Below the pieces are notes generated by a model. That model was not told the DNA's origin. It was given only the letters and a program-made list of their open reading frames with translations, and made no database searches. A stretch of 57,866 nt of DNA, filler included, from Sphacelaria rigidula (lineage: Eukaryota): assembly GCA_964200075.2 (NCBI GenBank). It is 8 parts of 8 records of this genome, joined end to end, with 100 filler letters (N's around TTAATTAATTAA, not from the genome) between each part and the next. Parts side by side here need not be neighbours in the genome. Positions count along the whole stretch, not along the records: positions 28,987 to 36,131 come from CAXNAA020016267.1; 7 more parts are not named here. One strand, 5' to 3'. Positions within the stretch are counted from its first letter, which is position 1; the number at the start of each line of letters is the position of its first letter. The position numbers were made by a program, and so were the translations under genes. Shown piece after piece: positions 1 to 57,866 of the stretch.

Positions 1-1464
1 GGTAATGTGAATTAAAAGATGTCAACGGGCAGCAAAATCCTGTGCCTTGACTTTCGCAATACTTTTACTATACTTCTCTCGTCGTCGTTTTACCGACAAA
101 TCTGATCGAGAAAAACAATCAAAAAGTAATGCCGTTACACCAACAGTCGCATCTGCACACAGATTCCGGTCCGAGCACAAACCGTTCGAAACCGTTCTGT
201 GGCGCCATTTGGCGCGAAGAGGACAACAAGTCACCCGGTTGCAAAGAGTCAAATCTCTGCAGCCGTTACCCATCACGCCAGGGCCCACAGCTGTCATTCC
301 ACTTCAGCTGCCTCGTAACACTGTGAGTGAAAAGCTTTTTAAACTACTACCGAATCCGTCCCAAGTCGGATCAGCCAGAGCGCATCAGAGGTACGGCTAC
401 CCCAAGGATACAGTACTTGACTCGCAACTTGTTGTGTTTCTTACGAAACCTCAACGCCTAAGCACCCGATCCTCCCACGCATTATCACGAGATAGGTTGT
501 TCGGAAGCAAGACTGTCATGGAACAGCGTCCAGGGCAACCAGTATGACGACACAGCAAGCATATAAGCATGTACCTGCACAGAGCTGGGTGCGGATTGCG
601 TGTGTGTTTCCCCCCAAAAACATTCCGTCGTAGGATGAGGCAAAGGCACAACAGTAGTGGAAAGGACCAGGATCCAAATCACCGTCCAGCGAGAATTGCG
701 ACTGATGAAGTCACAGCGAACTTGCGGCAAGTAAGTGCAAGGAGCCACGAGGTTCGGGTAAACTAAGCGCGCGTTCATGTGTTTGCGGGGAGATCTGCGC
801 TCATGCGCTAAGCAGGCGACGTATTTTTCACAGTAGTGCAGTTGTGGCAGCTCAACTTCGCGAGTGTGATCAAGTTGAGGTCCTTCAACATAGAACCGCC
901 AAATTAGGGAATATGCCATCGCATTACAGTATGTCGCGACAAACAACGCGTACAAGCTAGACCAGATTTAGGAACGGACCTGTAGGTTGCAGGCCTATTG
1001 TTATGTCGATTTTGAGAGTTGGACTCTCAAATTTGGTACGAACGGACAATCGCTAGGCGATGAAGATACAAGATACTTCCTGGTGATATCATTGTACTTT
1101 TCACCAATTGAGGGCAACAAACAATATCTACTTTTTGCTAAACGCCCCGAAGTCATGGAGCAAAAGGCAAACATCTCAAAGGCCCAAATTAACTCTTCTG
1201 TTATGCCCTAGCGATTCTCCAAACCAAACTTGAAAGTCTAATTCTTGAAATTGAGATGAGAATGGGCGGTATGAAGCCCAGACCAGCCGAAATTCAAGTC
1301 AGGACTTTGCCGGTCTTTTCACAGCCCAGTTTCGATACATGTGGTCTGAATCACCGGGACATGATGAGAAATAGTGGAGACATGTTGATCTCTAGTTGTT
1401 TTCTTGAGTCGAGGACGTCTGAGTGTAGTAAGATCTATTTTCTCACGAGAGCGCCAGTGAGCCA

Positions 1465-1560
1465 GACCGCGAGGGTAGTCCATCTGGACCATGTATACTT
1501 TTTCAGAGTGAAACTGATGCCGATTCAGCGGATGACCTACTCTCGCCGCCTAAGGGTTAA
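1465..1560 (+). mobile_element. Solo copy of the ~100-bp piggyBac-type MITE (family arrayed at 17542-18706)
   Basis: GACCGCGAGGGTAGTCCATCTGG...GATGCCGATTCAG...CTCGCCGCCTAAGGGTTAA matches the array units by eye. Confidence 0.7.
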
Positions 1561-2976
1561 CTCACAAACACAAAAAATGAAGGCCTACTCTTCTTTCGCT
1601 TGCAGTATGACCTTGCGATTCTCCATCATCGATTTCGGAACACATCTTGTGAAGGGGAGCTGACTGACTGAGTCAGGGGCCGAAAACGATTTCGATTCTT
1701 CATGCATACGTCTTGATCTCATGCAGGAGAAAAACAATCCCAAGATCCTTAATATGTGTTGTTGGCGCCCACTGCGATGCTTCATATCAAATTTCAACAC
1801 CCACATCTCAAACTGAGACGTGTTCAGGTGCATTTAGTGCCCCTGCTCGAAATATATCGAGTTGGGTATAGAACTTACGTGCGCCATATTTCTATAGTAG
1901 ATAGATAACGAATCAGGTGAAGGTGAAGGTATCGATCGTTTCCTCGTGCTTGAAGCAATGTTCACACCGAAAATCACCATCTGCTGTACAACATATCGTT
2001 CTGGGCTCAACAAGACTCTAGTGTGGACCCCAACTCCGTGCGGTATAGGAGTTGTTCGACATTGCGCTCAAGGAACTAGAATAAAATGGCCCAGAATGTT
2101 GAGCGGATGGGCACGACCCCCTTAATTAGGAGATTGATAAGGTACGCGGGTCACGGCTCAATCCGACGGCAGCCTGTTTAACAAACCGACGGTTCATCTA
2201 CCGCACGTAGTCCACATGTACCGCTCCAGTATCAAACTTGTCGGCCGCGCTTTCCACTTTATGTTTGGTCGTTATTTCGGCGGCATAGGACTCAAACATG
2301 GCGCTAGGACGGGACTTCGCGGGGCGCGCCCGACTCGGAGAATCACCGAGGCGGAGGTGAGTAGATGCATCCCGTCGCATGTGCGGAACATATCCCACAT
2401 GAACCAACATGCGTTTTCTGACAGCACCAAATTTGTAATCTTCAGCTAGCTTGAGATGCAAAACCATACGACGCCCTCGTCCATCTCGGCTTGTCCTATA
2501 TCGATCGCGATGGCCATACCCGGGTTCAGTATTGTGCGACTTGTACAAGAGATGGTCTAGATCCGCGTCGATTATCAACAACACGAGGTCACGGTTTCAG
2601 TACTTTTCACGCACAACAGCGGACATTTTCCTCTCAAATCCCTCGCTTTGGAGGGCCTACGTTGCATGGGCAGCGAACTAAAAGACATGCATGCGACGCT
2701 TGTTCCGGCGCTATGTATCCGTCCCGTCCCAATCGCCCATGGCGGTACCGCTCTTGAGACCACCATGCCAACCACAAGGTGTTGGGTTCCATAGGCTACG
2801 ATCACGAAAATAGCCATCGTTCCCTCATGCAATACGAATTGTCCGCGTTGAATGACAAAGCGAGGTGTTTATCTAGTTTTGGGTTTTCCCGTCCATGTTG
2901 ACGATCTCCCTTGCTTTCGTGCGCGAATCGTTTCTCTTCGCACTGTTGCTGCCGCACTCCCCCAACACCCAATCAG

Positions 2977-3205
2977 GTCTCAAATACCACGGCATACTGC
3001 AACTCCATAGGCTGTCCCAACACGTACGTGCCGATCGCCGACGCGCACACCGTGGAGTGCGTGGGCGGTGAGTGCAAGGTGGAGCAGTGCTGTTCGTTGT
3101 TTTTCTCGAGCTTCGGGTGTGCAGCCGGCACCAATCCTATCCCCTACGCCGACACGACCTCGCGCGAGAACGGAGTCTGCACCCAGGAAGCGTGCTGCGA
3201 TGCTG
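2977..3205 (+). CDS. Internal exon of a Cys-rich repeat protein, probably extracellular
   Basis: CAG acceptor at 2974-2976 and GTGAG donor at 3206. Encodes two modules: YCNSIGCPNTYVPIADAHTVECVGGECKVEQCC and FFSSFGCAAGTNPIPYADTTSRENGVCTQEACC. Ends in phase 1, matching the next exon. Confidence 0.75.
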
Positions 3206-4225
3206 GTGAGTGGAAGTGGGGAGATACTCCGGACTACGATGACGTGTGACAAACCTTTCCCTACCACGTGATCCTTACATCGTGTATCTTAATCTGTCTA
3301 GTATTACAGATAACAGCCGGACATCCACGTACCACTGAAGCCATGCTATTTGGTCGAAGCACATGTACACTATCTGGTTGAGCCACATGGAGGTACAGCT
3401 TTTCACAACATACACGCATAGATCGGCCTGCGGTGATCGAACTTATTCATCCTGAAATCGGAGTAGGGGATTCGATTCTCAGCCGCCTTCAATTTCTTCG
3501 CGCCTCTTTTTGCTCAGGAGCATTTGGTTCCGGTTATTGATAGCGTGAAGATATGAATACGGCGATAGAGTGCTCATCTAGTCGAGGGTACTCTGCCTAA
3601 ATATCAGGCATGTACCGGGGGAGACATGGGTTGATTTCTTCGACACTCTGATCTCGTCCCGAGGAGGTAGACGGGTCATCATTTTGACGAAACGACTTCA
3701 TGCTGTCGTGCCGAGCGACCGGTGCCAACAATTGAGTAGGTCGGCCATGGAGCGTCAGTTTTTGCCCCATCTACTGTAGTAGTAAGAAGGAGGAGAACGG
3801 TACCACGGCTATGATCAGGGTGCCTAGAGTATCGGCGCCGGAAATATCACCGAGTATCCCGCACGACGTTTAGCTTTGACTCGTCCAAACTACGTGTCCT
3901 GGACCATCTCGGGTACTGACTCATCATCCACAGAAGCGAATATCCCAGCGTATCTGGACTGATCACTGAAGAAAGATGTGAAGTATCGACACCCCAGGTT
4001 TTCCATTCTTGTCTAAACTCTACTCTGTCTGGCACAAATCAGGAGTTTCATAGACAGGTTTCCGCCAACATGCAGCTCAGCAAACGAACACGGCAGAGAA
4101 TGCCCCCCTTTTCTTGTACTCGACAACAGATAGCATTGTACATCTCAGTACACATGCAGCAGCTGAATACACTCGATCATCCCACTCTCCCCGCACCCTC
4201 CGCCGCAACGTATCTTCCCCTACAG

Positions 4226-4653
4226 GCCAACCCCAAGCGCAACATAGCAGCTGCATGTCCTACGTGTGCCCCGCAGGCTTCGCCATCATAGACAATGCCG
4301 CGGACAAGGACTGCAAGCACGACCCCAACGACGAAACGGTACCGTCCGTGCCAGCCCCCGGGCCCGGATCCGATGGAGACGACGGCATCTACTCCTACGG
4401 CTACGACGACGAGTCCTCTTCCTTCAAAGACTCCTTCGATGAGAACTTCCCTTATGACTTGTCGTATGACCTGTCGGACGACTACGAGTGGGACTCTAAT
4501 GACGTGGCCAGCAGCGGCGACGGGCGCCGCATGCTAAGATCTCCTGTTGGCAGGGGGGCGGGAAGCACTTACAAGTTTGTGAGCTGGTGGAGCACGAGCT
4601 CGAGCGTGGAGGAAGCGTTGTGCAGTGTGGAGACATGTTGTCGCGAGATCTAA
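4226..4653 (+). CDS. Last coding exon of the same Cys-rich repeat protein, with an acidic insert
   Basis: Pyrimidine tract plus CAG acceptor at 4223-4225, phase 1. Encodes CMSYVCPAGFAIIDNAADKDC...LCSVETCCREI then TAA. Confidence 0.7.
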
Positions 4654-6454
4654 CGTGAGTACCGTTGGTCAGCGTTTGTGGGCACATTTCGTTTGTTAAG
4701 TCATGTCTGTCTGGTACGATATCTGCCTTCCGTCATGGCACTAGTCACTTGCATGGAATGTTCCCTATGGAGTTGATGGAAGTGTTGGTTGTACGGTTGC
4801 ATTTCCCACCTGAGCGGTTTCCATAAATGTGATTTGTTCAACAGCTACCACGGTCGCGGCGACGAGCCCCTGACATACCTGTGTTTACTTCATTTTTGCG
4901 CGTCGCGCGTTGCCTCCCTTGCAGGTGTTCTGTGGGGGGTGGGGTAGAACTGACGACGCCATCGCCATCGCCATCACCACAGTGCCTCGGCTATCGTGTG
5001 TAGCCCTCGGTCAGGGACTTGGAGTTAGCTACACTGAAGTAGTTGTGACTGAAGGATGAGCACAGTAACATGATGGGGCGTGTAGTGTGGATTTCAGCTT
5101 CTGCCTCCAGCGAACCTTGGTTCAATCTGGGGGCAAGACGTAAGGAGGGGGGGCGAGGCACGGTACGCCTAGGATGGAACATGGTCCTTAGATTAGTCGA
5201 CTAGGCATCAGGTAACGTGAACTTAAGCAGGCGTGTTTCTTGTTTTTGCTGGAAGCGAACCTTGGCTCGCTTCTCGAACAAACGATTGGGGCATGATGAA
5301 GTGTTTATCCTTCGCTTAGACTCGTGTTATAAAGCAGGAGTGTCGTGGGCTTTAGTTATCTTATTCCCTGCCCCATGTTATTCTCTGCCATATGCCTCCG
5401 CCGATGTTTTGTTTCCCGTTTGACATGGGCAGATAGGTATGTCAATAGAGAGCTTGTTTTGCACGTAGTGGGTCGATGTTGAGACCTTGTGCTGTTTGGT
5501 GCAGAAAAAGGACGCGATACCATTTTTAATGTGTGGAAGTTGGGCTCCTGACTACGTAAACGCGGAGACGACGTGGTTCTTCCGCGCCTTCCGTGCGGTA
5601 TAGTACCGCGTGTGTGTTGTGCACGTGAAACTGTTGTGTGTGTGTGTGTGTGTCTGCGTATGTGTGTGTCGATGCTGTTATACGTGTGGCGGATAGAGCT
5701 CCCTCGTGCGTGTCGCCACTTGTTGGCTGGGAGTGTATATGTTGTGGAACCATTTTTTCGAGAGATGGCTAGATGCGGGATGGTTTGCGGTTGCTGTCAT
5801 CTCGGACGCTATGGCGCTATACCAGTTGCAAGAAGCATGTCGTTGAGCACGTCAAACACTGTATAGCGGGTGGAATGATGCCCTGATGAAAGTGATGCGG
5901 AAGAAAACACGGGAAACCATGTGCGGAATGAATGCTGTTGTTGTGATTCTGGACGGTCCGGTCGCGAATTGTTTGTAATGGTGTTCTGTGAGCATCATGT
6001 ACTGAGAAAATACCACGCTTGGTTCGACTGCGATCGTTGAGCTAGCTGCATTCTGGACACATGACTTGTCCACGGTTTGCGGAAGGCATACGAATCGGCG
6101 AAGAGGAGGAGAGGGAGCACAAAACGCGGTGGGTATTGATTGAGGTGCTGGCGTAGTTGTGGCCGTATCTGCACATAAATGACACTGGAGGGGGCGAAAT
6201 GGATTGCCTTCACCCTGACTTCGCTGTTACTGGGCTAAATGAGTCGACGATGAGTAGACGAGGAACAAAGGCGAACCAAGTCGATAGGCCTCTTGTTACT
6301 ACACCGCCTTCTCTTTTGACAGTGCATGCGCTGTGTGTCCTCAAACGTACCTGCAACTTTCTATGGCCTCTCTGCAAAGAGTTGCATCATGCTCTCGACA
6401 CTCATTCTCATCCGATCCCGGAAGTTTGCATGGTAGTGCCCCTGTCCCTTCCTA

Positions 6455-6775
6455 CGTACCGCGCTGGTGAGGCACCCATGCAGTATATAAGCCGTGGCTG
6501 TCTCTGGAAGTGGCGATACCACACAATAAAGCAACTCATTGTATGCTGTCATCCGTACGCAAAATAATCAATAGGCTTCGGGCCCAACAATCTTGGCAGG
6601 ATGCAGCTCACCCTTTATTCGACTCGCCGAACACACTTCGTCGCTTCGCTTAGTGACTGATTGCGAGCCTGGTCCGGCGAGAATCTGGTGTCCTCCGTCC
6701 TGACTTTGTAGGGATGCGAGGTCAATGGTCGTTTTATGACTATGGCATGCATGATCACGAGTACACCCTACCTAC
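6455..6775. repeat. Partial copy of the abundant TIR family containing GGATGCGAGGTCAATGGTC
   Basis: Closely similar to 7260-7555; boundaries approximate. Confidence 0.65.
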
Positions 6776-7147
6776 CGCGGACTACCGCGCAAATTCGAGC
6801 GGATGGTTCCAAGCACACATACACAACCTTGAAATTCTCAAAGGCTGTTCGTGTGATGAACCGTCCAACAGGTGCTCCATCACTGTCAGTAACATGATGT
6901 ATGCCCAACCTAAACCACAGTCCGCCTCGGGTTTGTTGAACGGCAGTACTTGTGGGCGCCAAGGGAGCATTCAATGGTAGCTTCGCAACCATTTTCCGAG
7001 CCAACAGGCCCATGCTGAGTCGTCGTTGGTTTGTGCCGTATCCTCTGCTACATGCGTAGAGGCAGCATTCAAACGTGTGTATTCTTGCGTAGAGGCAGTG
7101 TCATGATTTTCACCTGCTTTGAGACATGGTTTTTGCGGTTTCTCAAT

Positions 7148-7247
7148 NNNNNNNNNNNNNNNNNNNNNNNNNNNNNNNNNNNNNNNNNNNNTTAATTAAT
7201 TAANNNNNNNNNNNNNNNNNNNNNNNNNNNNNNNNNNNNNNNNNNNN
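7148..7247. other. Artificial 100-bp contig spacer
   Basis: N-run, TTAATTAATTAA, N-run; exactly 100 bp. Confidence 0.97.
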
Positions 7248-7558
7248 CTCCCCGGCTTCGCACCCATGAGGCAGTGTATAAGCCGTTGCTGTCTCTGGAA
7301 GTGGCGATATCAGATAATAAAGCAACTCATCAGAGGCTGCCATCCAAATTCAAGATAATCAGTAGGCTTCGGGCCGAACAATCATGCAGCTTACCCTTCA
7401 TTCGACTCGCCAAACACACCACGGCGCTTCGCGCTTGGTGGTTTGAGTGCGAGCCTGGTCCGGCGAAAACCCGGCGTGCTCCGTCCCGGCTTTGTAGGGA
7501 TGCGAGGTCAATGGTCTTATGACTATGGCATGCATGATCATGAGTACACCCCCTCCCC
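7248..7558. repeat. Partial copy of the GGATGCGAGGTCAATGGTC family, abutting the truncated copia integrase
   Basis: Similar to 6455-6775, 36232-36310, 38140-38260 and 43290-43376. Confidence 0.65.
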
Positions 7559-9248
7559 GGCTTCGCGGCGGTCGGCCGTGGTGTGCAGGTGGTTTCGAGG
7601 GGTGCCAGAGAACAGTTGAGCGCAGAACCACGGATCTGGTGGTGAGGTCCCGCACCCGGTATGTCTGCGATGGGCGATCCATCGCAGTGCCCAGCAGGGT
7701 GCACTTGTTTCCGTGCGGGTTCAGCTTGTGTGGCGGATTGTCCCGGCGTAAGTAGCCGACGGTACCGAACGGAAGAATCCCGGTGGAGGAAAGTTTCTGG
7801 CCAAACCAGAGCTCGTAGGGCGTGAGTCTGCGGCCCAGTGGCGATGTGACGCTCTTGTTGTTCTTGTCGCAAGTGTATTGCATGGCTCCGGCCCAGAGGC
7901 GATCGGATTTCCCTTCCTTGAGGCTGCAAAGCAGAGCGGCAGTTTTATTGCGCAGTAGTCCGAGAGCTCGCTCGGCGGCCCCGTTGTGCTGTGGAGTGTG
8001 AGGTGGCGTACCCACGCACATGATCCCCAGCTTGTTGAGGAGGTCTTGAAACTTTCCCTTTAAGTCACCTCCACCATCAGTACGGATGATGCCGACCTTG
8101 ATGCCAGCAAGGGTGATGTGCGTGGCGAGGATGTCTTCAAGTGCCGCAATGGTGCCGTCCTGCTTCTTCAGAAACCGTATGATCTTTAAACGGTTGTAGT
8201 CGTCGACACACAGCATTGCGTAGCGACTACCGCAAAAAGATGTGTCCGCAAAGGGTTCGGCGAGGTCGATGACGAATCGCCCAGCGCGCGTATCAGCGCA
8301 CGTGTCTCTGATCGTCGGCACAGCAAAGCGTCGAACTCGTGATTCGGAGCATGGGGTACATGGTCGCCACTCGCCTGTCAGCTGCATGCCGGCCATCTTC
8401 GCAGTCTCGCGCGTGATCTCCTCGCTGGGATGTCCGAGTATCTCGTGGAGAACCGTGATGTCTTGGGTGTCCGGCTTCGAACCGGGCTTCCTGCCATGCA
8501 TCGCTTGGTCGTTTGGCGTTGGCGTGTTGTTGCGTTCCGGCGTGGCAGGGCGGCGTCGAGTCTTGATCTCGTGAAGCTCGCTCTCGTGGTGGAGCCTTCG
8601 AAACGTGATTGACCTTGGTCCCTGCAGTGCTTTGATGGTGCTGACTGCAAAGTACATTTCGAGGGGGCGCGTGAAGTGACTTGGACTGTTTGGCACCGAA
8701 AGCAGGTTATTGTTTTCCAGTTGAGGCACATGCGCCACGCGCTGTAGCTTGAGGTCCTCCGTGGTTCCAGTGAAATTGCCAGTGTCGTGGTCAACTTCGA
8801 GGTGTAGCCGGCCGTATCCGGCGATGGGAAAGCATTTTTCGTCGGCGGTCTCCACGCGGTCGTCCGTTGAGGTCGTGTGGTTGTCGCGTAGATTAGCGGC
8901 GCTTGACGTCATGTGCTCCGTTGCTCCGCTATCGGCTACCCAGAACTCGCCGTCTCGATTCTTCTTGGCGATGAGTCCGCCAGTTGTGGAAGCCTTGGCC
9001 AGCAGCCCGTCGCCGAGGGCGCCTGTCGAGTCCGCAGTCGCCATCATGCCTTGCTGACAAACTTTCGCGCTTGCATTCTTGGGGCGATTCGGACAGTCGC
9101 AAGTCCTGAGTGGCCCTTCGCAGTAAAACCATCCCGAGTTGGGTGTCTTGAGGTCTTCAGCGTTGTTCCGTCTTGTGGTACTGCCCTCCCAGCGGTTGCA
9201 GCTTCGTCCTCGGCCTCGGGTTCGGATGACCGCTGAAATTTGCGGCAA
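7559..9248 (-). pseudogene. Copia pol fragment: aspartic protease, GAG-pre-integrase, integrase core, SH3
   Basis: Part of ORF 7398..9248 carrying the motifs above; the reading frame runs out into an unrelated repeat near 7558. Confidence 0.88.
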
Positions 9249-9651
9249 GATGTTGCTTCGTGCCTGGGCTTGTAGCAGAGGACGCAGAAGGAAGCAGATC
9301 TGTCGCTACCCGCCTCAGTAGTTATGAGTGCATGTGAGCCCGCAGTAGTCTTTTCTCTCTTGACACGCTCGTACTGGTGGTTGAGGATCATGCGTTCGAT
9401 CCGATCTCGATCAGGCCAGTTGGCTAAATTTCGAGCATTCCAGCCTCCGTGACGTACTGGCTTGTCAGCCCCGATATGATTACAACGTCGATATCTTTTT
9501 CGTCGATGGACGTTCCGACGCGTTCAAGTTTTCGAACGAGGCGATCGACTCTAAGAAGGCACTTTCGAGGGTGTTCCCTGAGATCATGATAGGATTATTT
9601 CGTTCTGTATACCCACTTACGTGTGTGGTAGTGTCCCACCAGTCGTCGCTG

Positions 9652-9756
9652 CACGGGTGGCCACTGGGGCGCCTGCAACCTCAAATTTGGACCTACGTTG
9701 CACAAGGTCTGTAACGTCTAAATTTGAGGTTACAGGCACCCCAGTAGCCACCCGTG
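9652..9756. mobile_element. 105-bp MITE inserted in copia gag
   Basis: TIR CACGGGTGGCCACTGGGG...CCCCAGTAGCCACCCGTG with arms of ~38 bp; second copy at 56679-56792. Confidence 0.8.
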
Positions 9757-10276
9757 CGGGCTTGGCTGGGAGAAACAGAGGAGCGTCCAATCTCACGGGC
9801 GATTCCCTCACAGTTACTGATGAAGGAAACCCACACCCGGTTGGCGTTCCTTAGGGAGTCTGGGTCGATGCAGTTGCTGTCGAGCTCCTCCTGTTCCACT
9901 TTCGCTTCTTCGTCGCTGGTGGCACTAAGCACATCGATGCATCCCAGCGCCATCAAGTGGGTCCGGTGTTCTTGGGACCAGCCGTTCCAATCTTCAGGTT
10001 CCACCAAGATTTTTCTGGTAACTCGATCTTGGCGTTGGTCTGTCGTGTGTCCGCTGGTACGGACCCAGGCAATAGGAGCTGCTGCTGCTGCTGCTGCTGC
10101 TGCTGCTACTGGTGCTGGTGGATTCTGTCCATCCGCGCTTTTTGCTGCTGTTGCCCCTGGACTTGTTGCAGCACCTGTTGAAACTGCTGTTCCCGTCGCA
10201 TCATCGCTTTTATATCAGTCTTAAAGTTTGACAGGTTGCCTTCTCCCGATTGCGCAGCGCCTAACGAACGCGTTTA

Positions 10277-10716
10277 ACACGGGATCTTACAAATTGGGGG
10301 TGCATCTTTCATTGGGAATGAGAAACCCGGAGAATTAAAACCTTCGTGTCCACACCAAATCTTCGAAATGTGGTTCCATTTCTTTGACTACTGATATTTT
10401 TGACAACTGCTACACGCCATAGAAGCTTGGATTTCGATCACCAAAATGGTGGGATCTTAGGTGAAAACCAATTTGTGGGAATTCCGGGTGTCCGAACGGA
10501 CGCCAAAATGGTTCCGAAACTGGTTTTTCACCTGGAACCCCATCATTTTGGTGATCGAAATCCAAATTTCTATGGCGTGTAGTAGTTGTCAATAACTATC
10601 AGTAGGTGAAGAAGCGGAACCATATTTCGAAGATTTGGTGTGGATACGAAGGTTTTAATTCTGCGGGTTTCTCATCCCCAATGAAAGATCCATCCCCAAT
10701 TTGTAAGATCCCGTGT
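10277..10716. mobile_element. ~440-bp foldback MITE, copy 1, inserted in the copia leader
   Basis: Nearly the whole element is an imperfect palindrome: ACACGGGATCTTACAAATTGGGG...CCCCAATTTGTAAGATCCCGTGT. Confidence 0.88.
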
Positions 10717-10958
10717 AGTTTCCATCTCTGTCGATTTTCGCAAAACCCCGAAGAGCTAGTGACTGCCACCGTCGGTAGTAGACGTTATAACGCGTTAAAG
10801 TAAAGTAACTCGATGAGGTTCACGGATGTGAACATGACTTCCCAGTTCCAGACGCTGCAACAATTTTATAGCTCAGACAGCAGTCGAGCGTGTCTCGATG
10901 ATGCAGGTGATTGAAAACGTCTTATTATTGTCGAAGAACCGTGATGGTCCATAGTCAC

Positions 10959-11276
10959 TGTCAATAACTCACTTACGCAATGAGGTATACTCGGCGCTCT
11001 ATGCTCCACCGAGGAGTAGACGTGCACAGCAGTAAGTTAGCTGTCAGAAGGGAGTATGAAAGAAGTGAGCAAAAGAGGGGGCTGGCTTGCTTGCGTCGCT
11101 CTTCGTATCGCTTGACGTCTAGAAAGTCCCTAGGGAAATTACCCGTGCTAATCACCGGCTCGCTAGGGAAATCTGTGGGAAATCATCCGCCTTTCTCGAA
11201 GTCTCTTCTCGACAAACTCTCATTCCTGGAACATTCCCCACAACTTGTGCCTACTGGTGAATCTACCTAATTGACA
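10959..11276 (-). repeat. Probable 5' LTR of the copia element
   Basis: Bounded by the inverted termini TGTCAA...TTGACA (318 bp), upstream of gag. Followed on the minus strand by GTGACTATGGACC, resembling the GGTTATGGGCCC half-tRNA-iMet PBS. No second LTR is available for confirmation. Confidence 0.65.
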
Positions 11277-11314
11277 GAGTACAGGGTATACTAGATATTC
11301 CTTAACAGCTACCA

Positions 11315-11740
11315 ACACGTGACTTTACAAATTGGGGATGGATTTCTTGGGGGGGATGAGAATCAGGAGAAATAAAATCTTCGTATCCACACCAAATCTT
11401 CAAAAAATCTTTCATTTTGTCACTTGCTGGTAGTTTTTGAAAACTATTACACGCCATATAAATTTGGATTCCGATAACCGAAATGTTGGGATCCCAGGTC
11501 AAAACCAAATTTGGGGAGTATTGGGTGCCCGATCGGACGCCAAAAATGGTTTTCAACCTAGAACCTCAGCATTTTGGTTATTGATATCCGAATTTAAATG
11601 ACGTGCAGTAGTTGTCAATAACTACCAAGAAGTGAAAAAATGGAGCCATATTTCGAAATTTTGGTGTGGATATGAAGATTTCAATTCTCCGGGTTTTCAT
11701 CCCCAATGGAAAATCCATGCCCAATTTGTAAAATCACGTT
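11315..11740. mobile_element. ~430-bp foldback MITE, copy 2
   Basis: ACACGTGACTTTACAAATTGGGG...CCCAATTTGTAAAATCACGT; same internal motifs as copy 1. Confidence 0.85.
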
Positions 11741-12093
11741 TACTACAGAAAGCATATTGGACCCTGTGGAGCAGCATCTCGGAGCTGAAATGATTCATTC
11801 ACTAATTGATCGCTCTCCGCTCTCAATCGAATCCTCTACTCAATGTCACGAAAACATTCTTATGTATGAAACTGTGCAGCAGTCATCCAAGTATTCTGCA
11901 AATCACCACATGTATGAAATTGTGCAGCACCCAGCCAAAATATTCAGATGCAACGTGGATATTAATTGAGGATATAATATTAAGGGCCGTTATTATCGAC
12001 ACACCTTTTGGGGAGGTCATCATTTTTTTGGCATTTTCGCACCTGGCGCTTGGCGTTCTCCGAAAATGGAGCGGCTAGATATTTTCGCCAAGA

Positions 12094-12521
12094 ACACGGG
12101 ATTTGAAAAATTGGGGATGGATCTTTTATTGTGGATGAGAACTCGGAGAATTAAAATCCTCGTATCCACATCAAATCTTTGAAGTATGCTTCCATTCTTT
12201 TACCTACTGGTAGCTATTGACAAAGACTACACGCCATACGAATTTAGACTCCGATAAGCGAAATATCGGGGGCCTAGGTGAAAAAATAATTTTGGCGTCC
12301 GATCGGACACCTACAATCCCCAAAATTGGCTTTTCACCTAGGACCCCGACATTTCAGTTATCGAAATCCAAACTTGTATGGCGTGTAGTAGTTGTCAGTA
12401 GCTACCGTCATTTGAAGAAATGGAAGCATACGTCGGAGATTTGGTGTGGATACGAAGATTTTGATTCTCCGGGTTTTGATCCCCGATAAAAAATCCATCC
12501 CCAATTTGTAAAATCCCGTGT
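12094..12521. mobile_element. ~430-bp foldback MITE, copy 3
   Basis: ACACGGGATTTGAAAAATTGGGG...CCCCAATTTGTAAAATCCCGTGT. Confidence 0.85.
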
Positions 12522-13607
12522 TCAAGCGTTCACGTTCGGCGAGCGTCGAATATTTCGGACCGCAGCGCAATACTCCGCAGAGCTGCTCTTGGCGCACGCC
12601 GTGGCGCTCGCAAGCATGAGAGAGTAATTAGGAACCTTGCTAGTTACACCCCCAACTATGTCGTAGAGTAAACAGCACCGCGCGTTGGCGGTATCTATCC
12701 ATTTAGACGGGGCTTGCCCCGGCAGCGGTGGTGGAGCTGTTGGGATCAAGCACGGTGGTCGTGATTTACAGACATGATCACTTTCGAAGTGAGGAACAGG
12801 AGCAATCCAGTAGCTTCCGGCCTGCCTGCAGTGTTGCCACGGGAGTACTCTAACACACCGTCTGAAAAGTGTATAGCTGGTGGTGTAATTGGGTGTACCT
12901 GCGCATACAACTCACAGAAAGCAAGCATGCTGCAATCTATGCACGGGGGCTTTCTACGGTCGGTATTGTTGTTGTGCTGCAGCACCCCGAGAGAGCCGGT
13001 CGATCACGCTCAGCCTGTCCGACTGCCCCCCCGTGGCACAGAGAGGTTGTGAGAAAGATGTTTACCACAGTTATGAACACTATACAAAGGCAGGTAGCAC
13101 AGCTATGTCCTTTCTTTTGCCGGCGAAGGCAAGCAAAACGACGAGATCAGCACCATCTGTGATGAGATATCGAACAGCAAGAAAAGATCTAGATAACAAT
13201 AAGCCCTAGGCGATTGCCGAAATTTCAGACCTTCTCCCATTTGTTTTATTTGTCGATAATAACGGCCCGAACAAACGAACTTCACCGCCGGACAAGGCTC
13301 ACCAGTAAGGACTCGAGTGGTCCGGGAAGTAAGAATTTGTGCGATTTTTGATCAAATCCGACCAGGAAAACGAGTTGTAGCGAGGGCACCTCAACTCGCA
13401 ACAAGGAGGTGAGCCTCACACGCAAAGTCATCTCAGAACAAGAAGCAGAAATAAAACCAACATGCAAGGTGATATGCCCAAGACAAGCAGCACTTATGAA
13501 GCTCGGTGTAGCCCCTGACTGATGGACCTCGCCTCTTACCACTTTGCGGGCACTGGTTAATACTCTGCGGAACGTCAACATTTAACTGTCCGAATCTCCA
13601 ACGCAAA

Positions 13608-13941
13608 GAGTCATCCTACGATAGGGCGGGGGGAAATTCGGGCCACTTCTTGCACGAAATTCCGAGTTTAATCGTCGTTGAAAGCAGCAACGACTGTTCG
13701 AACGAGCTTGTTTTAGACATATAACGCCACTTCACACTACTCGGCACCGTTTCTAACCACCAACAAGCGCGCCGCAAGTGTGACAGGTCGTCTGACACAT
13801 CTATGGGCCTCTTTTTTCGTGCAATCAAATCTCCCCCCCCTATCGTAGCATCGTGCTCCGTCTCGAAAGGGATGCGTGGTCAATGATCACGACTACGGCA
13901 AGCAACAAATGAGCACGCCCCCCCCTATCGTAGCATGACTC
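13608..13941. mobile_element. Non-autonomous TIR element with GAG...CTC termini and a 4-bp TSD (Sola2-like)
   Basis: TIR GAGTCATCCTACGATAGGG / CCCTATCGTAGCATGACTC, flanked by CAAA on both sides (13604-13607 and 13942-13945). The same terminus occurs near 36292-36310 and 50775-50797. Confidence 0.7.
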
Positions 13942-14394
13942 CAAAAGCGATATTCAAATTCGTTCCGCCACCTGCCACGCATGCACGACTTAGAACCTTT
14001 GCTATCAATCTCTCACATCCGCTCGTACCCTGCAGGCGGAGTGAATCACCAAAGACCCATAACAAAATCCGTACGATCACCTGTCGAGCATACAGAACCC
14101 AGAATCTTCACTATACATGTATAACTCACTTATGAATCTCATGCACGGGAACCAGACGAGATCAACCAGGAGTATATGACAGAGGATTCTATAAAATGAG
14201 GTTCATCAATGAAATGAGGTTCGAGCTCAAAGCACTACTTTCTCCACGCTTTCAGCGATGGTGCCCGATGAGTTTCTTGTCGGCCTAATGCCCCTCGATC
14301 GCGTAGATACTTCTTCCCCGCTTTTTGTCGACTCTGTGAGCTTACAGCGCTGTCCGAAACCGCCATTTCTACTTATTTTTTAGGGGGGGGGGGG

Positions 14395-14494
14395 NNNNNN
14401 NNNNNNNNNNNNNNNNNNNNNNNNNNNNNNNNNNNNNNTTAATTAATTAANNNNNNNNNNNNNNNNNNNNNNNNNNNNNNNNNNNNNNNNNNNN
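14395..14494. other. Artificial 100-bp contig spacer
   Basis: N-run, TTAATTAATTAA, N-run. Confidence 0.97.
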
Positions 14495-15762
14495 CTGGGT
14501 AGGATATCGACGTGTAGCTGTAAGCACACGCAAGTGATGGAGGTACACAAAAGCACACGTGGAATAAAGAAATGACTCACGTAAAAAAGCGAATGATCAA
14601 AGCCACTCTCAATCGTATCATGTACTACTCTCAATCTCACGAAAACACCGTTTATCGCTGGAAAAGTGGAGAAAGTACTGTTTTGAGCTCGAACCTCATT
14701 TATTTCATTGATGAACCTCATTTCATAATCCTCTGTTGTTAGAAGCTGAAAAACAATCGACCCACAGGGGTATAACTAGACCGATTCTACTGGAAGCAAT
14801 TCAAATTTTCTGTTCAAAACTGCCTTTTCGGCCCTTCCTCTTTCTCTCTTATTTTTCGCCAAACACGGATTTTCATTGAAAAACGGTCAAGCGATAAAAA
14901 ACAGTGGGCATCCTTTCTCAGCTGCGACCGTTTTTCACCGAAATTCCGTGTTTGACCCAATGTGGCCAAAAAAAGCAGAAGTGCAGCCAGGGGGAAATAC
15001 AAAGTTGCCCTAGAACGGTCTCAACAAGTAGAGCAAGTTATTCCAAGGCGTCAACATCCGCCTAGCGCTCTTTTCGAGCGTCACTCAACGGAGAACGACC
15101 CAAAAGGCAGTTTTCGACGGGGATTTTGAACGGCTAGCTCCCAGTAGAGTTGGCCTTATGCCGCAAAATGTCCAAACTGTTACTTTTTTTTCGGGCCTGA
15201 TATTATCCTACAAAAAGCCCTGTGAAGGGTCAACCTGTCAACGTGCATGTTGTTGCTGTGGCATGAGAGGTTTCGAAGTCACGCGCCCATGCTCTTCTTA
15301 TCATGTCTGGACGCAAGAGTAAATTGCTTCACCCGACACACAGTACCCGATGATTCTCTAACTAGATACTTCCTTATTGTCGTTTAGAAATATGGCCTCA
15401 ACCTTCAGACTGCTGAATCGGCATCAAGATTCACTTGAAAAAATTATGTTTGTTCCAGATGGACTACCCGCACCGCGCTCTAGGCAATACTTAGACTGTG
15501 TGTGCGGGTAGTTCATCTGGACCATGCGTACATTTTTCAAGTAAATATTGATGCCGATTCAGTAGGTGACCTACGCTCGCGGTCAAAGGGTTACTGTAAC
15601 TTGTTTTACATTTTCTCAGCGTCTAGCCGGTGAGAAACACGCAAAACAAATCCATCCGCCCCCACGCTCACCGTCACTCACCTCCTCTCACACACCAAAA
15701 TCGAACTTGCAGTCCTCTCGTCAAACCCTGAAGAGACCTGTGACAAAGTAGATAAAAGAAGA

Positions 15763-16113
15763 ATGGAAGTTAATGCTAACAAAATTTCGCCGGAGCCAGC
15801 AGTAGCAGCTACTCGACGACCTCTTCTCGCGCTGGCAGCTACCCTACTTTTACCACTGACAGCCAACGCCACCGTCTACAAAGCCTCCACGAATGGGTCA
15901 CCCTACTCCATTGCCACGGCCCTAGCTGAGGCAGGGCCGGGCGACACCATATCTTTGGCTGACGGTACATACGACGAGCCGATTGTATCGGTGGCGGGGG
16001 GTGAAAAAGGTTCGCCAATATTGATTACAGGTGGACGTGACGCCGTCATCCAGGGCGCGTGGGGCGATATGCTCAGGGCAGTGTCTATCACGCACTCATG
16101 GATTACGCTGCAG
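15763..16113 (+). CDS. First exon of a probably secreted right-handed parallel beta-helix (pectin-lyase-like fold) protein
   Basis: Hydrophobic signal-like stretch LLALAATLLLPLTANA, then the beta-helix N-cap motif IATALAEAGPGDTISLADGTY...GSPILITG...ITHSWITLQ. CAG/GTGAG donor at 16114. No later exons recognised in this contig. Confidence 0.75.
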
Positions 16114-17541
16114 GTGAGCCAGCGCTAGTAATAATGATCGTTGTCGTTGACGGTTATTATATCAAACACTCTATTGAATTAGGCCTGTGCTATCGATTGC
16201 CGAGAACAGGCGCTGTGTGGATACGTTATTCCGGAGATATAGGTGTAGCGCGACACACCTCACCACAGCTCAATGAAGAGAAGATCCTGAGACGTGAGGT
16301 CGGACATTAATATGAGGTCCAACTGAAAACAATTAGTCATGAAAATTGACTTTCATATACCTCATGCCCTCTGACCTCCTTTGAACTATTTTCGTGGGTT
16401 TCTCGTCTTCCGTTGCCTCAAGGAGTATGTGCGAAAGCATTTATTTCGAGTTTCTCATTATCTGCATGAAAAAAAAAGATGAATGGTGCTTTTGCGCATC
16501 CAGTTGTGTTGTCATTTTTTAAGTGTGATTATTATGCTGATTCAGCACAATGTACATAGAGAGTTGACACTGGAACTTTCAAACTGCTGATATATACACT
16601 TTGTGAGAGTACGAGCTGGACCGGGAGTACACCCAGAATCCTCTGTCGTCACCACAACTCAAGTCTGCGGGAACAGCACGACCTGAGCATATCGCTGTGA
16701 ACTGTAGACGAAGCTGGTAACATAAGGCACCGCCGCTGCTCGATTGGTGCACTTTTGGCGACGGTGTTATTGTATTGCATGGAGAACGGAGTACGTCCCA
16801 ATTCTTTGTGCTATATATAGTGTGTCTGGAGACGTTTGGTTTCACAAATGCGGTGGAATTTCGATAGACTGTTGCACCGCATAGGCACACGCACACCTGA
16901 CACCTGACATACCCAGGCAAGAGCACATTGTCGTGCTACAGGATGGCATCAAGCTCGTCATGAGCTCCATAATGGGAGAGAACATCCGAGACAACTGTCC
17001 TATATCACCGCACGAGGGAGAAGTACTACTTGAAGCTGCGCAATCCCCCCCCCCCAAAGCAAGACCATCACAAAAACATCGAGACCCTTTGCAACCCAGA
17101 GGTGCGAGAGAGTATACACGATTAGTGTGCACACAAGAACGTTTTTGTCGTGTCGGAATTCGAACCAGTGACCTGTGTCATTTCAGGCTGTTGTCTAAGT
17201 TTGATCACCGGGCCCACACAAAAAGTGCCACCCGCAGCTCAATTTCACGTATTTTTGGCGGGAAATTTACAAGGATGTGGTTGACGCGAGTGCCGCGTTG
17301 TCATCGTTTGTATCATTTTCCTTAGGAAGTTATAGCATTTTTCCTGTTTTTGCTGACACTTCAAATCGCTATAACTTTCGTTTTTTTCCTCTGCACCCCT
17401 CACAGGGTTGCGCAGATTGATGATGATAAATGTGTCAAACTTTCAGCGCCTGATAACTCGTATAATTGCCAAAAGCATCTATCTCCACTCTTCGTTTAAA
17501 AGTCACTGATGGCCGGCCCAGCTCGTAGTAGTGAGGAGAGT

Positions 17542-18706
17542 TTAACCCTTCATCATTCGACCGCAAGGGTAGTCTTATCTGGACAATGCATACATTGTTT
17601 CACTTGAAATTGATGCCGATTCAACAGAAGACTGACCTCGCCGTCTATTAACCCTTGGACCGCGACGGTAGTCCATCTGGATCATGCACTCTACTTGCAA
17701 GTGAACTCGATGCCAGTTCAATAGATGACCTGGTCTCGCTGTCAAAGGGTTAACCCCTAGACGGCGAGAGTAGGTCATCTATTGAATTGGCATCAAGTTC
17801 ACTTTGAAAAATCATGCATGATCCAGATGGACTATACCCTCGTCGTCTAAGGGTCAAACCGCGAGGGTAGTCCGTCTGGACCACGCATACCTTCTCCAAG
17901 TGAAGTTGATGCCGATTCAACAGATGACCTACTCGTCGTCTCAGGGTTAACCCTTAGACCGCGAGATGAGCCTTGCTGGACCATGCACACTTTTTTCACT
18001 TGAAACTGATACCGATTCAACAGAAGACTAAACTCGCGGTCTAAGGGTTAGGGTTAACCCTAGGACCGCGAGATTAGTCTTTCTGCACCATGCATACTCC
18101 TTTCACTTGAAATTGATACCGATTCAACAGAAGACTAACCTCGCGGTCTAAGAGTTAACAAATAACCCTCAGACCGCGAGATTAGTCTTTCTGGATCATG
18201 CATATTTTGTTTCACTTAAAACTGATGCCGTTTCAACAGAAGACTAACATCGCGGTCTAAGAGTTAACCCTTAGCCGTTAGACAGAGAGAGTAGGTCATC
18301 TGTTGAGTCGGCATCAGTTTCACTTGGAAAAAAAGTGGTATGCATGATCCAGATAGACTAACCTCGCGGTCTAAGGGTGAAACCGCGATGCGGGTAGTCG
18401 ATCTGGATCACGCATTCCCCCTTTTTTTCCCAGGTGAAACCGATGCCGATTCAGCAGATGACCTACAGCAGGTGACCTACCCTCGCGGTCAATGGGTCAA
18501 CCCTTAGATACCGCGAGAGTAGCTCATCTGGATCATGGATTCTTTCGTCAAGTGAAATTACCGCCGACTCAACAAATAACCCACCCTTGTCTTAGGGGTT
18601 GATCCTTGAACCGCGAAGCGGGTAGTCCATCTGGATCACAAAACAGTTTTCAAGTGAAAATGTTGCCGATTCAGCAGGTGACCTACCCTCGCGGTCAAAG
18701 GGTTAA
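17542..18706. mobile_element. Stack of ~11 piggyBac-type MITEs (~100 bp each) joined at TTAA-like sites, mixed orientation
   Basis: Units read TTAA-CCCTTAGACCGCGAG...CTCGCGGTCTAAGGG-TTAA. Junctions near 17650, 17752, 17857, 17949, 18056, 18157, 18266, 18380, 18499 and 18601. Copies 3 and 8 are inverted. Confidence 0.85.
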
Positions 18707-19515
18707 ATGATTCTGAGAAATGAGAGGTTGAACATTACTGTTGTTGTCGAATGTCGGAATGTCTGTATATATCGCGGCAGTGGCAGCTTCTAGCATGCGC
18801 CACTTCCGAGCTAGAGAACAACATGTAACACACTGTAGAAGAACTGGTGAGGAGACCCCGCGGGAGCGCCGCCGGAGGCGAGAAAACATGCGTTATCTGG
18901 CTTGTTTTTCGTTCAAAATCTTCGAAATAATAGTAGAAATGTGATCCCTTCCATGGAGGAGCTAAAAGTCTTCGATAATATTCAAATCCCATACACAGCG
19001 GTGAGTGCTTCGAAAATCATTCATCTGTACTGGGGAGCAGCAGATTCTCCGTGAGGGGAGGAGGATGCAAACAAGTCAAGGCTAGCAGCACGCGGGGATA
19101 AGGGATGCCAAAATAGATAACCTTCATTCTTGGAGGAGAGAGGTTTGGGCGATCTTGGAAAGGAATAGTCGTTACCATACTGAAACGCCCTAGTAGACCA
19201 TAGTAAAGAAACGAAAACAACCTGATTCACTTTTTTTGGTTGATTATGCCCCAGCGAGGTCCTACGCCAAATTTTATGAACACACACCAGACGTGGGCCA
19301 GTAAGTGGCTTGCGAAATACTGTACCGAATTTTAACCGACCCGGTTTTCAAACCATTCGCACGTTGATGTTTAGAGCTGGACCCTAAACTTTGGTATGGA
19401 AAATCAATACGGCATAATAATTATATGTGGCGCCCTCTCTGGTTTGCCTAGTTTATGCATACGCATAGCTGTCCTCTCAGAGGCCCAAGGATAGCTTTCG
19501 TCTTTCTTCTTCTTT

Positions 19516-19527
19516 TTACCTTTTTTG

Positions 19528-19558
<31 letters not shown>

Positions 19559-19647
19559 CTTGCATCGCGTCTGTGTGAATTTTTCGTGGGTCCGATTTTA
19601 TTTCCTGATTTTGCTTTTACCCTAATATATATGTGGTGGTAGCCTGT
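19516..19647 (-). repeat. Short interspersed repeat with an A-rich (AAAAC)n tail
   Basis: Reverse complement CACAGGCTACCACC...AAATAAAATCGGACCCACGAAAAATTCACACAGACGCGA matches 45110-45215. Confidence 0.6.
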
Positions 19648-19648
19648 G

Positions 19649-19688
<40 letters not shown>

Positions 19689-19797
19689 CGACGACGACGA
19701 CGACGACAACGACAACAACAACGACAACAACAACAACAACAACAACAACAACGACGACGACGACGACGACAACGACAACAACAACAACGACAACAAT
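19648..19797. repeat. Compound (AAC)n/(GAC)n microsatellite
   Basis: About 50 triplets, with two (GAC)6-AAC-GAC blocks. Confidence 0.95.
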
Positions 19798-20834
19798 AAA
19801 TTTACGTGTATGCGCAGACCGGAAGCTTTTTTGTTTTTCATGAGTTACAAACAATAACCAGTTTTCAGGTTTCAGAGTAATGCCGTTGAATGATGAAAGA
19901 AACATGTATTTGGGGCCATGCATGCTTTTTATTATCATATCCTATGGATTTTCGACACGAAAATTTAGGGTCCAACTCCAAATACACTTACTTCTAGGCT
20001 GACCGCTCGTACCCAATGTTGCGCCAAAAGAAAAAAGACATGTTCTTTGGAACAGAGCATGACCGCTTTTCGCTCTAGTGCGCACTGCTACAGCGCACAG
20101 CACCAGATATAGCGACGTGGAGGTATTGACTGTGATTCGCACGGCATATGAGGGAAGTCTCATCGCCTCGCAGCGGCTACAGCGCGCGTAGGGCCGTGCG
20201 TCATGAACTGCGCAGCTCCACAGACGGTATGCCGATCGGTACACTACAGTTGTTGGTCGTGATCCAGAAAAGTTCGAGATCATTGCGCTTGCCTTGCGTG
20301 TACGTCCGGCGCATGTACCCGTCGCACCGGCCGATGCCTGTCTTTTCCCGAGGGGGCGCACTCGCGGTTTTTGCAGACGTCAATATATGAGTACTCTTAC
20401 TGTATGACTGCTGCGCGGAGACGAGACGCCTTTGGGATCGAGGCTCGAGTATTATTCCGAGAGCAAACATCACCAGCGCAAGTCGTCGTTTTTCTTGAAC
20501 TTGTTCTGAACTGCAAGATCCTGCTAGTTTTTCTTCCCATTTTCGCTCGATGTCTCTGATGTTTCAGTCCAACCAACTCGGTCGACCATGTGAGCAAGGC
20601 GCTGTCAGGTACCCTAATATACCCCGCTACCGGCGTGTGATCTGTGTTAACGCATCACGGCGAAGGGGGGCGCCACAATACCCCCCGGCACATCATTCAC
20701 CTTCCAACCAAAGAAAAAACGTACAGCGGACGGGCAGGGGGTACATGTGTAGGTACATCGCACATCAGGCTTAATCGATGCGCATTTTGTTCCAGGCCCT
20801 CAACTTTTCTTTGGGTGGAGGTACATAATATAAA

Positions 20835-20939
20835 TTAACCCTTAGACAGCGAGGTTAGTCTTATGTTGAATCGGCATCGATTTCAAGTGAAAAAAGTATA
20901 CATGATCCAGAAAGACTTTTCTCGCGGTCTTAGGGTTGA
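20835..20939 (-). mobile_element. Solo piggyBac-type MITE
   Basis: TTAACCCTTAGACAGCGAG...CTCGCGGTCTTAGGGTTGA. Confidence 0.75.
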
Positions 20940-21640
20940 TAGAGGGGCTGTCTTAGCACGTCGGTTTTCGATCGAAAAAGTGCGGTGGAAAACAAATCCT
21001 GATCTGATAGGTCATGATTTCAACCATCTTCAAAATCAACGACGATGGTTGAAATTACGACCCATCAGATCGGGAGTTTTTAGGGTTGGGGACTGGAGCA
21101 GTATATACTGACAGTATTCCTGTACTGGCAGTTTTCCTGTCCTGCGTCAGAGGCTGCCAGTACAGCCAGTACATACCCATCTTACGTACGTCCTATATTA
21201 TGCCTCCTAAACCACATGGAAACCCACCGAAACTGCGCCGCATGAGAGGCAGGAGAGGAGAGTTGTTGGGAACAGGGCACACACACACTAGAGGAAGACC
21301 ACAAAAATCGATGGACCAATATGTCACTAGCAGCAGCCCACCCGCTTCACACCCGAGCCCGCGGCGTCAGCTCCCTGAATCTGCCGCGGCCTCCAGCAAA
21401 TAACGATTGTTGAAGCTCTTCTCTGGGTATACTAACAACTTTTTGAAGAAGAAACGTTTTCACACCAGGACAGGAATCATCGAAGTGGTCCAAAATCACC
21501 CCAAAAATATCTTCTATTGAAACCAAATCGCGTAAAAATACGCCCCCGGAGGGGCCCTCCGGGGGCGCCTCCGACGGGGGCCCCTCACCAGCCGGGGGGG
21601 GGGCGGTGGTCGCGGCTTCGCCGCGACACCAATGTAAACA

Positions 21641-21740
21641 NNNNNNNNNNNNNNNNNNNNNNNNNNNNNNNNNNNNNNNNNNNNTTAATTAATTAANNNN
21701 NNNNNNNNNNNNNNNNNNNNNNNNNNNNNNNNNNNNNNNN
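21641..21740. other. Artificial 100-bp contig spacer
   Basis: N-run, TTAATTAATTAA, N-run. Confidence 0.97.
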
Positions 21741-23520
21741 GGGGAAAGCACTGTTTTAGGCTTGAACCTCATCTCGGAGTTAAACCTCAATTCGCACAAT
21801 TTGTTGTTAGAGGCTGTATAAATCCTCCCTTGCCCATCAGTTCATCCTGAAATTGGGCAAAGAAAGAACGCATTTACGAGCAGCCTCTGCTGTTCAAGTC
21901 TCACATACACGAATGTATGTCCACACGGCCGCGCTACACAGCTTTGGCTGGTGCGTGAACGGTGTAGCGTGGGGAAATACCTCGCTCTTCTATAGATACA
22001 GGTTCTTCTGAAAAGCTGGTAGTCCATGGTCTACAAATATAATGAAAACCGCAAAAAAAAATTTCATGTATAGGACCTCAAACGAAAACTCCCGACGTAT
22101 CTTGTTTCTCGCAAAAGCTCGCGTGTCGTGACGACGGTCAGAAAGATCCGTACACAACAGTGTTTTCGTGAGACTGAGAGTAGATGATACGATTGATAAT
22201 GAAAAGCGGTCAATCAGTGAATGAATCGTTTCAGTTCCGAAATGCACTTCCACGAGGCCCAACATGCTTTCTGCAATAGCTGGCCACTGAGGCCCTTGAT
22301 ATCCCTGGGTAGGATATCGACGTGTAGCACACGCAAGTGATGGAGGTAAAAAAAAGCACACGTGGAATAAAAAAATGACTCACTCAAAGCGAATGATTAA
22401 AGTCACTCTCAATCGTATCATCCACTCTCAATCTCACGAAAACATTTTGACACGACAGTGTACCGCACTTGTAACGCCTACCACAGACGGAGCAGGAAAA
22501 GACGGGCTCACGCTCGGGTCGCACACTGCCGCGGCACGCATCCCTGTGCTGTAAAAACATAGTAGGATGTATATCGTGAAAAAGAAGGCTTCCATGTGGT
22601 CTAGACAGCATGTCATCCTTGAATGCTCGCGATAGTTGAAGTTCTCGTTTTGCGGTCGTGAGACCTGCACGTCAGTGGAGCGATGGTATCTGGCGACTAC
22701 ATCGACATGTGGTTGACACACACATACGTATTTCATGACCTCCTGAAAACCTACTGTGCACAGTATACCGCTGAATATGTCTAAGACGCTCTTGTTTACT
22801 ACAGGTCGTTGGTGCGCTCCTCAGACCGTAAGGTAAAATCATCTTGTCAGCCTATTGTTGTCGTTGACAGCCATCTCAAGAGGTAATTCAAAATTCTCGA
22901 CGCATTCTTTCCCGCAAAACCTCGCGCCAAGCCGTGACAATCAGAGAGATTCGTCCACGATAATGTACCGCGGCTGTGCAATCGATATAATTGTAATGTA
23001 ATAATAGAGGTGCCTCATACTCGACGTTCCCCGTACATTCGACAGTAACGTGAATACAGTAAGACACCGGGCGGCGGAGATCATTCAACAGTAATATACT
23101 GTAAACTCCACGGGGATCGGTCTTGCAGCGAGCGACATGAATTACCACTGATGTCGTCGAATGTACTTGAAACCTCGACTTTGAGATACCGCTGTCGCGC
23201 AGCCAAAGCACCGCACTACTGCACTACCACTGTTCTTTCTGTACTCCACCGACTGGATTACGCTGCACATTATCAAATCGGCATGCCACTCTCAGCCTCT
23301 TCCAGGCGCAATCGACGACAATGTTTAAGCGTGCGAAACTGGCTCACGTGCCGACTGTACACCGGCGCTGTTGGGCGACGTTCTGTTTAAGAAGATCGCG
23401 TTGTCGTTCTGAACGCTTGGGCGGTCACGAACGCTCGCTAGAGGTTGTAGGACCACCGCGACAACACACGCCCGTTAACCACGGGCGCGCGCGATTCTCA
23501 CTTGATTTTCGAACGGGTCG

Positions 23521-24604
23521 TGTTGCAGGTTAAGGGCAACGCCCGGTTAAGGGCAACTTTTCGCTCAAGGGTAAGCGATCCGGAATAAGGGCAAGCGCCC
23601 CTGACTATGAGGAAGCGCCCCTGACTATGGGGAAGCGCATCTGGGTAAGGGGAAGCGCTCCTGACTATGGGGAAGCGCACCTGGGTAAGGGGAAGCACAA
23701 CTGGGTAGGAGGAAGCGCACCTGGGTAGGGGGGAGCGCACCTGGATACGGGTAAGCGCCTCTGATTATTGGCATCTGCCCCTAGCGACGGAGAAGCGATA
23801 CACATATCGTCAACATATTCCCGAATCAGCCGAAGAATGCCAAACTGTCCAGGGCGTGCTAAGGACCCACGATACGTGTGTCTCTGGCTCGTGGGCACAC
23901 GATACAGGTGTCTCTCGCTTGTGGGCACGTGATACAGGTTAGGGTTTGGGTTAGGGTTAGGGTTAGGGTATCGTGGGTCCCTAGTGTAATGCGTGAGAGG
24001 ACCCCGTGCTTAGAGGATCGCGCCGTAGTTCAAAACACCGCAGGATCGACGTTTTTCAAAACCAATCCGGCCAGCCCCTGCAGGGACTACGCCCCTGACC
24101 ACAACCCCGACACTAACCCTAACCCTAACCCTAATCCTAACCATGGGGATATTCAAATTCCGATGCGGTCCTCTAAGCACGCGATCCTCTCACGCATTAC
24201 ACTTAGCACGCCCTAGACAGTTTGACATTCTTTGGCTGATTCGGGAATATGATGGCGATACGTGTATCGCTTATCCGTCGCTAGGGGCAGATGCCAATAT
24301 TCAGGGGCGCTTGCCCGTATCCAGATGCGCTTTCCCCTACCCAGGTGAGCTTCCCCTTCCCCGGGTGCGCTTCCCCCTACCCAGGTGCGCTTCCCCTTCC
24401 CCGGGTGCGCTTCCCCTTACCCAGGTGCGCTTCCCCATAGACAGGGGCGCTTGCCCATAGTCAGGGGCGCTTGCCCTTAATCCGGGCCGTTCTCCCCTAA
24501 CCAGGGGCGCTTCCCCATAGTCAGGGGCGCTCGTCCTTAATCCGAACCGCTTGCCCTTAAGCGAAAATTTGCCCTTAACCGGGCGTTGCCCAAAACCTGC
24601 AACA
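23521..24604. mobile_element. Foldback DNA transposon with ~350-bp modular TIRs and TGT...ACA termini (Ginger-like)
   Basis: TGTTGCAGGTT...AACCTGCAACA. Arms contain tandem 20-bp subrepeats (GGGGAAGCGCACCTGGGTAA and its complement). Flanks are GGTCG / GGTCC. The centre has TTAGGG repeats and a nested MITE. Confidence 0.8.
23985..24201. mobile_element. ~210-bp MITE carrying (TAACCC)n, copy 1, nested in the foldback element
   Basis: TIR TGTAATGCGTGAGAGGA...TCCTCTCACGCATTACA; flanks CCTAG / CTTAG. Confidence 0.85.
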
Positions 24605-25652
24605 GGTCCTGGAAGACGGGGCGATCCGCCACGGTCGGCCGGGCGGGCGATTTCTGCCCCGGCGGTCGCCCCGACGGTCGGGAATGTAGGCGCGACCCGC
24701 GCGGAGCTCCCCCGCCCGGGGGGCGCCTATATTCTCGAGCGCGGGCGCGAGGAGGCGTTGGCGGAATGCGGCGCTTTCGCGAGCCGCCAAATATTTTACA
24801 TGCTTCTATATCAACCTTTCCCACTTTGTTCGGTCATGGCCTAGCGAGATCCCACACAAAGCTTCAAGGCACAAGAGCCAACCTGGGCCGGTGAACGGCC
24901 TGGAAATATTGTTCCGAATTTCCTCCGGTCCGGTTCCCAAATCGCCGCTTTTCACCTAAATTTTGCGAGGTAAACGTCGAAATTTGGTAGGGAGGAAAAA
25001 TACGGCATGCTAAAACGCTCTCAAGCGGGACGCAAAGTAACTTTTTTTTCGTGAGTTAGCGGTGTTTTTCTGATATCTAAATACTGATTATTGCCCATAA
25101 CTCGAGAAAAAAAAAAACTTTGCGTCCCTAGCGACAGCGTTTTAGGATGCCCTTTTCTTCCCATCTACCAAATTTCGAAGTCTAACTCGCAAAATTGAGG
25201 TGAGATGGGGTTTGCAAGCCACAAATTCGCGTCTTGGCCGGCCCAGCCTGTACTTGACATAACCTTTGCCCAGATACAAGCGGACCGCTAGTATATTGGG
25301 TCGTTAGAAGTATCTATGAGCCAATTTTATCAAGAAATCGAACACCCCCCCCTCTAATCATAGAATAGCTCAGAAAACAGAGAACACATGACCTGTGATT
25401 CCATTTGCGCAGAGGGTGTGGTGCTGCTGTGCCCATCAAGCGAACAGTGGGGGACACCTGATCAAACCCGAGCTGCACTGCGTCAACAATGACCTGGGTC
25501 TGACTGAGCGAGGTATCAAGCCTCTTCTGATGATACCCTACATACATCTTACGACTCACGAAACATGACCAAGAAGGGCCGATCTTGAGAGTCCGCGAGT
25601 GTCAGCTGGTATCCGTGTGTTGGGGCGTCCCGAGATGATATCAAGACATCAC

Positions 25653-25863
25653 TGTAGTGCGTGGAGGGACCGCGTGCTTGGAGGACCGCGTCGTAGTTCA
25701 AAGCACCCCAGGACCGACGCATTTCAAAACCATTCGGGTCAGTCCCTACAACGACCACGCCCCTGACCCTGACCCCAACGCTAACCCTAACCTCAACCTT
25801 GACCATGGGGGTATTTAAACTCCACCAAGGTCCCCTTCGCACGCGGTCCTCCCACGCATTACA
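25653..25863. mobile_element. Telomere-motif MITE, copy 2
   Basis: Same TIR; exact 4-bp TSD TCAC. Confidence 0.8.
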
Positions 25864-25892
25864 TCACTATAGCCACTGAGCCGCTGAACCAC

Positions 25893-26090
25893 TGAAATGC
25901 GTGAGAGGATCGGGTGCAGAGAGGACCGCATCGGAATTTATTATCTCTATGGTTACGGTTGGGGTTGGGGTTATGGTCAGCGGCGTGGTCCCGCCGAGGA
26001 CTGGCCCAATTGGTTTTGGAAAACGTCGATCCTGAGGGGTTTCGAACTACACCGTGGTCCCATGAGCACGCGGTCCTCTCACGCATTTCA
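25893..26090. mobile_element. Telomere-motif MITE, copy 3 (opposite orientation)
   Basis: TGAAATGCGTGAGAGGA...TCCTCTCACGCATTTCA; flanks CCAC / CCGC. Confidence 0.8.
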
Positions 26091-26542
26091 CCGCTCACTC
26101 AGTGCTGGCTGACTGGCTTCGTGGTATTGAGACGTGTGAACAGATGAAATGCCATCAAAACGTTGAACGAAGTGCGTACAGTATGAATCGGGCTGTGATC
26201 ACACGCGTTGTCGTTTGTGACCGCTGTTGACCTGCCGAGGCCTCTGGGACGTCCGCTTTGTTAACCGGTTCATGCTGTTCGCATCCTCTCCAGATTGTCG
26301 ACAACTAAGAGGCGCTCCACAACATGCGGATGACGTCTACCAGCGACCACCCGTATTGACCTTGGGCACAAATGAAACAAATGCCTGTGCGATTCCTGCG
26401 TTGTCTCACGGGATTTCCGTCTGGCCTCAAACAATGGGGCCACGAATATATTCCGCTGTGCACGGTGGGTACAAGTCCATGAACCATACGCGCTGAGCTA
26501 GGGAAAGTGGAGACGTGAAAGCTCCTCACCTCGTCGTGCTGT

Positions 26543-26753
26543 TGTAATGCGTGAGAGGACCGCGTGCTTAGAGGACCGCATCGGAATTTGAACATCCCTA
26601 TGGTTAGGGCTAGGGTTAGGGTTAGGGCTGGGGTTATGGTCAGGGGTGTGGTACCTGCAGGAAATGGACCGAATCGTTTTGGAAAACCTTGTTCCTGAGG
26701 TGATTTGAACTACGGCGCCGTCCTCTAAGCACGCGGTCCTCTCACGCATTACA
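26543..26753. mobile_element. Telomere-motif MITE, copy 4
   Basis: Same TIR; internal GGTTAGGGCTAGGGTTAGGGTTAGGG. Confidence 0.85.
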
Positions 26754-27334
26754 ATACGTTCATAAGAAAGTGCAATCCATACCTCTGCTCTAGTGTGATG
26801 AATACAAAACATGTGAGAGGTACTTGTGGGCCTCTTTAGGCACTTTTTACGATAGCCCCTCCCAAAAAAATGTCTGGTTTTGGGATGCAAAATCTTCACG
26901 TAAATCGTAATGGGAAACGTCGAGCACAACGAGTAGCTCGGAATTCCCACGCTTGGATTCGGTCTCGCCAATGTCGCCCATATGAGGCGCTGTATGACCA
27001 TTTGTTTCGTGACACTTTTGGGCTGGTTTTGGGGGGGGGCTATCGTAGATGGTGTCTCAAGGGAACCCGTTTTCTATGACATGACCTACACGTCTCGCGT
27101 CATATACGGGTTTCACCCTAGGGCGATAGTATTGCAAAGAGAGGTGCCTAGCACAGGGTAAATTCGATCAACCTGGAATAACGATGCCCCAGGTTTTCTT
27201 AAGACAGTGGAGTCCTCGATACTGCAGAATATTTGAAATTCTCGGTACTTGTGATACCTGCGGTGCATTGAAACGCCCAATACCTAATTCCTAAAAGAGT
27301 TTCGAGAGTCTGCACCCTGGTGTGAGGACGATGC

Positions 27335-27544
27335 TGTAATTAATGTCTGAGAGGACCGTGTGCTCAAAGGACCGCATCGGAATTTCAACACCCCTATATG
27401 ATTAGGATTAGGTTTAGTGCTGGGGTTGGGGTCAGGGGCGTGGTTTCTGCAGGGACTGGCCCGATTGGTATGAAAAGCGTCGAGCCTGAGGTGTTTTCGA
27501 CTTTGATGCGGTCCTCTGAGCACGCGGTCATCTCACGCATTACA
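27335..27544. mobile_element. Telomere-motif MITE, copy 5
   Basis: Same TIR with a degenerate TTAGGG-like tract. Confidence 0.75.
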
Positions 27545-27663
27545 GGTAGATGCACGCACACGCCACACCAAACGTTCTGAGTTCGTTTCGGCTTTTATCG
27601 CTCTGCCACCCGACCTGAGCACGTCCCGGGAAACACATGCGTCCCGCACCTCGGGTCTATTAG

Positions 27664-27900
27664 GTATGGTGCCGTCCATAGCCACCTGAAGCAACGGAAT
27701 GGAGGGCGTGGAATCATCCGGCACGTGTTGCGTGAGTGATTGCGGGACTTGCGGCGGTGAGGGTTGCGGTACACGGGCCGAAGAGGTGGGCCTCACGAAG
27801 TACGACTGCTGCGTCGGAGAGATTGAGGAAGCAGGGGCTTACTGTGAAGACTCCGGAGAAGCACCATGCATACTCAGTGGCAGTGGGAGCAGTGACAGCG
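27664..27900 (+). pseudogene. Symmetric (phase 1-1) exon encoding a brown-algal-type Cys-rich module, with an in-frame TGA
   Basis: TAG acceptor at 27661-27663 and GTAAG donor at 27901. Translates as T*SNGMEGVESSGTCCVSDCGTCGGEGCGTR...DCCVGEIEEAGAYCEDSGEAPCIL, with TGA at 27687-27689. Confidence 0.65.
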
Positions 27901-28779
27901 GTAAGCGTTGGGTGTTGTTTGTACCGGATGTTCTGCATTAAACAGAAATGACATTTTTTACGATACCCACCCCACATACATGAAGTGGCTAGTTTGAGGA
28001 GTAAAAGTCTACGCATGGAGTCGAAATGAAACATCCGGGCAGAACCAGCAGCTGGGAATCCGAACGCTTGGATTCGTTTTTGCCTGCCACCCATCTGAGG
28101 CGCGTCATGCACACCCTGAAGTCAAGTATAAGGCGCTGCATGACCATTTTCTTCGTGACAGTTTTGGGCTGGTTTACAGTGCCGGCCCGCACTCAAGAAT
28201 ATGGCAGTTAAGAATTTGCCCCTGAGTGCACGTGCTCCGATTGAACGTGCTGTTAAGAACAAGAACACACACTTGAGGTGTACCACTGATGCTACAGATA
28301 AGAAGAAGAGTAACGTGGCGGCTACGAGATAAGAACATTCGCATGTGGAGGGGGCGAGGGATGGGCGATCCCAGTATTGGATTCGGGAGGGGGCTGGTTG
28401 TGTTGAGTGGGCACATCGGCCGGCGTATTTCTACCCCCACGGGCAGATTCCCTGAACGTACCCCCAAACTAGAACCAGTTCCGGAGCACGTTTGAGCAGA
28501 CCCACCGGTCCGATTACCACATGATTGAAAGCACCCCCAGACAAGGGACCCACACACGGTTCATGCACGGCACATAGTACGATACGCATACGAACAGCAC
28601 CATGGCCCACACACACGGATAGCATCATAGCCCTCACACACATGTAGAGACGAACCGCCATCAGCTAGTGGCAAAATAGCAGCAGCCGTTCACATCATCA
28701 TCAGATGTTGCGCTGGTGCCGTCGTCATATGATACGCAAACCAATAATATATAGAACACAGTCGGATAATTAAGACCCC

Positions 28780-28850
28780 GGTCGCCCCGGTGGCTCAGTT
28801 GGTAACCTCGTAACCTTCTGATGGTTGACCAGGGGGGTGCAATTGCCGGA
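28780..28850 (+). repeat. Possible tRNA-derived SINE head
   Basis: A-box-like GGTGGCTCAGTTGG; only a degenerate B-box and no cloverleaf. Confidence 0.35.
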
Positions 28851-28886
28851 GCGATGTGGAGTCTTGTCTCACCTCATGCCTCCCAG

Positions 28887-28986
28887 NNNNNNNNNNNNNN
28901 NNNNNNNNNNNNNNNNNNNNNNNNNNNNNNTTAATTAATTAANNNNNNNNNNNNNNNNNNNNNNNNNNNNNNNNNNNNNNNNNNNN
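28887..28986. other. Artificial 100-bp contig spacer
   Basis: N-run, TTAATTAATTAA, N-run. Confidence 0.97.
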
Positions 28987-29262
28987 GATTCTCATTTCAA
29001 AATACCTTCTCATATTTCTGGCAACCCTGTTATATATATATATATATATATATCTGTGTGTATACTGGTCAGAAAACATGGTGACAGAAGATACGACCCG
29101 GTATATATGCCTCCTGATACCTATCTGGCCACCGGTGCGGGGCTGCCCATCCCCTTTCCAACATGTAATATAAATATCTTGGCTAACCATCACGACGACA
29201 GAAAACGCGGGTCGATATGCGCCTTTTGGTACGCCTGTCGTCACCGGGGCTGTGTTGCTTAT

Positions 29263-30203
29263 ACCCTGGACAATATAATATGTTCCAATATGATACCAAT
29301 ATTTCGTATTGGAGCCAGCGCAAATATTGTCCTTTCAATACATATTATGTTGAGATGTCCTCGGAGATATCGAAGCAACAACATATATTGCTCGTGTCAT
29401 CATCATGAAGTAATGTATGTCAATATATATGGGACATGCAGTTGCTCCGAGAATAAAACATTCAATATATATATTGTGCATGCTGGCCGTGTGTGTATTG
29501 AAGTGTCAATATATATTGAGTCGAGGCGACGCGTAGCATATTGTTACCATAATATATATTGAACGCAAACCATGCAGAAGTATTGTTTTTCCAATATATA
29601 TTGCGCACGTTGATCGGATAGCTATTGTGCAGGCAATATATATTGAACACGCTTGTTGAGGAATACATTGAGCATTTTCGGCATGTAAAATACGTCTTTG
29701 AATGGCGCCCGCGAACAAAGAACTGCCCACTATACTAACTCCAATACACTTTCCAATCTATATGTTGAAAATCAATATATTTTGCTACACCAACATGTAT
29801 TGTGACCGTCGGTTCCCTCATGTATTGTCCGCCCAATATATATTGGACGCATTGACGCACGACATATAAGGGCGGCAATATATATTGGCGCTTCGGATGT
29901 CGAGTATATTGAATCGTCAATATACATCGACCTCGGGTGGTAACCAATGTATTACTCGACAAATATATATTGGTGCCTTCTCGCACCAACATATTACTCG
30001 GCCCATATATATTGAGGTGGCGCGTGTCGTGATATATTGTTCGGTCGATATATATTGCATGTCCCGAGCCTTGACGCATTGATGGCACAATATATGTTGA
30101 CCCTCTCTCGTGTCATCATATTGCTCGCCCAATATATATTGACCACCCGACGCCTCGATATATTGAGCGGGCAATATATATTATATATTGTATTGTCCAG
30201 GGT
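29263..30203. repeat. TIR-bounded, regularly interspaced palindromic repeat array (42-43-bp period, unique spacers)
   Basis: CAATATATATTG-like palindromes start at 29336, 29379, 29421, 29463, 29507, 29550, 29592, 29634, then 29791, 29834, 29876, 29918, 29961, 30003, 30046, 30088, 30130 and 30172. Ends are an 18/19 inverted repeat ACCCTGGACAATAYAATAT. Confidence 0.9.
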
Positions 30204-31493
30204 GTGGAATATTTACCCACCGCGACATCAAGTCACCTCACGCGTTACCTTCACCCGAAATATGACAAATCGTGTACCAGTACTGGCCTAATACACCTTT
30301 GCACCCCTCCAATCGCTGTGCCAACGCCTTCGACACAGACGTCACGCATGCCTCCGGGTTGAAAATGTACGCTAGATTTCGGCGATCCGTGAAAATGTGC
30401 ACGCCATTCCACAATAGATGCTCGAGACGACGAAAAGTGCTCACGATCGCAAACCCTTTCTTGTCAATGGTTGCCCAACGCACCTGTGAACCCTTGAAAT
30501 TGCCACTAAGAAAAGCCAGCGGTTCATGCGTCATGTCTTCAACCAGCAACCGTTGTTGCATTTCTGCATCAGGCATCTGCGTTACAAAACTATCCCAATG
30601 ATAGTCGGATACATCCGAAAACATCAGCACCTGGCAACCGGGGCGGGGATGCAACAGCGTCACGGTATGAGCCACCAGATCCCTCGCTTCCGCCCATGCC
30701 TGCAGCCTGTCCTCCGTCCACGACGCGGGCGGATTACCGCGGTTTTTGGCCACCGGCTTCGTGCGCCTTGCAGCCCCCATCATGAGTTCTTCTAGGGGAA
30801 CGCACAAGGGCGCCACTACTTCGGCCATACGTGGCAACGAGGTACGCAACCAGTTCATTGCGTGTAGGAACTGCATTAGTTCTGCTGCTGTTTCTGGACG
30901 CCGCATGTCAGACGAACCTTGCAAGCGGACCGGGTCATGCGAGGCGCGGCCGTGTGAACATACGTTCCCACACCACACTAATTCACTAGCAAAAAAGGTA
31001 CACTTGTGGGCAGCTGGAAACAGACCAACACTCTCTAAGCGAGCCAAGATTGCATCAGTATCCAACAGTTCGTCTTCCGTATCCGCGAAGAAAAATACAT
31101 CATCCACCCAAATCTTGCATTTCAAGCCATCTCTAAGGTCTACCATGACACCTTAAAAATAGGAAGTAGCACTCAACACGCCTTGCGGTACTCGTTGCGG
31201 GTAAACATGCCAAATGGAGTCGTGATGGTGAATATCTCTTGCGCCTCTTCGGCCAAGGGCATCTGCCAGTGCCCCTGTAGGAGGTCCAACTTACCGAAGC
31301 ATCGCGCGCTCAACAGGTCTATCATATCGGATTCCTGATTGGGCATGACACCCGGCGACTTCTCCACCTGACAATTGACGGCTCCGTAATCGCTGACAAG
31401 ACGGAAATCCTTTTTCGGCACCGCCATCGCTGGACGGGACCACACCGCCTGTAGATTCCTGAACACCAGCCCAACCGCCACAAGAGTTCCCAT
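30204..31493 (-). pseudogene. Gypsy reverse transcriptase and RNase H (frameshifted)
   Basis: ORFs 31173..31493 and 30238..31146; TGA interrupts the NAWGDL-like motif at 30238. Confidence 0.88.
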
Positions 31494-31499
31494 GCAAAG

Positions 31500-33558
31500 C
31501 AGCTAACCAACTGGACTTTACCGGATCATACCTCCTCGGTTTTGCCTTCACCACGGCCGCCCCTGGCTTCAGTGTAACCCTCGTGGCTTCCACGCGCGCA
31601 GGGAGATCACCCATCAGCGCACGACGAAACGCGTTAACGTGGCGATACAATATGCCACGCAAGCGCTCCGCTTTTGAGACGTTGGGGCCATTTGCCACAG
31701 CATCCGTCACTATTTCCTCCAGCGCAGCCATTCGCGTGGATTCCTCTTCTGCCGGCTCCATAGTCATATCGGGGCCACGCTCCACTAAACGTTCCACCGC
31801 CTCATCACGCTCCTCGGACACCTGCCGCCCCGCGTCCAGGAGAGCATCAACCGACAAGCTCATCATTCTGCGACTGGCCAAAAAAGCAGGCTTCTCGACA
31901 ATCGAACCGGGCGACGGCATTTGCGGTTTTAGGGACTCTAACAGCCAATCATACGGATCGACTCCGAGTCCCCGACGCGTCGGTAGGCCCAACAGAACGA
32001 CACCATCCGTCCCAGGCATGATCGCAAACGATATCGGGGGTAATTTCGCTGGCCCCCAGGTAGTCCTGAACGCCAACTGCAGGGGAATCGTACGCTCCGT
32101 GTCATTTATACGTTGCCCCGATGCGGCGATGGCCTGCCGCGCCCCAAGCGAGAACGGAATTCGGATTTGCTCACCAGGGAGTAGACGCTCCAGAATCTCC
32201 ACAAACAGCACCGACACGCTCGTGAAATGGGCGCCTGAATCCAACACAGGGTTGACCAATATGTCTCCCCGCGCCCGTTGATTTGGGAGATATAACTCTG
32301 CAGGAATATATTTTTCTTGATCCTCGACCGGCACCTGCTCCGCCGACTGATTTGTCGTGATCCCCCCTTGGCGCCACGGCTGCGCGTGCGGCGGAGGCAT
32401 AGACGCCCCCGCTGGGATCACCGGCACCGCCGGCGGGTATGAAGCCCCGCCCGCAGAACCAAATTGCAGCGGTACTCCGACCGACGCAGCAGCAGATCCA
32501 AATTTCAGCTGAAATCCGACCGGCTCAGCAGCAGGCGTCTCCCCTTGCCCTGCTGCCGGCGGCGCCGGCACTGAGCCTGACACTACAGTGGTCGGTCCCA
32601 CCTGCACCGCCCGTTGCGGAGCAGCAGCCCCTGCGGCTGAGCCGGACCCAGATCCGGACCCCTGCTGACGCCGCTGCCCCTGCTGCTGCTGCTGCTGGGA
32701 ACTCGATTGTACATCTCGACCGCTGGAGGATCCGCCTCCGCCACAACCCCGATTACCTTTCCCTCCTTTGTGATTGCGAGGGCGCACGGCACTCGTCTGC
32801 CCAGACTCCCCCTCGGAAGGCGGTGGGCACTTGCGTGTGTAGTGGCCTACCTGGTAACACTGAAAGCAAATGATATTGGAGGCGGCACTGCCTGCAGGGT
32901 TTGATCCGCGCTTACGCGAGCTCGAAGACTGCGGCGACGAAGTGGATGACTTCCCGAATACTTCGATCTTCCGCCATGCCTGAGCCTCCGCCACCACGGT
33001 ATCCATTACTAAGTACGGACCTGACTTCCAATTGGTTTCGTGCTGTAATTGCACAAGCACGGCCTGTTTGAATTCCGTCGGTGCCAGAACCTCCACGATT
33101 GCTTTCGTGGTCACCGCAGCGAGCTCTGGACGGAATTTCCCATCGGACGAACGATAAGCCATCTCGACGTTGGGATTTTCCGAAAAATATGTCTCCAACT
33201 TTCCCATGATTGGCTCCAACCTCTCACGCATGGTCTTCCCCTTGTGGTTCATGGTGACAGCCTTCGCCACGGCCGCGGACGCCTGTGTTAGCTCTACCTC
33301 AGCGCCCGCCGCATGCCCTGCATGCTTCTTGATCGCTGCAGCCAATTGCAGCGGCGTTATTGTGTTCTTCTCATGGACTCTTCTCGCAGAAACGCGTTGG
33401 AGCAGGGTAAGCACGAGTTGCGCCATGGAAACGACCTGATGCCTTACCGCACCCCCCGCATTCGCATGCTCCACCCGCTTCTTGTATTCCACGTATTTCG
33501 TATAAAACGAACGAGAAGCACACTCAGAATACAATTTCCCGTAACTGGGAGGCGGCAA
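31500..33558 (-). pseudogene. Gypsy gag-protease region
   Basis: Part of ORF 31291..33558 with the CCHC knuckle and the LDSGA protease motif; frameshift near 31500. Confidence 0.85.
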
Positions 33559-33817
33559 GTCTTCCCCCAGAACAACTGGGGTTACGGTTGTCTCCGCTGG
33601 CTCTTCGGCTGGTACCTCTGAAGTCGACGTTTCCGAGCGGACCTAATCGAAGGCTTCTGAACCTTCTCGAACTCCACAGTTCACGCCCGCCTTCGTCGCC
33701 GCACCACACAGCCGTGGAGTCCTATAAACTCCCCCAGCTCCAGCAAGTCTCCAGTCTGGATCAATCACGGGCCAGCCGCCTTTGCAGCTACCTCAGCTTG
33801 AAACCTCCTCACGCGTC

Positions 33818-34183
33818 TGTGACGTAGTATGTCCGACGCTGTCCAGACTCCTCTCTACTGAAAACATTCCAGCAGTCACTAGCGATAGCATAACTAGCAC
33901 GGCTAGCACTATCACTAATATCGATATTGTGACGCCGGAAGGTTGCTAGTACTGCAGCGTCTGATGCTGTTGAGGGACTCCCCAGTTCCACTGGCCTCAG
34001 GTTTCAGTTGTTAGCCTTCACAACATCCTTTGTTATCCTGGAGTGTCACACAGGCACATGCTCCATAAACCACATCAGGGTATCATCCCTGTGTCCATGT
34101 CATCGTCCATATCATCACTACAGATCCCAAGTCATCATCCAATCATCTCTATATACTCAACGTGACGGCGTGATTTCATCACA
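33818..34183 (-). repeat. Probable 5' LTR of the gypsy element
   Basis: 366 bp bounded by the inverted termini TGTGA...TCACA, just upstream of gag. No second LTR is available for confirmation. Confidence 0.65.
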
Positions 34184-35424
34184 GATCTCAAAAATGAGGT
34201 TCAAGTGGCATACCTTTTTTGCAGGGATGACGCGAAACAGTTACACAAAGCGAAACCCTCTTTCCCTCCAAAACTCTGCATCACTGAATCAGTTATGGCT
34301 AGGTGCACCGAACGAACGCGGTGAACACGCGTTTCGATGACGGTATCATCAGAGAGAAAGAAGTAACGACAGAGAGGAAGCTCCTCGCCCGTGCCCTTTG
34401 TGTGTCCTCGCTAAGCGATTACCAGTCGCTCGAGAAAATTGCATCATGCATGTTACCAGCTCGTACATAATATATCATGTGCTGGTAGGTATGTTATTAT
34501 ATTGCTGCGCACAGCCCCCCAAAGAACATCGAGCTGCGGAGAGATTTCGTCTTTTCTTGCCTCTGGAGCTCACCAATGCGAAGATCGGTTTCTCTCTGCC
34601 TCTCGTTTTGGACAGGACGCGCCTCTGTGCGCTGAAACTCATGTCGATGAAAACAGGGCAATGCTCCCGTCACCGCTACTACTGTTCTCTGTCACACACA
34701 TGCCAGTAAGGACAGTGCGCTGCGGCAAAAATAACAAATCCAATTTGAACTTGGGGGGTGGTATTCATCGTTGATTTTGCCCGACATGACATATGTGACT
34801 ATCCAGGTGCCCGACCACAAGAGCCTGCCACAGGCCAGTTGGGGTGTGTGTGAGAGAGAGATCAAACACTTGTGGAGACCTTCTTGACATGCGGAGTGAA
34901 AAGAGATATCTATGGTGGTGACCTAACTGTTGCTAGCATTGTGCAGAGGGGTGCTTCAATGCTGCTATCTGGAGCTTTCGTTGCTCTACTCTACTGACTC
35001 CCGTCTGCAGAGCGTCTGCCGAGAGGTCACACACGGGAACACCATGTTATGTACCGAATTTCGGAACAGCTATAGAAACAAAATAGGTCGATTTTCGAAA
35101 CTACGTCCACATCATAGAAATGACTCTTGTTACCTGAGGAACTGTGGCTTCCCCGTCCCCCCGCCAGGTATGAAAGAACGACGACAGAGTTTTTGCGAGT
35201 GCATGTAACACCCATGGGGGAACACAGAATTTCTCCTCATGAAAATCCCCGTTTTCCTACTTGCGAACCGTTTTATGTCCGTTGCTTTCTAATATGAACG
35301 TTAAACTATCGATTTTTGTTCGGTTCTGTATTGATTAGCGGATGTCAATGCCAGCAAAGTTTAGTTATGCTATTCGACGTAATCTTCGAACGTTTGGCCG
35401 GACCCAAAGCGGCCACTTTCCCTC

Positions 35425-36131
35425 GAGGAAATGGCGATGGCAATATAGCGTGAAGAACATGCAGAGAAAGAGATTGCCAGCTAGAGTAGAGTTGATGAGG
35501 CTGTATGGAAGAAAAGTACGAAAGGGCAAGCTGGAATAAGGTGGGATAGAGAAGTCGAGAAAGTGTTGAAGGGGATAGAAGGAAACCAAGACAAAATAGT
35601 GTCCATAGGTAAAGACGCGGGGTACAAGGCAAAAGTAAGAGACATGATCGAAATAAGGAAAAAAAGAGCGCTCAGACGCAAGGTAGACGAGGAAGAACAT
35701 CTGGAGATATACGGGTGGTTGAGAGAAGGGATCGGGATGAGAGCATATTTGCATGGCCCGATGGACGATGCAAAAAATATGAAATTGCGATTTCGGATGG
35801 GGGACCTGAACCTGCCCGAAAGAAGAAAGAAATATACCAGTCGTCGAAAGGAGAGGAAAGTAGATGGACAGAACTGCCTCTGTGGCAAAGGAATAGAGAG
35901 CAGAAGTCATCTGGTGGCAGAATGTGAGCTATACAAGGAGGAACAGGACGTGCTAGAGGGGGAAATACGGGACGTGAACAAAGGTGGCATGGAATCATTT
36001 GATGCATTAGACAGTAGGGAGAAAATGATGGCTCTACTAGGAGATGGATGGTGGCTCTACTAGGAGATGGATGGTGACCAGGGACGGCGAAACAGGACGG
36101 GGATAAGATATGTAAGAGGTTCTTGTGTGAT
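35425..36131 (+). mobile_element. 5'-truncated non-LTR retrotransposon (LINE) remnant, region C-terminal to RT
   Basis: Purine-rich and frameshifted. Encodes KLRFRMGDLNL...CLCGKGIESRSHLVAEC (CCHC-type knuckle). A 23-bp tandem duplication at 36031-36076 breaks the frame. Confidence 0.75.
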
Positions 36132-36231
36132 NNNNNNNNNNNNNNNNNNNNNNNNNNNNNNNNNNNNNNNNNNNNTTAATTAATTAANNNNNNNNNNNNN
36201 NNNNNNNNNNNNNNNNNNNNNNNNNNNNNNN
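36132..36231. other. Artificial 100-bp contig spacer
   Basis: N-run, TTAATTAATTAA, N-run. Confidence 0.97.
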
Positions 36232-36545
36232 TAGGGATGCGAGGTCAATGGTCTCATGACTATGGCATGCATGATCATGAGTACACCCCCTCCCTATCGT
36301 AGGATGACTCTGAACGTGTATCACGACCGTAAGGCACGTGGTAAGGTGCAGAGCATATTCAAATATCCTTAGGAATCAAAGCAAGAATCAAAGCAAAACA
36401 AAATGCTTACTATCCGCAACTGTACATATCAGACCCCATGCACACTTGAATATTTCCGGCACCCTTCCGCTCCCCTCGCCCCCCCCCGCCACCGCCGCTA
36501 CCCCTCGTGTTTGCACATCGTTATTTCACGTCTACATACGAAAAG

Positions 36546-36761
36546 ATGTACGGTGATGTTATTAAACGAGCGGCTAGGCGAGTTTGCGCAAGAGATAAAA
36601 GCATCCGTGGACCTACCGTTACCGGCAGCGGAGGTATCGCTTCACATTACTGCGAGGGATGGAGGTGGCAGTAGTTCGCACGCCGCTGTGCAGCGAGACT
36701 TGCTACTGCCAAGCAAGAACGCTGCTCTGCAGAACGCCCTTTTCGGAGTGTTGCTGGAAAG
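36546..36761 (+). CDS. CFAP47: CFAP47-like flagellar protein, internal exon a
   Basis: AG/GT bounded; CTVMLLNERLGEFAQEIKASVDLPLP...SKNAALQNAL; ends in phase 2. Confidence 0.65.
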
Positions 36762-37012
36762 GTCGGCTACTAGTACCCTAGGACACCTCACCGCGGATAT
36801 AATCAGGATAGACGACAAGCCTACAAGTGCGTTAGTCCCCTCCCCCCACCCCGCGCTACCACCCGTTTTAGTAGTTTATGTTGAGATTTTCTGTCCAGTC
36901 ATTATTCACGCTATTATTAGTCTGTGCACAGATTCTCCTACTCCGTTGCAGCATAAAAACAGGGCTATGCTCGTCCCCCCTTCCTCTTTCCCCTCTGTCC
37001 TCACCGAAGTAG

Positions 37013-37745
37013 ATTCCAAAGCGATCGTAGGACCCGGGCCAGGCAGGCAATGGCAGCAATCTGGGCGGACTCGGCAGAAACGTCATCATCAGCGATAACG
37101 TCAAAAGCACCGGTAACGGCGCCAAAACCACCACCACCAACAGCAGGAACAACAGTTCAGTGTATAGAGGAGCCCGCTTCATTCTCCATAGAAGTAGATT
37201 CTCCCTTCTTCCAACTTGCACGCGACAGCGTACTTCTGGCGCCGGAACCCCCAGGCGCCTGCGGTGGCAGCGGCAGCGGTGGCGGTACGGTTGCAAACGC
37301 CGCCGCCGGAGGCGGCAACGTTACAAGCCGAGGTGGGAATACGGCTCGTGGCGTACCTGGTGGTCCTGGAGGAGCCTCCAGAAATAAAAATCTCCCCAAA
37401 AAGGTGGAGCTCCTAGAGCCTAAGCCTCGGGGGAGCCACAGTGGTGGGAGGGCGGTAGGGGACCCTCGTGAACCGGCGGCAGCGGCGGCCGCTGCGGCGG
37501 CGACGGCTGGAGGTGTCGGGGGAGGTGTAAGCGGGGAGTCACCGACCGTGCCAGCTACGAACGTGGCTGTACTAAACTTTTTCCCGAGAGCTGCGGGAAC
37601 GTACCCGTGTAGGGTGTTGATTAAGCGAAGGACTAGGTATATTGTGGACGTGCGGTGTGTGGACATCGCGGGTTCGGTGGATGCTCCCCCGAAGGCTACA
37701 GCGCTGGTATTCCGAGCGCCCGCAGGGCAAAAGATAACTCAAGAG
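37013..37745 (+). CDS. CFAP47: CFAP47-like flagellar protein, internal exon b
   Basis: Pyrimidine tract plus TAG acceptor, phase 2. Encodes FSIEVDSPFF...FFPRAAGTYPCRVLI...DVR...LVFRAPAGQKITQE. Confidence 0.75.
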
Positions 37746-38363
37746 GTTCGAGGCACACAGTAGGATATTTGCGTCGTGAATTCCTTAGAATAAACAAGTT
37801 TACATGTAGTCTCTGGTATACACGTCTTGAAGGGGCCAACCTTGTTGTGAAGGGAGCTACAATAGTAAATGCTGGTCTCTGTCAACTCATTTTTCGAGGG
37901 GTTTCGTTTCGAAAGAAGTAAAAATTGGCGTTTTTTAGTCAGCCAAGCCGAAGATACGGCTTCAGTCATAGGTATGGGAGGTTTCTTTCGAAAAGGTGCC
38001 CTTCTGACCATGCTTGGCGTTCGCACTGACTGTCCCACCAGCTGTTGTAGTTCTCGAGAGAAGACATCATGTATCAGGACACGTATTTTCGACCTGGTGC
38101 TCAGAGGTGATGATAGTTCGTTCAACTCGTGGCCAATCCCCCCCCCCTCCCCCCGCTCCGGCGAAAACCCGGCATGCTTCGTCCCGGTTTTGTAGGGGTG
38201 CGAGATCAATGGTCATATGACTATGGCATGCGAGGTTCTGAGTACACCTCCCTCCCCTCACCCCTGGCCCCCATCGATGGTCACATGACTCCGGCATGCA
38301 AGATCATAAGTACAACCCCCCTCCTCCCGCGTCTCCACGAATGTACCCCGATATTCGTGCCAG

Positions 38364-38468
38364 ATCCCAATCCACAACAACGGGGAAGTGCCGTGGACAT
38401 TGAACGCAGGTCCACGTCAACCGCCGTTCAGCGGACCAAATCAGCTCGTCGTCCCAGCGCGGGGCTCG
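38364..38468 (+). CDS. CFAP47: CFAP47-like flagellar protein, internal exon c
   Basis: CAG / GTGAGT boundaries; IPIHNNGEVPWTLNAGPRQPPFSGPNQLVVPARGS; phase 0-0. Confidence 0.8.
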
Positions 38469-39054
38469 GTGAGTGTCTTCCATTTTCGGCCTCGGTTCTC
38501 CCCTTGCTCACTCAGAAACGAGGAGCATGAAAGAGTGGAACCAATTTTCACGGGGAGAGTAATGATTAACGACGATATCCTTACACTCAGAGGCCATCCG
38601 GGTAGCTCTGCTGCGTGGCGAGATACTCTCGATACGCTCAACAATATACCCACGCCTTCCGCTAACGCCTCGCCTCTCTCTGTACTACTGCTGCCGCTAG
38701 TTGCGGCGGTATAGATGGCATACTATAAGAACGGAAAGCTCGTTCAAGAAACAAACAACGTTGACGTGTCTACCGTGGGTCGTTCTTTGCGGTCCTCACC
38801 TATCGACGGAGGGCTTACATCCATCGATAATTGCCCTTCCACCCGCTCGTTTACTACTTGAAGTGTGGATAAAACTCATCCACCCGTATGACCCACACAC
38901 CCCCTACAAAAAACCGAATGGGGACACTCCTTGTCGAAATAAACAATGATTATTCTGGTTTGCGTCTGAGCTTCACCGAGCGGCGACGACGACGATGCAC
39001 AATTTACGTTTCTCTTTCGGACACCACGCTGTTTTTGTTGGTCGAGCAAAACAG

Positions 39055-39277
39055 GCCTCCTATCCGCTGACCTTTAATCCGCTGCGCTCAAGCAAAGAAG
39101 AGTTTTCCACGAAGCTAGTGCTGGCGGATCTCCGCGACAAGAACAAACCGACGAAATTCGAGTTTGACCTGAGGGGTACCGCAGAAGAACCACTGGCAGA
39201 AGGTCACAGGGTCGTGAGGTGTTCAGCCCGGGAGAGGGTAGAGCAATCCTTCACGCTTCGAAATTCGTCTACGAAAG
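39055..39277 (+). CDS. CFAP47: CFAP47-like flagellar protein, internal exon d
   Basis: ASYPLTFNP...FDLRGTAEEPLAEGHRVVRCSARE; phase 0-1. Family recognised from memory of the GEEPLAE motif. Confidence 0.82.
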
Positions 39278-40536
39278 GTGAACGCAGCCAGAAAGGGAGA
39301 CTGTGACCCAGGGGGAAATCGGCAAAGAGGTCGGTGGTAGGGAGTGAAGCAAGGTCATTGCCGGAACATGAAACGTCGCCTAGGTCTTATTTCGACTCGC
39401 GATGTTTCGATTTTGGGGTAAACACCTAAAAAACTAACACATTCACGTGAGAGGGTCGACGCGCCCGGTAGGGTAAGTCCTGCTTCCGGCGCTTGGCAGG
39501 GTTGGGCGAAGAATAACAGGAGTTCGAATATATATGCATATATACATATATATACATACGGGAGTGTACTCGTTGCTGTTCGTACTTTCATGTCAAACAA
39601 TTGACAACTGTTGCATCACGCGTCCCCCGAAAGGACGGTGGAAAGGGGGCGAAGATGGGTAGAAATTACTTTTATTTTCCGTGGTAATAATGTTTCACCG
39701 ACGTCCACGAGTCATCTAGGGAACGGAGCTTCGTTTCCAGAAGAGCGATCGATCATGGCCACTCGCTTTTTCTCTAGCCGAACGGTGTCTCCGAGAAGTT
39801 TCTGCCCGTTTCTGTTTCTGGCACGTTTTCAGTACAACGGAGGAAGGGGTAAGGAGGCATCGAATACCGCCACGCGTGGCGGGCTGACAACTCAGAAACA
39901 TGAGTGCAGTTGTCTAATTATCCTGCAAGACGCAGGACTACTCGTGGAATTCGCGTACAATCCTTTTCACGAATACAGGGGGCATCAGCCTTGCAATCTC
40001 GGAAGGTTGGTTTTCGAGGCCAAAATATAAAAGAGAAAAATCTTGTTCGAGACGCTAACATCAGAAATACGGCGTTGGTATGAGATGATACGGATATTTT
40101 CGGCCACAAAAACGCACAACAAATGTGGTTGGGTGCTTTTCGAGTCGTGGCGAACAGTTGAACACGTCCTGTATCGGCTCACCCCATACATACAGACTTA
40201 TGCTCCTCATTCACTCTCGTGTGATGAAAAAAAATGTGAAAGCGACACTTAAAGGTCGACGGGTAATCATGTTTCTTCTCCCGGCGACGATGGAGGGAAG
40301 CTGCGTGTTTCTCACGGGTAGCCAGCCACGGAACATGATGCGTTTGCGGGGATTGTCCTTCTCGCGCCGACTGCCGGCTACACCCGCACATTCAGTGGCT
40401 CCCAAGCTATGTGCTGGTTTCGCGCGCCTACACGACGTCCTCCGCTCGCACGAAAACATCTTCGGAAGGGCGATGACTGACGAACCTGTACACATAGTAA
40501 AGGAGACACTGTGCGTACCGTGTGCAATATCTGCAG

Positions 40537-40715
40537 ATTTGGAGTATACCGTGGAAAGCGATCTTCCAGGCATCACCGGAAGCCCAGGGCTAACAGTCCC
40601 GGCCAGGGGAGAAGCGGAGTACCGGCTTTCGATGTGTCCACAATTCGGAGGTGTTTTCACGGGATCACTGACGTTTACGGCACCCGGAGGATTGATCACG
40701 TGGTACACTGTCGAG
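40537..40715 (+). CDS. CFAP47: CFAP47-like flagellar protein, internal exon e
   Basis: DLEYTVESDLPGITG...GGVFTGSLTFTAPGGLITWYTVE; phase 1-0. Confidence 0.85.
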
Positions 40716-41359
40716 GTGGGAGTTTCCCTCGAAAACCAAGCTTTTTCTCCGTACACTTTCCTGCCGGTGTATGGTGGAGTAGTGTGGTACCTCCCTTCAT
40801 TATTACTTTCTTCGTGGATGAGAGCAGTGGTAGTAGATGAGCTGCAAAATTTTCGTTCCCATTGCCTTTTGTTTTCTACGACTGGGCGTGAGTCTGGTTC
40901 TGCGCAAGACCTTGTACGCCGAAGCCCTGTGGCAGAGACCGACCATTTCTTTTTCTTTCTCTCTTTCTTCGAGTTTATTTGGGTTTCTTTCCACGTATTA
41001 TTCTCTTTTTTTCACGCCTTAGTCTACTATGTTGTTCTGTTTAAAAAATTGTGTTTATTTTTTCCCCTCAGCGAGTGTTTTCAGTTTCGTTTTGTCTTGG
41101 GTACTTCTATCATGCGACCACGGCTGGATCCCTGGAGAATCAGTTAGAGTGCGACAACCAATCAATCGGTCAATGAATTAAGAGTCAGTGTTCATGTCCT
41201 GTGAGTCATTTCCGACCGCACGGTTCAAGTCTTCAGGTGATGGATCTCGTAGTAGCCATGAAGCATTATACCCGAGCAGATGTCCGTCATGTGGCCCCAC
41301 TCCCGTTGACCTGCAAAACGCCGCATTTGGACGTCGCTGCGTATTCCACGTGCGAACAG

Positions 41360-41488
41360 ATCCAGGCCTCAAACCCATTAGAAGAGGATGTAGTGGCCAT
41401 CAGTACCGTGCTTCGACAAGCGGTTAGTGTGGAGATATCGCTGTCCAACCCTCTCGAGGAGGACCTTCAGTTTCAGGTCTCCCTCCAG
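41360..41488 (+). CDS. CFAP47: CFAP47-like flagellar protein, internal exon f
   Basis: IQASNP...VLRQAVSVEISLSNPLEEDLQFQVSLQ; phase 0-0. Confidence 0.85.
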
Positions 41489-42393
41489 GTGGGGACACCC
41501 GCTATTTTTCATTGAGGCATCTTCAACTAGTCGATGAACTCTAGCTTTTCGCGACAGGGCTGTGGTAGCTCTTTCTGTAGTATCTACCTTGTGAACTCGG
41601 TAGCTCTCCCTCCTAACAACTCTGTTGGTGGTGGTTTTGGTGGGATTCTTGACAAACTCTAGTGTCTCCGACCATGTGCCGCCGCAGGAATCGCTTCTTG
41701 ACTCTGAAACCGTAGGAACACGCAAGAGGCTACTCGACCCTCGGTTTCACCCTATTCCCATCTGAAAATACATTTACGACCGCGGCCCAAGTCGCCACAG
41801 TACGACATTCGCCAAGTGTGGCACAGGCGTTCAGCAACCATAGAGAGTAACCCAGAGAAACACCCCGCTCCGGAGAACACCTGTAGACCTAAAACGCAAT
41901 TCTCCGTGAACGCCACAGCAGCCCTACCTCATTAACCCCCTACCCTTCCGCCTGATCCCTTTGTGTGGTTCATATCTGTACTTGAACCGGCTTTTTTTGA
42001 CGCACCACAAAAACATGTGATTGCTCGCGCACACACTGAACAAGGTTTGCACGTGATCTGCGTATTTAGGGCTCAAAATGTGTCCACCTGGCTTCACCAC
42101 GTACCGATTTACAGCGCAAAGTCTTGTTGTCTTCAACGATCACGAGGGATCGCGCGACAAGAGCCACTTCATAGACAACCCCATCTAATAAAGAACTCGC
42201 TTCAACGTTTTAAATACTGCGGTGTATGTTGGGTCTGCGCTTCCACTCCAGAGCTAGGATATATACGTGGTGCCATACAATAACGCACTCGCAGCAGCGC
42301 TAACAAAGTGCGGTTGATTATCCCCCATTTTACTCGTACCAAACAACCGCCTATAAATATTGAAACGCCGATCGTTGATCATGCCGAAAACAG

Positions 42394-42575
42394 GGCGAGG
42401 GATTACTGGGAGATCCAACGTTTTCGCTGGCCCCCCTCGCGAGCTCCACGTACACCCTCTACTACTCCCCACTGAGGGTCCAATCACACTCCGGAAGCAT
42501 CACCTTCGCCGCTGCCGCCGTGGGGGAGTTCTGGTACCGCCTAGACCTAAGGGCCGATCCTTGCCCTCCTGTCAG
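42394..42575 (+). CDS. CFAP47: CFAP47-like flagellar protein, internal exon g (not in the ORF track)
   Basis: CAG / GTGAG boundaries; GEGLLGDPTFSLAPLASSTYTLYYSPL...GSITFAAAAVGEFWYRLDLRA. Confidence 0.85.
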
Positions 42576-43376
42576 GTGAGCATTGCTGTACAGAATCTGT
42601 AACGAAATAAACCCAGGCATTGTTGAGGTCACCTTTTGATTGTTTATTTCGCGAGGTAGTAGCACGCACACACCAGTTGAGAACGACAAGAGCTATCTGG
42701 CTACATGTATGAAGCAAAGAACCAGCGCCAACAATTATGGTTTAGTGAGGTCTGTGTTCATCGACGCATTTTGAGACTTCTGGGTTTTCGCGTCCATGTA
42801 TCTGTACATGTATATCTATGTATACATTCATATCATGAGTCCCTGTCCCCCTTCGGACAGGTTTAAAGACACGAGGGATCAGCCCCTCTCTCTTCCGGAA
42901 CCTATCCAACAACACCTTCTCGAGCAGTATTGTATTATGTCCATCAGTACTCTCGCTTATCATGTATTTGGACGAAGGATACCAATAAAATAACTACTTA
43001 CCGTCAGAATTTGACGATGAAATTTGCTGAGGGATTTCGCGTGAAAGCGCCTGGAAGGAGGCTCGCCAATCCATTTTGCCCCGAATTCGCTCGAATAAGA
43101 CTCTCATGAGGTTGTTTTGAGAGCTGTACTTCACCGCGTGTACAAAGTGTGCTGCAGTCACCCCAATTGTTCAGACCAGAAGTAGATATCAGCCGCTGGT
43201 ACTACGTACGACAGAGGAGGCACAAAAACCGAAACTTCAATACACAGCCAAGGGTCTGTCGAGAGAAAAGTTTCGGACACGGAGCCCCCCCCCCCCTCCT
43301 GTTGCGCTTGGTGATTGAGTGCGAGCCTGATCCGGCGAAAACCCGGCGTGCTCCGTCTCGGCTTTGTAGGGATGCG

Positions 43377-43476
43377 NNNNNNNNNNNNNNNNNNNNNNNN
43401 NNNNNNNNNNNNNNNNNNNNTTAATTAATTAANNNNNNNNNNNNNNNNNNNNNNNNNNNNNNNNNNNNNNNNNNNN
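43377..43476. other. Artificial 100-bp contig spacer
   Basis: N-run, TTAATTAATTAA, N-run. Confidence 0.97.
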
Positions 43477-44358
43477 ATTCATTCACTGATTGACCGCTTT
43501 TCACTCTCAATCGTATCATCTACTCTCAATCTCACGAAAACACTGTTCATTGAAATAATGCCGATTGTAGCGTACCCTCACATACTTCATGAGTTTGTGA
43601 GCATTGGATGAGATGAAGGACTTCACATCTGATAAATATGTTTTGCAACCCTCCTACCGCGGCATGACGCAAGGGTATTCTGTATCCTGCTTGCTGTGCT
43701 GACAGACGAGCAGATCAGTTGCCGGGGCCACCCAAGGGTCTTCGAGCTGGATAGATCTGTGTCCTTTCGTTTCCCGCATGAAAACCGAAGCAGCACCGCA
43801 CAGTCACCAAGATTATCACGTCTGGAGAGCCATTTCCACCCTGTTCGGGGCGCTCTCGAAGAGCGTTCATGGTTAATAAATGGATATTCTGATTACAGGA
43901 TGTAACGAGTACCTTCCAACAAACTTACATTCGTCCCGCAACTCAAGACAAGGCCCGCACCGAAGATCTTTCCTGTACTCTTCTACCCACTAGGGAAGAT
44001 CCGACATGCACGGTGCGGAAGCTACTACTGCTTCCGCCCTCTTTCATGAAAAACACCGTCTATCGATTGACACACTTTGGGGAACAACAAAAAACGATAG
44101 AATCACGTGCCAACCCTCACCAATGAATACTCATGGTGTTCTTTTCTCATACACGCATCCGGCTGCTCGTTCTCACGACGACCGTCGTCACGGCACGGTA
44201 TAGTACAGCCTTGACACCCCCATTAGACGGTAAATACGAAAACAGCATTGAACCCGGCTACAATAAAAGCACACATTTTCCTCCTTACTATTATTATCCT
44301 TCTATTTGTCTCCTGTTTTCTCTTTTCTTGCTCTATTCCCTCATTTTTTCTCTCCTCA

Positions 44359-47300
44359 TTAGCCTCCCCCCTCCGACGAAAAAGCCTGGAACCCCCAGAC
44401 TCGCACGGTCCCGAGCCAGACCTCGAACCCCGTGTCCACCACGCGCAATTCGTACTCTTGGCTTTCGGGCAGGTACAGCTCTTTTTGAGCCGAAAACCAT
44501 CGTCGCAACCCTCTCTCCTCTTCCACCAACTCCGCAGGTTTCACGGTCACCACCTCAAAGCCCTTCATAATCTCCTGTTTCGGTTTGGTTTGTTCATCAT
44601 CGGCGCAGGTAGGCGAGAGGAACACAGAGGGCGGCAACGACCGGGAGCAGCAAGTTGGCGGCTTACTTATCGTTGCAGTTCAAATAATATCTGCTGTAGT
44701 ACGCTTCAAGTGGAGTGTCGGTGTTCATGTCGTCTTTTTTACTGGTGATTGCAAACTCTCTGGCAATTACTGTATTTTTGGGGTTGTGTAATATCGTTTT
44801 CCCCACGTCCAACCCCTTCCCTTCTTCGAGACGAGTCCGCGCTCCAATGGTCTCAAAGGACCAACCAATATCTCCTCCCCCCCAGTAAACGCCTCACAAT
44901 TCGGCATCGCGGATAGGAGCATGACAGACACTCCCGCATCGCGTCGACTTCCGTCAAATTTTCTTCGTTACGCACGTCCTCACGCTTTTAATAACGTAAA
45001 TCAGATTGCTGCTGCTGCTGTTGTTGTTGTTGTCTTCGCATCAAAAATATTTCCGATATCTGCGCAGTACTCTTCACTGGGCATCTGATGCGGACGCCTT
45101 ACTCCGTGGCCATAGGCTAACTACCCAAATAAGGTATAAGAAATTCAAGAAAATAAAATTGGAACCAGAAAAATTCGCCCAGACGCGACACAATAAAGAA
45201 AACAAAGCAAACAGACGAAAAATGATGATAAAAAAGAGAAGAGGAAAAAAATCAAAATAAAAAAAGAAGATTCTGCACATAAACAAAATAGTGTAGACGT
45301 ATCTGGCGGGAATCTAACCCGCGTTTTCTTTCTTTGTGGATGACGGCGAGCCACCCTGCCGAAACCCTCGCGTCATCACCCTGAGAATTGGCGTTGGTCT
45401 AGAAGGAAGACAGACCCCTTGAATGATATGGTTGTTATCACGTATTGCTTGGACTTGCAAATTTTGTGACCTGATGGACAAGATGAATCCTAGCAATTTT
45501 CCCCAGATGGTAGGTGTTGAAGTGTTGTGATGAAGTTCCTTATTGAGCCATTCAGTAAAGCAGTGAATGACGAGGAAATACTCGAAAGCAGAAAGACACT
45601 TATGGTGAAGAGCGCGGTGGATCCGAGATTTCTTCCAGTGACAAAGCACAACGACAACAACAACAACAACAGACGGGCCGGTAGAAGAAGGTCACGATTC
45701 AGTCAGCTGTGCGTATATGATTATTTTTCCTGAAACAAATTGGCGTGACGTAATACAACCCAACACGACAGCAGCAAAAACAACAGCAACGGGTCATGAC
45801 ACAAGGAGCAACCACAAATGGATAATGACAACAGCAACAACTTACTAATTCTCCCCGGTTGGTGACCCGGAGGTACCCTTGCGACATGGACCGGGACTTC
45901 TCGCTTATCCATCGCGGCTTCTTTTGAACCTGTTGGCACGTGATACCCGCTCGTGTGGCCTCCTCGGACGGGCAGGAGAAAGTCTTACGCTGCCTTTGGT
46001 CCTTGCCCTGCCTCCGTCGCCTCCACTTCTCGAAGAAACCCTGCGCCGTAGCAGCAAGCATACAGTTTATCATGATGTATATCAATCGTTACCAGGGCGA
46101 CTCATATACATGGCGATCGGTGTGTGAGAAAGACAAGATGCCTCGGTGTAGTTTATTGAACAGTTTCCTGTAATGTCAGAGGGTGATGATGCATGTATTT
46201 TTGAGTCATAATATTTCTTTTCTGGACAACATGTTCTTTGTGACAACAGTGGGAAAAATATTCCATAATCAAGACACCCGAAAATACGCCCTGTGAGCGA
46301 AAGAAAACCGTGGGCAGTGGTCGTGGCTCGCGTTACACACAGTACGGTGACGCGGCATTTCACAAAAGCGGTATATAGTGTGCGTTGGCACCGCAACAGG
46401 TATTTCTAAGCACCTGGCATTATCGTGTAGACATTTCCTGTGGTGTCCATACAAACCCCGAAAATTACACCGACATAGTAGGTGCACATTTTGGGGGGAG
46501 TGGATACACCAACATATCTACGCTGTGCCACAAACGTTCGACCAGTGCAGCCATGCTGACAGTATCACAAAGCGTCAAGGATGCCAGCCTAGTAAGTGGA
46601 CTGAAATACGTTCAAATAGCTTCCATCGATCGAATAGTGTGAGATACTCCCACATTTCATCGGAGAGCGTAAGATTGCATCTATTATTCTACACATATCT
46701 GTACACAAACCAGCCACTCGAATCGGTCTGGCGAGATATCTGACGGGAATTCCAGTCGTCTGTGTGTAGACTCTGATGTATTTCGACACCTGAACGTTTC
46801 ATCAGTGGATGCATATTCTTCCTCTCCGTTCTTATGACTATGGCAGGCACGATCCTGAGTACCCCCCTCCCCTCTCCCCCCCTGCTTGCGACAGGTCCGT
46901 GGCCTCAAGGGATCATGAACCCATGGTCACAAGGAATCAACCCATCCACCCCTCTCCCCCCGCATACCCCATGTTTTTCGGGATCGCGGATTGGATCAGC
47001 ACTACTTCAACACCGCGTCAAGTGTCGTCTAACAAACTCAGCCGAACACACTCTTGTTTTCTACTCACGTACGTCCTCAAGCTTTCAACCATGGAAATCA
47101 GATCCAAATACTTTCTCTGAGAAACAAGCCAAACTAGAGGCATCTATCTGGCGAGAATCGAGCCCGCGATTTTCCCGCCCAATTGATGTCAGTCGTACCA
47201 TTTTAATGCAGATCACCGGGGCTATGGAGTTCCACACACTCAAGTGAACACGAAGATCTGGAATTCGGTACCTTCACCTTCTTCACTGGCTGGCCAGAAA

Positions 47301-50188
47301 AGCCGGTGGAGCGGAACGGCTCTATCCAGACCTCGCCGGATTCCTCGTCTGCATCCAGCTGAGTTCCATCAGTCTGCAGAGTGAACCGTAGCGACACCAC
47401 ACGTGAAGGTCGGGAGGCGTTTGTTTTACTTCACGTCGTTCAGTGCTTTTGTGGGTACATAGTGTTCACTTAGATACTTCAGTCGTCCGAAGGATGATCG
47501 AGACAGTTTGCAATCCGTACACGTGTGGGTGTAGCAAGTGGACTCAGAATTTACACGTCGAAGGGATAGGTGGCTCAAACCCAACACGATCAGTAACATT
47601 TCTTTTTGCATGTGGAAGATAGGTGTGAGAAAATACGTAGCAGAACATTGCGGTCGTTGCTCGCGGAAACACACATTTTTTGGCGCGGGGGGGAGAGGAC
47701 AGCATGCCGAGAGTCGACTCCAACCAATGCTGACAGGCGTGTGGAGATGCTGCATTCATCGCGCGACACTTACAGGTACAAAGCAAACGTCAGTACTCGT
47801 GTGTTATTCGCCAGCGTTTATTTGTGTCTTGCCAACATCTTGTGTGTTTCATTCATTTTTCGTACAAGTTCTAGTTCTTTGGTGACTCGTTCACGCCTTT
47901 GCGGGTGTGAACGGGACAGCCCATCGTGGTCATGTAGGTATTGAAAAAATATATGTACAAGTGCGATTGAACAGGGACAGTTTTTTTTTTCTAATACGGA
48001 CAATAATTGAAAAATACGGACAATTATTGAAAATAAATATGAAAATAGAACCTGAAATAATTCGGAAAAAAATCTCGAACTACGGTCTACCTTGTCCCGA
48101 AACTTCTCAATAAATGTAGCTCCTTCTTTTTCTCGGAGCATCTGTGGAACTTCATTTTTTCAATGACCCAAGTGTAGTATCGTAGAGAGATGTGATCTGC
48201 ACCCCATGGCTGACTTCATTTCGCCGGTTATCGGGGGTCTCAGAAGGGCACGTGAAGGGGATGTGAATCCCCAGAACCCTGGGACCCCCAATAACTGGAA
48301 AAACGGGGGAGACAAATGAGCAAACCATTCTCCGATAGTTTGGTAATTTCCCATGTTGTATACGAGTAAATGTTTAGAGTCCAACTCCAACTCGGGGTGA
48401 GCACTTGCGGATAAATGGACTAGGACACATATAGGCGTGAACCGGCTTGTATTTACTTGCATTTCCCCCTGTTTCGTTTGCATTTCATTTTTTCTCGATT
48501 TACTCCCTTCTCGAGTTTCTTCGTGCAGCGAGTGATTCCGTTGCTTTGTTCACCTCGGGCACCGGTCCCCTCTACCTTGTGGATAATGACCAGAACTGGA
48601 TCCCTCGGGGATTAGTTGAAGTAATGCTGTGCGACAATTGATCGACTGATCAATCGAGTACCTCGGGAATCGGTTGAGATGCGACGACTAGTTCATGAAT
48701 GCATCAGTCATGAATCGATGTATCAACCAACGAGCGATGCTACGGCATGGGTGCACTTTTTTCGCGAAATTACGTCGAGTTCAGGAGCTCCTAACGACTC
48801 TAGATGCACAAACATATGGGTCACTGGATCCCCGTTTCCAAATCCATTCGGGATATCCCCAACACATCGGAGTAGTAATCCTGGCGTACTTTCACATATT
48901 TTCATAAGACGTGTTTTGCAGTAGATACAGGGCTCCAGACAATTTTAACCTCAAGAAAATATTTGTGCACCCCTACCGTAGCATCACTTCATCCAACTAA
49001 CCATTCGAGCAATCACGCAATCACCTGCTCCAGCACGATCGACCCCATGGCGTCCTGGCGTAGCTGAACACCTCCGCCCTTGGGCGTCAACACTTCTCCC
49101 AGCCTCAGAGTTTCGCCTACCCTCATGGAAGGACCGCCGTCGATCACCTTAGCTTGTTTCGGCGTTGTCTTTTTGACGTTTGCATCCAAAGGCTCGAGGA
49201 TGGAAACTTGTGGCCTGTAGTAAGGGATGCGTACACCACGGACCGTACTCTTCAGGACGTACTTGTCTTCATGCGAACACGTGAGTGCATCGTACACAAC
49301 TCGAACCGCTGAGACTTGTGGCAGAATATACCAAAGTGAAGAAACGAGAACGATTCAGCGAGAAAATCTCCCTGCGCCAAGCGATACATGGATCGGGAGG
49401 TGCAGTTGATGTTTCCAGCAGTGTTTGTTGTGTCTTGGTGACACTTCGCTTGAAAACATACGGCGAAGCGCTCACGCCCAAGTCGTGAAAATATACACGC
49501 TCTACAGTTTAGCTAATGAAGACAATTGCTAAACATCATGAGCCTACCTATCATCGATGCTGTGTGCAGTATCAGCGTTCACCGTCTCCACTGTTGTCTC
49601 AGTGCTTTCAGCTGTCCCTCCGACACTGCAATCAGTCATGCCAGTAAACACGCATGATCCGCCTCCTGTGGTGACAAGTAGCACGGGACTGCTGCTGCTT
49701 TCGTCGTCGGGGTCCTCGCGACGGCCTTCAGCCCGCGATAGTGAGAGGGTGTGAGGAACGTCATCGTTGTTGATGCTGCTGCCGCTGGGGATCGCCCTCT
49801 TCTTCCAGTCCGAACGTGGGTGACCGAAGCGCAGTGCATCGTTGTCAGTGCCGAACAGGTGGCTCCTTGCTCCTACCGGCTTTCTCCACCCCGGAAACGG
49901 TGCAGTCGGGCGCGGCTTCATGCTTTGGTCGATCCTCGACGTGCTTGCGGGCTTCTCCGGCGCTCCTTCTTGCCAATCAGTGCCGCTGCCGTCGCCTGGA
50001 GTAGTATTGATGTTGTTATCTTCGCTGTGCTCATGGTTGCTGTCGCCGCCGTCGCCGTTAGTGTTGTTGTTGTTGCTGCTGCTGCTACCGCTGGGGGACA
50101 CCACCACGGGATCGGCTGTAGTGTAGCGCGGCGAATCCGTGATTTGCACCGGGCGTTCCTCAATGGTCCGGAAGTCGTCGTCCTCACG
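44359..50188 (-). CDS. 3' part of a multi-exon hypothetical protein gene
   Basis: Candidate exons 50188-49548, ~49260-49025, 47373-47272, 46040-45846 and 44574-44359 (stop). The last three junctions are GT/AG and phase 0; the first junction is unresolved. No recognisable domain. Confidence 0.45.
45110..45266 (+). repeat. Short interspersed repeat with an A-rich tail (second copy)
   Basis: Matches the reverse complement of 19516-19647. Confidence 0.55.
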
Positions 50189-50621
50189 CTGCCCCAGGGA
50201 CGAGAAGAGTTACACGCAGGAATGGGGATCGGGTATCGGTAAGCCTCCCGTTCAGCACAGGGGTATCGCACTCTTATACCACGTTCTTCTCTCTGCCTGT
50301 TCTCTCGTCTTTCATGTGATCTCTTCCGTTGTGTTGTGTTCGTACGTATGGTGTCTTTTGCCTGAAGCAGTATGGCAACGGTCTGTTGGGGACCTTGTAT
50401 TGGAACCGATACTGGATGCTAGTCGAGCGTTTCCCTTATTCCCCCTCTCCCCTCCCCTTTCGGACCCCGATGGGGTTGGCGTCGCTTAGCGATGACGCTA
50501 TAAAACACGTCACTCACTACGGAAGCTAGGCAACCAGGTTACCGCTTTTTTTTGGCGCGCTCGCGTTTTTTTGGCGGTAACCATGATGGTTGTCGAGCTA
50601 GATCATGTTGTGCGGCGTGGG

Positions 50622-50721
50622 NNNNNNNNNNNNNNNNNNNNNNNNNNNNNNNNNNNNNNNNNNNNTTAATTAATTAANNNNNNNNNNNNNNNNNNNNNNN
50701 NNNNNNNNNNNNNNNNNNNNN
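50622..50721. other. Artificial 100-bp contig spacer
   Basis: N-run, TTAATTAATTAA, N-run. Confidence 0.97.
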
Positions 50722-52190
50722 GTGGAAGGATGTCTGACACACTTATGAGTCTCTTTTTTCGTGCAACCAAATACCCCCCCTATCGTAGGATGACTCATCA
50801 CGCACGAGACCCGTCACAGCACACATCGCAAGTGATTGCTACTGAAATAAGGTTGCGTCCCGGTAGTACACGGCGAACTTGTACAGGGTTCTCGAAATGC
50901 CGGCCCGAACCGGCGCGCACAGATTTCGAACCACACTTGCATACAGTATATATGTATGATACTGCTTGCTGTCTGTGTGTACGTGTGTACTACCCCTCGC
51001 TCTGCCACATCTAGTACAGCGGTCGGTGTTGCAGCTAAGTGTAAATTTGTCCTAGGTGGCGCACGCAAGAGTAATAGACCGCCTCTGCCGCTAGAATTCC
51101 TGCCTGTATCTTTAGCGGATGGTAACACAGCTGCCATGGCGTGCAAGCCGGCTGTGACAATTCATACCGCGTGTAGATGTCTACTCTGTCTTGAAGTGAT
51201 ACTGCGAGCAGCCCCACTTTTGCACGAGTATTTTGCACGTCGCAGAAGGCAAAGGCTTCTATACTGTGCACAGTACATGCTTTTACATGGTATACTGACT
51301 GTAGAAAGCTCTTGTCTAGGGTGTAATACATTTTCATATATATCAGGCGGTGAGATCGTGAAATAATCCACAGCACATGGCCGAAGTGGAAGTCAGGCAA
51401 TCACCGAAACAGTTGCGTGCAAATCCTGCGCGGCCGTACTCTAAGTTGGCAACGCTAGAAAAACACCAGTACAACGGCCATTCCGGCTGCCGGCCTGTTT
51501 GCACGGCCGTCCCGATAGTGATGGGATTGTCTGTACCAGGATGTCGCCCCCAGTGTCAGGTACGCCGGCAGGGGTCCGTGCCACTACCCACTGGTCGCGC
51601 GACAGGAGCTTAATCTTCGACTGTCGAGATTCTTGAAGCGGAAATGTTCAGCTCCCAACCCTCACATATACAGCGGACCATAAACGATGCTTGTTTGCTG
51701 GGTTTCTTCAAGCTTTCGTCCATAACTGGGCGAAGATTGATGATGAGGCCGGCAGGATCCGTCGCGGCCTGCGTGCTCAACTATCACTGTACCCACTCTA
51801 TCCAGCCGTCATCAGACAGCAGGGTGTTGAAAAAACAAAATGCCACGCACCGTGAATATCCACCGCATCAATGCACACCGAGCCATCAGCGACTTCCCTT
51901 GCTGCAGCTGTGACTGTGACCCATTCCTCTCATACCAATGTTCTTCATCATGCTTTTGTGGGTTGTTATATTCGCATAGTTGGGGTACACATTACGCAGA
52001 TATGACCGTGTGAGAAGCTTCACGTCAAAACAAAATGATAAGTGATTTCAGATCATTTGACTTCTGTTTGCTGCTGACTAAGTCAAGGCAATGTCCAGCT
52101 GTTTTCAATGCTTTGCTCTCATGTTCTTGTGGTATCCGCTGCATAACCGCTGCCTTTGTGTTCCCAAATCATCGAGAACGCAAAGAAAAT

Positions 52191-52948
52191 CACGGTGAAA
52201 AAATACCCCGCCATGAGCGGGCTTTTGTGGTCCTTATTTGAAGTTTTCCACGATCTTGGTAAGGCTTTTGTGGTTCAAGATCGACACCCCGCGAAAAAGA
52301 GCCGGTGTGGGCGACTTTCGATGGCCAGAACACACGCCACAGGTATCAGATGACACCCAAACCAAAACGGCAATGTACCGCTGCGCCTTCTTCGTGCACT
52401 GCAAAAGAAAGCGCGGGATAAAATGCCTTGCCGCCAGAGAAAACTCGGCAAAAGTGGTGAAAATTGTGAAATTTTACGTGTACATATACCATGTTCTATA
52501 TTTCATACATTACATATCATATAGTATATTTCATATACTATATTTCATATGTTATGTACCATGCAATATAGGTCAATATTCATAGGTCTATTTTACATAT
52601 ATGCTTCTTCTCCATAATATATACTATATTGTATGTATTGTATACAATATATGTACATGTATCATTTTGCATTTTTCACCACTTTTACCGAGCTTTCTCT
52701 GACTGCAAGGCATCTTAGCCCGCGCTTTCTTTTGCAGTGCACGAAGAGGCGTCAGCGGTACATTACAGTTCAGGTTTGAGTGTCATCTGGTACCTGTGGC
52801 GCGTGTTCTGGCCAAGGAAAGTCGCCCACGCTGGCTCTTTTTCGCGGGGTGTTGATCCCGAACCACAAAAGCCTCTTCACGACCGTGTAAACTCTGAACA
52901 AGAACCCGAACCAAAGCAGCTATTCATGGCGAGGCATTTCTTCACCAC
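52191..52948. mobile_element. ~750-bp foldback element with ~280-bp arms and an AT-rich centre
   Basis: Left arm (CACGGTGAAAAAATACCCCGCC...GCAAAAGTGGTGAAAAT) is inverted at ~52670-52946. A lone right arm lies at 56885-57159. Confidence 0.8.
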
Positions 52949-54474
52949 AAACACAGGTCGGAACATCTGAGATCCCTCACTCCTTCTGTTTGACATGAAG
53001 TGTCTAATAGCGTCATATCTAGGTCATGTGGGTCCCCGTTGTGCGAACTCAACAGTCCACAAAAGCATGTTCAAGAACATTAATGATAATAAGTCGAAAG
53101 AGGATATCGGTGTTGATACTTCGACCGCAAGGGCAGGTCACCTGTTGAATCGGCATCAATTTTCATTTGAAAATAGTATGCGTGATTGAGATGGAATACC
53201 GGCAACGCGGTCTAAGGGTTTGACGCAGACGGCGACCCCCCCGCTCGTAGACTGAGATAGACACTCCACTCTGGGTTCAGAATCATTTCTTTTTAACAAC
53301 TCAAAACGCCTACAGTACTCTACGGCGGAAGAGACCGGGAGTGCATGAAGGTCACATAGTTGTGAGGGTCAGAACACAGACGGTGGTATGGCTGTCGACC
53401 AGGTGATTATTACGCGTCATATTTTTGCTGTGCAGTCTGTAGTGTACCGTGCCGCGGCTGCACGTGCGGTCTGCAGCGTACTGGATCTTACAGTGTAGAA
53501 CGTACCGAGTGTACGCAGCGTGAGTTTGGATATCGCACAATGACTACCTCCACAAACGCTCCTGACTACCGTAGAGCAATTGCTCGGCGATGGCGGTCGC
53601 TTCACCGTCGAAGTACTTGTCTACATCTACGTGCGTAGGATACTCGTGGCCGCCGGTCGTGTGTTGCGCCATGACGATTTATACCAGATGGAGGTGTGGA
53701 GCAAGTAGGACGCTCAGGCAGTACTGAACAGACAGACACAGTTATACCGAAGATGCTCAAACACCTGCTTTTTGGTTATATAATCTATGGTTGATTTGGT
53801 ATGATCAAAATGAGATTTGAGGGTAGACGGCGAGCATGTCTACATTAGACATAGCCCTGTATACAGGGCTGCGCCTACCGTGCAATGATATATAGCATAA
53901 AAACTTGAATCCAGTGAAACAAATATCACTGTAAGCAGGTGAACTACAATGTCCTCGATGCCGAGCTGTACCTTTATAATGTGGTGGTTGCTTTTTGAGT
54001 TTTATCGTGACAGGGGATCAGCACTGCCTTCCCCTCGTCGACCACGTGCGGGATATATAGCTGGGTAGGTAGTTAGCTAACTAGGCGACATCATCTGGCA
54101 ACACCACAGACTGTACTATTTGTTTTCGAAACAAGACTGCACAGTTCATTAAGTTCGCAACCATGGGGTTGGACGGCTCGGGAGTTTCTACAATATTCAT
54201 TTTTGAAACAAGATCGTGCAGTACAATAAATCCGCAACTATGGGTTCGGAGGGCTAAGGTGTTTCTCCCCGAGCACAAGTATAATTTCATGCACGTGCAC
54301 TAATGACTAACGCACCCGAGCGGAATTTACGGCTAGGTAGCTGAGAATGAGTTGGATGGAGTTTGCATGGTCTTGGGAACAGGTGTTATCTGGCGGGGTG
54401 ATCTGTAAGGTAGGAGTGAAGCGCCGCTTCGTGCCTTTCGACCGCATGTTTTCGATCGAAAACGATTGTTTTAC

Positions 54475-54735
54475 ACACTTTGCATCACCCCACAGAGAGA
54501 AGCCTAGGCCACTATTCAGGTTTGCTTGGCTCCAAGGTTTCGAGAGTGGCCGCTGAAGAATAATCCGTGTGCAATAAAATCTATGGCGATCTCCACAGAT
54601 TATTGGGCAGAGTGATGTTGGCAAGCACAGATTATTGCACACGACTTCTTGTTCAGCGGCCAATCTCGAAACCTCGAAGCCAAGCGAATCTGAAAAGTAG
54701 GCTAAGCTCCTCTCTGTGGGGTGATGCAAAGTGCA
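54475..54735. repeat. Inverted repeat with ~85-100-bp arms (probable MITE)
   Basis: CACTTTGCATCACCCCACAGAGAG...GGCCGCTGAA versus TTCAGCGGCC...CTCTCTGTGGGGTGATGCAAAGTG. Confidence 0.7.
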
Positions 54736-55232
54736 CGAGACGTGTGTAGGCGATTTTCCCTGTGTGGGGGTCAAAACGTGGGTCCAAGGTCCCAAAAGTG
54801 AACAATCCGTGGGCCAAAAATCTGTTTGCCATGAACATCCGGTCTTCATACCGTAGGGCCATTTTTCATTTAAAAGGGTGAAAGATCGGAGCGTAGCGGG
54901 ATCTGAGGTTTGTGGAACGGGTAGGAAAGTAAACAATCCAAGCTAATGTGAGGGCAATCAATTGTGGAACGATCGATGCAAACAAATAGGTCAGTCACGG
55001 AGATAGATTGTTTGGATCACATCGTGTATTCACCATCGGGTATAATATTACATTAATACCGTAGTCGGATCGGCAGGGACAGGCTCCGGGCATTGCGTAT
55101 GGCACGATTTCAGAGGAAATCCGAAGAGGCGTGTAATGAGGAATGCAATAGCAGAGATGAACAAATGCACAAATTTGTATGTTACGGTCTGGCTTGGATT
55201 TGCGTTGCGTCACATTTGGTATTCACATATCT

Positions 55233-55424
55233 CAAACTCGGCTCCCGGTATCCTGGTTTATTCGCTGGCTCTGCGTGGTGTCCTATTTTTTCAAGTGAAA
55301 GTGATCGCGATTCATGGGAGGACCTGACCTGGCGGTCAAACGGTTTCATTATCTGATGAATCGGCATCACTTTCACTTGAAAAAATAGGACAAGACAAAC
55401 CAGGATGCCGGGAGCCGAGTTTGG
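55233..55424. mobile_element. Small TIR element enclosing fragments of the piggyBac-type MITE
   Basis: CAAACTCGGCTCCCGGTATCCTGGTTT / AAACCAGGATGCCGGGAGCCGAGTTTG; the interior has TTCAAGTGAAA and GAATCGGCATC motifs. Confidence 0.6.
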
Positions 55425-56678
55425 GACACCTCTGATAACAAATATTCCACATCCATTAGAGGAGCGAATCTCTGGAAAATGATAAATTCTCAGACGACGG
55501 GATTTTTCCAAATCTCTCTGGCAAAAGCCCTCGATTCCCAGAGACGTTTCTCTGTCTGGGTATTGACGTTCCATCACACACTCCTCGCACATCGCACCCG
55601 CAATGGTACAGTCAGTGCTCCATCACACACTCATCGCCTATAAGTGTAGTTCAGTCAGTCCAAAAGTAGTCGTGCATGTCGTATGTACAGTATCGTGGCA
55701 ACAGCATAGCTGCTGCAGCACTTCGTGTATCCTCTTCATGACTGTAGGACCAGGGACAGACATTACAGTACAGTGCATTTTTCGTCGATAGCTTTACCAC
55801 TCTAAAATGGCACGATGGCGCTCATGCTGGCTGTGTTGACTGCTCGTATCGTGTCATCCTCGTCGTGCCTGCCACCGATTTCGAACCCTGTAGTATTCTG
55901 TGTACTGAGACGGTTGCTACAGCACTACTGACTGTCACGTGCGTTTGTTGTGTGCGGTATGGCACAAACCGTATGCTGCACACACTGCACCGCTTGCGAC
56001 ACTACGCCTGTCATTTCGATCCTTTTAGTACCTTTAGCTACTGTGCGTGTCCGTGCGTGCGTGTGTGTGTGTATGCGCGTGTGTGTGTTATCATCCCATC
56101 TATCCTGTACCTCGACGGGATTATTTGCGTACTAGTTCGCCGCAGTTGGGACGAGCACAAAATGCAAATGATGACCACGATGATATACCACCGTCTTCAC
56201 GCGGGCTTGATGATGGCCTCGGGTGTACAAATCCCCACTTTTTCTACAAACTAGAAGGTGGCGTTTTGAAAACTGATTTCACTGAAATGTCTCTGAGAAA
56301 AGTAGTCCGGAATGACTTCTCTCAGAGGCTTTTGACAGTCTATGAGAAGCGGCCTCACAAAACTCATCATTTCTCAATAGGCTCTGAACAGATTTGGCAA
56401 GGTCACGCACAACGTGCACAGCTGATGAGCAGCTACGCATATGCCACACATGTCAAACTTATTGCCACCCAACAGTTGTACGAGTTTCCATTCGTGTTAC
56501 TCAAGTTGGTCAACCGTATCCGGAGCCACCATCCGGTGTTTTGTACAGCCACGATCACTACTATACATGGAGATACAAGAGCCTATCTTGACCATATAAT
56601 TTCGACTTGCGTCACCCCCGGGAGGCCCGTACCAACCTCCCGAAGGGGAACCTTGTATTTATATATTATATAACTATA

Positions 56679-56792
56679 CACGGGTGGCCACTGGGGTACC
56701 TGTAACCTCAAATTTATTTACACGTCACAGACGTTGCACAAGGTCTTTCACGTTCAAATTTGAGGTTACAGGCATCCGAGTGGCCATCCGTG
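56679..56792. mobile_element. Second copy of the 105-bp CACGGGTGG MITE
   Basis: Same TIR as 9652-9756, flanked by TA on both sides. Confidence 0.8.
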
Positions 56793-56884
56793 TAGACATA
56801 TATGAATATTCATTAAGGGGCAGCATATACTATATGATATAATTATATATCAATATGTATATATATGCTATATATGTACATGTA

Positions 56885-57159
56885 TAATTTCACAATTTTC
56901 ACCACTTTTGCCGAGCTTTCTCTGGCGGCAAGGCATCTCATCACGCGCTTTCTTTTGCAGTGCACGAAGAAGGCGCAGCGGTACATTACCGTTCAGGCTT
57001 GGGTGTCATTTGATACCTGTGGCGCGTGTTCTGGCCATCGACAGTCGCCCGCACTGGCTTTTTTTGCGGGGTGTCGATCCCGAACTACAGAAGCCTTCCC
57101 AAGTTCATGAAGAACTTCAAGTAGCAGGATAATTGTTGGCGGGGTATTTTCCCCCCGTG
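56885..57159. mobile_element. Right arm of the 750-bp foldback family
   Basis: Similar to 52670-52946; ends in CCGTG. Confidence 0.75.
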
Positions 57160-57866
57160 TTTCTCTTCGTCGGGTTCTCGTTCATTTGGAGTGACGAGTA
57201 CACCGCTAATGCAGCCAATGTCACGAGAACATGAGAGCGATGCAGTTGAAAAACATTTAATGTGGGTCGACCGTGTTGAACCCACAAAGGGGGGTGCCGA
57301 AATCCCTGTGATAATGCAACCCGTAGGATGCTCCTGTGAAATACAGGCGCAGGGATATTCTTGTGGCAGGGTTGACGGGTGTGTCCTTGTGACAGGGATG
57401 ACAGGGAGAATCATACGAGGACGCACCGCATGTATCTTGCGACGGCTTAGTACTTTATTTTCAGTACAAGTCAAGCGTTACTTTGCTTATGGATTTCGTC
57501 GCCGTGTCAGAACGAAACAGCCTGAAAATTGGCACAGAGGTAGGCCACGACACAGACAGCATATTCCCGGATCAGCGGCACATTTCACGTGGTGCGCCAG
57601 ACGCACGAAGTGAAGACGGATTCTGGGCAATGCCAACGATACGCCCTCAAAACGGAGTCCCTTCGGACCAGACGGTGAGAGACGTCAGTGAATGCATATA
57701 TGGACACGCAGAGGCGCTCACTTCCACATCATGACCTTCTGGGTGGCTCCTGCCCCGGCAAACGAGATTCGGCCCGTATTGAATACACTCTGCAGTCATC
57801 CACGCCACGCGCCCACTCGTGACGCGTCGTTTGGTACGATCTGCGTTCGAATCGGCCCAGTGGTTG

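Follow-up and report, generated by a model that had tools for sequence, protein, structure and literature searches.

The Sphacelaria rigidula DNA described here (57,866 nucleotides, referred to throughout as the window) contains an array of 18 short palindromes set at a nearly fixed interval. The explanation we favour, at about even confidence, is that this array is a subterminal region of phased putative binding sites, for a transposase or an accessory protein, on a high-copy DNA transposon with a CACAC-type end, as in CACTA elements. The array has a regular anatomy, lies in a repeat of high copy number, and stands just inside a boundary beyond which the flanks are unlike. The sequences between its palindromes (here called fillers) are the same across copies and organism labels, and within the array only the motif and its spacing are conserved.

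The window is a composite. Linkers made of 44 N, a stop-rich central word of 12 nt (TTAATTAATTAA) and another 44 N recur about every 7245 b, which shows that the window consists of eight joined pieces of about 7145 b and is not contiguous, and that arguments from neighbourhood across the linker points are invalid. The array is carried by the piece at 28987-36131 (7145 b); the sequence to the left of 28987 is unrelated to it, and the true context of the array is 7.1 kb only. The joins are located as follows:

7148-7247, 14395-14494, 21641-21740, 28887-28986, 36132-36231, 43377-43476 and 50622-50721, no strand: linkers, each N44-word-N44
28887..28986, no strand: linker to the left of the array piece, joining two unrelated pieces of ~7.1 kb

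The basic component of the array is the 12-bp palindrome CAATATATATTG, which is without a loop and is composed entirely of A/T except for its outermost C·G pair. Copies with no more than one mismatch number 15 in the window, all of them within 29379-30183 (0.14 occurrences expected; 0 of 100 shuffles reach 15), and 18 units are recognized once up to two mismatches and a 2-nt TA expansion at 29463-29476 are allowed. Six of these palindromes are exact, eight have one mismatch and four have two. Eight units start in 29336-29634 and ten in 29791-30172, and the 16 intervals within the blocks measure 42 bp (ten times), 43 bp (five times) or 44 bp (once), with a mean of 42.44 and a standard deviation of 0.61. 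Of the 18 units, 12 carry a half-site that departs from ATATTG at no more than one position, and 9 carry TATTG exactly; the gap from the end of the half-site to the next palindrome is exactly 6 nt in 14 of 16 units. The first-pass annotation, which was made from the sequence alone, had described some 18 palindromic repeats in blocks of eight and ten at a near-fixed period, with a half-site and about 6 nt ahead of each palindrome; both parts of that description were confirmed, the period being 42-44 bp. Each unit is thus laid out as the 12-bp palindrome, a filler of 18-19 nt, the ATATTG-like half-site and 6 nt, and the conserved module is ATATTG-N6-CAATATATATTG, 24 bp in length. Since the 6-nt gap between half-site and palindrome is kept, the variation in length between 42 and 43 bp sits in the filler. 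The parts of the array are:

29336..29645, plus strand: block 1, eight units of 42-44 bp (palindrome, filler, half-site, 6 nt)
29646..29790, plus strand: degenerate middle stretch between the blocks, with decayed motif-like words at 29754 and 29773
29791..30183, plus strand: block 2, ten units of 42-43 bp, from motif and interval counts

Satellites and minisatellites consist of whole units that are alike and lie head to tail, and this is not what the array contains. Tandem Repeats Finder, applied to 28000-31500, reported no 42-bp period, which implies that whole units are less than ~70% alike, and the fillers of 17 units compared in register (the terminal unit at 30172 being left out) are 0.276 identical versus 0.255 after shuffling (z 2.35; 20 of 1000 shuffles reach the observed value). 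The first-pass claim that the spacers are unique is weakened, though not overturned: they are near random to one another, but a faint residual similarity persists. Agreement at 8 or more of 10 positions is seen in nine filler pairs, where shuffles give 3.0 ± 1.8, and one 11-nt word is common to the fillers of units 29379 and 30088. The fillers are almost, not quite, unrelated, a pattern that very old copies of one unit would leave.

This residual similarity is what decayed copies of a single unit should retain, and it counts in favour of regarding the array as an old minisatellite carried passively in a mobile element, its motif persisting by mutation bias or AT-rich slippage and not by selection. 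Arrays of this kind are carried by MITEs that contain tandem repeats, by Helitrons and by foldback-type elements. Composite MITEs with internal tandem repeats have been described (PMC3879986). We nonetheless judge passive carriage to be unlikely, on evidence from the other copies of the array.

Public contigs were aligned to 29000-30900; the run labels X1, X6, X10 and X11 are coded, so that distances between organisms cannot be read from them, and X6 is only guessed to be RNA, so that its cover of the array says nothing on transcription. In the best-holding run, X1 (organism A), 7452 contigs match this interval, 677 of them at 99% identity or above, 1625 at 95-99%, 3104 at 90-95% and 2046 below 90%. 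Counts of distinct X1 contigs range from 42 to 112 over the listed array sites (counter maximum 128), contig depth being distinct from copy number. Positions 29000-29063 are without contig cover, a (TA)n repeat being skipped there. The X10 and X11 runs, which carry two other organism labels, hold the array and its fillers in the same order at about 93-95% identity, as in these records:

X10 record 14, 29850-30206: 357 b, 21 differences, gap-free
X10 record 12, 29548-29848: 18 differences, gap-free
X10 record 10, 29197-29577: 21 differences, 2 gaps
X11 record 19, 29697-30139: 443 b, 23 differences, gap-free
X11 record 17, 29068-29367: 21 differences

Because the motif accounts for under half of the positions in each unit, identity of 93-95% means that the same fillers, the same filler order and the same 145-b middle stretch are present; the middle stretch (29646..29790) is itself kept without gaps in X10 record 12 and X11 record 19. 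One repeat family thus spans at least 29064 to 30206 (at least 1.15 kb). The array stretch is a high-copy dispersed repeat, not a single locus, and the family appears to be among the abundant repeats under at least three organism labels. Within the window, the repeat scan paired the array with no other place among the 20 of 26 direct and 25 of 61 inverted families listed. The family extends to the left beyond the array:

28987..29335, plus strand: non-array left part of the repeat family, with contig depth comparable to that of the array from 29064

This left part includes the (TA)n repeat at 29031-29053, and contigs bearing three different organism labels run across 29068-29367, 29197-29577 and 29072-29381. 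The left end of the element is outside the piece, which is cut at 28987. Individual contigs jump over 42, 84 or 132 b of the array, a sign that unit number may vary from copy to copy; such variation is also what a passively carried minisatellite would display. The unit at 29463-29476 is a 14-bp palindrome by virtue of its extra TA. This TA is missing from contigs amounting to 41% of X1 depth (10843 of 26546) and from the X10 and X11 contigs, and so is not the common state of the family.

The sharing of fillers also bears on a suggestion made in the first-pass annotation, namely that the array might be a cassette processed into short guide-like RNAs, its layout resembling CRISPR or TIGR arrays. 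Developed in full, this would make it a transcribed repeat-spacer cassette yielding guide RNAs of unit length, with spacers taken from invaders. We give this next to no credence. As in CRISPR arrays, repeats that are short and in part palindromic are set between fillers of constant length that do not resemble one another, but the likeness of layout is superficial. CRISPR and TIGR spacers vary between copies or strains, whereas the same fillers in the same order are found in thousands of contigs and under three organism labels (X1, X10 and X11). This is among the findings that the annotation had named as fatal to the guide or acquisition idea, which we regard as refuted by that criterion. CRISPR and TIGR arrays occupy one or few loci beside effector genes (cas, Nop-domain tas); here the repeat is dispersed in a eukaryotic genome (7452 contigs of one run), and the open reading frames scanned on the piece have only retroelement Pfam domains and include no cas-type gene, the latter as had already been noted. 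A palindrome that is loopless and nearly all A/T would in addition make a poor RNA hairpin. Single-strand folds of the array are more stable than those of shuffled sequence (z -5.5 and -3.9), which might be counted in favour of guide RNAs; these scores were rejected as evidence, because any palindrome-rich sequence yields them when dinucleotide shuffles destroy the palindromes. Rfam and tRNA scans of the window found nothing.

Searches of viral and metagenomic sequence gave no further arrays. Two palindromes at the unit spacing had 0 matches in IMG/VR. The module pattern was found in at least 120 stretches of metagenome contigs and in 36 of viral contigs, and of these at least 156 loci the 155 listed with one palindrome and the single locus with two overlapping palindromes include no array; these matches are chance occurrences in AT-rich DNA. 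A blastn search of 29000-33500 against a phage collection returned no match, and as this collection is without algal viruses the result has little bearing on phaeoviruses. The array should not be taken as a sign of adaptive immunity or of guide RNAs in a eukaryote. For annotation, the caution is that arrays of this type escape Tandem Repeats Finder and can mimic CRISPR-type repeat-spacer arrays.

The contigs also indicate which positions of the array have been retained by the family. Among the 40 of 482 variant rows listed, 19 array sites were examined at which the window's letter is contradicted by 93% or more of the X1 depth. Ten of them are palindrome or half-site positions that the majority letter restores, eight fall in fillers and one in the middle stretch, and at none does the majority letter degrade the motif. 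As majority letters restore motif positions, the family consensus has cleaner sites than the window copy, which is decaying. Judged from sequence comparison, the lineage kept the 24-bp module and its spacing in all units while the fillers drifted to randomness, and the whole array was amplified afterwards as one piece.

Passive carriage of an old minisatellite does not account for the survival of motif and spacing alone. Under neutral decay the 12-mer and the half-site should have been lost at the same pace as the fillers, and unit length should have wandered, yet with fillers at chance level 14 of the 18 palindromes have at most one mismatch and the period has a standard deviation of 0.61 bp, and the family majority restores ten motif positions and degrades none. 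Slippage of (TA)n, for its part, would alter palindrome length, and this is seen in one unit only (29463-29476). The retention of motif and spacing among randomized fillers points to selection on binding sites and their phase.

The right-hand end of the family is sharp. It falls at 30206, 23 nt after the last palindrome:

30184..30206, plus strand: last 23 nt of the family, which on the minus strand read inward as CACACCCTGGACAATAC...

Read inward, the family begins CACAC. Beyond 30206, 52 X1 contigs continue into unlike sequence (agreement 0.39), as do 3 X10 and 2 X6 contigs. An array placed directly inside a terminus, with outer flanks that vary between copies, is the arrangement found in the subterminal regions of DNA transposons. 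A minority boundary was observed at 30213, where 27 X1 contigs (versus 52 at 30206) continue into unlike sequence. The 7 AT-rich nt at 30207-30213 resemble the element's own motif, and may stem from a preference for certain targets or from a subfamily whose end is longer.

On the other side of this boundary the piece carries part of a retrotransposon:

30207..33642, minus strand: truncated Ty3/gypsy retrotransposon, from open reading frames, domain search and protein homology

This part comprises an open frame of 783 codons with no Pfam match, a reverse transcriptase (RT) fragment at 31176-31502 (minus strand) and a frame encoding the RT C-terminus and RNase H at 30241-31152 (minus strand). 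The last of these has 94 relatives, the best being 80% identical and from Scytosiphon promiscuus, with others from Sphacelaria rigidula itself, and several of the relatives extend into the integrase zinc-binding domain. In the window the similarity to these proteins breaks off at 30205, the element being cut at the point where integrase should come next. On these homologies a brown-algal Ty3/gypsy element ends exactly where the array-bearing sequence starts, and the array copy abuts, and probably interrupts, its pol gene. The integrase part of the gypsy homologues is absent elsewhere in the window, a result that is uninformative on nested insertion because the window is made of unrelated pieces. 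Among the open reading frames scanned (at least 70 aa in 27500-36500 and at least 150 aa in the whole window), the domains found were RT, RNase H and Copia only, and no transposase domain was among them. The longest frame of the array itself (29738-30112, minus strand) has no protein relative in a search made with proteins of 68-219 aa.

Adjacency to pol on the same piece raises the question of whether the array could be the long terminal repeat (LTR) or 3' UTR of a retrotransposon (a solo LTR, or a LARD- or TRIM-like element) with an amplified array of enhancers, promoters or TATA-like elements, its phased palindromes being bound by a host transcription factor. A dispersed high-copy repeat of at least 1.15 kb with a sharp end would be in keeping with this, conservation of the motif only also fits transcription-factor sites, and LTR elements with internal tandem repeats and others with non-canonical termini are on record in the annotation notes for Ectocarpus (PMC12477816). 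On the plus strand, however, the visible end closes with ...GTGTG, and the minus strand opens with CACAC..., so that the TG...CA rule of LTRs is satisfied in neither orientation, and the tRNA and Rfam scans of the window found no tRNA-like or primer-binding feature. The neighbouring gypsy, moreover, crosses 30206 elsewhere: gypsy contigs continue leftward past this point into their own well-agreeing sequence (9 X1 contigs at 0.88 and 3 X6 contigs at 0.97), and the protein homologues reach integrase. As the gypsy family continues past 30206 in other copies, the array is not part of that gypsy, and we consider an origin in an LTR or 3' UTR fairly improbable.

A second copy of the terminal sequence, in inverted orientation, lies to the left of the array:

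29260..29282, plus strand: inverted copy of the terminal sequence, matching at 14 of 17 searched positions and at 19 of 23 by eye

It is the one extra match in the window, where 0.08 are expected, and is only marginally beyond chance. The inverted copy and the terminus bracket the array, the copy lying at its inner border; as contigs bridge 29260, the copy is internal and not itself a terminus. A stand-alone inverted-repeat element of 947 bp at 29260-30206 was considered and rejected, as contigs of three labels bridge 29260 and inspection of the sequence revealed no 2- or 3-bp duplication flanking the trial pair 29260/30206.

Arrays of short motifs, often palindromic, just inside the terminus are a hallmark of CACTA transposons. 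Known subterminal repeats are mostly irregular in spacing, and among them a strict 42-43 bp maintained over 850 bp is unusual. A terminus that starts with CAC is, on its own, weak evidence of class. In the soybean CACTA element Tgmt*, the 732 bp next to the 3' TIR contain 24 subterminal repeats that form 12 palindromes, and such repeats in CACTA elements are bound by TNPA-type proteins and are cis-determinants of transposition (PMC2613891). The resemblance lies in the many copies of a short palindromic motif directly inside the terminus (in the array, 18 palindromes over 848 bp, the last of them 23 nt from the end), in the lack of conservation between motifs and in a terminus that starts CAC. 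The array differs in its strict 42-43 bp spacing with an extra phased half-site, in a motif that is unrelated and almost all A/T, and in a terminus that reads CACAC and not CACTA. Transposon cis-acting repeat regions are a well-known kind of sequence; strict phasing with conservation of the operator only is unusual among the subterminal regions described.

Elements of brown algae offer closer comparisons in taxonomic terms. The annotation notes of the Ectocarpus library (PMC12477816, supplement file 1) list curated EnSpm transposons with CACCC, CACAG or CACTG ends, with CACCG also among the EnSpm termini noted, and hAT-2 with CACAC-GTGTG ends; they remark on "complex palindromes in subtermini" for EnSpm-N1 and on "complex tandem repeats in termini" for KDZ-5 and KDZ-N1. 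EnSpm-N1_Ec32, hAT-2_Ec32, KDZ-5_Ec32 and KDZ-N1_Ec32 come from the same algal group as the array, and the comparison with them is one of annotation notes and not of consensus sequences. The 12-mer is absent from the four text supplements of the Ectocarpus paper and was not found in the searchable literature, and in the part of a brown-algal centromere preprint that is accessible (10.64898/2025.12.07.692804) nothing similar is described. The element is most likely a non-autonomous DNA transposon with a CACAC-type terminus, perhaps CACTA/EnSpm-like and less probably hAT- or KDZ-like.

From this organization we infer binding by a protein, that protein's identity, the DNA-transposon class and a role in transposition. 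Under the proposed subterminal function, each unit would be a composite operator of 24 bp, in which a half-site is followed after 6 nt by a 12-bp palindrome of two inverted half-sites, and a dimeric or oligomeric DNA-binding protein that the element encodes (a transposase or a TnpA-like accessory protein) would bind these operators. Given the helical repeat of DNA, 42-43 bp corresponds to about four turns, and all sites would be presented on one face of the DNA. The bound protein may then act cooperatively, condensing the end and bringing it together with the opposite one so that the terminus can be cut. The idea of a helically phased protein-binding array, also put forward in the first-pass annotation, fits the data in so far as only the 24-bp module and its spacing appear to have been kept and the family majority restores lost motif positions. 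Should this be correct, the array is a clear natural case of selection on a mobile element that has spared, in each of 18 units, just a 24-bp operator and its helical phase, with the rest randomized; the binding site and the spacing rule of a brown-algal transposase or accessory protein could then be read directly from it.

There is also a slim chance, suggested by analogy, that the array represents a new type of cis-element of a eukaryotic mobile element, in which 18 composite operators, aligned along a single side of the helix, seed a protein filament or a complex of the partition type. Such an assembly might serve to tether excised or extrachromosomal copies or to segregate them, or might establish a chromatin domain that resists silencing, and so do more than mark where a transposase cuts. 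The model is the sopC centromere of plasmid F, described as 43-bp direct repeats with one inverted-repeat site each, upon which a dimeric protein builds a large complex (PMC3177203). sopC shares with the array a direct-repeat period and one inverted-repeat site per unit, and the analogy is one of layout only; sopC is a bacterial plasmid partition site, whereas the array has no sign of a ParB-type protein. The units of sopC are near-identical throughout, in contrast to the array, in which only the binding module is kept.

Several other repeats were recorded in the window. A foldback-like structure occupies 23516-24609, with arms at 23569-23863 and 24202-24496 that are 295 nt long, 87% complementary and 338 nt apart, and that are built of 20-bp tandem repeats (9 and 12 copies). 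At 25650-27545 short inverted-repeat elements of one family recur every 230-800 bp or so, with inner telomere-like runs of the TTAGGG type (e.g., 26599-26651). An open reading frame of 549 aa at 7398-9047 (minus strand), with Pol beta-barrel and retroviral SH3-like domains, represents a Copia-type retrotransposon fragment, and related repeats of 60-100 nt are located at 6647-7558, 36232-36294, 38152-38323 and 43305-43376. Finally, a repeat family of ~100 bp (families D3, D5, D10 and D13 of the repeat scan) is present at 17598-18605, 1465-1561, 15533-15593 and 55286-55346, where it is both tandem and dispersed, in both orientations and on several of the pieces.
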